Shown: piece by piece, positions 1 through 64,000 of the stretch
Layout of the letters: every line of letters starts with the position of its first letter
Position numbering within the stretch: position 1 is the first letter of the stretch
Assembly (NCBI GenBank): GCA_964573405.1
Contig: CAZNJK010000001.1
Coordinates: 29,054 to 93,053 of the forward strand
DNA from: an uncultured Christensenella sp.
GTDB taxonomy: Bacteria > Bacillota > Clostridia > Christensenellales > UBA1242
DNA: 64,000 nucleotides
Reading direction: 5' to 3'
Position numbers and translations under genes: made by a program
Notes under the pieces: generated by a model
Told to the model about the DNA's origin: nothing
What the model saw: the letters and a program-made list of their open reading frames with translations, nothing else
Database searches by the model: none

Positions 1-9
1 GTGTTCCAT
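1..9 (-). CDS. 5' end of a gene running off the left edge (ATG GAA CAC)
   Basis: Minus-strand ATG at 9-7 with AGAGGGA RBS-like motif 7 nt upstream; only 3 codons visible. Confidence 0.35.
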
Positions 10-124
10 AATATTATCCCTCTTTATAAATTCTTCGACTATATAATATCATCGAAATTGTGGATTGTCAATAGCGAATTTTTAAAAAACATTGGATGTT
101 GGTGAGTTTTTCCCCATAAAACTT

Positions 125-165
125 AAAAAATAGGGGGGATTGTAGATTATTCTCCCTATTTTTTT
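125..165 (-). terminator. Rho-independent terminator
   Basis: AAAAAATAGGGGGGA...TCTCCCTATTTTTTT hairpin just past the stop of 169..1425. Confidence 0.7.
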
Positions 166-168
166 ACA

Positions 169-1425
169 CTATTTATTCTTAATCACTTCGTTAAGACCTA
201 TCAAAATTCCTAATTTGCCGTATTCATATGTAAGTCCGCCTTGCATATATCCAGAGAATGGCTCAACCATCGGCCCGTCACAACTTAGTTCGATTGTGCT
301 TCCCGATATGAAACTTCCGCCAGCCATAACTTCATCGTGGGGGTAGCCGTCCATTGGCGCTGGAATAGGGGTGACATAACTATCAACTGGGCTTCCCATC
401 TGAATGCCTTTGCAGAAATTAACCAAATTTTCGCCCGAATTAAGTGTAATGGTCTGAATTATGTCGGTGCGTTTTTCTTTGTATTTTGGGTCCACATCAA
501 ATCCCAATTCTTCCAGCATTGCACTTGCAAAAACCATTGTTTTTAGGCTATTTGCTACAATGTTTGGCGATAAATATAATCCTTTATAGAAGTTAAGATT
601 TTGATTTAAATTTGCCCCAATATTTTTGCCTAGGCAAGGTGCGGAAAATCTCTCGGCAACATCTTCAATCAAGTCTTTTCTGCCCACGATGTATCCGCCA
701 GTTTTAGCAAGCCCACCGCCAAGATTTTTCATTAACGACCCTACAAGAATGTCACAACCCACTTCAGTAGGCTCTCTATCTTCCACAAAGTCGCCGTAGC
801 AGTTGTCTATCATTATTATTACATCAGAATCAACTTCTCTTATGGCTTTGCACACTCTTTCAATCTTGTCCATTGTAAGACTTTTTCGTTGCGAGTATCC
901 ACGACTGCGTTGGATTTCAACGAGTTTTACATTGTGTTTTTTTAGTCGCTCCTGTATTGCTGGAATGTCAAAATCGTTGTCAATTAATTCAATTTGCTCG
1001 TATTTTACGCCATTTTTCATAAGCGAATTTCGGCTATCTCCCGTAAGTCCAATTATACTAAGTAGGCTGTCGTATGGTGCACCCGAAATGGAGATGAATG
1101 TGTCGCCATATTTTAGTAGTCCGCTAAATGTAAGGGCTAGGGCGTGGGTGCCAGACATTATTTGGGGTCTTACAAGTGCGTCGTCGCATTTGAAAATCCT
1201 AGAGTATATCCTTTCCAATTTATCTCTGCCGTCATCAGCAAATCCGTATCCTGTGATTTCGGCAAAATCGTTGGTCCCAACTCTCTCGTCTTGGAAAGCC
1301 TTAAGGACTTTTGAACTGTTTATCATTGCAACGCGTTCAATCTCTTCGAATTGTGGTTTGATTTTCTCTTCCACATTTTTAGATAATTCAACTAATTTTT
1401 CATCAATATTAAAATCATAAAACAT
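169..1425 (-). CDS. Methionine gamma-lyase family / YnbB-like PLP-dependent protein (aluminium resistance family)
   Basis: GYGFADDGRDKLE, MSGTHA, IQRSRGY, DNCYG, GSLMKNLGGG motifs. Confidence 0.9.
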   Translation of the reverse strand: MFYDFNIDEKLVELSKNVEEKIKPQFEEIERVAMINSSKVLKAFQDERVGTNDFAEITGYGFADDGRDKLERIYSRIFKCDDALVRPQIMSGTHALALTFSGLLKYGDTFISISGAPYDSLLSIIGLTGDSRNSLMKNGVKYEQIELIDNDFDIPAIQERLKKHNVKLVEIQRSRGYSQRKSLTMDKIERVCKAIREVDSDVIIMIDNCYGDFVEDREPTEVGCDILVGSLMKNLGGGLAKTGGYIVGRKDLIEDVAERFSAPCLGKNIGANLNQNLNFYKGLYLSPNIVANSLKTMVFASAMLEELGFDVDPKYKEKRTDIIQTITLNSGENLVNFCKGIQMGSPVDSYVTPIPAPMDGYPHDEVMAGGSFISGSTIELSCDGPMVEPFSGYMQGGLTYEYGKLGILIGLNEVIKNK

Positions 1426-1634
1426 AATATTTACTCCACTATCAAGTATTTTACTAAAAATATATAAAAAAGTAAATAGATTTGAGTATTTTTAACGGTT
1501 TATAATATATTGAGAGCAAAAGTTATAAGAAAGTGATTGACAAATGGGCTTAAAATGGTTATTATATTAAAGTTAAAAAATTTGTTTGTGATTGGCTTTA
1601 AATCAATGATTGGGTCAAAATAAAAGGAGAAATT

Positions 1635-2192
1635 ATGATAGATGTAAATGATATTAGAAATGGAATGACTCTTCAATATGAAGGAAATATTTATCAAGTT
1701 GTTGAGTTCTTACACGTTAAGCCGGGTAAGGGCAGTGCTTATATGAAAACAAAACTTTCTAATTTGCGTACAGGTGCGACAATTGAAAGAACATTCAACA
1801 CCAATGTGAAATTTGAAGACGCACACATCAGCCGTGTAAGAGTTCAATACTTGTATGAAGACGGCGGAAGTTATAACTTTATGGACAACAACACCTACGA
1901 CCAATTCGAATTGTCAGCAGAGCAAATCGGCGACAAGAAAAACTATTTGCTTGAGAATATGGAACTAGATATTACAAAATTCGGCAACGAAATCCTAGGT
2001 ATCGCTCTTCCAGAAAAAATCGAATTTACAGTTGTTAAGACCGAGCCAGCAGTTAAGGGTGGCACAACTACCAACGCATCAAAGGACGCTGTTGTTGAAA
2101 CTGGTCTTGTTGTAAAAGTTCCACTATTTATTAACGAAGGCGAGAAGATTATTGTTACTTCAAGCGACGGAAAATACTATTCTAGAGCATAA
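1635..2192 (+). CDS. efp: Elongation factor P
   Basis: HVKPGKGSA, ETGLVVKVPLFINEGE, YYSRA; AGGAG RBS. Confidence 0.98.
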   Translation: MIDVNDIRNGMTLQYEGNIYQVVEFLHVKPGKGSAYMKTKLSNLRTGATIERTFNTNVKFEDAHISRVRVQYLYEDGGSYNFMDNNTYDQFELSAEQIGDKKNYLLENMELDITKFGNEILGIALPEKIEFTVVKTEPAVKGGTTTNASKDAVVETGLVVKVPLFINEGEKIIVTSSDGKYYSRA

Positions 2193-2199
2193 TTACATT

Positions 2200-2227
2200 A
2201 AAAATGGTGTTGAAAAGCACCATTTTT
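2200..2227 (+). terminator. Rho-independent terminator after efp
   Basis: AAAAATGGTG...CACCATTTTT. Confidence 0.75.
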
Positions 2228-2290
2228 GTTTTATTTAATGAATTTATTTTTTGTTATATTATAAAAACATCATTTTAATGACGATTTTAA

Positions 2291-2356
2291 TAATTAATAA
2301 TGTTACAACATTTAATTAATAATGTTACAACATCTAATTAATAATGTTGCAACATC
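2291..2356. repeat. Three tandem 22-bp repeats TAATTAATAATGTT(A/G)CAACAT(T/C)
   Basis: Units at 2291-2312, 2313-2334, 2335-2356, read directly. Confidence 0.95.
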
Positions 2357-2390
2357 TTAGAAGTTGAAAGTAATTTTAAAAGGAGAAGTT

Positions 2391-3134
2391 ATGAGTAAAG
2401 TTTGTTTAATTACTGGCGGAGCAAGAGGAATTGGAAAGAAGATTGCGGAAACAATGTCAAATAATGGCTACACAGTGGTTGTGAATTACAACTCTAGTAC
2501 TGAGAGAGCAATGGCTTTTCAAAAGGAACTTAACGATATGGGGCGAGAGTGTCTTTTTGTGAAAGCCGATGTGTCGGATGAAAGGCAAGTGTCGGATATG
2601 GTGGAATTAATAATGTCAAAATACGGAAAAATTGACGTGCTTGTAAATAACTCCGCAATTACTCACGACTCGCTATTTAATGAAAAAAACGCGAATGACT
2701 TTAGGCGAGTGTTTGATGTAAATGTTGTGGGTGCGTTCAATGTAAGCAAACTTGTGGGCAACATAATGCACAACCAAAAATACGGCAAGATTATAAACAT
2801 TGCGTCGACAAACGGCATAAATACTTATTATCCGATGTGTGTAGAGTACGATGCGTCGAAGTCCGCTCTTATATCGCTCACTCACAATTTGGCAGTGCAA
2901 TTTGCACCATATGTAAATGTTAATGCTGTTGCACCGGGCTTTATAGCGACAGAAAGTGAACTTGACGGAATGGACGAAGAATTTGTGAAAGAGGAAAGCG
3001 AAAAAACACTTGTCAGAAAGGTGGGCACTGAAGAAGATGTTGCAAATCTAGTGAAGTTTTTGGCAAGTGATGAAGCGGGATATATAAACAACGAAGTCAT
3101 CAGAATTGATGGCGGGCTATATGGCAATATGTAA
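2391..3134 (+). CDS. SDR family NAD(P)-dependent oxidoreductase (FabG-like)
   Basis: TGGARGIG, NNSA, YDASK (YxxxK), VNAVAPG, IRIDGG; start moved to ATG 2391 behind AGGAG. Confidence 0.92.
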   Translation: MSKVCLITGGARGIGKKIAETMSNNGYTVVVNYNSSTERAMAFQKELNDMGRECLFVKADVSDERQVSDMVELIMSKYGKIDVLVNNSAITHDSLFNEKNANDFRRVFDVNVVGAFNVSKLVGNIMHNQKYGKIINIASTNGINTYYPMCVEYDASKSALISLTHNLAVQFAPYVNVNAVAPGFIATESELDGMDEEFVKEESEKTLVRKVGTEEDVANLVKFLASDEAGYINNEVIRIDGGLYGNM

Positions 3135-3242
3135 CATATTTTCATATGTACACTTAAACATTTGTGACAATAAATAGGTGGTTTTTGTCAAAATCACAGC
3201 ATTTGACCATTTTAATTTGTTATATTTTAGTAAAATTAGGTC

Positions 3243-3270
3243 TTGACAAATACTAAAAAAGTGATATACT
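3243..3270 (+). promoter_or_regulatory. Sigma-A promoter
   Basis: TTGACA (3243-48), 16 bp, TGaTATACT (extended -10). Confidence 0.7.
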
Positions 3271-3303
3271 CTATATATTAAATGAAAAAAGGGGATATGA
3301 AAA

Positions 3304-3972
3304 ATGAGTGAGAATATTAAGAAGGAACTTATGGATAAGACAGAATGCTTTACAACTTTAAATAACATTATGGACTATTGCCTAACCAATGAATTTGGCA
3401 GTGTTGCGGTATGTGGTACATACATCGCAAAGAATGTAAAGGGTAAACTTACATATGAACTTAACAATAGCGAGGTTGCTGAACTTAAGAAACAACGAGT
3501 AGAACTTGTAAGGGCTCATCTAAAGGACTTTTATGTAATATGTTGTGATATGCTTCGCAACAATAAAGACCTTACTACAGTTGAAAGATTGAAAGTTAAG
3601 GAAATGATGATAAAAGTTAGAGATTACTGCCTAGAATATGGATTTTATGGTAAGGCACTAGATTTTGCAAGAATCTTGTATCAAGAATTTAGAGTTTCAG
3701 GTGACGAAACTATAGAGCAAGCAATGAGAGGATACATTGAAAGACAAATCATCAGTGGTGATGACCAATCTATCAAATTCAAAAGAGCAAGAGCCGATGC
3801 ACTTCTTGGAAAGTTTGGTAGAAGGGCTATGGGTGCAAGTATGCGAGACCATTACAATACACTTCCTAATGAAGTTACAGTTCCTATTAGGGGCGGATTG
3901 AAATCAAAAGAATTCTCAATCGCTGATTCTAAAATAGCACTATCTACAATGGGACAAGACTTTATGTACTAA
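3304..3972 (+). CDS. Hypothetical protein (222 aa, helical)
   Basis: Own promoter, GGGG RBS and terminator (3977-4006); no recognised family. Confidence 0.8.
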   Translation: MSENIKKELMDKTECFTTLNNIMDYCLTNEFGSVAVCGTYIAKNVKGKLTYELNNSEVAELKKQRVELVRAHLKDFYVICCDMLRNNKDLTTVERLKVKEMMIKVRDYCLEYGFYGKALDFARILYQEFRVSGDETIEQAMRGYIERQIISGDDQSIKFKRARADALLGKFGRRAMGASMRDHYNTLPNEVTVPIRGGLKSKEFSIADSKIALSTMGQDFMY

Positions 3973-4081
3973 AACTAAAAAGGCACTTTTTTAAAAGTGT
4001 CTTTTTCTTTTGTGTGCAAGGTATAATTATTTGTTTTTAGGTGAAACTTATGTATATAAAAAAGACACAAGGAGAAACTAT

Positions 4082-5317
4082 ATGAACCCATTTTTAGAAA
4101 ACTCAAAAGCAGTAGAAGATTATTTTATGAACTGGAAACAAATGTATCCAAAACCTTACAACAAAAAGACCGTTTCGCCATATACAAAGGTGCGAATTAT
4201 ACTTATGAACGGCACGGAATTTGAGAGCAATTGGTTTTTGCACTCATTTGCGAGAAATTGTAACGACAACGACCTAAGAAGAGAAATTGCCATTATTCGC
4301 AATCAAGAACAGCAACAGCAGAAACGAATAAGTTGTTTAAAACCGCTTAATGAAAATATGCTTGAAGAAACAATTGCCTACGAACAACTTGCCATAGACC
4401 TTACCGCAATATTGGCACAAAATGAGTCGTGTCCTATATCGAAATCAGCACTTGATTTTGCACTGCTAGAAGATTTTGACCACTTATATAGATTTGCCAA
4501 TTTATTAAAAATGGACTACGACATAGATGCGGACATAATGGTGGGTAAATACACCGAGATAATGCCAGGCAGACCTACCATAAACGAGCACCGACACCCG
4601 ATAGACAATGTAAGGCAGTACGCCGACTGCAAGAAAGCCGACCCCTACACGAAGTTGGTGGGCAACATTATCACAGGTGCCGAACAGCAAACTATGAATT
4701 TCTATATGAATATGGCGCAAATGTACAAAAACCACCTAGGACGGCAGTTGTTTTCTGAGATTGCGATGGTTGAAGAAGAGCACGTCACCCAGTACGAATG
4801 CCTTAACGACCCAACTACCACATGGCTAGAAAAATGGCTTATGCACGAATATACTGAGTGTTATTTGTATTACTCAATGATGAATGACGAGAGCGATGAC
4901 TACATCCGCCAAATATGGAAAGAACACTTTGAAATGGAAGTTTCGCACTTGAAAAAAGTCGCAGAGTTGCTAAAAAAATACGAAAAAAAGAGTTATCTTG
5001 ATGTAATTCCTGTGCCAGAATTCCCACAACTACTAAAGTTTGGGGAGAATAAAAAATATATTAGGGAAGTGCTTGAGTCGGTGGGCATTACATCAGTGAA
5101 AGAAAAGTATGTGAATGTGGAAGATTTGCCCGATGACGCAAGATTTTTTGAGCATCTAAAAACTACAAATCAACAGCCAAATAATGTGGCAAGTCATATG
5201 GTTATAGAAACATATATAGACAAATTCGGCAAGGATTATAGATATGAAGACAAGTCCCACCCAATAAAGGCACTGCAAAATAGGAAGAAAGACAACACCA
5301 CAGCAGGTGCAAGATAG
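4082..5317 (+). CDS. Ferritin-like superfamily protein (tandem four-helix/diiron-type motifs), possibly sporulation related
   Basis: Repeated E..H-type motifs (LLEDFDHLY, EEEHVTQY, EMEVSHL); ATG 4082 after AGGAG. Confidence 0.7.
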   Translation: MNPFLENSKAVEDYFMNWKQMYPKPYNKKTVSPYTKVRIILMNGTEFESNWFLHSFARNCNDNDLRREIAIIRNQEQQQQKRISCLKPLNENMLEETIAYEQLAIDLTAILAQNESCPISKSALDFALLEDFDHLYRFANLLKMDYDIDADIMVGKYTEIMPGRPTINEHRHPIDNVRQYADCKKADPYTKLVGNIITGAEQQTMNFYMNMAQMYKNHLGRQLFSEIAMVEEEHVTQYECLNDPTTTWLEKWLMHEYTECYLYYSMMNDESDDYIRQIWKEHFEMEVSHLKKVAELLKKYEKKSYLDVIPVPEFPQLLKFGENKKYIREVLESVGITSVKEKYVNVEDLPDDARFFEHLKTTNQQPNNVASHMVIETYIDKFGKDYRYEDKSHPIKALQNRKKDNTTAGAR

Positions 5318-5366
5318 ACTAACTCTCATAGAGTTGGTCTTTTTTTTAAAACCTTTACACAAACGA

Positions 5367-5397
5367 TTGACTTTTTTCGTGGGGGGGGGGGTATAAT
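5367..5397 (+). promoter_or_regulatory. Sigma-A promoter with G11 tract in the spacer
   Basis: TTGACT (5367-72), 19 bp including G11 (5381-91), TATAAT (5392-97). Confidence 0.75.
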
Positions 5398-5431
5398 GAT
5401 TAAAAGTATGTAGAAAGGAGAAAAAATAAAA

Positions 5432-6886
5432 ATGAGTAAAACTAAAAAAATCGTTAGTTTTGTACTAGTAGTTATTATGCTATTAGGTGTTGGTTTTGGC
5501 GCATATTTCTTATTTTCAAAGAAGAGTAAACTCACTGAAAAAAGAGCAATAAGTCTAGTAAGTGAAACCAGTAAAGAACTCAACACTGCAATCACTACAA
5601 TATGTAATGGTGTATCTGGCAAGACCAGTACTAGTACATTATCTGCTGCGAGTTCAGATGCAAATACAAGATTAAATGCTACATCTTCTACCGATATGAG
5701 TGATTATGTGAATTTTATTAAAATGGTAACTTTTTCAAATTCTTATCTAGAGATGGTTAATTTTACATTAGGTATGAGTGGTGATGATGCTATTGAATTT
5801 AATAAGACCTATTCTGGATTTACGATAGGTGCTCCAACTTATTTGACGCTATATTGCACTTCGGATTCAGTTGTATTTGAATTTGCTACAAAGGATGATG
5901 AAGGAGATGACCAGTCTTATTTTAATACATATGGCATTATTGATTATGACGAAGAAAATGATCGACCATCCGCTTTTAATTTTATAATAATCGGTAATGA
6001 AAGTTCGGAATATGCTGGAGCAACAACTTATAACTTTTCAATGCGTATGTATTCAATTAATTTTGATTTAAAAACATTTAATTGTTATGAAGCATATATG
6101 TACAATTTTAATGAGTATAGTATTGTGAGAAATCTTAAAAACAAACTTGCAAAAGGCGAACTTAATTATGACGATATAAAAAATTATGTTGATTTCGACA
6201 ATGGTTATGATTTTTCTATTTATTCTGGGAATATTGCAGATCATGTTGATGACATAAAGATGGCTACGCATAAAGATTTGGTTTCTAGAAAAACACTTTT
6301 CAATACTTATAGTAAGACAATAAGCCACTTGGGAATTATCGCTGATAGCAAAATTGATTTTAATAGTATGGAGAACATATCAAATGTCAGTGGTGAGATA
6401 ATGCAATATTTTGCCGCTTCAAAGAATAGATATATGTGTGCAGTAGGTGACGGCAATAGATTGTGTTTTATTGATGCAACATCTTATGAAGGTTGGCAAG
6501 AATGGGATAGAATTCTTATCAACAAATTAAAAACATTGCTTAATGAAATGAGTGTTTCTGATGCCAATGGATCTATATATGACGGCCAAATAAAAATCAC
6601 TATTTCAAGTGGAACACCGGAAACTGAATTTAATTTATTAAAATCAACCGTAGATGCATTAGAAAATTACTACACAAGGCATAAGGATGATCAAAACTAT
6701 GTATCTCTTATGTTTGGAAGATGTGCAAGTAAAATGGATTTCCCTAGTGTGGGTTCTAAGGTTGTTGCTTATACTGATTTCGATAAGAATGAAGATTCGT
6801 TCACATATAGTGTTGGATGTGGCTCTCTAGAAGATTCAGCAACTTATTCAATCCGAGCAACTTTATATCTTGGTGACGGTAATTAA
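5432..6886 (+). CDS. Membrane-anchored/secreted hypothetical protein (484 aa)
   Basis: Basic N-terminus plus hydrophobic helix; AAGGAG RBS; terminator 6908-6935. Confidence 0.8.
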   Translation: MSKTKKIVSFVLVVIMLLGVGFGAYFLFSKKSKLTEKRAISLVSETSKELNTAITTICNGVSGKTSTSTLSAASSDANTRLNATSSTDMSDYVNFIKMVTFSNSYLEMVNFTLGMSGDDAIEFNKTYSGFTIGAPTYLTLYCTSDSVVFEFATKDDEGDDQSYFNTYGIIDYDEENDRPSAFNFIIIGNESSEYAGATTYNFSMRMYSINFDLKTFNCYEAYMYNFNEYSIVRNLKNKLAKGELNYDDIKNYVDFDNGYDFSIYSGNIADHVDDIKMATHKDLVSRKTLFNTYSKTISHLGIIADSKIDFNSMENISNVSGEIMQYFAASKNRYMCAVGDGNRLCFIDATSYEGWQEWDRILINKLKTLLNEMSVSDANGSIYDGQIKITISSGTPETEFNLLKSTVDALENYYTRHKDDQNYVSLMFGRCASKMDFPSVGSKVVAYTDFDKNEDSFTYSVGCGSLEDSATYSIRATLYLGDGN

Positions 6887-7184
6887 TTAAATATCTAATG
6901 ATTAAATAAAAAAAGCACGATTATTCGTGCTTTTTGTGTGTAAACTGATTTGTGTGTTGCGATTTGTATATGTTATAATTTATATATAAATTAATCATTC
7001 CGATTACACAAATTGAGAGTTAATTATGTTTTTGGGGAAATGTTGGAAATTTATTAATACAATTAAAATTTGCCATTAAATTGTATTAATAAACAATTAA
7101 ATCATACTAATGAGCCATTAAATTGAATGAATAAAAAAATCTCTTACTTTAAATGATGTAAGAGATTTTTTCTTATTGGGTTTG

Positions 7185-7919
7185 TCAATCGTCCCGCTTG
7201 GCAAATACTAGCACAAATCTTAGGAATGCAAGGATACTATATACTAGGGAAGCGACATAGGTAAGTGCTGCCGCATTTAGGACGCTTTTGGCTTGTTCGG
7301 TTTCTCGTTCGGTAAGAAGCCCACTTTCTTTTAGGATTGTTGTTGCACGATGGCTTGCGTTGTATTCTACGGGAAGCGTGACCAGGTTGACTAGTACTGA
7401 TAGTCCAAAAATTATGATTCCTGCCCACATAAAATAGTAACCGAATGCGGTGTATATAAGGAAGTCAAATATTAAGCCGGTTATTAAAAGTGGCATTAGT
7501 AGTTGGGATGAGATGTTGCTAATAGTGATTGCAAATGTTCTAAGTTTTATAGGGAAGTAGTTGGTTTTGTATTGAAGCACGTGCCCGACTTCGTGGGCTG
7601 CCACGCCAATGGATGCAACGCTTGTGCTATTGTACACTGAGTTGCTAAGCGAAACGGTTTTGGTACGGTGGTTGTAGTTGTCGGTTAAGTGACCGCTAAT
7701 GTTGGTAACTTTTATGTCGTCACAACCGGCACTATTTAGCATTATTTTAGCCACTTCGCCGGCGGTTTTTCCTGATTCACTCATAACATTTGAGAATTTA
7801 CTGAAAGTAGAATTGACCTTTGATTGGGCATATATGCCAAGTATAATCCCTGGTAAAAGAATAAATCCCATTAGATAGTATTGCCAGTAAAGGGGTAGTG
7901 CTAATAAGAAATTTGTCAT
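7185..7919 (-). CDS. Putative neutral zinc metallopeptidase (YugP-like)
   Basis: LTDNYN, AAHEVGH (HExxH), TLPVEYNASHRA, AALTYVA. Confidence 0.92.
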   Translation of the reverse strand: MTNFLLALPLYWQYYLMGFILLPGIILGIYAQSKVNSTFSKFSNVMSESGKTAGEVAKIMLNSAGCDDIKVTNISGHLTDNYNHRTKTVSLSNSVYNSTSVASIGVAAHEVGHVLQYKTNYFPIKLRTFAITISNISSQLLMPLLITGLIFDFLIYTAFGYYFMWAGIIIFGLSVLVNLVTLPVEYNASHRATTILKESGLLTERETEQAKSVLNAAALTYVASLVYSILAFLRFVLVFAKRDD

Positions 7920-7931
7920 AATTTTAATCTC

Positions 7932-8627
7932 CTATTTGAATTTATATAATAATTTTTTGATTGGTCTTGTGAAGTCGTCAAATAATGCAACAATATATGT
8001 TTGTCCAGCGGTATTGAGTAGGCTTTTGCTTTTGCTTAGTTCTCGTTTTGTCAGAAGGTTGTTTTGTTGTATTATTTTGACTGCACGCTTCGAAGCGTCA
8101 AATTCCAATGGAATGACAAGGATTTTTACTAATGCGTGTAGTACAAATAGTACGCCCGATGATATGCACATATATAGCCCCACATTTTCGGCGGGCCAGC
8201 GAAATGCATACATAATTAGCCCCGCCACGAGTAGGGGGAAGATAAGTCTATTTGTAAATCGGGTAATTTTCCCCAAAACTGAGTTGAGTCTATAAAGGAA
8301 TGTGGATTCCTTGTCTTGTGTGGCGTGGCCAAGTTCGTGGCACACGATTGCAACCGAAGCGATGGATGCGTTGTTGCACACTTTACTGCTCATAAGCAAC
8401 ATTTTTTCCTTTGGATAGTAGGCGTCGCACAAGTCTTTTTCGTTTTGGGCTAGCCGTAAGTTTAGGTTTTTTCTATCCATTACGATATTTGCCACTTCTG
8501 CACCAGTAAGCCCGCGAGAATTTGCAATTTTGGTGTATTTATTGTATTTTGCGGTTATTCTTGAGCGAGAAGAAAAAAGCATAACTAGTAATATTAATAA
8601 AATTCCGCCAATATAAAGATATATCAT
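7932..8627 (-). CDS. Putative neutral zinc metallopeptidase, divergent tandem paralog
   Basis: CHELGHA, IPLEFDASKRA, AGQTYIV. Confidence 0.88.
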   Translation of the reverse strand: MIYLYIGGILLILLVMLFSSRSRITAKYNKYTKIANSRGLTGAEVANIVMDRKNLNLRLAQNEKDLCDAYYPKEKMLLMSSKVCNNASIASVAIVCHELGHATQDKESTFLYRLNSVLGKITRFTNRLIFPLLVAGLIMYAFRWPAENVGLYMCISSGVLFVLHALVKILVIPLEFDASKRAVKIIQQNNLLTKRELSKSKSLLNTAGQTYIVALFDDFTRPIKKLLYKFK

Positions 8628-8688
8628 ATTTGCTCCTATTTATTAATTATACTATAACTATGCTTTTTTACAAAATGATTAATTGATG

Positions 8689-9588
8689 TTAAAGTGGAAT
8701 TTCTTCAATTTCTGAGATTTTTCCATCAATAATGGTGAATGTGTAGTTTTTGTATTTACTGTCACTTAAAATGGTGTAATTGGGCTCGTCGGAGTAGCGA
8801 TTAAAATATATTTTATCTATCCGACCGAAGAATTGCTCGAGTTGGGACGCTGTCGCCGAAGTGGAAAGAAAGGTTTTTGCACGACTAAAGTCGTTGTATT
8901 GAATACTCTCCAAAAATAGCATCGGGGTAAGTTCTTCGTCGTATGTTGGCGGGTTGTCGGATAAGTAAATGGTGTATTTGTCGAGTTTTTTGGTGGCAAA
9001 TGTAAAGGTATATACAATGCCATAATTCGACAACGACTCGGTTGGTTTTAGGGCTTTTATTTTGTCCTTTGTAATTTCAATTTGTTGAAATATATTTTCT
9101 AACACAATTTTGCGTGTTTTTGTGTCAAATATGAGTAGGTACTTTTTATCGTCCGCAATGTTTCCTGTTATTATCACGATGCTGTCGCGGGTTTTAAAAT
9201 CGGTCATTGTTATTGGTTTGGTGGCGGAGAAGTGGTGGAAGTTTTGGGCAGATATTGAAATGTATGATTGGTCGGCATTAGATATTGAAAAAATGGCGTT
9301 GTTGTATTGCTTTTGAATCGTGGATGTGGTTGGACAATATTCCAATGACACTTGCGGGTTATATATAATGTCGAAATGATTGTCTTTAAATGGAATTTTT
9401 GTTGTTCCGCTTGGACAAACGCTGGTGCGCGTTGAAATGGTGCAAGGCAAATATTTGGGTTTTTCGGGGAGAAAAGAGATATAAAAGTCGTGGGTTGAGA
9501 TGATGTCGGGATGAAGGGATGTGATTTTCTCGCCATTTATAAGTATTTGCGACGGAACAATGCTTGATATGTGAATATATTTTTTCAT
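8689..9588 (-). CDS. Hypothetical protein (299 aa)
   Basis: Long ORF with GGAG RBS; no recognised motif. Confidence 0.7.
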   Translation of the reverse strand: MKKYIHISSIVPSQILINGEKITSLHPDIISTHDFYISFLPEKPKYLPCTISTRTSVCPSGTTKIPFKDNHFDIIYNPQVSLEYCPTTSTIQKQYNNAIFSISNADQSYISISAQNFHHFSATKPITMTDFKTRDSIVIITGNIADDKKYLLIFDTKTRKIVLENIFQQIEITKDKIKALKPTESLSNYGIVYTFTFATKKLDKYTIYLSDNPPTYDEELTPMLFLESIQYNDFSRAKTFLSTSATASQLEQFFGRIDKIYFNRYSDEPNYTILSDSKYKNYTFTIIDGKISEIEEIPL

Positions 9589-9623
9589 AAATAACTCCTA
9601 TAGAAAATATATGTGCGGGAAGT

Positions 9624-9926
9624 ATGAATTATGAGTTTTGTGGCAATTATTGTGATATGGAAAATAAAGAAACAAAAATTTTAAAATTTGAGCCGAAGCC
9701 TAAAGAATTTCTCACCGACAGCGAGATAATGAAAGTTTTTGGCGGACTTGTAAGGCTTGTTCAAAAATCTGCCGAGTATAATGCGACTAAAAAGGTGGAG
9801 TCACAACTTGATTATTATGTAAGACGCCTAAATGAAGTGACTAATGAACTCAACAAAAGAGTAAGTCAGGTGGACGAGTTGTTGAAGTTGAACGATGAAT
9901 TAATACGACAAAACTTAGGAAAATAA
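9624..9926 (+). CDS. Small hypothetical coiled-coil protein
   Basis: ORF directly upstream of addB with heptad-like C-terminal half. Confidence 0.65.
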   Translation: MNYEFCGNYCDMENKETKILKFEPKPKEFLTDSEIMKVFGGLVRLVQKSAEYNATKKVESQLDYYVRRLNEVTNELNKRVSQVDELLKLNDELIRQNLGK

Positions 9927-9985
9927 ACTTAAATTATTGTAATTTCGGGCTAAATTTGATATTATTACTAAAAGGATATTTTAGT

Positions 9986-21120: not shown

Positions 21121-21816
21121 TTATTTGCTATTCAACATAAGTTCTTTTAACTTTCCATAATATTTTAGTTTGGTAATTGTGCTTGAGTTAATGACCGAAT
21201 TTTGGCGGGCGATTATTTCGCCATTTGGTGCTTTTATGTCCTTCATAATCTTGCGATTGAGCAAAAATTGATAGTTGTTCTCATTGGGAAGTGGGGTGCT
21301 CATTATCTTTACGACGGGTTCTGGCGTGGACGCTAGATTTGATATTTTCTTTCGTTGTGGGGCAAATCTACTGAGAGAAGTTTTTTTGTCCAGTGACACT
21401 GTTGTTATTTGGTCGCCAAGACCTACAATTTGTGAAGGAGTAAAGGACTTTTCGCCAACAGAAATAGACTCGATGTGACCATTTTTAAGTACTTCAATTT
21501 CATCGACCTTGCCAATAAGTGCACCACTGAGCGAGTATGCGGTTGATGTAAGGGGATTGGTTAAATCGGCTTGAAGATTGTCCAAATTTTCATATAATGT
21601 GATTTTAGATGAGTTTTTAATAAATATTGCATCTTTGAATGTGAAAATGTCGCTAAATTTAACTAATTTGTAAGTATCGTTTGTTTCGTCAAATATTTTT
21701 ATGTATGTTAGACTTTTTTGAGAATTGTCAAAACATACATTTTCTACATATCCTTCAATTCTTGATTTAAAAATATTAATAACGGGTAAAGATATAAATT
21801 GACTAACCTTAAACAT
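21121..21816 (-). CDS. PRC-barrel domain protein (YlmC/YmxH/YrrD-like, likely sporulation)
   Basis: SQFISLPVINI...EGYVENVCFD; second barrel; LLNRKIMKDI...IIARQNSVI C-terminal module. Confidence 0.7.
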   Translation of the reverse strand: MFKVSQFISLPVINIFKSRIEGYVENVCFDNSQKSLTYIKIFDETNDTYKLVKFSDIFTFKDAIFIKNSSKITLYENLDNLQADLTNPLTSTAYSLSGALIGKVDEIEVLKNGHIESISVGEKSFTPSQIVGLGDQITTVSLDKKTSLSRFAPQRKKISNLASTPEPVVKIMSTPLPNENNYQFLLNRKIMKDIKAPNGEIIARQNSVINSSTITKLKYYGKLKELMLNSK

Positions 21817-21943
21817 AGGGAGCCTCCAATTTTTTTCGATAAAATATATTATATTGTATTGTGAAAGGGCAAAGTATATGCCATTTATTTTGTCAAAACG
21901 GAAAATTATGCTATAATTTTAAAAAACTATAAAAGGGACGATT

Positions 21944-22852
21944 ATGGGCTTTTTAAAAAGAATAAAGCAGATGTTTTCTAAGAATATTGATTGTTCGGAT
22001 CAATTAGAGGGAAAACTCTTTTATTATTATTCAAAAAAGAATAGGCAAGTTAATGTGGGAGCGAATATAATTGTGCCCGAGCACTACTCGGCGGTTTTTG
22101 TATGTCGCGATAAGGTGTGTGATGTGCTTAGCAGTGGGAAATTTGGCATAAATGGTGCAACACTTCCAAAATCTTTTGAAAGACTGAAACTTGGGAAGGC
22201 TAATAAAAAGGGAAAGTTTAAGAAGAAGTTTTTGGCTGATATTTACTACATTTCAAATACTTTGGCTCAAGATGTGGATTTTTTGTCGTACAATAATTAT
22301 GTCAACAAAAGTAGAAAACTTGGGAAAGTAAAGGCTCGCTCGCAAGGGTTATTTGACATCGAAGTTATTGACCCCAAAAAGATGTTAAAGTACTTTCTTA
22401 GCGAAAGGCCATATGTGGATGAAGACCTTTTCTTAGACCTACTTGGCGGGCTTGTGGGAAATTATGTCAACAAGCTTTTGGAGATTAATTTTGACGATTT
22501 TTATGAGATATTGGTTTCGCCAAAAGTTGCAAATCAAAAAATAAATGCAATCATTAGTGTGGAAGATTATTTTTCAAGTTATGGCTTTAAAATATCTAAT
22601 GTCAGATTTGATTCGCTTAATGTGAGCACTAAGTTGAAGACGAGAATAGAGGAGTATTTGAATAAAAACAAGGGGCTAGACTACATCAACATATCTTTGC
22701 AGAGTGCCGAACCGCAACAAAATAAAAGCGAAGAGAATGATGAGAAGTTGAAAAAACCGACTCAAAAAATTTGTGTAAAATGTGGCAATAAATTAAGCGA
22801 AACTGCTATTTTTTGTGAGAAGTGTGGCACAAAATTTAACAATTTAAATTAA
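21944..22852 (+). CDS. SPFH-like (YdjI-type) protein with C-terminal zinc ribbon
   Basis: IIVPEHYSAVFVCRDKVCDVLSSGKF; CVKCG...FCEKCG. Confidence 0.7.
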   Translation: MGFLKRIKQMFSKNIDCSDQLEGKLFYYYSKKNRQVNVGANIIVPEHYSAVFVCRDKVCDVLSSGKFGINGATLPKSFERLKLGKANKKGKFKKKFLADIYYISNTLAQDVDFLSYNNYVNKSRKLGKVKARSQGLFDIEVIDPKKMLKYFLSERPYVDEDLFLDLLGGLVGNYVNKLLEINFDDFYEILVSPKVANQKINAIISVEDYFSSYGFKISNVRFDSLNVSTKLKTRIEEYLNKNKGLDYINISLQSAEPQQNKSEENDEKLKKPTQKICVKCGNKLSETAIFCEKCGTKFNNLN

Positions 22853-22983
22853 ATGCTTATTTTATTTGTAATTTTTTTATATTTTTAATATAATATATAT
22901 GATAATAGTGTTAATTTTTAATAATTTGCAGTATTATGCAAAACTTTATTTTGTGGCTTTATTTAGCCATAAGGGGAGATAAT

Positions 22984-23874
22984 ATGAAAGTTGCTTTTAT
23001 AGTCCCTATTTTGTCGGACTGTGATATTAATCAAAGATTTGAAGCGATAGAGTCGGCTTGCAAGGAGTCGGATGTTGATTTTGAAGTGATTTTTGCATTC
23101 AACAACAAACTTAACAATATGTTTTCAAAAGTGAGAAGCACATTTATTGAGAATAAAAAGGTTAAGGCGTTTCAAGTAAATAAGTCAGTTAATCAACACA
23201 AACTTATTACTATCGCTATGCGTTGTTGTGAAGATTATGATGCAACAATCATATATAGTGGAAAGGAAACAATCAATGTGGATGTCGTTAAGGCTTTTAT
23301 AACAAGTTGGAAAGCGGGCAACAAGATTGTGTATTTGAAAAAAGTGTTCTCGGGCTTTAAAAAAGTTTGGACGGCTATCAAAAACGGAATTTATTGGCTT
23401 GGCACTAAAATTATGGGCATATATAAGGATATTGGGGCAGAAACTGACATCCAACTATTTGATAAAGATGTGGTAATCACTATCAATCAATTGCCAAATA
23501 AGAATAGGCACCTAAGGACGCTTGATTCCTTTATAGGATATAATTATGACATAATTAAGATGGAAGTCGATAGCAAGATAAAAGATAGTAAGTCGTACAT
23601 TGAAAAGACAAAAAAATACAAATTATCAAATATTCTTTCTTGGTCGTTTTTTGCAATCGCTGTCGCTTTGTTGACGGTCGGGATTTTGACAATTGCTCTT
23701 AATTGGAAGATGAAACTTGTTCTTAATGTTGTGGTATGGCTTGGATTTTTGATGTTTATGATGTTCGCTTTAGTATATTACACGAAAAGAATTTTGCTTA
23801 TAAGAGTTGGCGACAGCGAAGATATGAGCGATATTGACGAAATTATTAACAAAATGGAAAAATATAACTTTTAA
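22984..23874 (+). CDS. GT2 (YkcC/GtrB/ArnC-like) glycosyltransferase-fold membrane protein, catalytic motifs degenerate
   Basis: FIVP start, ETDIQLFDKDVV, two C-terminal TM helices; no DxD; start at ATG 22984 after GGGGAG. Confidence 0.7.
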   Translation: MKVAFIVPILSDCDINQRFEAIESACKESDVDFEVIFAFNNKLNNMFSKVRSTFIENKKVKAFQVNKSVNQHKLITIAMRCCEDYDATIIYSGKETINVDVVKAFITSWKAGNKIVYLKKVFSGFKKVWTAIKNGIYWLGTKIMGIYKDIGAETDIQLFDKDVVITINQLPNKNRHLRTLDSFIGYNYDIIKMEVDSKIKDSKSYIEKTKKYKLSNILSWSFFAIAVALLTVGILTIALNWKMKLVLNVVVWLGFLMFMMFALVYYTKRILLIRVGDSEDMSDIDEIINKMEKYNF

Positions 23875-23960
23875 TTTTTAAAATCACATTCTATAATGTG
23901 ATTTTTTTATTGTATTTTGTTTGATTTTTGGCGGTTTGTTGATATAATTAAAATAATTAA

Positions 23961-24998
<1,038 letters not shown>

Positions 24999-25011
24999 TT
25001 AAAATTGGGTC

Positions 25012-25040
25012 TTGTCAAAAGCGAATATGTGTGATATAAT
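25012..25040 (+). promoter_or_regulatory. Sigma-A promoter
   Basis: TTGTCA, 17 bp, TGaTATAAT. Confidence 0.7.
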
Positions 25041-25072
25041 GGTTTCGTTAAAGAAATTAGGAGAATAGAAAT

Positions 25073-25360
25073 ATGAAAAATAAGACTAAAAAGATATTGG
25101 CAAATATGCTTGGTGCTGTAGCATTGACTGGTGGGGCTGTTGCTGGCACTACTGGAATAAATAAGTATTATGAAGATACAAAAGATGCGCGCGAAGAAAA
25201 ACGAATGGCTGAAGTTTTGGAAGATATGAAAGAAGATCAAGAAGCATTTGATTCGGCAATTAAAGAATTGATGCAAGCAAAAAATAGCAGTGAAGCGTCA
25301 AACCAATCAAGCGATGTTAATGAAAACACACATAGCGACGATGACGTTATGGAAAGATAA
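25073..25360 (+). CDS. Small hypothetical protein with N-terminal hydrophobic/Gly-rich segment and acidic tail
   Basis: AGGAG RBS, own promoter and downstream hairpin. Confidence 0.8.
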   Translation: MKNKTKKILANMLGAVALTGGAVAGTTGINKYYEDTKDAREEKRMAEVLEDMKEDQEAFDSAIKELMQAKNSSEASNQSSDVNENTHSDDDVMER

Positions 25361-25484
25361 TCGCAAATAATATAGAAAAAATAGCACTAGGAATTAACCT
25401 AATGCTATTTTTATTTAAAAACTTACTTAAAATATAATACAATTGCAAAGACTTTATGGTATAATAACATTAGAGGTGAATTAT

Positions 25485-27034
<1,550 letters not shown>

Positions 27035-27184
27035 AATTTGGCTTTATGTGGCTATTGTTCTATTAAAATAATAATGTTTGATGAAGAAGGCTTAATAAAA
27101 GCTTTGGGGGATAAAAATAAATACAACTATCGAGATGTTAACCACATACTCGATTTTGATGTATAAGAATAAAAAGGAGAATGA

Positions 27185-29068
<1,884 letters not shown>

Positions 29069-29082
<14 letters not shown>

Positions 29083-29713
29083 AATCGAGGTGCAAAAGAA
29101 CCATAATGACCGAGTGAGTGTATTTGTGGATGACGAATATTATGCAAGTATGTTTTTGGACACTGCGGTAAAATATGGCATCAAGAAAGATTGTGAGATT
29201 GATGAAGAAGATTTTAAGAAATACCTAGTTGAGAGTGAACAAAACTTGGCTTTCAACAAGGCGTTTAATTATATGAATACCGCATTGAAGACGTCGAAAC
29301 AAATGCGAGATTATTTGAAGAAAAAAGGGTATGATGAATCGACGGTTGACAATGTAATAGCAAAATTAAAGGAGTATAATTACATTAATGACCGAACATT
29401 TGCCGAAGCATATGTAAATTCTTACAAATCAAAATACGGCAAAAATATGTTGAAGACAAAACTTATAGAAAAAGGTGTTGGAAAAAATATAATTGATGAA
29501 GTCCTTGAAGATTATGAGTCGAGTAATGCAGTTATAGATAAGTTATTGGCAAAAAAAATAGGGAAAAATCAACTTACACACGAGTTTGTGACAAAATGTA
29601 TAAGGTTTTTGTCAAGTAGGGGCTTTTCGTACGATGAAATTAATTCTGCTATAAGACGATATAAGGACGACAAACAAGGTGAAGAAGGGGAAGATTATGA
29701 AAGTTGGGATTGA
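29069..29713 (+). CDS. recX: Regulatory protein RecX (Firmicute long form)
   Basis: KISKIEVQKNHNDRVSVFVD, YNYINDRTFA, FLSSRGFSYDEI. Confidence 0.88.
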
Positions 29714-30059
29714 CATATTGGATGCTCAAAGAATGGAAAAATTGGCAAAAAATAGTGAGCAACTTTGCAAGATTTTTACCGATTATGAAATAGAACATTT
29801 TAACAAAAGCAACGGGTATTTGCCTAGGCTAGCGGGAATGTATTCGGCAAAAGAAGCGTTTTTGAAGGCACTTGGCGTGGGTATAAGAAACGGGATAAGT
29901 TTTCAAGAAATTGAAGTTTTTCACGACGAGTTGGGCAAGCCGGAATATAGGCTATCTAGCAGAGTGAAAGATGTGTTAAAGTCGTTAAAAATTACAAGTG
30001 CGGAACTTAGCATTTCTCACACCGACAATTTTGCGACGGCAATTTGCATAATGCAATAA
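29697..30059 (+). CDS. acpS: Holo-ACP synthase
   Basis: VGIDI, AGMYSAKEAFLKALG, SISH. Confidence 0.95.
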   Translation: MKVGIDILDAQRMEKLAKNSEQLCKIFTDYEIEHFNKSNGYLPRLAGMYSAKEAFLKALGVGIRNGISFQEIEVFHDELGKPEYRLSSRVKDVLKSLKITSAELSISHTDNFATAICIMQ

Positions 30060-30133
30060 AATTTACACAATCTAATAAAAACAAAAGAATTCTAGTATGA
30101 TTGCTAGAATTTTTTTATTCGGGGAGTGATATT

Positions 30134-30349
30134 GTGGACATTTTGGAAAAATATTGTTTAGAATTGCAAGAATATGCTAATAATCTTGATGACAAAAGAC
30201 AAGACTTGGAGCATATAATAAATGAAGATGTAGAAGATGTGAGCGAATATTTGTGCGACGCATTGCTAGAAGAAAACAACATTTTTGATGCCATGGGGGA
30301 GAATGATTTAATAAATTATGAAAAGTGGTTAGGTGATGGATTCTTTTAA
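30134..30349 (+). CDS. Small acidic protein in the antitoxin position upstream of mazF
   Basis: GTG 30134 after GGGGAG; overlaps mazF start. Confidence 0.65.
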
Positions 30350-30683
30350 AAGAGGTGAGTTGTATTTTGCCGACTTAAGTCCCGTTGTTGGGAGTGAGCA
30401 AGGTGGGATTAGGCCAGTATTAATAATTCAAAACGATGTGGGGAATAAATATAGCCCCACGGTGATTGTCGCTGCGGTCACTAGCCAAATTAATAAGGCA
30501 AAACTACCTACGCACATCGAACTTAGTTCGGCTAAATACGGGCTTCCGAAAGACAGCGTAATTCTTCTTGAGCAAGTGCGAACATTAGATAAGCGTAGGC
30601 TCAAAGAAAAAATTGGCATTGTAGATACAGAGAAAATGCGGAAAGTGGAAAACGCATTGCTTGTAAGTTTGGGACTAATATAG
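30333..30683 (+). CDS. mazF: MazF/PemK (EndoA) endoribonuclease toxin
   Basis: [53 protein letters not shown]. Confidence 0.97.
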
Positions 30684-30767
30684 CATTACATAAAAGTGCT
30701 GTTTTAGTGCCTTTTTTGTTGTGCTAAAAAAGTGAAAAAACACCGCAAAATATTTACAAAATACCTA

Positions 30768-30796
30768 TTGACAACGCATATATTTCATTGTATAAT
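30768..30796 (+). promoter_or_regulatory. Consensus sigma-A promoter
   Basis: TTGACA, 17 bp, TATAAT. Confidence 0.85.
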
Positions 30797-30824
30797 ATTG
30801 TAAATAAAAAGGGGGCTATGTGAA

Positions 30825-33800
30825 ATGGCACAAATAACAATCAAAGAAATCGTTGAATCTTATATGAGCGACAATAAGGCGTCTTTTAAGGATTTGCCTA
30901 CAGAGAGAAAACGAGAATTATATAGTGAATTGCACAAAAAAATCAAGTCAATAGTTCACAAAAGGTCAGTGGAATCTATTCCAAAAATGATTGACGGGTA
31001 TAAGACAACATTTTTGAAAGAGTCTGAAGACAATATGTTTTTGAACCTTGCAAATCGCACGACCCAAGATGAAAAGGTAAATGAATTCAAAGAAATAATC
31101 AATAAAAATGGCTACAATTGTGAATTCCCAGACCTAAAAGAAGAAGATGAAAATTTAAGCGGTTTGAAAAAGAGATTGAAAAATTTCCCAGACCCTACTA
31201 GCAAAAAATATGTTGCAGTTTCGGAAGATGACCTAGATTTAACAATTGGCGAACTTCTTCAATTATATAAAGATGCAAGTGTTACTCAAAATCGTTTTAG
31301 AATCATAAAGCAAGCGGTTATTGATGAGCCATTGAAGGCAAATAAACTCATTGATGAATACATCGCCACTGCTGGTGAAGACCCAACACTTGATGTATTT
31401 GAAATGGCACATATGGTACATAGGCACGAATACAAGGATGTAATCAAACAAATCGAAAACGAGAAGAAGAGATTAAGAGTGTTGAATAAAGCAGTTCCTG
31501 TGGTGAAAGACCCAGACGCGGTTGATAATAGCCTAGGATTTAATAGTTCGTTTGTAGGTGATTCTTTTGAGTACTCTATGGGGTATGATGATTATCTATC
31601 AAAACTATTCGCTGATGAAAAAACAAAAACTCCTAGTAATACTGTTAATCCTGCTGATTCAGTTGTAGAATTGGAAAAAGATGAACCTGAAAATTCTAAT
31701 CCAAATCCTACAACCCCACCAAGAACAGCGGCTAAAGAACCAAAGAAGAGAGAAACTGTTTGGGAATTTGGTAAGAGAGTTGAAGATGAGAAGAAGCCTT
31801 ATGAAGACCTTAGAGTAGATGTAAATGCTGACAATGAAAATGACTTTTTGTCCAGTAGTAATGAATTGTTATCGGATACTAATGAAAGATTCGAAGAATT
31901 GACTAAAGATGCTAAATGGGAACTTGCAGATGGTTTTGAAGGACCAAAATATGAAGGTGAAGTTCCTAACAGCAAAAAGGTTGGCAATTTAAACGGAAAT
32001 GCTTATGAATTTTATGAGAAATATAGAAATTCAAATCCTGTGAATTCACCAAAAACAGTGGCTAAAGATTCAAAGAAGAAAGAAACTGTTTGGGAATTTG
32101 GCAAGAGAGTTGAAGATGAGAAGAAACCTAATACTGGAGAATTGCTTAAAGAGTTGGTGGATAAGATAAAAGACGAACCTAAAGATGCTAAATCTACTAA
32201 TGAAAGATTTAAAGAAGTGGTAAATAAATCGAAATTGGAATTTGTAGATGGTTTTAAAGAACCAAAGTATGACCGCAGAGTTCCTAATGATGCTTATAAA
32301 TTTTATGAGCAATACAGAAACAAAGACGGTCAAGCCAAAGCAAACGGCGACGATAAAGTAAGCGACAAGCATTATGAAGACATCAAAAAAGTGCTTCAAA
32401 ATACTGTTGATATATATAGAAATTCTATTGATTTGTTGTATTCTTTCTCTTCCGATAAATTAGAGAAATCTGGAAGACAACTAAATGAAGATTCTAAAGA
32501 ATTGTTGGATTCAATTAATAATGATTTGACAAGTATAGAGATTGATAGAATTGAAGCAGTAGAAAAAGCATTGAAAGATGATGATCGAAACAAAATTGAA
32601 GAGTGGTATAATAGCAAAAAATATGTTGTTAATCCTTCAACAAAAGACTTCTATGTTGACAATGCATTAAAGCCTATGAACTACTACAAATTTATGAATA
32701 ACAAAATGGGGAATGTTGCACAAAAATTAAAGGAAAATGGTGTAGACATCTACAATGTGTTTAATTCTAGCACGGTTGTCGCGGACCCAGACGCTCCAGC
32801 AGGGCATGTCGCTCGAGGATATGCTGGGGTTGATTATGTTAATTCTTACAACTTCAAAAATGCAATGAACCTATTTACTAAGCCAAAAACTGATGAAAAA
32901 GTGGCAGACAGCGACAATAAAAATGTTGAAGAGAGTGGAAAAAATACTGCTAAAGGCGAAAATAACAATAAAAAAGCAGATGCAAAGGCTAATAGTGATG
33001 AATTTGTTGCTATGGGCCCAGATATAAAAGACGTAGAAAAAGCAAATGCCGAATTTGAAGAAAATCAAAAATTGGCTACCGAGCAAAATGGGGAAAAGAC
33101 TACCAAAAATAAGAAAGAGAAAAAGAATAGAAGAGATGAAAAACAAAATACTAGTGATGTAGATAACAATGCTAATAAGAGCACAACTAAGAACAAAAAG
33201 AAAGACAATGTGTTCAAACGCATTGGAAAATGGATGGCTCGTAAGCCAGTATTGACCGCGACATTGTTATTTGCAACTATTGCATTGCCAGTTACTGGTG
33301 CGTTGTCTACAACAATTCTACCTAGTGTGTTCTTGTTTGGAACAGTTGGGCTACTTGCAAGCAACGGCGTGAAAGGAGCGGCAAAAGGGGTTTCTCCACG
33401 ATACAAGAGATTCATATACAACTATGACATTGACAAGAAGATGAAAAAACTTGAAGTAACTCAAGAACGAATGGCTTCAAAAATTAGATATGCACAAAAC
33501 ATTTTGGATAAAAGAGATGTAAAAGAAAAACGCACATATGTCGAGTTGCCACAAAATAGCAAAGGTAACGGGGCAGAGTATGCTCTTGGGTATTACAAGA
33601 ACAAGAAGGATCAAATTAAGAAGACTGCTTCAAGAAAGAGAGCGGAAAGGTCTATTAAGAGTTCTGAAAAGGCTGAGAGAAAATTGGCTAATATTGATTA
33701 CAACTTATCAGGAGTTGAAGCAAAACAAATCAACGAGATTGTAAAACTTGGCAAGAAAGAAGACAAAATGAAAAAGGCTATTGGCAAGAAGTACGACAAG

Positions 33801-34409
33801 ATGATGAGTGTAAGGGGTATTGATGGTGCTACATATAGAGCAGACGCAGAAATGAAAGAAAATATGGAAAATAGCACTGCATTAAAGAATAATGAATTGG
33901 AAATGAAGACTGCCATTGACGATATTGCAAAGGTTAAACATTTTGCTAGAAAGATAAAATCTCAAGAAAAGAAAGATGTTAAGACAGAGAATAAGATTGA
34001 GAAAATAATGGAAGAGTCTTTATCTGATGAAAAGTCAAGGCGTGAAGCATTGGATTATATCGTTAAAGACATGATTGCTAATGACGGTAAAGTTAATTCA
34101 GCATTAATGAACATTGTAAACAAAAAAGTTGGCAAAGTAGGTGCTCAATACATCAAAACCAGATATGAAGAGTCTCAAATCGGAAATGATGATACTTCTG
34201 CAAGTGAGACAATATATGGTGAAATGGAAGGTAAATCTTCAAAGGCTGACTCAAATATTGCAAGAGCAGAGTCTTACGGCAGATATGCATACAGAAGCGG
34301 TATGTCGGTTATGGAATTGGCTAAAAGAATCAAAGATCCAAAACTTCAAAAGGTCGCATTGGATGCATACGATAAAGAAGAAGCAAGAGATAACGATAGA
34401 TTAATGTAA
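30825..34409 (+). CDS. Large orphan protein (1194 aa) with two ~110-aa internal repeats and a hydrophobic hairpin
   Basis: KK.ETVWEFGKRVEDEKKP repeated 330 bp apart (31742, 32072); hydrophobic VLTATLLF...VGLLA; terminator 34410-34449. Confidence 0.85.
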   Translation: MAQITIKEIVESYMSDNKASFKDLPTERKRELYSELHKKIKSIVHKRSVESIPKMIDGYKTTFLKESEDNMFLNLANRTTQDEKVNEFKEIINKNGYNCEFPDLKEEDENLSGLKKRLKNFPDPTSKKYVAVSEDDLDLTIGELLQLYKDASVTQNRFRIIKQAVIDEPLKANKLIDEYIATAGEDPTLDVFEMAHMVHRHEYKDVIKQIENEKKRLRVLNKAVPVVKDPDAVDNSLGFNSSFVGDSFEYSMGYDDYLSKLFADEKTKTPSNTVNPADSVVELEKDEPENSNPNPTTPPRTAAKEPKKRETVWEFGKRVEDEKKPYEDLRVDVNADNENDFLSSSNELLSDTNERFEELTKDAKWELADGFEGPKYEGEVPNSKKVGNLNGNAYEFYEKYRNSNPVNSPKTVAKDSKKKETVWEFGKRVEDEKKPNTGELLKELVDKIKDEPKDAKSTNERFKEVVNKSKLEFVDGFKEPKYDRRVPNDAYKFYEQYRNKDGQAKANGDDKVSDKHYEDIKKVLQNTVDIYRNSIDLLYSFSSDKLEKSGRQLNEDSKELLDSINNDLTSIEIDRIEAVEKALKDDDRNKIEEWYNSKKYVVNPSTKDFYVDNALKPMNYYKFMNNKMGNVAQKLKENGVDIYNVFNSSTVVADPDAPAGHVARGYAGVDYVNSYNFKNAMNLFTKPKTDEKVADSDNKNVEESGKNTAKGENNNKKADAKANSDEFVAMGPDIKDVEKANAEFEENQKLATEQNGEKTTKNKKEKKNRRDEKQNTSDVDNNANKSTTKNKKKDNVFKRIGKWMARKPVLTATLLFATIALPVTGALSTTILPSVFLFGTVGLLASNGVKGAAKGVSPRYKRFIYNYDIDKKMKKLEVTQERMASKIRYAQNILDKRDVKEKRTYVELPQNSKGNGAEYALGYYKNKKDQIKKTASRKRAERSIKSSEKAERKLANIDYNLSGVEAKQINEIVKLGKKEDKMKKAIGKKYDKMMSVRGIDGATYRADAEMKENMENSTALKNNELEMKTAIDDIAKVKHFARKIKSQEKKDVKTENKIEKIMEESLSDEKSRREALDYIVKDMIANDGKVNSALMNIVNKKVGKVGAQYIKTRYEESQIGNDDTSASETIYGEMEGKSSKADSNIARAESYGRYAYRSGMSVMELAKRIKDPKLQKVALDAYDKEEARDNDRLM

Positions 34410-34692
34410 TAAAAAAAGAAAGTTGCTAAGATTAACAACTTTCTTTTTTGTTTTGTCTTCATCCTATTATTATTTTAGGATTTTGGCTTTATATGGTTTG
34501 TTTTTCAATATTTGCATAGTACTCAATAAAATAAAAAGTACACTCAATTTTGGAACTTGTAGCACATTTTAAATGAGTTAAAGGATTTTAATAATTCGAC
34601 ATAAAATATTTTAATGATCGGTAAATTCACTTGCTTAAAAACCGCTTAAATTATATAATATTATATATATTTTATATAAAAAGGAAAAGGCT

Positions 34693-35604
34693 ATGAGTAA
34701 TTACAATGTATTTGGCGACAAAATTATTTCAATTTTCGGTTTTAAGTTTAAGATAAAGAATTTGCTTTTAACCCTTATTATTTCGTGCTTTGTTGCTGTT
34801 GTGTTGGTGCTACTTGATTTGTATGTTATAAATATCAGTTGGTACGGCGTAATTATTGGTACGGGCTTTTTGATTGCTTTGGTGTGTGCAATTCAGTTGT
34901 GTCAGTATAGGGGATTGCCTAATGACTATCCTTATGACTTGATTCTTTGGATTTTCCCATTGTCGATTGTGTTTGCTAGGGCGTATTATGTAATCTGTTC
35001 GCCTGACGAATTTGCCAATTTTGGCGAGATGATTGCAGTATGGAACGGCGGAATTGCTATTTATGGCGGAATTATAGGCGGGATTATTGCCATTTGTATA
35101 TGTTGTGCCATCAAAAAACAAAATGTAATTTCCACCTTTGATGTGGCATCTCCTTGCTTAATTATTGCTCAATCTATAGGCAGATGGGGTAATTTCATCA
35201 ATCAAGAAGTGTATGGAATGGAAGTAAAAAATAAGGCAATGCAATGGTTTCCATTTGCGGTGCATATTACTGCTAATGGTCAAGATTCGTGGCATTTGGC
35301 GACATTCTTCTATGAATCAATCCTTACATGTGCTGGATTTTTCTTGCTTGTCACGATTTTGAGAAAGTGTAAGATTAAGGGGGTTGTTGCAAGTACATAT
35401 TTGGTGTATTATGGCGTGGTTAGATATATATTGGAAGGGCTTAGAGAGAGCGAGTATATATTGAACATCCCTGGCACAAAGTTGGCGGTATCAAAAGTAG
35501 TTAGTTTGGTTATAATTTTGGTAGGGGTAGTTTGGTTGACTTGCCTACTAATCAAAAATAGGAAAAAACCACTTGAAAAAACTGAAAGTTCTAACAACAA
35601 TTAA
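34693..35604 (+). CDS. lgt: Prolipoprotein diacylglyceryl transferase
   Basis: WYGVII, GGIAIYGGIIGG, AQSIGRWGNFINQEVYG, YESI, EGLR. Confidence 0.96.
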   Translation: MSNYNVFGDKIISIFGFKFKIKNLLLTLIISCFVAVVLVLLDLYVINISWYGVIIGTGFLIALVCAIQLCQYRGLPNDYPYDLILWIFPLSIVFARAYYVICSPDEFANFGEMIAVWNGGIAIYGGIIGGIIAICICCAIKKQNVISTFDVASPCLIIAQSIGRWGNFINQEVYGMEVKNKAMQWFPFAVHITANGQDSWHLATFFYESILTCAGFFLLVTILRKCKIKGVVASTYLVYYGVVRYILEGLRESEYILNIPGTKLAVSKVVSLVIILVGVVWLTCLLIKNRKKPLEKTESSNNN

Positions 35605-36076
35605 TTGTATAATTATCGCAATTCTTGGTGCTACATTGCTCGGCTTGTATTTCGTGCCCAATTTTGATTTTGGCAAATATTGGTATGTGATAGTTGTTAC
35701 ATTTTATTCGGTTATGCTTTATATTAAATATGGGCTATTTGGTAGCGATAATGCACTTTGGTTTGCACTTTGCTTGTCGATGCTGTCGGGATATATGACA
35801 CTTGTAAATATGGAGATTTTGCGATATGCTACTTATCCGATTGTATTGGTTGTTTTGGCGGTGGCGAGTCTAGTTGTGTATTGTATATATAAAAACACAT
35901 TGCATTTGGACCTAGTGATAGTGTTTTTAAGCACTTCAATTCCATTGTTTTTATTTAGTTATGGAGTTATTGGCGTGTGGTGGCTAGTTGGGGGAGAAGT
36001 CGTGGTGAGTGCAATCGTGGTGGCGGTTGTAAGTGCGATAAATAGGGCATATAATCGCTATGACAACTTCAAATAA
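35573..36076 (+). CDS. Hypothetical multi-pass membrane protein
   Basis: Continuous hydrophobic helices; operonic with lgt. Confidence 0.7.
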   Translation: MKKLKVLTTINCIIIAILGATLLGLYFVPNFDFGKYWYVIVVTFYSVMLYIKYGLFGSDNALWFALCLSMLSGYMTLVNMEILRYATYPIVLVVLAVASLVVYCIYKNTLHLDLVIVFLSTSIPLFLFSYGVIGVWWLVGGEVVVSAIVVAVVSAINRAYNRYDNFK

Positions 36077-36133
36077 TTAATTATTTTTAAGAAATTGACA
36101 AAACAAAAAAGATAAAAATAAAAAGGTGATATT

Positions 36134-36952
36134 ATGGTTAAGTTTGATATTGATAAAAAAGGTTATAATACTCAGCAGGTTGAAGATTATATCAACACTC
36201 TTAGTATAAAGTACGAAGAAAAGTTGGCGGAGCAAAAAGACCGAGTTTTTACCATGCGTAACGAACTTAATGTGATGAAACAGCGCTTAGAGAGTTATCA
36301 AAATAAGGACAAACAAATTTCGCAAGCGCTAGTTTTTGCGGTTGAGAAGGCTGGACAAATTGAGAATAGTGCTAGAAAATTGTACGATTTGGAAATTAAA
36401 CGAATTAACATCTTATATGACCACTGGAAAGTGATTATGGACGAAATAGAGCGTCTTTATGGAAAAATGGACGACGAACATCTAATTGGGCTTATACAAG
36501 ATTTTAAAAGGGGACTAGATAGCGTAATGAAGCAAAATGTAGATATTACGCAATCAAATATTAAGCAAGAATTAAAGTCGAATAGCGACAATTATATTAA
36601 GAATTTGCTTAACAAAATGGATTATGTAATCAACGACAAATCCAAGAAAAAAACAGAGCCTAAGAAAAAGGCTGAAGCTCAAAACGACGCAGAGAAGCCC
36701 AATATTGGTAATAGACTACAACTTATAAGCAATAGACTTCAAGGCAAAACTGCAGATAAGTACTTAAACGATGAAAAAGACCTAGAAAAAAGTGCGTTTG
36801 CAAATAATTTTGTGAAAAAATCAAAATATCCAAAGCCTAATGAGTCGGGGTTTGATTTGGAAGACGCACTCAATCCAAAGGAAGATTTGGATGAGATTAT
36901 GAAGGCTTTTGACTTCTTTATTCCAGAGAAAGATAAAAAGAAGGTTAATTAA
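36134..36952 (+). CDS. DivIVA domain coiled-coil protein
   Basis: FDIDKKGYNTQQVEDYI N-terminal signature followed by coiled coil. Confidence 0.75.
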   Translation: MVKFDIDKKGYNTQQVEDYINTLSIKYEEKLAEQKDRVFTMRNELNVMKQRLESYQNKDKQISQALVFAVEKAGQIENSARKLYDLEIKRINILYDHWKVIMDEIERLYGKMDDEHLIGLIQDFKRGLDSVMKQNVDITQSNIKQELKSNSDNYIKNLLNKMDYVINDKSKKKTEPKKKAEAQNDAEKPNIGNRLQLISNRLQGKTADKYLNDEKDLEKSAFANNFVKKSKYPKPNESGFDLEDALNPKEDLDEIMKAFDFFIPEKDKKKVN

Positions 36953-37870
36953 TTGGAAAAATATGATGTTGTGGTAGTCGGTGGCGGTCCAGCGGGATTG
37001 ACCGCTTGCATATATGCGTTGCGTGGCGGATGCTCAGTATTGCTTGTAGAAAGTTCTATGATTGGAGGTCAGTGTGTGTGGTCCAATCGTATAGAGAATT
37101 TCCCCGGAATTAATAATGTGTCGGGTAGTGAATTAGGGCTAAATATGTTGCAACAAGCGGAGAACTTAGGCTTGAAAGTTATATATGATTCGGTGATCAA
37201 AATCGACCTTAAAAACAAACAGATTGCCACCAATTCAAGCCAGTTTCAAGCAGTTTGCATAATACTTGCAATGGGGTCAAAATCAAGAACTCTAGGGGTC
37301 AAAAACGAAGACGAAAAAGTGGGTAATGGAATTCACTATTGTGCTACCTGTGACGGCCACTTTTATAAAGATAAAGATGTTGTGGTGGTTGGCGGTGGCA
37401 ATACTGCGGTCGAAGATGTATTTTATTTAATCAACATTTGCAAAAGTGTGACGCTAGTGAGTAAATATCCCGAGTTGAAGTGTCAAGAAATGTATAAGTC
37501 GGAAATTGAAAAATTAAAAAAGACTAACAAACTTTCGACCATTATGAATGCAACAATAACTGGGATTTTGGGTGATGATAAGGTCAACGGAGTGGAAATT
37601 TCCACTGAGAACGGCACAAAAAGAGTTGATACATCGGCAATATTTGTTGCGGTAGGGCATACTCCAAATGTGGAACTGGTAAAAGGGCAGATTCGCCTTT
37701 CTGAAAGTGGGTACATTGCGAGTGATGAGAGAATGCATACAAGCGAAAGTGGTGTATTTGTGGCGGGGGATGTAAGAGAAAAACCGCTAAGGCAGATTAT
37801 TACCGCATGCTCCGACGGGGCAATAGCGGGCAATGAAGCCAGTATATATGTAAACAACAAAAGAAGGTGA
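36953..37870 (+). CDS. trxB: Thioredoxin reductase
   Basis: GGGPAGL, YCATCDG, GGGNTAVE, FVAGDV. Confidence 0.95.
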   Translation: MEKYDVVVVGGGPAGLTACIYALRGGCSVLLVESSMIGGQCVWSNRIENFPGINNVSGSELGLNMLQQAENLGLKVIYDSVIKIDLKNKQIATNSSQFQAVCIILAMGSKSRTLGVKNEDEKVGNGIHYCATCDGHFYKDKDVVVVGGGNTAVEDVFYLINICKSVTLVSKYPELKCQEMYKSEIEKLKKTNKLSTIMNATITGILGDDKVNGVEISTENGTKRVDTSAIFVAVGHTPNVELVKGQIRLSESGYIASDERMHTSESGVFVAGDVREKPLRQIITACSDGAIAGNEASIYVNNKRR

Positions 37871-37874
37871 GAAG

Positions 37875-38549
37875 ATGTTTCCAATAAGTAAAAATTGGTA
37901 CAATTTGCTTGAAAGTGAGTTTAATAGCGAGAAATACAAACAATTTTCCGCTTGGTTAAATGACGAGTACAATAGTTATACAATCTACCCAAAGCCCGAA
38001 AATGTCTTTAATGCGCTTAATTTAGTCCCTTATGACAAGGTTAAGGTTGTTATCATCGGTCAAGACCCATATCATGGCGAAAATCAAGCACACGGGCTTT
38101 CGTTTTCGGTGGAGAAGGATGTTAATATTCCGCCATCGTTAAGGAATATATATAAAGAACTTCAAACGGACGAAAATTGTTACATTCCAAATAACGGGAA
38201 TTTGACGAAATGGGCAAAGCAAGGGGTTTTGCTCCTAAATAGCGTACTTACGGTGCGTGCTGGCAATCCCAATAGTCATAAGGGGAAAGGCTGGGAGCAA
38301 ATTACATCAAAAATTGTTGAGTTGTTAAATGCTCGTGAAGACCCCGTTATATTTATGCTGTGGGGTGGCAATGCAAAGGCTCTTTGCAAAAATATAGCAA
38401 GTAGACATCTAGTTTTGACCGCTGTACATCCTAGTCCAATGAGTGCCAATCAAGGCGGGTGGTTTGGATGCAAGCATTTTAGCAAGGCGAATGAATTTTT
38501 GGCAAAAAACAACAAAACACCTATTGACTGGCAGATTGAAAACATATAA
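37875..38549 (+). CDS. ung: Uracil-DNA glycosylase (family 1)
   Basis: IIGQDPYH, PPSLRNIYKEL, QGVLLLN, HPSPMS. Confidence 0.98.
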   Translation: MFPISKNWYNLLESEFNSEKYKQFSAWLNDEYNSYTIYPKPENVFNALNLVPYDKVKVVIIGQDPYHGENQAHGLSFSVEKDVNIPPSLRNIYKELQTDENCYIPNNGNLTKWAKQGVLLLNSVLTVRAGNPNSHKGKGWEQITSKIVELLNAREDPVIFMLWGGNAKALCKNIASRHLVLTAVHPSPMSANQGGWFGCKHFSKANEFLAKNNKTPIDWQIENI

Positions 38550-38569
38550 AATAATATTAGGAGGCACTT

Positions 38570-39136
38570 ATGAGATTTTTACTAGACGGTTCGGACGTAT
38601 ATATTTCCCTAGCAATTATTGTGGTGGGGTTTGTAGTGGCACTTGCGACATATTTTGGAATTAAAAAGCACAATTTTGGCGGAAACAAAAAGAAGAAGGC
38701 AAAGGGAAGCCTAGAAGTTGAATTGAAAAAAGAATTTGCTAGTGAAGAGGAAATGAAACTTCTAGAGTACATTCATAAAGCCCTTCCTAAGGATTTTATT
38801 GCATTCCCAAGGGTAGGGGTTGACCAAATAGTGAGCCCAACGAAAAATCTTGTAGCATACAATTCCATAATGAGTAAATATGTCGATATTTGTATTTTCT
38901 TAAGAAAAACAATGGAGCCGGTGCTTGTAATTGATATTTTGTGGGATAATCAAGCGAAACAACAATTTGTAGATATGGATATGAATGTTGTGGATGTATT
39001 AAAGGCGGTAAAATTAAAAGTTGTTAAAGTGAAAGTTGAGCCCGCTTACGACATTCCGTCATTAAGAAAGACTCTTCTTAATGCTCTTCCTGACAAGGTT
39101 GTTGCAATGCTAAAGAGCGATTACATAAATAACTAA
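38570..39136 (+). CDS. DUF2726-like protein with N-terminal TM
   Basis: AFPRVGVDQIV...KYVDICIF...PVLVID pattern. Confidence 0.6.
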   Translation: MRFLLDGSDVYISLAIIVVGFVVALATYFGIKKHNFGGNKKKKAKGSLEVELKKEFASEEEMKLLEYIHKALPKDFIAFPRVGVDQIVSPTKNLVAYNSIMSKYVDICIFLRKTMEPVLVIDILWDNQAKQQFVDMDMNVVDVLKAVKLKVVKVKVEPAYDIPSLRKTLLNALPDKVVAMLKSDYINN

Positions 39137-39194
39137 TAATTTTAAAAGAAAAATAAAAAGAGTGAACATATATTCACTCTTTTTTGTAGTCAAA

Positions 39195-39466
39195 AAAACC
39201 GCACAACCTTTTTTGTTGGGACTAAAACAATACAATTTACTAAATAAAACTCCTCTAAAGTTACCTTGTGGCACATACTTACATCTATTTAATGCTGCTG
39301 TCTTCCGACCCTGACATGGTTCGTAGCAAAATATTGCACAAGACCTTAAATTCAACATTCTACTTAGTAGTTGAAATTGTTCCGTTTTCCACCGAGAAAG
39401 GTGTTCAGCCCCGCATATAGTGGGTTTCGGGAATAGGGCACCACTAGCTCCCCGCTTAGTACGGTT
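39195..39466 (-). ncRNA. ffs: Signal recognition particle RNA, large (Alu-containing) Firmicute type
   Basis: Minus strand: 5' CCGTACTAAGCGGGAGCTAGTGGTGCCC (Alu domain), domain IV GAACCATGTCAGGGTCGGAAGACAGCAGCATTAA, 3' GTGCGGTTT pairing with 5' end; promoter TTGATT, 17 bp, TATAAT at 39499-39471. Confidence 0.95.
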
Positions 39467-39596
39467 TAATTATTATAAGGCAAAGTCTGAAAAAAATCAA
39501 GTGTATTTTATTATTTTGGATTAAATAAAAACAACCGATATTAAAAAAGTGTCAAAACTTGTTGAATTTTTTTTAAAATCGGCTGTTTTTTTATAA

Positions 39597-40370
39597 TTAT
39601 CTTACTAAAATGTCTGTTTTGTCGTGGAAATAGAATTCGCCGTAATACTCAGGATACTTATTCTTAATATCGTCTTGATTTACTTCCATAGAGATGTTTC
39701 GATTGTCTTTTAATCTATAATTAGAGTTTACTTTAAAACCTAATTTTTTGTAAATATTGGCCAAAGAATCAATTCTTACGGGGTCCGAAGTCGGCCTTTC
39801 TGGTGAAATTTGGTGTACTCGCTCGGTTAGTTTTTGATAGTCTGGGTCGCCAAAATTAAAGTTGTCAAGCGGGCTCATTTTTGCGGTAATTATGTCGTAC
39901 CCGTTGGTGGTTGTTTCGTTTTTTAGTTCGTTAATCATCTCTCTTGCAAGCCCTAAGCCTCTATAATAATGATGAACTTTAAGCACGCTTAGGTGATTGA
40001 TGGTGGGGGACAATAGGTTAATATAATCCATTTTGTCTATAAGATTGAGTCTTGTCCCTACTGGAGAATCGGTGTATGCAGTGTAATTTTTTAGATTTTC
40101 CATAAAATATTCCTTTCTCTGTTCGGGCGAAAGGGTGCTTAGGTCGACATTATTTAGTTTTTTGTCTCGCTTTAGTATGTATAGTTCCACATCGCTAATT
40201 TTTGCTCGTACGGTTACATTCTTTTGCATCAACATCATCTCATTAAGTTTTGGGACATAGAAAAAATTAGGTCTAGTTTCGACCAACTTTTTACGGCTAG
40301 TAGCATAGTCTTTTTTATTTTGTGCGGTTATTCTTTCAATATAATCTTGTACTAATTCAACCTTTTCCAT
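39597..40370 (-). CDS. GNAT-like acetyltransferase
   Basis: LKVHHYYRGLGLAREMI (R/QxxGxG/A acetyl-CoA motif), NIYKKLGF. Confidence 0.65.
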   Translation of the reverse strand: MEKVELVQDYIERITAQNKKDYATSRKKLVETRPNFFYVPKLNEMMLMQKNVTVRAKISDVELYILKRDKKLNNVDLSTLSPEQRKEYFMENLKNYTAYTDSPVGTRLNLIDKMDYINLLSPTINHLSVLKVHHYYRGLGLAREMINELKNETTTNGYDIITAKMSPLDNFNFGDPDYQKLTERVHQISPERPTSDPVRIDSLANIYKKLGFKVNSNYRLKDNRNISMEVNQDDIKNKYPEYYGEFYFHDKTDILVR

Positions 40371-40381
40371 TTCAATTGCCC

Positions 40382-41149
40382 CTATTTAAATAAGATAACT
40401 GTTTCGTGGTTTTTGGAATGCTCGGTGTATGATTTTGGATATAAGTCACGATTTTCTTGATTCTCTTTGTTTAAGTCCATAGTCAACTTTTTGTATCCCA
40501 AAGAATATTCATTGTCGGAGATGTCAAAGCCTAGGTGCTCGTATATTTTTAATAAATGCTTGAAGTCGGTGTAAGATTTGCTCTTTAGTAGCCCAGATTT
40601 AAGGGCTAGGTGGTTAATAATCCCGTCAAATAATGGAGTTTCCTTTTTCTTTTCGTAATTTACAAAACTTTTAATGTCAAGCGGAACAATGTCGCCAATG
40701 ATTTTGTCGAACCCGTTGTTGATTGATGCTGATTTAAGTTCGTCAATCAATTTGCTAGCAAAACCTAGGTTTCTGTGTGTATTTGACACTTTCAACAACT
40801 CAAGGAATTGCGAGTCGCGAAATTCGGAGTAGTCCATTCGTGCTACGGCGCTAGGATTGATTCCTATGTATTCATCTTCCGAAGATATGAAGTCTTTGAT
40901 CACATTTTTGTCTTTAAAATCATATTTGTCCATAATTGGATGATCAAGTTCGAAAAAAGATGTTTGACTAGATGGAATGGCGGGAGCGCAACTTATCATC
41001 TTTCGGGCCATTATCAACTTTTTTGCTTTTTTTGAATAAAAGAAGTTAAGTCGAATGTCCTGGTCTATGGCTTCTTCGTTCTTTTCGTTTATTTTATCAA
41101 TGTAATTGCTAAGAATTACTAAATCGTCGTCATTTTTATGTTTTTTCAT
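40382..41149 (-). CDS. GNAT-like acetyltransferase, tandem paralog
   Basis: LKVSNTHRNLGFASKLI, KIYEHLGF. Confidence 0.65.
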   Translation of the reverse strand: MKKHKNDDDLVILSNYIDKINEKNEEAIDQDIRLNFFYSKKAKKLIMARKMISCAPAIPSSQTSFFELDHPIMDKYDFKDKNVIKDFISSEDEYIGINPSAVARMDYSEFRDSQFLELLKVSNTHRNLGFASKLIDELKSASINNGFDKIIGDIVPLDIKSFVNYEKKKETPLFDGIINHLALKSGLLKSKSYTDFKHLLKIYEHLGFDISDNEYSLGYKKLTMDLNKENQENRDLYPKSYTEHSKNHETVILFK

Positions 41150-41271
41150 ATTTACCCCTCTTAAATGTAAGATAATTATATCATCTTATTTAACAAATTT
41201 CAATAGGGTATTTAATTTTATTTTGAATTTAAAATCATTTGTGTTAGACTAAACAAAATAAGGAGAATTGT

Positions 41272-41991
41272 ATGGGAAATAACAATGCTTTAAGATTTAT
41301 AAATTGCTACAATCAAATAGAGCAAGCGTTGAAACAACAGAACAATCTAAAACCTAATTTGAGTTATACCGAGACCATTCACTTGTCGGCAAGGTCTAAC
41401 TCGATTGTAAAAAAATATGAAGACGATTTGGTGGATTACGGTCGTCTTAGAAATTCAATTGTGCATAGTAGCAACGAAAATCATGTGATTGCCGACCCAC
41501 ACGATGAAGTAGTGGAAAAGTACGAGAAGATTGCTGACCTTATATGCTCGCCACCGCTTGCAATGAGTACGGTATGTGTGAAAGATGTAAAGTGTGTGGA
41601 TAGTACGATGCCGTTGAAGGATGTGCTTGTGCTTATGTACAAGACCGGTTTTAGCAATTTTCCGGTGTATCACGAAGGGATGCTTGTGGGGGTGGCGAAT
41701 GCATCAAAACTTGCGAGAATGTTGGGGCAAAAATTGTACAACAAAGAAGATCCATGCGATGTATATGAGATGCCTATTGCAAAACTTGTGGCAAATTCGG
41801 TGCAAGATAACTTTTATGCGATTGCAGATAAGAATGTTACATTGGATAAGGTCCTTAATCTTTTCAACGAGAATAGAAAACTTATGATGATTCTTATCAC
41901 ACCGAAGGGGACGCTCCTAGAAATGCCTATTGGCATAATTACGGTGGCGGATATTTTGGACATTAATAAAGTTTTGGAAAATTATGAATAG
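41272..41991 (+). CDS. CBS domain protein
   Basis: TGFSNFPVY..G.LVG and ILITPKG...PIGIITVADI CBS pair. Confidence 0.85.
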   Translation: MGNNNALRFINCYNQIEQALKQQNNLKPNLSYTETIHLSARSNSIVKKYEDDLVDYGRLRNSIVHSSNENHVIADPHDEVVEKYEKIADLICSPPLAMSTVCVKDVKCVDSTMPLKDVLVLMYKTGFSNFPVYHEGMLVGVANASKLARMLGQKLYNKEDPCDVYEMPIAKLVANSVQDNFYAIADKNVTLDKVLNLFNENRKLMMILITPKGTLLEMPIGIITVADILDINKVLENYE

Positions 41992-41993
41992 GG

Positions 41994-42022
41994 TTGACAT
42001 AACTTTTTTGAAGATGTATAAT
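41994..42022 (+). promoter_or_regulatory. Consensus sigma-A promoter of ileS leader
   Basis: TTGACA, 17 bp, TATAAT. Confidence 0.9.
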
Positions 42023-42044
42023 ACAATTAGTTTAATATAAAAAT

Positions 42045-42285
42045 GCAACGATGAAGGACACGGTCTATAGAAACATCAATTTAAAGAGAGCAAGTGGGTG
42101 GTGAAAACTTGCAATTGACCCTATAGATTATCACCTTTTAGCAGAGCCGACCAAAGGGCAACCGAGTAATTGGCTACGGGGGTTTCCCGTTATAGAAACC
42201 TTATGTGATAGCATAATGTTATAAAGTGGTAAAATGCTTGTTTTTTTAGTGTTTCTTTATAGCACGAGAAAAGCAAGTTTTTTTA
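42045..42285 (+). promoter_or_regulatory. T-box riboswitch (Ile specifier)
   Basis: AGAGA and GGTGG stem I motifs, ATC specifier at 42130-32, CCGTTA, AAAG-TGGTAAA-ATGCT antiterminator, terminator with U-run at 42278-84. Confidence 0.88.
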
Positions 42286-42308
42286 TAAAAACAAAAGGAG
42301 ATAAATGT

Positions 42309-45300
42309 ATGTATAACAAAGTAAACGAACTCAATTTGCCTAGAGAAGAAGAAAAAGTCTTAGAATTTTGGAAAGAACACGACATTAAGAAAAAATGTCT
42401 TAACCTTAACAAGGACGGCAAAATTTTCAGTTTTTTTGAAGGTCCGCCTACAGCAAATGGTCAGCCACATGCTGGGCACGTTTTGACTAGGTCGCTAAAG
42501 GATGTATTTACACGATACAAAAGTATGAAAGGCTTTTTCGTTCCAAGAAAAGGTGGCTGGGATACTCACGGGCTTCCGGTAGAGATTGCGGTTGAGAAAG
42601 AAATCGGAATAAGCGGGAAGAAGGCTATTGAAGAGTATGGTGTGGAGAAATTTATTGATGCGTGCAAAAAAGACGTATGGAAATATGTCGATTTGTGGAA
42701 GACCTTTTCAAATAGAATAGGCTACAACATCAATATGGAAGATGATTACTACGTAACATATCACGATGACTACATCGAGTCGGTGTGGTGGAGTTTGAAA
42801 GAACTTGATAAGAAAGGGTTGTTGTATAAGGGCTACAAGGTTCAACCGTCTTGCCCTAAATGTGGCACAAGCCTATCAAGTCACGAGGTTGCACAAGGCT
42901 ACAAAGAGCGTAAAGACACGACCGTTGTTGCGAAGTTTAAATCGCTTGACTTTGACAACACATATTATCTTGCTTGGACAACCACTCCTTGGACATTGCC
43001 TAGCAACATAGCACTTTGTGTAAATCCAAATGAGAGTTATGTAAAGTTGGAGTGCGGTGGGGTTAATTATATATTGGCAGAAGCACTTGTTGATACACAT
43101 TTTAAAGATAAAGAATATGTCGTAAAAGAAAAATATGTAGGAAAAGATTTAGAATACAAAAAGTATGAGCCATTATTTGATTTCTTGACCGAAACGGAAA
43201 AGTCGAAAGGATATTTTGTGACTTGCGACAATTATGTAACATTGACTGACGGAACGGGAATTGTTCACATTGCGCCAGGTTATGGTGAAGATGACGCAAA
43301 TGTGGGCAGAAAATACAATTTGCCATTCGTTCAACTTGCAAATAAATATGGCAAATTCGAAAAGAATTGTGGAAAATATGCTGGGCTAGATGTATTTGAA
43401 ACCAACGAACAAATTGCTGAAGATTTAAAAGCAGAAGGCAAAATCTTCAAGATTCAAAAACATATCCACGAGTATCCGCACTGCTGGAGATGTAAGTCGC
43501 CATTAATGTATTTTGCTCGTGATGGGTGGTTTGTAAAGACTACTGCTATAAAGGAGCAATTGATAAACAACAATCAAGACATTAACTGGATACCCGACAC
43601 TGTGAAAAACGGCCGTATGGGTGGCTGGCTTGAGAATGTGATTGATTGGGGTATTTCTCGTGATAGATATTGGGGAACACCGCTACCAGTATGGAAATGT
43701 GAATGTGGCGAATATCATGTAGTGGGAAGCAAGGCGGAACTTAGAGAACTTGGCGGACTAAAGAGCGACATCGAACTACACAAGCCGTATGTGGACAATG
43801 TAAAAATCAAATGTCCAAAATGTGGCAAGATGATGACTAGAGAAAGCGAAGTAATTGATGCTTGGTACGATAGCGGGAGTATGCCTTTTGCACAATTCCA
43901 TTATCCTTTTGAGAATAAGGAAGTATTTGAGAAGCGTTTCCCTGCTGATTATATAGGCGAAGGGCAAGACCAATGCCGTGGCTGGTTCTATACATTGCAA
44001 GTTTTGGGTGCGGGATTGTTTGGGAAAGCACCATTCAAGAACTGTTTGGTTAATGGACTAGTTGTTGATGAAAATGGCGTAAAACTTTCAAAATCATTAG
44101 GAAATTATAGACCGCCTATGGAGATAATTGGTGAAGCGGGGGCTGATGCTGTAAGATGGTCCTTCTATAGTAGCAATCAACCTTGGAACAACCAAGTAAT
44201 GACGGTAAATAGTGCAAAAGAAACCGTAAAGAAGTATTTTGGGACATTGTGGAATACGTATGCGTTCTTCGTGCTTTATGCGGATATAGACAAGTTCGAC
44301 CCTAGCAAGTATGACATCAAGGACTGCAAATTGTCGGTTATGGATAAGTGGATAATATGCGAACTTAACAAACTTATCAAAAATGTGTCGGAACAACTTG
44401 ACGCATTCCACGTAACAGAGGCAAGTAGACTAATGCAAGACTTTATTGACAAACTTTCCAACTGGTATGTAAGGTGTGGAAGAGAGCGATATTGGGGGAG
44501 CGACTTTAGTGAAGACAAGAAGTCGGCGTATGTTACTTTGTGGACAGTGCTAGTGACTTATGCAAAAATGTCTGCACCATTTACGCCATTTATGAGTGAA
44601 ACGATATATCAAAATTTAGTTGTTCCTTTCTTTAAAGACGCGGAAGAGAGTGTTCATTTGACTAGTTATCCGGAAGCGGATGAGAACTTGATTGATGAAA
44701 AACTAAGCGAAGATATGACCCTTGTATATGCTTATACAGAACTTGGTAGATGTGCTAGAAATAGTGCAAACATAAAGAATAGACAACCGCTTGGAGCAAT
44801 ATATTTGACAGATACCGCTAAAACATCGTTGTTGGACGAATTGCTTGCAATCTTAAAGAAAGAGTTGAATGTAAAAGCGGTTAGTCAAAACGAAGATTTG
44901 TCGCAATTTGTAAATTATGTATTGAAGCCACAACTTAAGACTTTAGGGCCAAAATATGGTAAATTAATCAATCAAATAAGAGAATATTTGAATAGTTGTG
45001 ATACGAATTTGGTGATGGCGGATATTAAGAATGCTGGCGTACACAAGGCAAACTTGAACGGCGAAGATATTGAGTTTAGTGAAAATGATTTGCTTGTTTC
45101 AGTAACGCAAAAGGACGGATATTGCAGTAGCGTAAGTGACAATCTTGGCGTAATTCTTGACACGAAACTAACTAAAGAACTTTTGGAAGAGGGTATTGTA
45201 AGAGAATTTGTGAGCCGTGTTCAGAATTTAAGAAAAGCATCCGATTTTGTGGTTACCGATAGAATTGTAATCAGTGTAAAGGGTGATGAAAATCTTGAAA

Positions 45301-45437
45301 GCATTATATTAAAATATAAAGAAAGCATTAAAAACGATGTTCTAGCAATTGACATTAGTGTAGGTCAAAATGGCGATTTCGGTGAAGAATTTGCATTGGG
45401 TGAAAGCACCATTATGGCATATATTTCAAGGGTGTAG
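42309..45437 (+). CDS. ileS: Isoleucine--tRNA ligase, type 2 (eukaryote-like)
   Basis: EGPPTANG.PHAGH, GWDTHGLPVE, WTTTPWTLP, DWGISRDRYWGTPLP, KLSKS; type 2 C-terminal domain (LGPKYGK, EGIVREFVSRVQNLRK); track start 42234 lies inside the T-box. Confidence 0.98.
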   Translation: MYNKVNELNLPREEEKVLEFWKEHDIKKKCLNLNKDGKIFSFFEGPPTANGQPHAGHVLTRSLKDVFTRYKSMKGFFVPRKGGWDTHGLPVEIAVEKEIGISGKKAIEEYGVEKFIDACKKDVWKYVDLWKTFSNRIGYNINMEDDYYVTYHDDYIESVWWSLKELDKKGLLYKGYKVQPSCPKCGTSLSSHEVAQGYKERKDTTVVAKFKSLDFDNTYYLAWTTTPWTLPSNIALCVNPNESYVKLECGGVNYILAEALVDTHFKDKEYVVKEKYVGKDLEYKKYEPLFDFLTETEKSKGYFVTCDNYVTLTDGTGIVHIAPGYGEDDANVGRKYNLPFVQLANKYGKFEKNCGKYAGLDVFETNEQIAEDLKAEGKIFKIQKHIHEYPHCWRCKSPLMYFARDGWFVKTTAIKEQLINNNQDINWIPDTVKNGRMGGWLENVIDWGISRDRYWGTPLPVWKCECGEYHVVGSKAELRELGGLKSDIELHKPYVDNVKIKCPKCGKMMTRESEVIDAWYDSGSMPFAQFHYPFENKEVFEKRFPADYIGEGQDQCRGWFYTLQVLGAGLFGKAPFKNCLVNGLVVDENGVKLSKSLGNYRPPMEIIGEAGADAVRWSFYSSNQPWNNQVMTVNSAKETVKKYFGTLWNTYAFFVLYADIDKFDPSKYDIKDCKLSVMDKWIICELNKLIKNVSEQLDAFHVTEASRLMQDFIDKLSNWYVRCGRERYWGSDFSEDKKSAYVTLWTVLVTYAKMSAPFTPFMSETIYQNLVVPFFKDAEESVHLTSYPEADENLIDEKLSEDMTLVYAYTELGRCARNSANIKNRQPLGAIYLTDTAKTSLLDELLAILKKELNVKAVSQNEDLSQFVNYVLKPQLKTLGPKYGKLINQIREYLNSCDTNLVMADIKNAGVHKANLNGEDIEFSENDLLVSVTQKDGYCSSVSDNLGVILDTKLTKELLEEGIVREFVSRVQNLRKASDFVVTDRIVISVKGDENLESIILKYKESIKNDVLAIDISVGQNGDFGEEFALGESTIMAYISRV

Positions 45438-45445
45438 GTGGATAT

Positions 45446-46126
45446 ATGAATTTAGATGTTTTGTATGAAGATAATCATTTAATAGTAGTGCTAAAGCCGC
45501 AGAATATCCCCACACAAGAAGATAGTAGTGGCGATAAAGATATGCTAACAATGGTGAAAGAGTACATTAAAGAAAAGTACAATAAGCCAGGGGAAGCATA
45601 TGTGGGGCTAGTCCATAGGCTTGACCGCCCAACAGGTGGGGTGATGGTTTTTGCAAAAACAAGCAAGTCGGCTAGCAGACTAAGTGAACAAATTAAAAAT
45701 GGCGATATGTTTAAAAAGTACCTTGCGGTAGTAGAAGGTGCTCCACGACAAGAAAGTGCAAAGTTGGTCAATTATTTGGCGAAAAATGAACGAACAAATA
45801 CAGTATCTGTTGTTCCGCAACTTACTCACAATGCAAAATACGCGGAGTTAAAGTACAAAGTTTTGGATTCAACCGACAAAATGTCACTTGTTGATGTTGA
45901 TTTGGTTACCGGAAGAAGTCATCAAATAAGAGTCCAAATGAAATATATTGGGTGTCCTATAGTAGGTGATGCAAAATATGGAACAAAAAGTGCAACCAAA
46001 AAACTTGCGCTATGGTCATATTATTTAAAATTTGAACATCCGGTAACAAAGAAAAGTATGGTGTTTAAGGTGTATCCACCAGTGGAAACCCCTTGGAACA
46101 AATTTAATATTGAAAACTTAGTTTAA
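45446..46126 (+). CDS. RluA family pseudouridine synthase
   Basis: VHRLDRPTGG, TGRSHQIRV. Confidence 0.95.
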   Translation: MNLDVLYEDNHLIVVLKPQNIPTQEDSSGDKDMLTMVKEYIKEKYNKPGEAYVGLVHRLDRPTGGVMVFAKTSKSASRLSEQIKNGDMFKKYLAVVEGAPRQESAKLVNYLAKNERTNTVSVVPQLTHNAKYAELKYKVLDSTDKMSLVDVDLVTGRSHQIRVQMKYIGCPIVGDAKYGTKSATKKLALWSYYLKFEHPVTKKSMVFKVYPPVETPWNKFNIENLV

Positions 46127-46142
46127 ATATTTTAATTAAAAT

Positions 46143-46176
46143 AAAAAAAGACACAAATCTAATTTGTGTCTTTTTT
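46143..46176. terminator. Bidirectional-type terminator
   Basis: AAAAAAAGACACAAAT...ATTTGTGTCTTTTTT. Confidence 0.75.
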
Positions 46177-46457
46177 ATTCATTTTAAAGAATGCATAATC
46201 TTAACTATGCAAAAGTTTTGAAATGTAAATTATTTAGCAATTTTTTACATATTTGCATAGTAGGGGAATGTGTAGTATAAATATGCGATATAATACATAA
46301 ATATACAATGCAATACAAAAATATGCAAATTCAATTAACTAACATTAATGATTTTATAATTAGGTTAAGTAATGGCAGTTTGTATTTATTTTAATTATAA
46401 GTTTTTTTGATTTTTTATGTAAGGTTGTATTTTTTATTGTACAACTTTTTGTTTTTA

Positions 46458-48300
<1,843 letters not shown>

Positions 48301-48392
48301 ATAATATCTCCTTTTATTATTTAAATATATTTTGTAAAATTTCCAAATTGTAAATATTTTTTGGCTTTGAAAAATATATTTATTACAAGTAT

Positions 48393-49226
48393 ATGTCTAA
48401 AAAAATAAGGATTCAATTTTTTATGCCAAAAACTTATTTGAATGAAGTAAAATTAATAAAAAGAAAAAGAAGAATATGGTCAAGAATCTGGACTTTTATT
48501 CTATCGATAATTATTTTAGCAGTCATATTTTTTAGCGGTTTTGGAATCGCAAAATTGCTGACAGGGGCTGACTTTAATTGGTTGACTGGTGGGAAAATAA
48601 AAATAAATAGTGTTAATTATTATGCTATATCGTTTGGGGAATTCGATGATGAGCAATTAACAACCAATTGTGCTATTTGGACCGCTAATTCTGGTGGGGC
48701 ATCATACATATATGATAATGGAAGTAGCATAGTGATAGGACAAATATATAATAATATTGATGACGCGAATTCGGTAGTTAATGGCTTTGATGGGGATATA
48801 ACATATAAAGCGTCAATAATGCAATTTAAGTCAAAAAAGTTGAGTTTTAATATTGATAATATAACACATTCTGACAAAAAGTGCATAGCAAGTGACATAA
48901 AGTGCGTGTTAAATAAAATAAACGAAATTCTTGAAATTTCAAATAATTTGGATGAAGGAAAGTTTACGACCGTGACGGCATCGAGTAAAATAAACTCAAT
49001 AAAGAGCGAAATAAAAGTGGTAAAATCAGAACTTCAACTTGTTAATTCGGCTTATAGTAGCAAGGGGTTAAATGACTTTATTGGTTATTGTATAAAGGTG
49101 GAAGATAGTTTGGATATGTGTGTAAACAAATTACTTACTAGTGAAAATGTAAGCAATGTGTGTAAGTATTGTGCTTGTGAGATGTTTTTTAATTACTATG
49201 ATTTTGTTGAAAATTTTGTCAAATAA
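48393..49226 (+). CDS. Hypothetical protein with single N-terminal TM
   Basis: Basic run then hydrophobic helix; no recognised family. Confidence 0.7.
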   Translation: MSKKIRIQFFMPKTYLNEVKLIKRKRRIWSRIWTFILSIIILAVIFFSGFGIAKLLTGADFNWLTGGKIKINSVNYYAISFGEFDDEQLTTNCAIWTANSGGASYIYDNGSSIVIGQIYNNIDDANSVVNGFDGDITYKASIMQFKSKKLSFNIDNITHSDKKCIASDIKCVLNKINEILEISNNLDEGKFTTVTASSKINSIKSEIKVVKSELQLVNSAYSSKGLNDFIGYCIKVEDSLDMCVNKLLTSENVSNVCKYCACEMFFNYYDFVENFVK

Positions 49227-49270
49227 TCTATTGAATTGAGATATTTAATTTTGACTTTTTTGACAATTTA

Positions 49271-49963
49271 ATGTACACTATGTGTATGAAGAAATACTTT
49301 AAAGACAACTACAAACAAATTATTGTAAAATTGTTAATAATTTTTGCGGTTTTGGTGATTGATTTGGTCACCAAAAAAGTTTTTGCTGATTTGTTTACAA
49401 AACGATATGATGATAATAATTTTAGTGATATTGCTGTCATAAGAAATGTTTTATCATTTACATATACTGAGAATGTGGGCGCTGCCTTTAGTATGTTTAG
49501 TGGGAAAGTTGAATTTTTAATTTTATTCTCTATTGTTTTTGTCGGAATATTTATTGCAATTGATATTTTGTATAAAGAGAAAAATTGGTGGTTTAACAGT
49601 GGTGTTGCACTAATTATCGGCGGTGCAATAGGTAATCTTATTGACAGAATTTTCTTTGGATATGTAAGAGATTTTATATCGTTTGACTTTATTAAGGATT
49701 TTGCTATCTGTAATGTTGCCGATTGCTGTATTACTATGGGTTGTGTGTGCATTGCCATATATTTTGTTGTGATGTTAATAAAGGAGCATAATGAGAAGAA
49801 AAGAAAACCTATAAAGACATTAGAAACGGAAGACGGTGCGACTTTGACTAATAATCTTTCAAATGATAAAAGGGATAATGAAAATAAGGAAGACAAACCG
49901 ATGTCGGAAGAGAATGCAACAGTTTCAACAAAACAAAACGATGAGAAAGGACAAAATGAATGA
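49271..49963 (+). CDS. lspA: Signal peptidase II with C-terminal low-complexity extension
   Basis: DLVTK, NVGAAFS, GGAIGNLIDR, RDFI, NVAD. Confidence 0.95.
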   Translation: MYTMCMKKYFKDNYKQIIVKLLIIFAVLVIDLVTKKVFADLFTKRYDDNNFSDIAVIRNVLSFTYTENVGAAFSMFSGKVEFLILFSIVFVGIFIAIDILYKEKNWWFNSGVALIIGGAIGNLIDRIFFGYVRDFISFDFIKDFAICNVADCCITMGCVCIAIYFVVMLIKEHNEKKRKPIKTLETEDGATLTNNLSNDKRDNENKEDKPMSEENATVSTKQNDEKGQNE

Positions 49964-50853
49964 TATTTGATTTTACGGAAGAACCTAAAAGGCTTGATAT
50001 ATTCTTGCTGGAAAAATTTCCAGAATTTACAAGGTCGAGAATTAAGAACTTGATTGGGGAAAGTCAAGTCAAGGTAAATGATAGGCCCGTGACCAAGGCG
50101 GGATATACACTAAAAGTGGGCGACAAGGTTGATGTGATTGTTCCTGAGCCGGAGAGTAGTGAAGTGCTAGCGGAAGATATCCCACTTGATATTGTGTATC
50201 AGGACAACGACTTCGCGATTATTAATAAGCCAAAAGGAATGGTTGTGCATCCGGCGGTGAAAAATACGAAGGGGACGCTTGTAAATGCAATATTGTATAG
50301 CATTAAAGATTTAAGTGGTATTAATGGCGTTGTTAGGCCGGGCATTGTGCATAGGTTGGATAAAGATACGAGCGGACTTATAGTAATAGCCAAAAACGAT
50401 GTTGCACATGTGGAACTTAGTAGACAAATAGCGACTAAGGAATGTAGGCGGTTGTACAAGGCGGTGCTTGAAGGCAACTTGAAAGAAGATTGTGGCGAAG
50501 TGAAAACTTACATAGAGCGAAGCAAGAAAAACCGCTTGAAGATGGCGGTAAGCGATAGCGGGAAAATTGCACATACACTTTATAGGGTGCTAGGTCATTA
50601 CAACAAATATGATTATGTGGAATTTGAGTTGAAGACGGGCAGAACCCATCAAATTAGGGTGCATTGCGAATATTTGCATCACCCCATCGTTGGAGATAAG
50701 TTGTACGGGGCTAGAAATGAAAAATATTACGGATACGGTCAATTTTTGCACGCTTACAAATTAATATTAACGCACCCAACGACAAAACAAGTAATGGAAT
50801 TTGAAGCACCATTGCCAAAATATTTTCAAGATTTTGTAGATAATTTAAAATAA
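49960..50853 (+). CDS. RluA/RluD family pseudouridine synthase with S4 domain
   Basis: RLDIFL..TRSRI; NKPKGMVVHP; RPGIVHRLDKDTSG; lspA-rluD order. Confidence 0.96.
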   Translation: MIFDFTEEPKRLDIFLLEKFPEFTRSRIKNLIGESQVKVNDRPVTKAGYTLKVGDKVDVIVPEPESSEVLAEDIPLDIVYQDNDFAIINKPKGMVVHPAVKNTKGTLVNAILYSIKDLSGINGVVRPGIVHRLDKDTSGLIVIAKNDVAHVELSRQIATKECRRLYKAVLEGNLKEDCGEVKTYIERSKKNRLKMAVSDSGKIAHTLYRVLGHYNKYDYVEFELKTGRTHQIRVHCEYLHHPIVGDKLYGARNEKYYGYGQFLHAYKLILTHPTTKQVMEFEAPLPKYFQDFVDNLK

Positions 50854-50899
50854 CTTTGATATTTTGATTTTTTGTGATATTATTTAGGTGGAGAGATGT

Positions 50900-51169
50900 A
50901 TGAACGGGAAAAGAAGCCATAATTTTAGAGTCTTTACTAATTTTCTAGCATTTGCCGTGTTTGTTGCGATTGCGGTACTTTCGCTTATTGCTGTGATTGT
51001 GCCCAAAACCACAAATTTATCGGCAGTGCTTTTAGAAATCGCGAGATATTTGGCATATTTTTTGGTGGCGATGTCGTCACTTTGGTATGTTTTGTCGAAA
51101 AGGGGATATGTTGTAAAAATCATCTGGCTTGTATGTGCTGTAGGAATTATAGTACTTATGTTTGTGTAA
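50900..51169 (+). CDS. Small membrane protein
   Basis: Three hydrophobic helices; GGTGGAG RBS. Confidence 0.65.
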   Translation: MNGKRSHNFRVFTNFLAFAVFVAIAVLSLIAVIVPKTTNLSAVLLEIARYLAYFLVAMSSLWYVLSKRGYVVKIIWLVCAVGIIVLMFV

Positions 51170-51183
51170 GGTAGGTAGAGCAT

Positions 51184-51525
51184 ATGAAGAAGTTTTTTAG
51201 TGATAAGAAAAATTTAATACTTGTTGTGCTTGTTGCAATTTCCGTTGTTGGAATTGTAATCGCGTCATTTTGGGAAGTATTCACTCCTTTTTCGTGTATT
51301 CTTTTTGGGGTAACATGCCTTTATGTGGGATTTTTACTTATTTTGCGATATGTTAGGATTAAAAACAAGAAAATAGATGAATTTATGACGCAAGAAGATA
51401 GTAGGAAGAGAAAAACATCTAAATTTTTGGAGTCGGAAGGGAAGATGAATAATATTCTGCTTATCACACTCTTCTTGTTTATGGGTGTGTTGCTGATATA
51501 TTATTCTATCCAAATTTTTATCTAA
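51184..51525 (+). CDS. Small membrane protein
   Basis: Three hydrophobic helices. Confidence 0.65.
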   Translation: MKKFFSDKKNLILVVLVAISVVGIVIASFWEVFTPFSCILFGVTCLYVGFLLILRYVRIKNKKIDEFMTQEDSRKRKTSKFLESEGKMNNILLITLFLFMGVLLIYYSIQIFI

Positions 51526-51957
51526 AGTGAAGAAAAAATTTGACTGTAAAATAGTACTATGCAAAAATGTGTATTAGGGCTTAATTGAAGCCTTTTTTTT
51601 GTTTTTTAATATTTTAAATTATGGAATTTGGGATTGTTGAAAAAATATTAAAAGTTCGGCAAAAAGATGTTTGAAATTTAACGAGAAAGTTTAATATTTT
51701 ATGTGGAGAAAAAATATAAAGTCATTGTTGAAAAAATGTGTTAAAAGATATAGGATTGTTTAGGAATTGTGATGGTGCCCATTAAGGACAGATTTTGATT
51801 GGAAAACGGCTATAATTAGAAGGGTTTTTCTTTTAATCGTATAAAATTTTCGATAAATTCGGCTAATTTAAAGAAAAAAGATTGTCAATAAGGTTTGAAA
51901 AAAGTATTTGGGTATGATATAATACATTTTAGACTAATATAGTTGAAGGAGAATACA

Positions 51958-53241
51958 ATGAAATACAATCTTAAAAAATCAGAAAAAAAGAAAAATGTCA
52001 TAGAACTTGAAGTTGTATTGACAGCAGAAGAGTGGAAGGCGGAAGTACAAGACTCTTACAACCGCAATAAGGGCAAGTACAGTGTTGAAGGTTTCAGAAA
52101 GGGTAAAGCACCTAGAAAGGTAATTGAAAATATGTATGGTCCTAATGTGTTTTATGATGACGCATTGACAGAAGGTTTTTCAAAGGCCTATGATAAGGCT
52201 TTAAACGACCACAAAGACCTTGACCCAATTGATGCTCCATCTCTAGATGTAAAAAGTTTGGACGAAAAGGGTGTTGTTATATTGGCTGAAATTCCAGTAA
52301 TGCCAGAAGTTAAGTTGGGTGCATACACCGGGCTTGGAATTAATGTAGAGCCTAAGAAAGTTGCCGAGAAAGAAGTTAAGGCAGAACTTGAGAGAATCCA
52401 AAACCAAAATGCTAGACTTGTTGAAAAGAACGGCGCAGTTGAGAGTGGTGACATTGCAAATATCGACTTCAAAGGGATGATGGATGGAGTTGCTTTTGAT
52501 GGCGGGACTGCTGAAGGTTACGACCTAGAAATTGGAAGCCACACATTTATTGAAGGTTTTGAAGACCAATTAATTGGTGCTGTTGCTGGTGATAAGATTA
52601 ATGTAAATGTTACTTTCCCAGAGAATTATCAAGCGGAAGAATTGAAGGGTAAACCTGCAGTATTTGAAGTAAAAGTAAATTCTGTAAAAACAAAGGAACT
52701 TCCAGAACTTAACGACGCATTTGCAAGCGATGTAAGTGAATTTGAAACTATGGAAGAGTACAAAAAACACATCAGAGAACATCTAGAAGAGCACGCAAAA
52801 GAGCATGCAAAAATTGATACCGAGAACAAAATCATTGAAAAGATTATTGCAAATATGGAAGTTGAAGTTCCTAGCCAATTAGTTGACCACGAACTTGAAC
52901 ACTTAATGCAAGATATGGAATATAGACTTATGTATCAAGGATTTAGCCTAGAAGACTATGCTAAGTACCTTAACACCACTGTTGAAGATATAAGAAAAGA
53001 CAGACGCAAAGAAGCATTAAAAGGCGTAAAAATTAGATTAGCAATGCAAGAAATCATCAAAGCAGAAAAAATGGAAGTAACCAAAGCAGACGTTGATGAG
53101 AAAATCAAGGAATTGGCTAAAAACAGCAAAAAAACGATAAAAGATTACAAAGAAACCCTTGATGAAGAAAGAATGAACTATTTGAAAAATGATATACTTA
53201 TGGATAAGTTGTTGACATTCTTAATTGATGCTAACAAATAA
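51958..53241 (+). CDS. tig: Trigger factor
   Basis: [12 protein letters not shown] domain ([23 protein letters not shown]); ATG 51958 after AAGGAG. Confidence 0.97.
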
Positions 53242-53258
53242 TTATTGGAGGTGAACAT

Positions 53259-53840
53259 ATGTTAGTTCCTATGGTTGTTGACCAAACAAGTAGAGGCGAG
53301 AGAAGTTATGATATATATAGCCGACTTCTAGAAGATAGAATTATATTTTTGTCGGGCGAAATTACCGATGATACCGCAAATACGGTGGTTGCTCAACTTA
53401 TTTACCTTGAAGCAAAGGACCCAAGTAAGGATATTTGCTTGTATATCAATAGTCCTGGCGGAAGCGTGACTGCGGGTATGGCAATATATGATACGATGAA
53501 CTACATCAAATGTGATGTGTCGACCATATGTATAGGTATGGCAGCATCGATGGCGTCGTTCTTGCTATCTAGCGGTGCTAAGGGTAAAAGACTTATACTT
53601 CCTAATAGTGAAGTTATGATTCACCATCCACTTGGCGGGGCACAAGGTCAAGCGTCTGACATTGTTATTACCGCTCGCCACATTGAAAAAATTAAAAACA
53701 ATATGATAAAGTTGCTTAGTGAAAATACTGGCCAATCATTAGAGAAAATCGAAAAAGACATCGATAGAGATAACTATATGAGTGCCGAAGAAGCGGTAAA
53801 TTACGGCATTGTCGATAAAGTGATTTCCAAAAGGAAATAA
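53259..53840 (+). CDS. clpP: ATP-dependent Clp protease proteolytic subunit
   Basis: [29 protein letters not shown]. Confidence 0.98.
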
Positions 53841-53859
53841 TTAGTTTTTAGGAGATGTA

Positions 53860-55104
53860 ATGAATACTGAAAAAGAAACAAAATGTTCCTTTTGTGGAAT
53901 GTCAGCAAAAGATGATGTGAATTTGGTGGTGAGTCCTGATGGAGAAGCGTACATTTGTTCCGATTGTGTAAAAACGTGCTCGGAGATGTTCTCTCTAGAC
54001 CGCTCGACAGAGATAATTGATTTGCCAACCCCAATGGAGATAAATAAACTCCTAGATGAATATATAGTGGGGCAAGATGACGCAAAGAAAGTGTTGTCGG
54101 TGGCGGTGTATAATCATTATAAAAGAATAAACCACAACATTTTAAATGGCGTAAATAAAAAGCGTGATAATGTAGAACTTGACAAATCAAATGTGCTACT
54201 CATCGGACCGACCGGCACGGGTAAAACAATGATTGCCCGAACACTGGCAAGACTTTTAAAAGTTCCATTTGCGAGTGCCGATGCAACCACTCTTACCGAA
54301 GCGGGGTATGTGGGCGAAGATGTAGAAAATATACTATTGAAACTTATCCAAAACGCAAATTACGATATTGCGAGTGCGGAAAGGGGAATCATATATATTG
54401 ACGAGATTGACAAAATCACGAAAAAGTCGGAGAATGTGAGCATAACGCGAGATGTGAGTGGCGAGGGTGTGCAACAAGCACTTCTAAAAATTATAGAAGA
54501 CACAGTGGCATCAGTTCCGCCTCAAGGTGGCAGAAAACACCCGCACCAAGAATGCTTGCAGATAAATACGGCAAATATTCTATTCATATGTGGTGGAGCA
54601 TTTGTGGGGCTTGACAAGATTGTTGAAAACCGCATAAACAACACATCGCTTGGCTTTAGTGGAGAGTTGAAAAAACAATCGTCTACCAGCGAACTTGTGA
54701 AAGATATTCAGCCGGAAGACCTTATAAAATTTGGACTAATTCCGGAATTTGTGGGGAGATTGCCAATTGTTGTGGGATTGAATGAGTTGGATGAGGATGC
54801 ACTTATTCGCATTATGAAAGAACCAAAAAATTCACTCGTAAAGCAATATACTACGCTTCTTGATTTGGATAATGTTCAACTCGAGTTTGAAGACGAAGCC
54901 ATCAGATATGTGGCACAAAAAGCCATCAAATTAAAGACTGGCGCAAGGGGGCTAAGGACGATTATTGAAAGCAGTATGCTAGATGTAATGTACAAAGTTC
55001 CGTCCGACAAGAGTATTAAGAAAATTATCGTTGGCGTAAAAAACAACAAATTAGATGTCAAGATTGTAAAAGAAGAAAAAGCGAAGCAAGAAAAATTGTC
55101 ATAG
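53860..55104 (+). CDS. clpX: ClpX ATPase
   Basis: CSFCG zinc domain, [32 protein letters not shown]. Confidence 0.98.
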
Positions 55105-55241
55105 CGACTATAATTTATAGAAAGAAAGAAGAAATTTTGATAAAAATCAAAGTTTCTTCTTTTTATTGTGCTTTTTAATCGGACATTTTGATTTTTTGTG
55201 CTAATATATAATATAATGATTACATTTTGGAGAAATTATAA

Positions 55242-55820
55242 ATGATTATAAATAGTGCAAATTTCGTGACGAGTGTGGCAAACCCTAGCAATATTATTAA
55301 TGACGGGCTTAGTCAAGTGGCTTTTGTTGGGCGTAGTAATGTGGGGAAAAGTAGCCTTATAAATATGTTGTGCAATCAAAAGAAACTTGCAAAGGCAAGC
55401 AGTACTCCCGGCAGAACAAGGCTAATAAACTACTTTTTAATCAACAACAAAATGTATTTTGTTGACTTGCCCGGCTATGGTTTTGCCCAGGCAAGCAAAA
55501 AAGAAGTGTATGGCTGGCAAAGTTTAATTGAGCCGTATCTTATGAACAACGACCGCCTAAAACTAGTGTGTATGTTGGTTGACTCTCGCATTACACCTAC
55601 GACCCAAGACAAGCAGATGTTTGAATATCTTGCATACTACAATTTGCCATTCTTGGTGGTCGCAACAAAAAGCGATAAATTATCAAAAGCCCAACTTACA
55701 AAGGCAAGACTAAATATAGCAAACACGCTCGGAGTGGGGGTGGACAATGTGTGTTGTGTGAGCAGTGAAACAAAAGACGGAAAAGAAAAACTATTAAGCC
55801 TAATAGACAAATATTTGTAA
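55242..55820 (+). CDS. engB: Ribosome biogenesis GTPase YsxC/EngB
   Basis: GRSNVGKSS, TPGRT, DLPGYG, TKSDK. Confidence 0.97.
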   Translation: MIINSANFVTSVANPSNIINDGLSQVAFVGRSNVGKSSLINMLCNQKKLAKASSTPGRTRLINYFLINNKMYFVDLPGYGFAQASKKEVYGWQSLIEPYLMNNDRLKLVCMLVDSRITPTTQDKQMFEYLAYYNLPFLVVATKSDKLSKAQLTKARLNIANTLGVGVDNVCCVSSETKDGKEKLLSLIDKYL

Positions 55821-55831
55821 AAGGTGAATAA

Positions 55832-56335
55832 ATGAAAGCAAAAACAAACAAACTAAGCACAATTTTGAAATTAATAGCCACAATTTTTGTCATCCCGCTA
55901 GTTATTGGCACATTCTTTAGCGGATTTGTCGTTAACGCCGATGGCTCAACCCCGTCAGATGTGTCAATATTCGAGTTCGTGCTAAAAAAAGACGCGTGGC
56001 TAGCACTTGCATTCGTGTGCACTGTGCTCCTTATTATTCTAGTGGTATTTTCAATTTTCTACGGCCTTACAAAAACAATGTCGTCAAAACGCACCGATAA
56101 TTTCATCGGAATATTGATATTGGTTTTCGAACTTATCCTATCAATTACGCCGTTTTTGACCGTACTTATATATTGCGTGAAAAATAGTGCAAAGGGTCTA
56201 AAATATTCGGTCGGGGTGTGCCCAATATTGAGTATGGTGTGCGGATTGATATTTGGAGTGTTGATGCTCGTGTCGTATGTGGCAAAACCGCAAAATAGAA
56301 AAGGAAATACAAATAAAACACCTACAAAACCCTAA
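55832..56335 (+). CDS. Hypothetical four-TM membrane protein
   Basis: Hydrophobic helices; AAGGTG RBS. Confidence 0.7.
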   Translation: MKAKTNKLSTILKLIATIFVIPLVIGTFFSGFVVNADGSTPSDVSIFEFVLKKDAWLALAFVCTVLLIILVVFSIFYGLTKTMSSKRTDNFIGILILVFELILSITPFLTVLIYCVKNSAKGLKYSVGVCPILSMVCGLIFGVLMLVSYVAKPQNRKGNTNKTPTKP

Positions 56336-56403
56336 ATAAAAAAATAATGCGGTAATTCATTTGCAAAAAAACTGAATTTTTTGTATTATAGAAAGTAGTA
56401 AAA

Positions 56404-56874
56404 ATGGAGAAAATTATGAAAACGAAACAATTAATCTTAAAAATAGCATCAATGGTACTGTGCGCAGTTACTATTATCCCGCTTTTCCTTAACTTTATAG
56501 GATTGAAAAATGGCGACTACAAAGTCCACTACAAGTTTGCAAGCACGGCTGGTAGTTCGGACGCACTTTTGGTAATCGCAAGGATTTTATTCATTGCCAC
56601 CATAGTCGTATCGTTTGTCTTGATAGTATGTATGATTTTACAAATCTTCATCAAGAATGATATTTTGGACTGGGTAGTGCTAGGTACTAGTATATTTGTT
56701 ATGGTCGTTGCTACACTTTGCCTTGTTGCAACCTTGCTATATTGCCTAAGCGTATCGGAACTTGGCAAATACTCGTGGTTCCCAGCAATAGGCGTGTATG
56801 TGTTGGTGATAAGCGCCGTAGGTGGAGCAATATGCTCAATCGTGTCAAATATCCCAGAAAAAACAGATAAATAA
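56404..56874 (+). CDS. Hypothetical four-TM membrane protein (similar layout to previous gene)
   Basis: Similar topology and LxYC...YSxxPxxGV-like C-terminal region. Confidence 0.7.
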   Translation: MEKIMKTKQLILKIASMVLCAVTIIPLFLNFIGLKNGDYKVHYKFASTAGSSDALLVIARILFIATIVVSFVLIVCMILQIFIKNDILDWVVLGTSIFVMVVATLCLVATLLYCLSVSELGKYSWFPAIGVYVLVISAVGGAICSIVSNIPEKTDK

Positions 56875-56903
56875 AAAAAACTTAAAATGTTGCCGAGTGC
56901 GGT

Positions 56904-56931
56904 AACATTTTTTTTCGCCCTTTCATATAGT
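56904..56931 (+). promoter_or_regulatory. Sigma-K-like promoter
   Basis: AACA (56904-07), 16 bp, CATATAGT (56924-31). Confidence 0.5.
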
Positions 56932-56968
56932 AGAGTATATAGGCTTATCAAATAAGGAGGTAAAGACT

Positions 56969-57619
56969 ATGTCGTTTTATTCAGGAACACCGCAATGCTG
57001 TTATCCGGGCCCTATCACAGGCAATGCATTGACTGGTCTATGCGAAAAAGCGTGCATTGAAGCCAAAAAAGTATTCGATGCGTGTATGAAGCAAATTCAA
57101 GAAACTGGGGTGGTGGCAACCGTCACCGAATACACTCCCGCTGACCCAACACTGCCACTTACATTTGTGAGTGCCACTTGCACCAGCGGAACAGTGCCCA
57201 TCTCAAACCTAACAATCAACCGCTTCGAAGACCGACCATGTTTTGCTAGAGTCACTGGCGAAGTGGATGTCCCAGTCACTATTACATACACCGACGCAAG
57301 CGGAACAACCGGCACCGCAACAACCACAATAGCAGTGGACGAAGATGTTGTACTATATGTGCCACAACCATCCGTCGTGCCATTTACAGTAGAAGCATTC
57401 GCAACATGTATGGGGGTGGACGGCGACTACACCGGCGAAAACCAATTCACACTTAACGCATGCATCACGCTTATCCTAAAAGTTGTTTCAACCGTCGATA
57501 TGCTTGTGCCAAGTTACGGCTACGCAAAAATCCCGCCTTGCCAAGAATTTACGCAAGATGTGTGTACGGGCTTCTTCGACTTGCCACTGTACCCAACCCA
57601 AAACCCAGTATGCGACTAG
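56969..57619 (+). CDS. Cys/Thr/Pro-rich protein, probable spore coat component
   Basis: CEKACIEAKKVFDAC and many further Cys; strong AAGGAGG RBS; sigma-K-like promoter; terminator 57626-57648. Confidence 0.6.
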   Translation: MSFYSGTPQCCYPGPITGNALTGLCEKACIEAKKVFDACMKQIQETGVVATVTEYTPADPTLPLTFVSATCTSGTVPISNLTINRFEDRPCFARVTGEVDVPVTITYTDASGTTGTATTTIAVDEDVVLYVPQPSVVPFTVEAFATCMGVDGDYTGENQFTLNACITLILKVVSTVDMLVPSYGYAKIPPCQEFTQDVCTGFFDLPLYPTQNPVCD

Positions 57620-57649
57620 CATATGCCGACCACAAGGTCGGTTTTTTTA

Positions 57650-57828
57650 TCTGAAAAAGTCGGAAATAATCTAAAATCATCGGAAATAATCTAAAATCAT
57701 CGGAAATAATCTGAAAACATCTAAAATCATCTGAAAAGATTTGAGAATGTCGGAAATTGTCGGATAAAAAATACCCGAAATTGTCTAAAATCATCTGAAA
57801 TCATCTGAAATCATCGGAAATTGTCGGA
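57650..57828. repeat. Array of ~17 degenerate 10-bp tandem repeats, consensus C(G/T)(G/A)AAAT(C/A/T)(A/G)T
   Basis: Units in register at 57651-57770, then 57775-57828. Confidence 0.93.
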
Positions 57829-57977
57829 CGGCATATTATTTTATATAATATAAATATATGATATATTCTATATAATATATTATATGTCGCAAATATGATT
57901 TGAAAAAACACATCAAAATATTTGTGAAAGCCACTCCAAAATGATATAATAAAATTTAAAGAAAAGGAGTTGGACTT

Positions 57978-58673
57978 GTGAAAGTATTTAGTATAAGTGA
58001 CTTGCATTTGAGTATCAATAGTAACAAGCCTATGAATATCTTCGGGCCGGTGTGGGAAAACTACCTTGAAGAAATAGAGCAGTCGTGGAACGACCAAGTA
58101 GGCGACAACGATGTCGTTCTTATAGCGGGCGACATCTCGTGGGCAATGAAGTTTGAGGACGCCATCCCCGACCTTGAGTATATATCGCGTCTAAAAGGGT
58201 ACAAAGTCATCATTCGTGGCAACCACGACTACTGGTGGAAGAGTATATCGAGCCTAAGAAGTGAACTTCCGCACAAGATGTTCGCTCTCCAAAACGACGC
58301 AATGAAAATAGACAACATCATCATTTGCGGTACTCGTGGCTGGGTAGTCCCCGAAACAACGCACAAAACCGCCGATGACGAAAAGATATATAACCGCGAA
58401 ATTATCCGCCTAGAACTTAGCCTAAAGAATGCGGTGCGACTAAAAGAAGACGGCGACATTATAGTGTGTATGATGCATTACCCACCGTTCAATTCCCGCC
58501 TAGACGATAGCGACTACACCCGCCTTATGGACAAGTACGGCGTAAACTACTGTGTGTATGGGCACTTGCATAGTTACGACAAAAAACAACAACTTGTGAC
58601 TATAAAGAACAACACAAAATACTTCCTTACAAGTTGCGATTTAGTAAAAAATAAATTGATTCAAATAATTTAA
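57978..58673 (+). CDS. Metallophosphoesterase (calcineurin-like)
   Basis: SDLH, AGD, RGNHD, MHYPP, YGHLH. Confidence 0.93.
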   Translation: MKVFSISDLHLSINSNKPMNIFGPVWENYLEEIEQSWNDQVGDNDVVLIAGDISWAMKFEDAIPDLEYISRLKGYKVIIRGNHDYWWKSISSLRSELPHKMFALQNDAMKIDNIIICGTRGWVVPETTHKTADDEKIYNREIIRLELSLKNAVRLKEDGDIIVCMMHYPPFNSRLDDSDYTRLMDKYGVNYCVYGHLHSYDKKQQLVTIKNNTKYFLTSCDLVKNKLIQII

Positions 58674-58728
58674 TTTACAAAGTTTTGAAATTATAGTATT
58701 ATAATTAAAATTGTGTAGTAGGGGAATA

Positions 58729-59505
58729 ATGGAAAGAAAGAACAAATTACAATCCAATCGTCGCGCCAATGCACGCTATGTGCTTGTTCTTTCTTGCGTG
58801 CTAGTGCTAGCCGTAGTGCTTACTTTTGGCATTACACTATCTTACTTCGGCGGAAATTCAAAAGGCTACTCGGTGGATTTCGTCCTAAAAGCGGGCATCC
58901 AGTTTAAAGCCAACGAATCGGGCTCCGACTACCAGTCCCTTACATTTGATTCCGAATACCTTGTTCCGGGCACAACCCTTAACTCCACTTGCAAACTCAC
59001 CGTTAGTTCACTATCCAGCGACACATCAATTCCGTCAGTCAACGGGCTTCTTAGAGCCAACTTCTCGCTAGATGGCGATATGGCTAACTTCATCGAACTT
59101 AATTACTCCGAGTCGGACCCTATATATGTGTACCTAGGCACGACCGCAGAGAGTATGACCGAAGCAAATAAAGTGGCTCGTCTTGTAAAAGCCCAAGACG
59201 AAGACTCATACTTCTACCTAGTAGGCACGGACTCTACCGAAATTACAAACAACACACTGCTTTATGAAATCCCATGCACTTCAAATAACGGGGAAGTGGG
59301 CTTAATATTCAACCTATCATTCACCGTCCTTAATGAGTACGGCTCCAAATTGTTTAATAACGACTACGCTACAAAAAAAGCCCAACTCAACGCAAACTTC
59401 ACCGTAATACAATCGGAATTCTATTCGGCAGGCAATCCAACGCCGTTGCCACAGACCTACCGCAACGCAAAAGCAGTGTTTGACGATGTAACCAGTTCAA
59501 CTTAA
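58729..59505 (+). CDS. TasA/CalY-like protein 1 with SipW-type signal peptide
   Basis: Basic N-region, hydrophobic helix, ITLSYFGG; C-terminal FTVIQ. Confidence 0.7.
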   Translation: MERKNKLQSNRRANARYVLVLSCVLVLAVVLTFGITLSYFGGNSKGYSVDFVLKAGIQFKANESGSDYQSLTFDSEYLVPGTTLNSTCKLTVSSLSSDTSIPSVNGLLRANFSLDGDMANFIELNYSESDPIYVYLGTTAESMTEANKVARLVKAQDEDSYFYLVGTDSTEITNNTLLYEIPCTSNNGEVGLIFNLSFTVLNEYGSKLFNNDYATKKAQLNANFTVIQSEFYSAGNPTPLPQTYRNAKAVFDDVTSST

Positions 59506-59691
59506 AAAAAATTCAGAAATTGCAATCATTTGTTTTACAATATCTCAAAAATTTGATATTATGTAAGTGTATATATGGTGGTGTAGTGCTACCTAATGTG
59601 TACAATATGCTCTTTTAAAATTTGACAAACCGCTAAATATAGGGATTTTAGCAGTTTATCACGGAAAATTAATAAAAGGTCAGAAGGAAAA

Positions 59692-60429
59692 ATGGATAAA
59701 AAAGAAATCAAAAAAAGGAAAAGAAGACGCAATAGACTTATCAAGACTTTCGTTCTTGTAGTGGCTCTTATTGTTGCCGTAGGTACTACGTTTGGCGTGA
59801 CTATGTCTTACTTCGGTGGAAAATCGGGTACTTCCACTTACGATATGGTCCTAAAAACCGGTCTTTATGTCAACAATGCTAATGCTGGCGGATCGGTGAG
59901 CAAAACCGCTTATGTTGTGCCTAGCCAAGTTATATCTGCTAATTGCCAAGTTAGTGTGAAGTCTGCTTCTAGTAAGACTGGTACGGCAAATACTGACGAT
60001 AGTGCTTCAGACGCACTTATTAGAGCAATCATTACATTCAGTAGCGAAGATGGTGTAAATGCTTCTCTTGGCGACTCAGCAAGTTTCCCAGTTTCGATAG
60101 GCGGTACAACTATAGGAAACTTCGTAAAATACACCGATGATAATTATTATTTGATTGCAAGTGGTACTTCTATTACAGATTCTACTTTAATGTATGTTGT
60201 AAAGACTAGCGAAGGCGAGAAGACATTGTCGTTCGATATGGTCGTAAGCATTCCATCAAGCCTTGACAATTCCGCTAGTGGCAAAAAAGTTACTTTAACA
60301 GTAACCTACCAAGTAATCCAAGCAGATTTCTTTAGCGGTAGTTCGACTGCGGTTAATAAAAGTGTTAAAAATGCAAAAACAATATTTGACGATACAAGCG
60401 TAAGCGGTGACGCATCATATACTGATTAA
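59692..60429 (+). CDS. TasA/CalY-like protein 2 with SipW-type signal peptide
   Basis: VTMSYFGG; YQVIQ; promoter TTTACA, 17 bp, TATTAT at 59534-62; terminator 60449-60484. Confidence 0.72.
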   Translation: MDKKEIKKRKRRRNRLIKTFVLVVALIVAVGTTFGVTMSYFGGKSGTSTYDMVLKTGLYVNNANAGGSVSKTAYVVPSQVISANCQVSVKSASSKTGTANTDDSASDALIRAIITFSSEDGVNASLGDSASFPVSIGGTTIGNFVKYTDDNYYLIASGTSITDSTLMYVVKTSEGEKTLSFDMVVSIPSSLDNSASGKKVTLTVTYQVIQADFFSGSSTAVNKSVKNAKTIFDDTSVSGDASYTD

Positions 60430-60941
60430 TATAATTAAATACTAAATTAAAGAATGTGAGTTATTTGCTTACATTCTTTTTTTTTAAAAAAAATAACAAT
60501 CCTCATTTATATAATCTTAAATAGAGTGATGTATATAGTGAATAATAATATATAATGTGCGATATATTATGTATATGATAAGGCTATATAAATAAAAACC
60601 TATATAATAATATATAACATTATACATAATACATAGTACTATATAATAATACATAGGGTTAATAAGTCAACTTATATTTATTTATATTTATACTTGGGAC
60701 TTGTGTAATTAAAAAAAGTATTTTAAACTCATTAATTTGTCGAAAATACAAATAAAATAAAAAATTTGAAACAAACTATATTAATCAATAAATTAACCAG
60801 CGGGGTAGTAATACTAAAAAAGTATGGTCACTTTGACCATAAAAACATTATAATTTTATAATTTTTTGAAAACCTTTGATTTTTTTGTCAACTTTTTGAA
60901 AGTTTTATAAAAATATGTCAAAATTCGTTTTACAAACTCGT

Positions 60942-61102
60942 GGTCTTTATGGTAATATATAGTTAATAAAAAAAGGAGAATATAAAATGGAAAACAAAAA
61001 CAAAAATAAAAAGAAATTGTTCGCTATCATCGGCGCTTCCGCTCTCGCTTTCGTGCTTACTATCGCTCTTAGCGTCTCTATCACTTTAGCTTATTTCGGT
61101 GG
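60942..61102 (+). repeat. 161-bp inverted repeat, left copy (extended -10, RBS, signal-peptide coding sequence)
   Basis: Identical to the reverse complement of 62415-62575 by manual comparison. Confidence 0.95.
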
Positions 61103-61643
61103 TACTGCTAGTGGAACATCTAGTGTAACATTAGGTGGTTCAGTATTCCTAGGTGATGCAAATAATCAATCAATTACCATGAATAGTGCTTATACTGGTG
61201 CAGTTCCTGGACAAAAAATTGATGTTACTGTAAATGGCACAGTTAAATCATCTTCTACACAAAATGCAGCAGTAATCTTACTTGTAAAAGGCGATGTTAC
61301 TCTTGATAGTACTACAACTGCTTGGACAAAATTAACAAGTGTTAAAGTTACTCAAGGTAGCGATAATTATACAGTATATGTATATGGTACTGAAAATAGC
61401 ATGACAGTAGTTAAAGCAACAGAATCTGGTGCTGAACTTACTCAATTCAAAGGAACTCAAACAGTTTCTACAACATTAGATAATGGTGAGGCAGATAGAG
61501 TAGTTACCGATGCTGCAGTTAGTGTTCAAATGATTGCTATTCAAAATGGTACAGAAAGTACTGACACAGCTAAATCATTCAGTAATTTGAAAGAAATTTT
61601 CCAAACTGTAGGAAACATTACATTTACTAACACTGCTGAATAA
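60987..61643 (+). CDS. TasA/CalY-like protein 3 with SipW-type signal peptide
   Basis: ITLAYFGG; MIAIQ; Thr/Ser-rich; strongly T/A-ending codons; terminator 61670-61705. Confidence 0.78.
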   Translation: MENKNKNKKKLFAIIGASALAFVLTIALSVSITLAYFGGTASGTSSVTLGGSVFLGDANNQSITMNSAYTGAVPGQKIDVTVNGTVKSSSTQNAAVILLVKGDVTLDSTTTAWTKLTSVKVTQGSDNYTVYVYGTENSMTVVKATESGAELTQFKGTQTVSTTLDNGEADRVVTDAAVSVQMIAIQNGTESTDTAKSFSNLKEIFQTVGNITFTNTAE

Positions 61644-61903
61644 TTTATAGTGCTTAATTAATTAAAAATAAAAGTATATTATATTTATATAATATACTTT
61701 TTTTTAATTAATATATAAGGTCTTAAATTTTATTCTTTCGGGGGGATTTTAACATTTTGCTACTCGCAAAATGTTCCGCTTAAAAACTACTCACTTTAAT
61801 TTAATCGCCACAATTAGTTATATCCACTTTAGTATGTTAAATAACATCTATGGCACAAAAAAATACTATTACATTGATTGTAATAGTATTTTTTATTTTA
61901 TAA

Positions 61904-62530
61904 TTAAGCAGCTGTGATTTGAATATTGGCGATATCTTCAACTACTGCTTCATAAGAACTTGCACTAGTTTGAAGTGTTGTACCTTCAGAATTATAAACA
62001 ACTTGTACTCTAACGAATGTTACAGTAACTTTCATAGTAGCACCAGCATCAGTATTAGTAAGTGCTGTACCTACTGTATCAGTATATGTAAGAGTTTTGT
62101 TTACTGCAGTTGTTCCAAGTTGAGTTACAGTACCAGCAGTACCAAGATAGTAAACATCATTACCATCAGCGTCAGTACCATACTTTGTCCAAGCACTATC
62201 GATTGTTGGGTTATTTTTGATACTTGTTCCAGTTGTTTCTACTCCAACTACTGCGAACAATACTGAATCAGTTGTTGAAGCTTCACCTTCTGCTGTAGCA
62301 GTTACAGTATATTTTTGTGTTGGGATAACTGTTTCTGGATTAGCTGTTACTGTAGCAGATTCATTCAACTTAACAGCAGCACCCAATGTAATTGTTGCAT
62401 TACCAGTACTTGTTCCACCGAAATAAGCTAAAGTGATAGAGACGCTAAGAGCGATAGTAAGCACGAAAGCGAGAGCGGAAGCGCCGATGATAGCGAACAA
62501 TTTCTTTTTATTTTTGTTTTTGTTTTCCAT
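61904..62530 (-). CDS. TasA/CalY-like protein 4 with SipW-type signal peptide (first 39 aa identical to protein 3)
   Basis: ITLAYFGG; FVRVQ; terminator 61857-61894. Confidence 0.78.
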   Translation of the reverse strand: MENKNKNKKKLFAIIGASALAFVLTIALSVSITLAYFGGTSTGNATITLGAAVKLNESATVTANPETVIPTQKYTVTATAEGEASTTDSVLFAVVGVETTGTSIKNNPTIDSAWTKYGTDADGNDVYYLGTAGTVTQLGTTAVNKTLTYTDTVGTALTNTDAGATMKVTVTFVRVQVVYNSEGTTLQTSASSYEAVVEDIANIQITAA

Positions 62531-62575
62531 TTTATATTCTCCTTTTTTTATTAACTATATATTACCATAAAGACC
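62415..62575 (-). repeat. 161-bp inverted repeat, right copy
   Basis: Reverse complement of 60942-61102. Confidence 0.95.
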
Positions 62576-62854
62576 TTAAATCTTTGTAAGAAAGGTATGT
62601 CTTTGATTTTTATAACTATTCAAAAATTGGCTTTACAAAGGTTTTGGCGGTGGGGGTAATATGCAAAAGAAGTATTTGTGGCTTAATTTAGCCATTTTTT
62701 GTATTATTTGGGATTTAAGATAAGAATAATTATTCAAAAATATTCAAAAAAATTTATAAATATACCATATTTTATTTGGAAGAAAATTAATTTGAGTGTA
62801 TAATTATAAGTGTATAGGGAAGGTAATTTCGCTATATAATGACATAGGGGAAAA

Positions 62855-63793
62855 ATGGAAACGACATTGGAATTTAATCACACCCCCGTAATGCTAAGAG
62901 AGTGCATAGAAGGGCTGAATATTAAGCCTGACGGAGTGTATGTGGACGGCACGCTTGGTGGAGCGGGACATAGCAGAGTGATAGCGAGCAAGCTTAGTGG
63001 TGGGACGCTTATATGTATAGATAAGGACAGTGACGCGCTTAAGGTTGCAGGCGAAAGGCTTAGCGAGTACGAGTGTGTAAGGCTAGTGAAGAGTGATTTT
63101 AAGGAATTTGCTAGCATTATGGACGAATTGGGAGTTGATGAAGTTGATGGAGTTTTGTTGGACCTAGGAGTAAGTAGTTATCAACTAGACACTGCTGATA
63201 GGGGGTTTTCTTATCGATTTGACGGGCCGTTGGATATGCGAATGGATAAGGAGAGTGATTTTAGTGCTTATAATGTGGTGAATGAGTACACTTTGGACGA
63301 GTTGGCAAGGGTGATAAGGGAGTTTGGTGAAGAGCAATTTGCTAGGAACATAGCGAAGAACATAGTAGCCGAGCGAGAGAAGGCGCCCATAACGACTACT
63401 GCAGAACTTAACGAGATTGTGGAAAGGAGCATTCCTAGGAAGTTGTGGGGGAAAGGAAGTGTAGCGAAGAAGACGTTTCAAGCCATAAGGATAGAAGTGA
63501 ACAACGAACTTCGTGGGCTTGACAAGGTGCTATATGACATTATAGGGAAGCTAAGAAAAGGCGGAAGGCTAGCGGTAATTACATTTCATAGTCTGGAAGA
63601 TAGGATTGTGAAAAATGTATTTAAGGACTGCGCTACTGGGTGCATATGTGATAAGAGCATACCTATATGTGTGTGCAATCATAAGGCGACGGTAAGGCTG
63701 GTGAATAAAAAACCGATTGAGGCGAGTGCGGAAGAACTTGGCGTAAATAAGCGAAGTGCGAGTGCGAAACTTAGGGTGGTTGAGAAAATTTAG
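62855..63793 (+). CDS. rsmH: 16S rRNA m4C1402 methyltransferase RsmH (MraW)
   Basis: HTPVML, DGTLGGAGHS, DLGVSSYQLD, LDMRMD, FQAIRIEVN, ITFHSLEDR, SAKLR. Confidence 0.98.
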   Translation: METTLEFNHTPVMLRECIEGLNIKPDGVYVDGTLGGAGHSRVIASKLSGGTLICIDKDSDALKVAGERLSEYECVRLVKSDFKEFASIMDELGVDEVDGVLLDLGVSSYQLDTADRGFSYRFDGPLDMRMDKESDFSAYNVVNEYTLDELARVIREFGEEQFARNIAKNIVAEREKAPITTTAELNEIVERSIPRKLWGKGSVAKKTFQAIRIEVNNELRGLDKVLYDIIGKLRKGGRLAVITFHSLEDRIVKNVFKDCATGCICDKSIPICVCNHKATVRLVNKKPIEASAEELGVNKRSASAKLRVVEKI

Positions 63794-63810
63794 AAAAAGG
63801 AGAGAAAGAG

Positions 63811-64000
63811 ATGGCAAAGTTGAAGAAGATAATGTTGCACGACAATATGATGACGGAAACTATGGACGACGAGTTGGTGACGACTGCTAAAACTGATAAT
63901 TTTAGCACCGATTACACTGCCGACAAGTTGAACGAACTTTACAATGAGTTTGATAGCATTACGCTTGACAATAGCGCGATTGACACGATAACGAAGCGGG
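63811..64000 (+). CDS. Partial hypothetical protein (FtsL position), runs off the right edge
   Basis: AAGGAG RBS, ATG 63811, no stop before 64000. Confidence 0.6.
   Translation, partial: MAKLKKIMLHDNMMTETMDDELVTTAKTDNFSTDYTADKLNELYNEFDSITLDNSAIDTITKR

Follow-up and report, generated by a model that had tools for sequence, protein, structure and literature searches.

A run of 11 G residues lies inside the spacer of a sigma-A-type promoter immediately upstream of an orphan 484-aa gene (product P0001) in the window, as we term the whole 64,000-nucleotide stretch of DNA from an uncultured Christensenella sp. that was analysed here. With a probability of roughly 80%, slipped-strand phase (or 'volume') variation of this promoter spacer governs expression of the 484-aa gene. 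From comparison of sequences, we infer both the slippage mechanism and its effect on transcription. According to this model, the G11 run would be a hotspot for slipped-strand mispairing in the spacer of a sigma-A promoter that acts as the sole driver of the 484-aa gene. Replication would add or remove G residues, moving the spacing between 17 and ~20 bp, and promoter strength would follow, with G9 (17 bp) strongest, G10 intermediate and G11 (19 bp) low or OFF. Such stochastic expression would be advantageous if P0001 were exposed to phages or host immunity.

The sequence-only reading had described a TTGACT hexamer, 19 bp and a TATAAT hexamer, with the G11 run abutting the -10; the coordinates of this promoter (5367-5397) agree with that description. 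The promoter region reads ...cgaTTGACTtttttcgtGGGGGGGGGGGTATAATgattaaaag..., and its whole spacer (5373-5391, 19 bp) consists of tttttcgt followed by G11. The features of the locus, in window coordinates, are listed below; the two hexamers and the two parts of the spacer were read from the sequence, and the gene from its ORF translation.

5316-5340, + strand: intrinsic terminator of the upstream 411/435-aa gene, an 11-bp stem followed by T8
5367-5372, + strand: -35 hexamer TTGACT, present with its flanks in the syntenic loci L003, L004 and L006 as well
5373-5380, + strand: non-G part of the spacer, tttttcgt, 8 bp
5381-5391, + strand: G11 homopolymer, the proposed slippage-prone element, adjoining the -10
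5392-5397, + strand: -10 hexamer TATAAT
5403-5405, + strand: predicted transcription start, A residues 6-8 nt past the -10 (from sequence only)
5414-5420, + strand: ribosome-binding site AAAGGAG, placed 11 nt 5' of the ATG
5432-6886, + strand: 484-aa ORF (P0001), ATG at 5432
6910-6935, no strand assigned: hairpin terminator 3' of the orphan gene, two-sided (A-run and T-run)

Terminators flank the 484-aa gene on both sides, so that it forms a monocistronic unit whose control region spans 91 bp, and the terminator at 5316-5340 would shield the orphan gene from upstream read-through. A scan for promoters with 16-18 bp spacers found no other good + strand candidate in the 91-bp intergenic region. 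The G11 promoter was itself missed by this standard scan because its spacer is 19 bp, a missed call that favours transcription of the 484-aa gene from another promoter or by read-through, leaving TTGACT..TATAAT unused. We consider this very improbable, given the strength of the upstream terminator, the lack of any other + strand promoter-like site in the remaining 91 bp, and the recurrence of the same box-tract-box arrangement directly 5' of dozens of unrelated genes in relatives. Rfam identified no relevant structured RNA in the leader (positions 5200-7200 searched); the sole match in this interval, a sub-threshold one to STnc40, fell on the terminator hairpin and was rejected.

The G11 run is no chance feature. 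The window belongs to a 1.03-Mb MAG (G000; 26 contigs, 35.5% G+C) in which G/C runs of length 5 and 6 occurred 325 and 26 times, respectively, and runs of length 7, 8, 9, 10 and 11 occurred 2, 2, 3, 2 and 1 times (10 in total). The distribution of run lengths was thus bimodal, the G11 run being the longest G/C run in G000, and six runs of at least nine were observed compared to the ~0.01-0.02 predicted by extrapolating the decay. A second tract of like architecture (G000:C8:17760) reads aaatcgcTTGACA-tttttcca-G10-TAGAAT, and an exact-sequence look-up of the 194-aa product downstream of this second poly-G promoter returned no record.

Long G runs were also present in other settings in G000. These included an in-frame G10 in a 472-aa lipoprotein with a CotH domain, directly past its lipobox Cys, a G8 that falls out of frame (at VLTGG|EPLLYP) within a radical SAM gene of the MoaA-like type, a G9 located 12 nt 5' of the start codon (ATG) for a 622-aa secreted protein, a G9 adjoining a tRNA gene, and a G9 on contig C25 with the arrangement TTGTAT-10 nt-G9-TAATCA. 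A further G8 forms the ribosome-binding site of spoIIIAC, spoIIIA genes being present in this genome.

Exact TTGAC[AT]-N-TATAAT pairs were counted across G000. Spacers of 17 bp occurred 34 times, compared to 1-9 times for each other spacing between 12 and 24 bp. This peak points to a sigma-A holoenzyme with the usual optimum, relative to which the 19-bp spacer of the G11 allele is two bp too long. The closest homologous locus (L006, encoding P0002) carries G9 and hence a 17-bp spacer. The earlier proposal that G11 is a low or OFF state and G9 the ON state fits both observations. The assembled (majority) state, G11, is probably low or OFF, and we infer from spacing which length would be ON.

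Across the genus, a -10-like hexamer directly abutted the tract in 26 of 48 poly-G promoters. Spacers in this set were mostly 19-20 bp, with six at 17 bp; among the paralogues and orthologues, those of exactly 17 bp were L006, L033, L060 and L065. G runs lengthened as the non-G part of the spacer shortened (Spearman rho -0.60, p 4e-6, 49 loci): a non-G part of 0 nt was accompanied by G12-16 and one of 8-9 nt by G9-12. This inverse relation shows that total spacing is the constrained quantity. The 19-20 bp majority is most simply explained if, in most cells, the bulk of the contingency promoters are OFF, though a separate optimum for G-rich spacers, or an activator-dependent promoter, would also fit.

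An over-long, activator-dependent spacer is indeed the main rival to a switch. The tract could be a fixed element with a deliberate 19-20-bp spacing, silent until a regulator remodels the spacer (by MerR-like untwisting or through a G-tract-binding protein), and the length differences between strains would then be neutral drift or sequencing noise. Taken as a whole, we regard this as unlikely. The commonest spacing in the 48 genus promoters, 19-20 bp rather than 17 bp, speaks for a fixed element, but poly-G is not palindromic, unlike MerR-type operators, and the four loci named above sit exactly at 17 bp. The variability of the tract, to which we now turn, bears on the same question.

The sequence-only reading had suggested comparing tract lengths in other strains, with a tract fixed at G11 as the outcome that would speak against it, and at the level of strains the tract proved not to be fixed. 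At the syntenic locus of near relatives, G9, G11 or G12 occurred on the same TTGACTTTTTTC..TATAATGATTAAAA frame. Three pairs of contigs carrying homologous loci (not from the window's strain), each pair representing the same allele recovered from different SRA runs or samples, differed in the tract only. One G was the sole difference between L003 and L004 (G12/G11) in 4,608 columns and between L007 and L008 (G9/G10) in 5,173 columns, whilst two G were the sole difference between L010 and L013 (G15/G13) in 3,716 columns. This equated to three indel events in ~35 bp of tract versus 0 substitutions in 13.5 kb of flank, and argues against a fixed element, as do tract lengths that, within one frame, extend between G6 and G18. 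On the other side, the window's own strain has G11 in both of its assemblies. The second of these, L126 (SRR10277277), was the sole other assembly of this strain recovered by way of the neighbour gene and was identical over 6.2 kb including the G11; it adds no independent information, as it probably derives from the same source sample. A scan of JGI metagenomes for the exact promoter frame gave no match.

Homopolymer lengths are prone to error in short-read contigs, and some of the G(n) differences could therefore have a technical origin. Taken further, the length differences, and perhaps even the length of the tract, could be an artefact of short-read sequencing and assembly, with the tract stable and the gene weakly expressed. 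Illumina errors increase past long G runs, the evidence on length consists of assembled contigs only, and many contigs break at the tract: six of the 10 Logan contigs of P0004 and P0007 start in it or within ~31 nt (one k-mer). These breaks are suggestive of mixed lengths, which would themselves interrupt a de Bruijn graph, but poor read quality after poly-G could equally cause them. An artefact is nevertheless improbable, even more so than a fixed element. The tract and its position recur across independent assemblies, assemblers and studies (Logan, NCBI MAG, ENA and JGI contigs). Errors would not account for the inverse dependence of G length on the non-G part, nor would they explain why the tract is retained across 28-76% protein identity.

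This retention was apparent throughout the P0001 family. A word-indexed search of 5.8 billion proteins recovered eight relatives of P0001 (28-76% identity), nearly all from Logan assemblies. No homologue was found among the 24 same-genus species representatives searched; one same-genus genome, G054 (GenBank MAG CAYSUK01), does carry a homologue (P0006). In all 12 family members examined (P0001-P0010, 28-76% identity), a G run of G6-G15 was located between TTGAC(A/T) and the -10. The promoters of the homologues are as follows.

L006 (P0002, 76% identical): TTGACT-tttttcca-G9-TATAAT (17 bp)
L003 / L004 (P0004): TTGACT-tttttcgt-G12 / G11-TATAAT
L002, L007, L008 (P0003 / P0005): TTGACA-aggcY-G10 / G9 / G10-tgtcg-TATTAT
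L009 (P0006): TTGACA-aaagcgac-G12-TATCAT
L010 / L013 (P0007): TTGACA-at-G15 / G13-TATCATATAAT
L123 (P0008): TTGACA-9 nt-G10-TACACT
L124 (P0009): TTGACA-ta-G8-TATCATATAAT
L125 (P0010): TTGACA-9 nt-G6-TATCAT

Family genes were found in at least five neighbourhoods, namely the window's own, LepA/HemN, IleS/RluD-GroEL, patatin/HIGH-NTase and RNase III/NUDIX. The presence of G-run promoters across these neighbourhoods indicates that the design has been kept through long divergence and relocation. In other species of the genus, the neighbour gene was located in other contexts, without the orphan gene.

We further investigated the occurrence of such promoters beyond this family. The pattern TTGAC-N1-11-G9+ occurred at no fewer than 65 distinct sites in 22 of 41 genus genomes, compared to a single match for the reversed-pattern control. 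Across the order, 43 of 251 sampled genomes and 30 of 137 genera carried the pattern, again with one match for the reversed control. Among the products of genes located 3' of the genus poly-G promoters, lipoproteins, N-anchored proteins, collagen-like proteins and TasA/SipW-type fibre proteins predominate. For 30/40 downstream ORFs, a signal or anchor (hydrophobic segment) was predicted at the N-terminus, significantly more than the background of 200/674 (30%; Fisher p 1.3e-8), although these counts are partly non-independent owing to paralogues. In G012, at least nine paralogous genes lie behind TTGACA-G12..18-(c/t)(g/a)tgaTATAAT, and only one of them (L060, G12) has a 17-bp spacer. In G054, five or six fibre paralogues lie behind G10-11 promoters. 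A scan of JGI/ENA metagenomes for AATCGCTTGACA-N0-10-G9+ retrieved 35 loci of 29-65% G+C, mostly with the -10 directly past the tract, so the design is not confined to the Christensenellales-type order. One of these metagenome loci was met four times, with G11, G10, G10 and G9.

Loss of mismatch repair was considered as an explanation for tract variability and rejected, as MutS1 was present in 38/41 genus genomes, including G000. The presence of MutS is in keeping with a fixed element; equally, repair loss is not needed for slippage, as in Neisseria, and with MutS present slippage rates need not be extreme.

Returning to slippage as the preferred reading, the occurrence data suggest, with odds only slightly better than even for the following three propositions taken jointly, that the locus is part of an undescribed lineage-wide 'phasome'. 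First, uncultured small-genome, MutS-positive gut Clostridia of the Christensenellales type with sporulation genes would carry G:C homopolymers systematically in their promoter spacers. Second, these tracts would serve to randomise expression of entire sets of surface proteins, comprising lipoproteins, TasA/SipW-type fibre subunits, collagen-like proteins and anchored orphans such as P0001. Third, some genomes would hold at least 10 such promoters before paralogous families with one copy at the 17-bp ON spacing, forming a Vlp-like one-of-many system in commensal Firmicutes.

The product of the window's gene was earlier described as a membrane-anchored orphan, and both parts of this description held. 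No Pfam family matches P0001, and among 1.84 billion representatives a full HMM search recovered only 19 clusters. An AlphaFold2 model built from a nine-sequence family alignment (pLDDT 83.8, pTM 0.82) had no Foldseek neighbour in either PDB (best E 0.15, TM <0.2) or BFVD (best E 0.015, TM <0.2). The model predicts an N-terminal membrane helix (~3-28), a helical hairpin (36-113) broken by a disordered Ser/Thr-rich linker (64-83), and a large body in which a long antiparallel sheet is joined by an alpha/beta region. Lys-rich stretches border the membrane helix on either side (MSKTKK / SKKSKLTEKR), which makes its topology ambiguous.

Sequence divergence at this locus was concentrated in P0001. 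In comparison to the syntenic L003, the flanking proteins were 99.3%, 93.9% and 100% identical and the flanking DNA ~90-95% identical, whereas P0001 and its counterpart P0004 shared only 55% of their amino acids. Synonymous divergence was similar (dS 0.78 for P0001/P0004 versus 0.29-0.61 for the flanks), whilst dN was 0.30 versus 0.00-0.09. The resulting dN/dS of 0.38 (0.00-0.15 for the flanks) is below 1 and is no proof of positive selection. Together with 55% identity amid near-identical flanks, it marks P0001 as a hypervariable allele at a conserved site, a pattern to be expected if the protein were exposed to pressure from phages or the host. P0001 is most likely surface-exposed and a target of phages or host immunity. 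In view of its very fast evolution and a confidently modelled fold that lacks known neighbours, it is a candidate phage receptor or host-interaction factor.

Homopolymer-based phase variation of promoters is textbook material for a few pathogens, namely Neisseria, Haemophilus, Bordetella, Treponema and Mycoplasma. To our knowledge, it has received hardly any attention in the uncultured commensal Clostridia that abound in the gut, and our literature search found no report combining Christensenell*, phase variation and homopolymer. If the tracts do switch, heterogeneity of surface proteins (phage receptors, adhesins, fibres) would be widespread in this order and missed by MAG annotations, assemblies would fragment at the tracts, as seen here, and comparing gene content between strains would not reveal which genes are actually expressed.

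The promoter shares three hallmarks of the porA, vlp and tp0126 type. Its recognisable -35 and -10 hexamers enclose a homopolymer, the tract is long and over-represented relative to the genome background, and its length varies between near-identical genomes, at the level of alleles and orthologues (G11 also in L126 for the window's strain). In Neisseria meningitidis, the poly-G between the -35 and -10 of porA gives high expression at 11G, 2-fold lower at 10G and 13-fold lower at 9G (PMC3639595), and the strongest porA state corresponds to 17 bp, as summarised in PMC7864442. Both systems place a G:C homopolymer (9-11 in porA) in the spacer of a sigma-70-type promoter, that of a surface-protein gene in the case of porA. 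They differ in that 11G provides the optimal spacing in porA, whereas the spacer studied here is 19 bp long with G11 and would be 17 bp long with G9. In addition, porA belongs to a Gram-negative pathogen and encodes an unrelated product, and its effect on expression was measured, whereas ours is predicted from sequence.

The Mycoplasma vlp system belongs to a lineage related to Firmicutes, also with small genomes, and the poly-G promoters of the genus likewise drive lipoproteins and paralogous surface families. The vlp tract is reportedly poly-A, unlike the poly-G found here in a MAG of walled, spore-former-type Clostridia. P0001 also lacks a lipobox and is single-copy in G000, so it does not form a clustered lipoprotein family of the Vlp kind. 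As outlined in PMC2268961, which cites Citti & Wise 1995, indels in the -35/-10 spacer switch transcription ON and OFF for M. hyorhinis vlp, M. arthritidis maa2 and M. mycoides vmm. The T-tract adjoining the -10 box of M. agalactiae vpma is no switch (PMC2268961), a caution that a homopolymer beside a -10 does not always act as one.

For Treponema pallidum tp0126, the optimum is reached where the poly-G brings the spacer to 17 nt, and the tract differs in length within isolates (PMC7864442). Our system resembles tp0126 in having a poly-G of variable length in the promoter of putative surface-protein genes. Unlike the Clostridia examined here, T. pallidum is a spirochaete pathogen, and the tract of its tprE, tprG and tprJ genes lies 5' of the start site, where it interacts with a CRP-like regulator. 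The tracts of Campylobacter are mostly intragenic translational switches, in an organism not known to have MutS/MutL-type repair. Here, in contrast, the predominant class occupies promoter spacers, and the genome is MutS-positive. The 'phasome' of C. jejuni comprises few long G/C tracts above background in a low-GC genome, located at surface-structure genes (PMC8355987). G000 is comparable in that it also has intragenic tracts (the CotH-type lipoprotein and the radical SAM gene).

The mechanism is thus already known, and the promoter is very probably a further case of porA/vlp-type spacer phase variation, in Christensenellales-like gut Clostridia. Relative to these known systems it adds no new principle; what it offers is a clear and well-supported case, a hypervariable orphan whose fold is new, and what is probably a multi-locus phasome of abundant uncultured commensals.

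The orphan gene (window 5432-6886) and its counterpart at the syntenic locus of a related strain (L003, 2501-4006) encode proteins with 55% amino-acid identity, whereas the flanking proteins of these two relatives are 94-100% identical. The dN/dS ratio was 0.38 for the orphan gene and 0.00-0.15 for the flanks, with similar dS values in this window versus L003 comparison. Divergence between the two relatives is thus concentrated in the orphan gene, which forms a hot spot. Immediately downstream, on the minus strand (window 7185-8627), lie two Zn_peptidase_2 paralogues in tandem (244 and 231 aa), with 94% and 100% identity to the related strain's copies.

A second promoter of this design was located elsewhere in the genome (G000):

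G000:C8:17746-17775: poly-G promoter, aaatcgcTTGACA-tttttcca-G10-TAGAAT, 18-bp spacer, built as at the orphan gene

An ATG follows 4 nt further on, and the mRNA is therefore possibly leaderless. The ORF that begins there encodes a membrane protein of 194 aa, which matches T4SS_pilin weakly. The upstream motif aaatcgcTTGACA was seen again at several promoters of the family (L002, L010, L050).

G tracts were also found inside coding regions of G000:

G000:C6:27373-27382: G10, in the gene of a CotH-domain lipoprotein (472 aa), immediately past the lipobox Cys (LFGGC-EKTQSGGGY)
G000:C7:44220-44227: G8, breaking a MoaA-like radical SAM gene into two frames (CNFNCPCC ... VLTGG / EPLLYP)

The lipoprotein reading frame is intact in the present assembly, and its G10 is a candidate translational phase switch. 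The split radical SAM gene represents either an OFF phase variant or an assembly error at the homopolymer. Two further tracts lie near translation starts:

G000:C7:34339-34347, minus strand: G9, overlapping the 3' end of a 99-aa coiled-coil ORF
G000:C10:21174-21181: G8, forming the Shine-Dalgarno region of spoIIIAC (GGGGGGGGtaaATG)

The G9 tract sits 9-12 nt 5' of the ATG of a gene for a 622-aa secreted protein, which has a membrane segment at its C-terminal end, and could affect the RBS or translational coupling. The presence of spoIIIAC indicates that sporulation genes are retained in this 1-Mb MAG.

Two other genomes of the genus carry sets of paralogues behind poly-G promoters. G054 (GenBank CAYSUK01; L034, L048-L050, L053, L055) has 5-6 near-identical TasA/SipW-type fibre-protein paralogues, each preceded by TTGACA-(CACCCCATA or AGGC)-G10-11. 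In G012 (L027, L058-L063), nine or more paralogous genes for N-anchored proteins each have an upstream promoter of the form ctgTTGACA-G12..18-(c/t)(g/a)tgaTATAAT, whose spacer is poly-G throughout; a single copy, L060 (G12), has a 17-bp spacer. In many cases, contig ends of the G012 MAG fall at these tracts.

Six of the ten Logan contigs of the sister alleles begin within the poly-G tract or at most about 31 nt away (L005, L011, L012, L014-L016), a pattern that fits breaks in the assembly graph caused by mixed tract lengths. ENA metagenome contigs from four samples (L080, L081, L089 and L102) read aaatcgcTTGACA-aaggcattc-G11/G10/G10/G9-TATAAT. The gene behind this promoter encodes a 228-aa membrane protein unrelated to the P0001 (orphan protein) family, showing that the length-polymorphic poly-G design also exists beyond that family.

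Follow-up and report, generated by a model that had tools for sequence, protein, structure and literature searches.

Four divergent TasA/BsaA-superfamily genes, with a probably switchable convergent pair, in an uncultured genome-reduced Christensenella sp.

TasA polymerises by donor-strand exchange (PMC9674648), and a Phe at its P2′ position requires SipW (PMC10269814). Systems that combine a major subunit with accessory subunits have precedents among the TasA fibres (PMC9674648, PMC10151520). BsaA has been proposed to assemble by donor-strand exchange, and proteins of its family are widespread (PMC11580942, PMC7395162). BsaA also displays an exchange-and-lock triad of a donor-arm Asn, a Glu and a Lys that forms an intermolecular isopeptide bond (PMC11580942). 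AbpA is a TasA-like donor-strand fibre protein with archaeal-type signal peptidase processing (PMC9245690). Fibres of the TasA/BsaA type are a model protein scaffold of Gram-positive biofilms and have been studied in few cultured species only.

The sap S-layer locus of Campylobacter fetus and the Moraxella piv pilin system are inversion systems of paralogous surface-protein genes. The C. fetus sap inversion is RecA-dependent and proceeds without a dedicated recombinase. A comparable surface-gene system is that of the Ureaplasma MBA inversions (PMC3047005). A literature search found no paper connecting TasA-type proteins with inversion.

The window analyzed here is a 64,000 nt stretch from an uncultured Christensenella sp. 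(GCA_964573405.1, contig CAZNJK010000001.1, positions 29,054–93,053 of the forward strand), and the gene region under study, which contains g1–g4, spans positions 58,729–62,530 of the window (Table 1). All four open reading frames are present at the coordinates given by a first-pass annotation of this DNA; the start of g1 is the ATG at 58729, preceded by the ribosome binding site AGGGGA. That annotation described four consecutive genes. Four paralogous open reading frames are indeed found, however g4 is on the minus strand and convergent with g3, so that the genes do not form a one-strand row. The host lineage consists of uncultured, genome-reduced human-gut Clostridia with a genome of about 1 Mb, and the assembly is 92% complete. 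Two genes upstream there is a conserved Cys-rich protein of 216 aa without a signal peptide.

Table 1. Positions of genes, repeat arms and predicted signals in the window
Feature	Position	Strand	Description
g1	58729..59505	+	258 aa; TasA/BsaA-superfamily paralogue, low codon adaptation; predicted SipW cut S38|Y39
g2	59692..60429	+	245 aa; paralogue, moderately high codon adaptation; predicted cut S39|Y40
g3	60987..61643	+	218 aa; alpha body type; major-subunit candidate; predicted cut A35|Y36
g4	61904..62530	-	208 aa; convergent with g3; second major-subunit candidate
Inverted repeat, left arm	60942..61102	+	perfect, 161 bp; 45 nt 5′UTR with ribosome binding site and codons 1–38 (signal peptide through YFG)
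Inverted repeat, right arm	62415..62575	-	perfect, 161 bp
Promoter-like site of g1	58674..58702	+	TTTACA-17-TATTAT; consensus scan, consensus match only
Promoter-like site of g2	59534..59562	+	TTTACA-17-TATTAT with TG; consensus scan
Promoter-like site, metallophosphoesterase-side (M) expression site	60929..60958	+	TTTACA-18-TAATAT, extended -10 TG
Intrinsic terminator of g2	60449..60479	+	13-bp stem and T-run
Terminator of g3	61666..61705	+	AT-rich hairpin and T-run; 19-nt arms, 95%
Terminator of g4	61858..61894	-	perfect hairpin, 16-nt arms, and T-run

The proteins g1–g4 are paralogues with a common architecture: a basic N-end leads into a membrane helix and the motif T-x-(S/A)-Y-F-G-G, after which comes a beta-rich body with an xIQ strand late in the sequence and a helix at its end. 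Pairwise alignment shows T, Y, F, G and G to be invariant at the end of the hydrophobic segment, and P, G, T, N and T to be invariant in the body. The Q of the late strand is invariant in 54 homologues, and AlphaFold places the terminal helix at positions 198–209 in g3 and 244–256 in g1. Each of the features claimed earlier as common to the four genes, from the N-end and helix through YFGG to the xIQ strand and terminal helix, was thus found by alignment, in the homologues or in the models. The bodies of g3 and g4 are only 31% identical.

No Pfam or NCBIfam model matched g1–g4 even at E ≤ 1, TIGR04088, TIGR04090 and PF12389 included, and a search of the family profiles against PDB sequences did not match the TasA chain. 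A profile of the four window proteins (A1) was aligned by hhalign with a profile of 50 remote relatives (A4), which gave 99.8% and an E-value of 3.2e-28 over 203 columns. The A4 HMM matches g1–g4 at E-values of 1e-23 to 2e-35 (1.9e-35 for g1, 1.6e-35 for g2), and the A4 consensus G-x-T-L-A-Y-F-x-D aligns with I-T-L-(A/S)-Y-F-G-G of the window proteins. Among the 50 relatives, 24 match TIGR04090 (the BsaA family), 28 match PF12389 and 13 match the TasA model NF046066. The proposed check against TIGR04088 has a divided outcome: g1–g4 themselves give no match, however 28 of the 50 profile-linked relatives do. Profile comparison places g1–g4 in the known TasA/BsaA (camelysin, PF12389) superfamily, as new and divergent members. 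Current family models miss this branch; its description extends them, and the alignments A2 and A6 could yield new HMMs.

The AlphaFold model of g3 (pLDDT 85.5, pTM 0.73) has the TasA fibre structure 8aur_A as its first Foldseek match in the PDB (probability 0.99, E-value = 3.4e-4), followed by the Pyrobaculum bundling pilus 7ueg_A. The model of g1 (pLDDT 89.1) again has 8aur_A first (probability 0.99, E-value = 8.5e-4). The first-pass annotation had set a predicted TasA-like fold beforehand as a check on its reading, and 8aur_A is the top PDB match of two independent models. The Foldseek TM-scores are low, 0.26–0.33, and the fold match is an argument from best hit and probability, not from tight superposition. 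The segment right after the predicted cut in the g3 model is flexible and of low confidence, which matches the expectation for a donor arm.

Several kinds of pilin occur lower down the Foldseek lists, and the basic N-end with its conserved hydrophobic helix superficially resembles a class III signal peptide, both of which would suit type IV pilin-like or sortase-assembled pilins. However the motif G|F(T/S)LxE is absent, and the prepilin peptidase PF01478, present in 12 of 14 control genomes, is absent from this 92%-complete genome. A motif scan of the genome gave no LPXTG sorting signal and one weak match only to the sortase motif TLxTC, while fold and profile homology favour TasA/BsaA. With no class III motif, no PF01478 and no LPXTG in the 92%-complete assembly, identity with type IV or sortase pilins is effectively refuted.

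T-x-(A/S)-Y-F occurs without exception in g1–g4 and the 54 homologues and aligns with G-T-L-A-Y-F-x-D of the relatives that match TIGR04088, a model that g1–g4 do not match. The first-pass annotation had tied its reading to a SipW in the genome and had placed the gene outside the window. One protein of the same assembly (G000:C13:26684-27094) scores 73.5 bits with TIGR02228, against a cut-off of 51.85. The reading has thus withstood both of the refuting conditions, fold and SipW, that the annotation had set for it. Its gene, on contig C13, follows the gene for a 2881-aa surface protein and is unlinked to the g1–g4 cluster. Across 25 genomes of the genus, SipW co-occurs with the protein family. 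It is above the cut-off in 11 of the 13 genomes that have the family and borderline in one; among the 12 genomes that lack the family it is above the cut-off in one, which is incomplete, and borderline in one. In relatives (L018 and several genomes of the same genus) sipW adjoins family members.

Over 29 residues the signal peptide differs by 1–3 amino acids between genomes; ClpX, for comparison, has an identity of about 79%. For a segment that is discarded, stronger conservation than in housekeeping proteins is odd. Homologues whose bodies are 30%–60% identical have nearly the same N-terminal 38 residues, as would be seen where a hydrophobic N-end is retained. In that case the uncleaved helix would anchor a variable type-II membrane cell coat of monomers or short oligomers, with no released or long fibres. 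The position of sipW away from the cluster and the lack of a direct match to TIGR04088, which models SipW signals, fit such a coat, and BsaA oligomers have been reported to be membrane-anchored (PMC11580942). It is nevertheless improbable: the invariant T-x-A|Y-F is the TasA-type cleavage motif, SipW and the family co-occur across the genus, relatives with the canonical motif adjoin sipW, and homogenisation of the repeats accounts for part of the N-terminal conservation. Processing by SipW is the preferred reading.

The reference set for codon adaptation consisted of 26 ribosomal-protein genes from this genome (median CAI 0.765), and percentiles were taken among 553 long open reading frames. 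The g3 gene, at 0.811 (100th percentile), is at the top of the genome and g4 follows at 0.808 (99th percentile); g2 has a CAI of 0.633 (91st percentile) and g1 one of 0.408 (4th percentile). The high-expression codon style ascribed earlier to proteins 2–4 is borne out, as g3 and g4 lie above the ribosomal-protein median and g2 at the 91st percentile. The proposed division into major (g3, g4) and minor (g1, g2) subunits is consistent with this ranking. Judged by codon adaptation, no surface component of this uncultured human-gut lineage with its reduced genome seems to be expressed more strongly than the family.

TasA was first described as a spore-associated protein. The 1-Mb genome has a Spo0A (246 bits, above cut-off), and this together with the Cys-rich 216-aa protein upstream would suit components of a spore-associated coat or appendage in place of vegetative biofilm or adhesion fibres. 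However g3 and g4 exceed the ribosomal-protein median and use codons as the most strongly expressed vegetative genes do, and hypervariable, probably switchable bodies fit an exposed surface structure of growing cells, which makes a spore role very unlikely. Fibres of vegetative cells are favoured.

A promoter and a terminator of its own had been claimed for each gene. This stands in part: hairpins with T-runs follow g2, g3 and g4, however a scan for a hairpin with T-run located none downstream of g1. In the promoter-like element of the M site the -35 is outside the inverted repeat and the -10 within it. The same site carries TTTACA-17-TATAAT in five related convergent-pair loci and in the single-gene locus L019. 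Judged by consensus alone, all loci that were read have a TTTACA-17/18-TATAAT-like M site, whereas the other site (R) has a weaker -10 and no clear -35.

The g3 and g4 genes stand tail to tail between the arms of the inverted repeat, and their first 38 residues and the 45 nt upstream are identical in DNA. Five other related loci have the same arrangement; over the six loci the perfect repeats are 148–169 bp long and extend from about -40 to the YFG codons. The 87-nt signal-peptide stretch shows 0 nt differences within a genome and 4–18 nt between genomes, i.e. 10–18 nt between species and 4 nt between the same-species loci L004 and L023. As judged from these alignments, the repeat arms undergo concerted evolution in the six loci. 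L023 and L004 are from two strains of a sister species. Their flanks are 97.8% and 99.1% identical, and the middle segment including the spacer is collinear in reverse orientation. In the tree of bodies, the M-site gene of the present locus forms a clade with the M-site gene of L023 and the R-site gene of L004 (support 97/97), thus body type is not tied to position. Metagenome scans bearing on the orientation at the present locus came up empty.

The open reading frame list and family scans, which covered 55–64 kb apart from small open reading frames at the window end, gave no recombinase near the pair. Since these scans showed no dedicated recombinase nearby and recA is present elsewhere in the genome, a RecA-type mechanism is assumed. 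The 5′ identity of g3 and g4 might also come from gene conversion or selection alone, with no useful rate of inversion and with the two genes acting as co-expressed major subunits. Promoter-like elements at both sites agree with this, as do the unaltered state of both proteins after inversion, the lack of a recombinase gene in the 55–64 kb scans and the presence of a single g3-type gene in some relatives. We consider it possible but rather unlikely, as the whole segment with its spacer is opposite in two strains of one species, body types have changed places between the two positions from genome to genome, and the canonical promoter is conserved and confined to the M side. With g3 and g4 placed between inverted repeats, the cell can probably exchange the variable fibre proteins between the two expression sites. 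We infer from the sequence comparisons both inversion in this genome and unequal promoter strength of the two sites. The pair g3/g4 looks like alternative hypervariable major subunits in an inversion cassette, rather than simply two co-majors.

The best explanation of the locus as a whole, with a probability of about 0.7, is that it encodes TasA/BsaA-type fibre subunits, processed by SipW, with invertible alternative major subunits. We infer the cleavage site, donor-strand polymerisation, fibre formation and subunit roles as follows. The precursors would be exported by Sec, and SipW, an archaeal-type signal peptidase encoded on another contig, would make its cut in T-x-(A/S)|Y-F-G-G after the small residue and before the Tyr. 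Once released, the N-terminal arm (YFGG...V/I-T-L-G) would act as the donor strand and enter the sandwich of the next subunit, and insertion of strands may give extracellular or cell-attached fibres. The g3 and g4 proteins, with hypervariable bodies and codon adaptation at the ribosomal-protein level, would be alternative major subunits, while for g2 and g1 the examples of TapA and BsaB suggest an accessory role (nucleator, adaptor or anchor). Recombination between the 161-bp arms would keep the arms identical and would invert the 1.3-kb segment, thus placing the other body behind the canonical metallophosphoesterase-side promoter. Inversion may in this way be a surface-variation device.

The earlier proposal of an undescribed multi-subunit surface fibre system is supported by superfamily homology, fold and SipW as to fibre subunits. 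The word “undescribed” is too strong, because TasA/BsaA-like proteins and multi-paralogue operons are already known to be widespread in Clostridia (PMC11580942, PMC7395162). The locus is organised for variation, with hypervariable bodies, concerted 5′ cassettes and strain-level inversion, which makes its putative donor-strand fibre a candidate for antigenic or phase variation. The surface structure may explain attachment and persistence of these tiny Clostridia.

A broader proposal is tentative, with the odds slightly against it. The dominant surface structure of this clade of ~1-Mb gut Clostridia would be a TasA-type donor-strand fibre made from the genes with the highest codon adaptation in the genome. 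RecA-type inversion through a repeat that is exactly the 5′UTR and signal peptide would flip its major subunit between two expression sites, and the bodies would be ancient exchangeable alleles. If this is true, TasA-like fibres would have a flip-flop form of antigenic variation that has not been described for them. It would perhaps serve attachment of a host-dependent or epibiotic cell and evasion of phage or IgA, and the signal peptide, almost invariant as it is, would have a further function that depends on its sequence.

Compared with TasA/TapA of Bacillus subtilis and TasA/CalY of Bacillus cereus (PF12389, NF046066), the window proteins share the TasA fibre 8aur as top structural match, the putative T-x-A|x-F cleavage pattern with an aromatic P2′ (PMC10269814), a SipW in the genome and, in the models, a flexible N-terminal arm before the beta-sandwich. 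They differ in about 10% identity, low TM-scores and no HMM match, and G-G replaces the x-D after the Phe. The genes are not in an operon with sipW, and there are four to six paralogues in a 1-Mb genome, with a predicted invertible pair.

The sipW-bsaA-bsaB-bsaC operon of Clostridium perfringens (TIGR04090) belongs to a clostridial TasA-like matrix or fibre family in which a locus holds several paralogues with SipW-type signals, a major one and accessory ones. The window genes are predicted to follow the same plan, and remote relatives of their proteins match TIGR04090. Unlike BsaA, the window proteins are below the reach of that model, sipW is unlinked, the cluster is without a VWA protein (BsaC), and the putative major subunit occurs twice, in two hypervariable genes that are inverted to each other. 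As to the N-E-K isopeptide triad of BsaA, conservation within A1 and A2 alone shows no conserved arm N, body E or K. This genome also has no prepilin peptidase, thus type IV pilus machinery probably does not aid secretion, unlike the case of BsaA. AbpA of Pyrobaculum calidifontis (7ueg) is the second structural match for g3 and rank 13 for g1; it is archaeal and shows no detected sequence similarity to the window proteins.

As in the C. fetus sap, Moraxella piv and Ureaplasma MBA systems, a conserved 5′ cassette appears to serve as the inverted repeat, and inversion would change the variable body that is expressed. In contrast to these, the genes here are convergent, the promoters are outside the putative invertible segment, and the protein family is TasA-like. 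In either orientation both proteins would be intact here, as each arm brings a UTR and a signal peptide of its own.

The ORF listing and an alignment of the four proteins agree with the first-pass annotation, which claimed a cluster of four paralogues with a common N-terminal end, a YFGG motif, a late xIQ strand and a terminal helix. The four genes had been termed consecutive; all four paralogues are present, however g4 is on the minus strand and is convergent with g3. The N-terminal ends are rich in Lys/Arg and continue into a hydrophobic helix that closes with an invariant T-x-x-Y-F-G-G. The bodies, i.e. the parts beyond the signal peptide and YFG, display a conserved Pro, the late xIQ strand and the C-terminal helix.

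Coordinates of the cluster, its neighbours and related loci (window positions unless a contig or locus is named; G000 is the genome of the window)
Feature	Position	Strand	Description
Flank, one side			clpX, engB, two small membrane proteins, Cys-rich 216-aa protein, metallophosphoesterase
Cys-rich gene	56969-57619	+	216 aa, CCYPGP...
Phased array	57650-57828		10-bp units, TCGGAAATAATCTAAAATCA-type
g1	58729-59505	+	258 aa
g2	59692-60429	+	245 aa
Region upstream of g3	60430-60986		557 nt, intergenic, about 27% GC
Promoter-like site	60833-60862		TTGACC-18-TATAAT
g3	60987-61643	+	218 aa
g4	61904-62530	minus	208 aa
g4-rsmH gap	62531-62854		325 nt
Flank, other side			rsmH with division/cell-wall cluster
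Paralogue	G000:C2:33713-34336		207 aa
Extended family member	G000:C10:3438-5075		545 aa
spo0A	G000:C9:29166-29909		
sipW locus of G000	L003 1957-11110		160-aa peptidase, contig C13

None of the four proteins matches a Pfam or NCBIfam model at E ≤ 1. In a set of 5.8 billion proteins g3 has 68 homologues, none with a Pfam domain or name, and a profile of g3-type proteins, at E ≤ 1e-3, reaches 1849 cluster representatives. Alignment A4 was built from 50 of the remoter matches and has the consensus ...V-G-x-T-L-A-Y-F-x-D...T-M-G...P-G...R-A-K...W...D-G-Y-Y-Y-Y...N...E-A-I-Q-A. Scanned singly, 28 of the 50 match PF12389 (Peptidase_M73/camelysin), 24 match TIGR04090 (BsaA family) and 13 the TasA model NF046066. 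The camelysin family name is historical, and no HExxH-type motif was seen on reading the four window sequences. TIGR04088 (SipW-dependent-type signal peptide), the model proposed earlier as a check, has no direct match in g1 to g4 and is matched by 28 of the 50 profile-linked relatives. A profile of the four window proteins aligns to A4 with a probability of 99.8% (E = 3.2e-28, 203 columns), and the A4 HMM finds g1 to g4 at E-values of 1e-23 to 2e-35. Because of these two alignments, g1 to g4 can be placed by sequence in the TasA/BsaA superfamily, as a divergent branch that no model covers so far. The superfamily itself is known, and g1 to g4 are new and highly divergent members; the iterative HMM search of Kivimaki et al. 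had already shown it to comprise many proteins (2,172) with great sequence divergence (PMC11580942). PDB sequence searches with three profiles gave no TasA match, only noise.

The AlphaFold2 model of g3 (54 sequences; pLDDT 85.5, pTM 0.73) consists of a helix at positions 7–35, a low-confidence stretch at 36–52, a beta-sandwich, a helix at 198–209 and a last strand. The structure search against TasA that had been suggested gives the TasA fibre 8aur_A as the best PDB match by Foldseek (E = 3.4e-4, probability 0.99), followed by the Pyrobaculum bundling pilus 7ueg_A and then chaperone-usher pilins. The g1 model (43 sequences, pLDDT 89.1) again has 8aur_A at the top (E = 8.5e-4). The TM-scores are low, 0.26–0.33, in part owing to the membrane helix still present in the query and the extended donor arm in the target. 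The models thus support, and do not prove, a fold common to the window proteins and TasA.

Two other identities were rejected. Type IV pilins would go with a prepilin peptidase (PF01478), which is not found in the 92%-complete genome, and there is no matching motif. For sortase pilins there is no LPXTG signal and a single weak TLxTC sortase-motif match.

The ATG of g1 is preceded by the RBS AGGGGA and, upstream, by a TTTACA-17-TATTAT site. No terminator was found after g1. Proteins 2–4 had been credited each with its own promoter and terminator; the terminators are there, one hairpin with a T-run at the 3′ end of each of g2, g3 and g4; the g4 side has only a weaker −10. A riboswitch or known leader RNA is rejected at the locus, as an Rfam scan of 57.6–62.9 kb gave no significant match. 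The region upstream of g3, which has a spacer of similar length in relatives, contains short direct repeats (CTATATAATAATATATA is present twice) and the promoter-like site of the Table, the second strong one of this region. The phased array begins directly after a terminator-like hairpin and is located between the Cys-rich and metallophosphoesterase genes. The conserved Cys-rich protein has no signal peptide and no Pfam or NCBIfam match; it adjoins the cluster in all relatives (68%–69% identity), and the orientation of its gene relative to the metallophosphoesterase gene varies between genomes. A search for inverted repeats around it found none. Most relatives (L004, L023, L024, L019, L030) have an unrelated gene of 258–282 aa between rsmH and the R-side (rsmH-side) gene or single g3-type gene, and four (L004, L023, L024, L025) have a 152–161-aa gene directly before rsmH. 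The g4-rsmH gap has neither gene.

SipW had been noted as absent from the window; the only one in G000 is encoded on another contig (TIGR02228, 73.5 bits, cut-off 51.85), where it immediately follows the gene for a 2881-aa surface protein and adjoins no family member. The 2881-aa protein is repeat-rich with a lipoprotein-like N-terminal end. SipW is above cut-off in 11 of the 13 genus genomes that have the family (in G014 it is just below); among the 12 lacking the family, SipW is present in a single genome, 63% complete, and borderline in a second. sipW adjoins family members in several same-genus genomes and in L018, a locus from another family of the order, whose family members match TIGR04088 and TIGR04090. 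With the predicted cut between T-L-A and Y-F, the P2′ residue would be aromatic; in TasA this feature is reported to direct processing to SipW rather than LepB (PMC10269814). We infer that SipW cleaves the window proteins.

In the proposed mechanism, the precursors would be exported by Sec and cut by SipW between A or S and YFGG. The freed arm, YFGG...V/I-T-L-G, would then be inserted into the next subunit, as for TasA (PMC9674648) and BsaA (PMC11580942); this arm corresponds by homology to the ...T-M-G arm seen in relatives. Fibre bulk would be provided by g3 or g4, and nucleation, adapting or anchoring by g2 and g1, by analogy with the accessory subunit TapA (PMC10151520).

One observation does not fit this mechanism. 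Between species the signal peptide shows 1–3 aa changes in 29 residues, versus about 79% identity for ClpX, a constraint much stronger than that on housekeeping genes. Repeat homogenization explains why the signal peptides are identical within a genome, but not why they are conserved between species; a specific role of the signal peptide is therefore possible, e.g. as a retained anchor, in stringent recognition by SipW or other. Such near-invariance favors an N-terminal helix that stays uncleaved as a membrane anchor, which we regard as unlikely, and cleavage by SipW is the preferred reading.

Codon adaptation was calculated relative to 26 ribosomal-protein genes of G000 (median 0.765) and ranked among 553 ORFs ≥ 200 aa. 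The values for g3 (0.811, 100th percentile), g4 (0.808, 99th) and g2 (0.633, 91st) bear out the high-expression codon style ascribed to proteins 2–4, and g1 is at the 4th percentile (0.408). Such a ranking is in keeping with a major structural role for g3 and g4 and an accessory role for g2 and g1, the division made in the first-pass annotation, whose overall reading of a TasA-like multi-subunit fibre is supported. As this genome of just ~1 Mb encodes Spo0A, with a score of 246 bits that exceeds the cut-off, the proteins could be spore-associated rather than vegetative fibres, however this agrees poorly with the codon usage and is very improbable; vegetative fibres are preferred.

The sequences of g3 and g4 agree without a mismatch from 45 nt 5′ of the ATG through codon 38, an inverted repeat of 161 bp that ends at the YFG codons. 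Five more loci of related genomes have the convergent pair, each with a perfect 148–169-bp repeat of the same limits. The 87-nt signal-peptide stretch has 0 differences within a genome and 4–18 between genomes, almost all synonymous: 10–18 between species and 4 between L004 and L023, loci from two strains of a sister species. The repeat arms thus evolve in concert, and have done so separately in every lineage.

The two bodies of one genome share only about 31% identity. In the body tree, g3 groups with the M-side (metallophosphoesterase-side) gene of L023 and the R-side gene of L004 (support 97/97); a second grouping, poorly resolved and visible mainly in pairwise scores, has positions likewise mixed. 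The flanks of L023 and L004 are those of one species (97.8% and 99.1% identity), and the middle 1.3 kb including the spacer can be aligned only in reverse orientation, at 76%–86% identity. dS between their bodies is about 0.95, which indicates old alleles and not recent divergence in situ. dN/dS of the bodies is raised, 0.36–0.77 versus 0.16–0.18 for neighbors, and since it does not exceed 1 and dS is close to saturated, positive selection is not claimed. The canonical M-side promoter (TTTACA-17/18-TATAAT-like) ends at the repeat boundary in all loci read, one of which has just a single g3-type gene; the R side has the weaker −10 only. Recombination between the arms would both homogenize the repeats and invert the segment, swapping bodies between the strong and the weaker predicted site. 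recA is present in G000, and the ORF list and family scans show no recombinase in 55–64 kb.

The G000 assembly is 1.03 Mb in 26 contigs (92% complete, 35.5% GC), and genome sizes in the genus are 0.7–1.7 Mb. Related records (uncultured Clostridia bacterium) were assembled as MAGs from gut metagenomes of Hadza and Nepali origin. Contigs of JGI metagenomes were scanned for two exact patterns, the 5′UTR of this genome and the conserved stretch of signal-peptide DNA; neither had a match. Two additional family members in G000 have average CAI. The 207-aa paralogue carries a more canonical motif, T-L-S-Y-F-F-D; the 545-aa protein, which may be a tip or adhesin subunit, has a TasA-like N-domain extended C-terminally by 340 aa. 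Other species of the genus (eight genomes: G004, G005, G011, G013–G016, G019; loci L010–L017) have three family members of ~260, 360 and 605 aa in a co-directional cluster of another kind, and extra paralogues adjoining sipW.

The locus architecture is a new variation that deserves experimental follow-up: its subunits fall into three classes, sipW is unlinked and the hypervariable major-subunit pair is putatively invertible. BsaA has an N/E/K isopeptide triad; unlike BsaA, the window family has no conserved N/E/K counterpart in the alignments. A BsaA-type isopeptide lock is rejected on this basis, and the fibre is therefore expected to be non-covalent.

Follow-up and report, generated by a model that had tools for sequence, protein, structure and literature searches.

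The question that this locus raises is whether two convergent genes with an identical 5' part can exchange their upstream regions by inversion of the segment between them and, if so, which recombination system would be responsible and what would change for the cell. The window, i.e. the whole stretch of 64,000 nucleotides that was analysed, belongs to a metagenome-assembled genome (MAG) of 1.03 Mb in 26 contigs, which is 92% complete and is referred to here as G000. In this work, direct comparison of the left arm with the reverse complement of the right arm (Table 1) gave identity at 161 of 161 positions, which confirms the perfect inverted repeat of 161 bp described by the first-pass annotation. 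A repeat search scored the same pair of arms as 203 nt at 91%, and outside the perfect 161 nt their identity drops to about 48% in the next 60 nt inward and to about 37% outward. The repeat is present exactly twice in G000. The coding part of each arm reads MENKNKNKKKLFAIIGASALAFVLTIALSVSITLAYFGG, and the leader part carries a TG-extended -10 element, TAATAT (60953-60958 in the left copy), together with a GGAG ribosome-binding site (RBS). The earlier account of the extent of the repeat also holds: each arm runs through the leader and the signal-peptide codons as far as the predicted cleavage site, ending at ...LAYFGG. The two genes converge, with 33% identity between their mature parts, and this, together with the hairpin behind each gene, bears out the earlier description of two diverged mature domains with a terminator each. 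Moreover, the layout supports the expectation that a crossover anywhere in the repeat would leave two intact genes with swapped upstream regions.

Table 1. Features of the locus, in positions of the window.
Feature	Position	Strand	Description
Paralogue g1	58729..59505	+	Own signal peptide ending ...LSYFGG; conserved between strains; outside the invertible unit
Paralogue g2	59692..60429	+	Own signal peptide ending ...MSYFGG; conserved between strains; outside the invertible unit
Left promoter-like site, G000	60929..60958	+	TTTACA-18-TAATAT with TG; -35 outside the arm; called by promoter scan
Left arm	60942..61102	+	45 nt leader, then 116 nt of CDS from the start codon (signal peptide up to and including LAYFGG)
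Gene 3 (left position)	60987..61643	+	218 aa; secreted beta-sandwich protein; mature domain of clade A1
Between-arm segment	61103..62414		1312 nt; both mature-domain coding regions and both terminators
Terminator-like AU-rich hairpin and U-run after gene 3	61653..61719	+	-18.8 kcal/mol, z = -4.84
Terminator-like AU-rich hairpin and U-run after gene 4	61858..61894	-	-14.7 kcal/mol, z = -5.08
Gene 4 (right position)	61904..62530	-	208 aa; first 38 residues the same as in gene 3
Right arm	62415..62575	-	Exact reverse complement of the left arm
Right promoter-like site, G000	62559..62589	-	Same -10 inside the arm; TTACAA 19 nt away, poorer spacing; read from the sequence

A perfect inverted repeat in a MAG may be suspected to have been made, or its middle segment to have been arbitrarily oriented, by the metagenome assembler. 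The genome is divided into 26 contigs, an assembly graph alone cannot orient a segment across a repeat longer than the k-mer, and public assemblies are often interrupted at an arm (L028; the contig end in G048). However, at least six lineages, assembled independently of one another, share this structure, and the repeat consists of coding sequence that is present in both genes. Different pipelines oriented the segment alike when assembling one strain (L029 with L015, L024 with L025, L027 with L026; 99.98-100% identity), thus the orientation calls are not arbitrary. Furthermore, in haplotype H1 of the related species G021, the A gene is connected to the right flank on a separate contig of low coverage (L030). 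The independent lineages and the agreeing pipelines thus rule out an artefact, to which we assign next to no probability. Loci of this kind interrupt short-read assemblies at their arms, and the direction given to the middle segment in a MAG should in general not be trusted unless reads span it.

The genus set used for comparison comprised 41 species genomes, which are MAGs of uncultured Clostridia of about 1.0-1.4 Mb. Two records of the genus come from human-gut samples (Hadza and Nepal). Two convergent genes with an inverted repeat of about 150-169 nt were found at the same place in six lineages. The perfect arm measures 161 nt in G000, 154 nt in haplotype H1 of G021 (loci L015 and L029), 151 nt in H2, the second haplotype of the G021 species (loci L023 and L025), 152 nt in G008 (locus L016) and 169 nt in a G048-like species (loci L026 and L027), and the arms of the sixth lineage (L041) are about 150 nt long. 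In the first five of these lineages an arm is composed of 39-52 nt of leader and 110-117 nt of coding sequence. In more distant members of the genus (L019, G046, G054 and G056), the gene is either single or arranged in tandem, and the repeat is absent. A 24-nt conserved arm pattern matched only G008 and G021 in genome contigs and had no match in metagenome contigs, protein-pattern scans of metagenome and genome contigs found no relatives, and an exact-protein look-up with gene 3 returned no match.

By aligning the arms, it was found that they are identical inside each genome and different between genomes, mostly at synonymous sites. The arms of H1 and H2, for instance, differ by TCA/TCT, by GCA/GCC and by one extra A in the leader, and each of these changes is present in both arms. 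As read from these alignments, the arms undergo concerted evolution, which requires repeated recombination between them. Between species, the arms are 82-85% identical, compared with 65-73% for the flanking phosphoesterase and rsmH genes. Such homogenisation may also be passive. The pair would then be an inverted duplication whose 5' ends are kept alike by gene conversion, with rare accidental inversions that have no regulatory role, while both genes are always expressed and diversifying selection holds their mature parts apart. This passive explanation is favoured by the completeness of both genes, each of which has an RBS, a start codon, a -10 element and a terminator, and the sharp edges of identity are possible wherever heterology blocks the conversion tracts. 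It does not sit easily, on the other hand, with perfect arms of nearly equal limits in six lineages whose flanking genes have diverged to the level given above. We regard purely passive homogenisation as a serious alternative, although the less likely one, and the evidence below bears on it further.

Orientation was compared among strains and MAGs, as the first-pass annotation had suggested, and both orientations were seen, between conspecific strains as well as between lineages. The flanks of H2 (L025) and H1 (L015) align at 97.8% over 5111 nt and 99.1% over 4175 nt, and this high identity continues through the arms. The middle segments of the two loci, however, align on opposite strands only, with 75.7% over 1152 nt and 85.9% over 262 nt. 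In a maximum-likelihood tree of the mature domains, from which the cassette clades were defined, clade A1 (support 96/96) is on the left in G000 and H2 and on the right in H1, and clade B (support 86/97) is on the left in G008, in H1 and in the single-gene locus L019 and on the right in H2 and L041. The mature domain of gene 4 forms a long branch near clade B. Because clades A1 and B occupy either side depending on the lineage, both cassette types have switched sides more than once, which argues against a merely passive origin of the arrangement. By these sequence comparisons, the segment has inverted in evolution. One and the same cassette in both orientations, the mark of a recent flip, was not found among the repeatedly recovered haplotypes; these recoveries were the same strains at 99.98-100% identity, hardly independent, and are therefore silent on the rate of flipping. 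That every repeatedly recovered haplotype keeps one orientation is nevertheless a point in favour of the passive explanation. The flipped cassettes of H1 and H2 are long diverged (76% DNA identity), thus the flip may be old or may have arrived with the import of a cassette, and the age of these flipped alleles likewise suits passive homogenisation.

The cassettes are highly variable within a species. Conspecific cassettes share 47-57% protein identity, and the paralogues g1 and g2 lie inside the 98% flank. Cassettes of different species are equally diverged, the left cassettes of G000 and H2 being 57.6% identical. As the divergence within a species has reached the level between species, the cassettes are either ancient balanced alleles or have been exchanged between lineages. 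An incoming unit of arm, middle and arm could recombine into the chromosome in either orientation. In addition, two species include strains without the right-hand gene (L043 and L044 as against G008, and L042 as against L041), and the deletion junction of L043 and L044 lies at a microhomology, TATTTTTTT, between the terminator of the left gene and the leader of the right gene. The existence of such strains means that the gene pair is dispensable, and the loss of the right-hand gene again agrees with the passive explanation. Taken together, the hypervariable cassettes and the loss of the right gene describe a site of cassette exchange at the population level at least as much as a phase switch.

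What an inversion would change depends on the sequences just outside the arms. At seven related loci, the left flank contains TTTACA-17-TATAAT, which ends about 5 nt before the arm, and in those lineages the beginning of the arm approximately coincides with that of the predicted transcript. In all relatives, the right flank contains a recognisable degenerate copy, in which the GTGCTAAATTTG box is kept and a properly spaced -35/-10 pair is absent. The arm of G000 extends further upstream and takes in the TG-extended TAATAT, and the promoter scan of G000 did not call the right site. The outer edge of the arm carries the same motif, GTATA[A/C]AAAACC, in most lineages outside G000, and the G000 arm starts differently. 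To judge from the motifs, inversion would shift each mature domain between a canonical and a poorer promoter. For G000 in particular, the presence of the -10 within both arms means that both genes may be transcribed in either orientation, as the passive explanation would have it. That explanation is weakened, however, by the coincidence of the outer arm edge with the predicted transcript start in most lineages (those outside G000), and by promoters just outside the arms that are consistently strong on the left and degenerate on the right. A riboswitch in the leader was ruled out, as an Rfam search of positions 57500-64000 at E ≤ 0.1 gave no match.

The identity of the recombination system was approached through the enzymes that the genomes encode. 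No recombinase gene was present in the window region examined, which confirms the earlier statement, nor was one found within at least 5 kb at any of nine loci, and none is co-distributed with the repeat. No serine recombinase was identified in the G000 genome, and its tyrosine-recombinase matches are three, namely two intact genes and a fragment at a contig end. One intact gene is Xer-like (352 aa), adjoins lexA and occurs in every one of the 27 good genomes of the genus, with or without the repeat. The other encodes an integrase of 390 aa (contig 7), which is patchy in the genus and absent from G021, a genome that bears the repeat and whose tyrosine recombinases are only the Xer-like gene and one distant integrase. 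The sole tyrosine recombinase common to all repeat-bearing genomes is thus the genus-wide housekeeping Xer-like gene, and with no serine recombinase and a patchy integrase missing from G021, a dedicated invertase was rejected. The perfect arms of 151-169 nt also contrast with the sites of about 15-40 bp in switches operated by site-specific invertases. RecA is encoded in the genome (466.8 bits). The length of the arms (about 160 nt), the way in which they evolve in concert and the absence of a linked enzyme together indicate general homologous recombination. Of the two routes considered by the first-pass annotation, a recombinase-free one of the RecA type and one with an enzyme acting in trans, the former is favoured by the lack of any linked or co-distributed enzyme and by the presence of RecA, whose own part in the process is a prediction from sequence.

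A site-specific recombinase acting in trans, either the Xer-like enzyme or an unlinked integrase, could in principle recognise a short core hidden in the repeat, with the long identity being secondary. Xer-type enzymes drive inversions of surface-antigen genes in small-genome Mollicutes, as in the Vpma inversions of Mycoplasma agalactiae with Xer1 (PMC5634654) and in the mba locus of Ureaplasma (PMC3047005). The two intact tyrosine recombinase genes and the fragment elsewhere in the genome, as well as the edge motif shared by most lineages outside G000, would fit such an enzyme. However, no recombinase is adjacent to the locus in any lineage, a serine recombinase is absent, and neither candidate follows the repeat, as the integrase is missing from G021 and the Xer-like gene is universal in the genus regardless of the repeat. 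Arms of 150-170 nt far exceed what a core site needs, and the arm of G000 starts with a sequence unlike that of the other lineages. A trans-acting enzyme is therefore an improbable explanation in our judgement.

On balance, we lean towards the view that the locus is a functional, homology-driven flip-flop and at the same time a cassette-exchange site for two hypervariable genes of secreted, probably TasA-like surface proteins. We hypothesize that RecA-type recombination between the inverted arms of 161 bp keeps these arms identical by gene conversion, and that resolution as a crossover would invert the 1.3-kb middle and leave both genes intact. Each mature-domain cassette would in this way be moved to the opposite upstream region. 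The left region would offer the conserved canonical sigma-A promoter, and the right region the degenerate copy, which is probably weaker or differently controlled. As the two upstream regions are unequal, the variant made in quantity would change on inversion. It would mean that inversion recurs within populations, depends on RecA and acts between promoters that differ in output. With arms of about 160 bp, inversion of the RecA type should occur only rarely per generation, which is slow for a classical phase switch. The same arms would also serve as homology anchors for the replacement of whole cassettes between strains, in either orientation.

A more far-reaching version of this proposal, which we put forward tentatively and consider rather doubtful, is a recombinase-free and self-maintaining antigen flip-flop of gut Clostridia with reduced genomes, in which the arms are both the recombination substrate and a universal docking sequence. 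TasA-like variants would be swapped between the strong and the weak promoter within a population, and cassettes would be traded between strains and species. The leader and signal-peptide sequence of about 160 bp would be base-perfect because it is the substrate of recombination. Such a role as substrate and docking sequence would account for the higher conservation of the arms between species, compared with the housekeeping genes beside them.

In its working principle, the closest known system is, by analogy, the sap locus of Campylobacter fetus, for which Dworkin and Blaser reportedly described in 1996-97 a RecA-dependent inversion between opposed homologues with a conserved 5' region. In sap, one promoter lies on the invertible segment, the homologies are about 600 bp long, and up to eight or nine promoterless cassettes take part in nested inversions. 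Both loci have long 5' homology between oppositely oriented, divergent surface-protein genes, a constant N-terminus and no dedicated invertase, and in both the segment is known in either orientation, here between conspecific strains and lineages. The role that we propose for inversion, which is to decide the variant behind the effective promoter, would also be shared. Unlike sap, the present locus has only two cassettes, its promoters are outside the segment, its arms are about 160 bp long and both genes keep their start codon, RBS and -10 element; furthermore, the protein family is another one and the host belongs to the Clostridia, a different phylum. If our reading is true, the locus is a second, Gram-positive example of this rare homology-driven design.

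Other inversion systems differ more strongly. The tfpQ/I pilin genes of Moraxella with Piv, the G segment of Mu with Gin, the shufflons and the type I hsdS loci use short sites and usually a neighbouring recombinase. According to a survey of programmed inversions, those that alter genes show a "gene-pseudogene size asymmetry" and typically consist of one complete gene accompanied by shorter partial copies that lack a promoter (Milman et al. 2023, PMC9881135). The present locus resembles them in that the repeats lie inside the coding sequence, so that alternative C-terminal parts follow a constant N-terminus, and it differs in having two full-length genes, long arms that include the start codon and the leader, and no linked recombinase. 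For the hsdS locus of Streptococcus pneumoniae (Spn556II/SpnD39III), PsrA is reported to catalyse only one of three inversions, and no effect was detected when recA or any of the 13 recombinase genes tested was deleted (PMC4948785). This is a precedent for inversions between repeats that persist in the absence of the linked recombinase and even of RecA. The pneumococcal locus encodes a specificity subunit of restriction-modification and contains a recombinase, whereas a secreted structural protein and no recombinase are found here.

As to the nature of the proteins, no family was assigned by Pfam or NCBIfam to any of the four window paralogues even at E ≤ 10. Camelysin (Peptidase_M73, Pfam PF12389) in particular matched none of the four at that threshold and one of 48 homologues at E = 0.095, and the SipW-cognate signal-peptide model TIGR04088 matched none of the window proteins and two of the 48 homologues (best E = 0.0047). 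By eye alone, the ...TLAYFGG motif resembles the SipW-cognate signal class. The AlphaFold models of the full-length protein (pLDDT 84) and of the mature part (pLDDT 84, pTM 0.81) are confident and predict a helix at the N-terminus, disorder following the YFGG motif, and a beta-sandwich. The top fold match of the mature model in the PDB is the TasA fibre of Bacillus (8aur_A; E = 4e-4, probability 1.0, with a weak TM of 0.33), and an archaeal TasA-like bundling pilus (7ueg) ranks third. The full-length model had no fold match at E ≤ 1e-3, and a sequence-profile search of the PDB found nothing. It is thus plausible from the models that the proteins are TasA-like, and the window proteins may form fibres. 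The earlier label of a TasA-like fibre protein therefore stays tentative, as the match to the TasA fibre, though ranked first, is weak and no Pfam or NCBIfam model matches; the designation as the major fibre subunit was found to be unsupported.

Known SipW-dependent fibre proteins of the TasA/CalY/BsaA type include that of the sipW-bsaA locus of Clostridium perfringens (PMC7395162). Similarities of the window proteins to that group are the N-terminal signal, whose final residues A-Y-F-G-G are similar to the A-x-F-x-D type, the beta-sandwich mature domain with a disordered N-terminal stretch, and the occurrence of several paralogues in a row. Unlike that group, they match neither Peptidase_M73 nor TIGR04088, their fold match is weak (TM 0.33) and sipW is not in the locus. 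We know of no variation of TasA or BsaA by inversion or by long repeats, and a literature search for these two proteins returned no report of it. If our reading is true, inversion-based variation would be extended to TasA-like proteins. In uncultured gut Clostridia, phages and host IgA probably target the proteins of surface fibres and matrix, and a compact variation device that needs no enzyme of its own, if true, would show how antigenic flexibility is kept in genomes of about 1 Mb. A SipW-like signal peptidase I of the archaeal/ER type is encoded by G000 (TIGR02228, 73.5 bits against a cut-off of 51.85), and its gene is located on another contig, not adjacent to the locus (G000:C13:26684-27094).

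The segment carrying the leader and signal-peptide codons, which forms the arms of the inverted repeat, was 82-85% identical between species, compared with 65-73% for the rsmH and phosphoesterase genes of the same species. On this sequence comparison, the conservation of the arm segment is unusually high for a signal peptide, and the signals of g1 and g2, the same-family paralogues outside the invertible unit, were far more variable. The same kind of N-terminal signal peptide is encoded on 600-750-aa proteins by other members of the genus (G019:C12, G022:C41, G004:C4, G015:C2, and others), so this signal class serves a broader set of secreted proteins. In the relatives (flanks of L015, L016, L026, and L041), the left and right promoter regions are each preceded on the 5' side by a retained box, GTGCTAAATTTG, whose form in G000, the genome of the window, is GTCAAAATTCG. 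The remainder of the right flank has decayed in the relatives despite the kept box. A regulator could bind this box, or it could act as an UP element. Only 279 nt separate the right arm from rsmH in G000. Two additional ORFs occupy this interval in most related loci examined, and only the shorter of them was present in L026/L027 of the G048-like species. Both seem to have been lost in G000.

Strains conspecific with G008 (L043, L044) or with L041 (L042) were missing the right-hand gene, together with most of the arm belonging to it. The junction in L043 and L044 is a TATTTTTTT microhomology between the terminator of the left gene and the leader of the right gene. Among the public contigs with these genes, many have a length of 0.7-3 kb and begin or end inside the arms. 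Such breaks were found in L028, L030, L021, and L022 and at the end of G048 contig C4, and L028 (1746 nt) is exactly arm-middle-arm. Because short-read assemblers break at the arms, MAGs probably contain this locus too rarely or in the wrong orientation.

Coordinates of the features (window positions unless a locus is named)
Feature	Position	Details
Cysteine-rich ORF (MSFYSG..CC..)	56969-57619	216 aa
Phased repeat array	57650-57828	10-bp repeats
Leader and signal-peptide segment	60942-61102	
Promoter-flank box regions	60905-60935; 62590-62640	
Right arm to rsmH gap	62576-62854	
Extra ORF, relatives		258-297 aa; opposite strand
Extra ORF, relatives		152-174 aa; directly upstream of rsmH
Right-gene loss, L043	5900-5960	
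Right-gene loss, L044		
Right-gene loss, L042	5950-5965	

Upstream, a cysteine-rich ORF is conserved in the genus and its strand differs between species (+ in G000 and L041; - in G021, G008, and L026). No inverted repeats were found flanking it, and it is followed by a reported phased repeat array.
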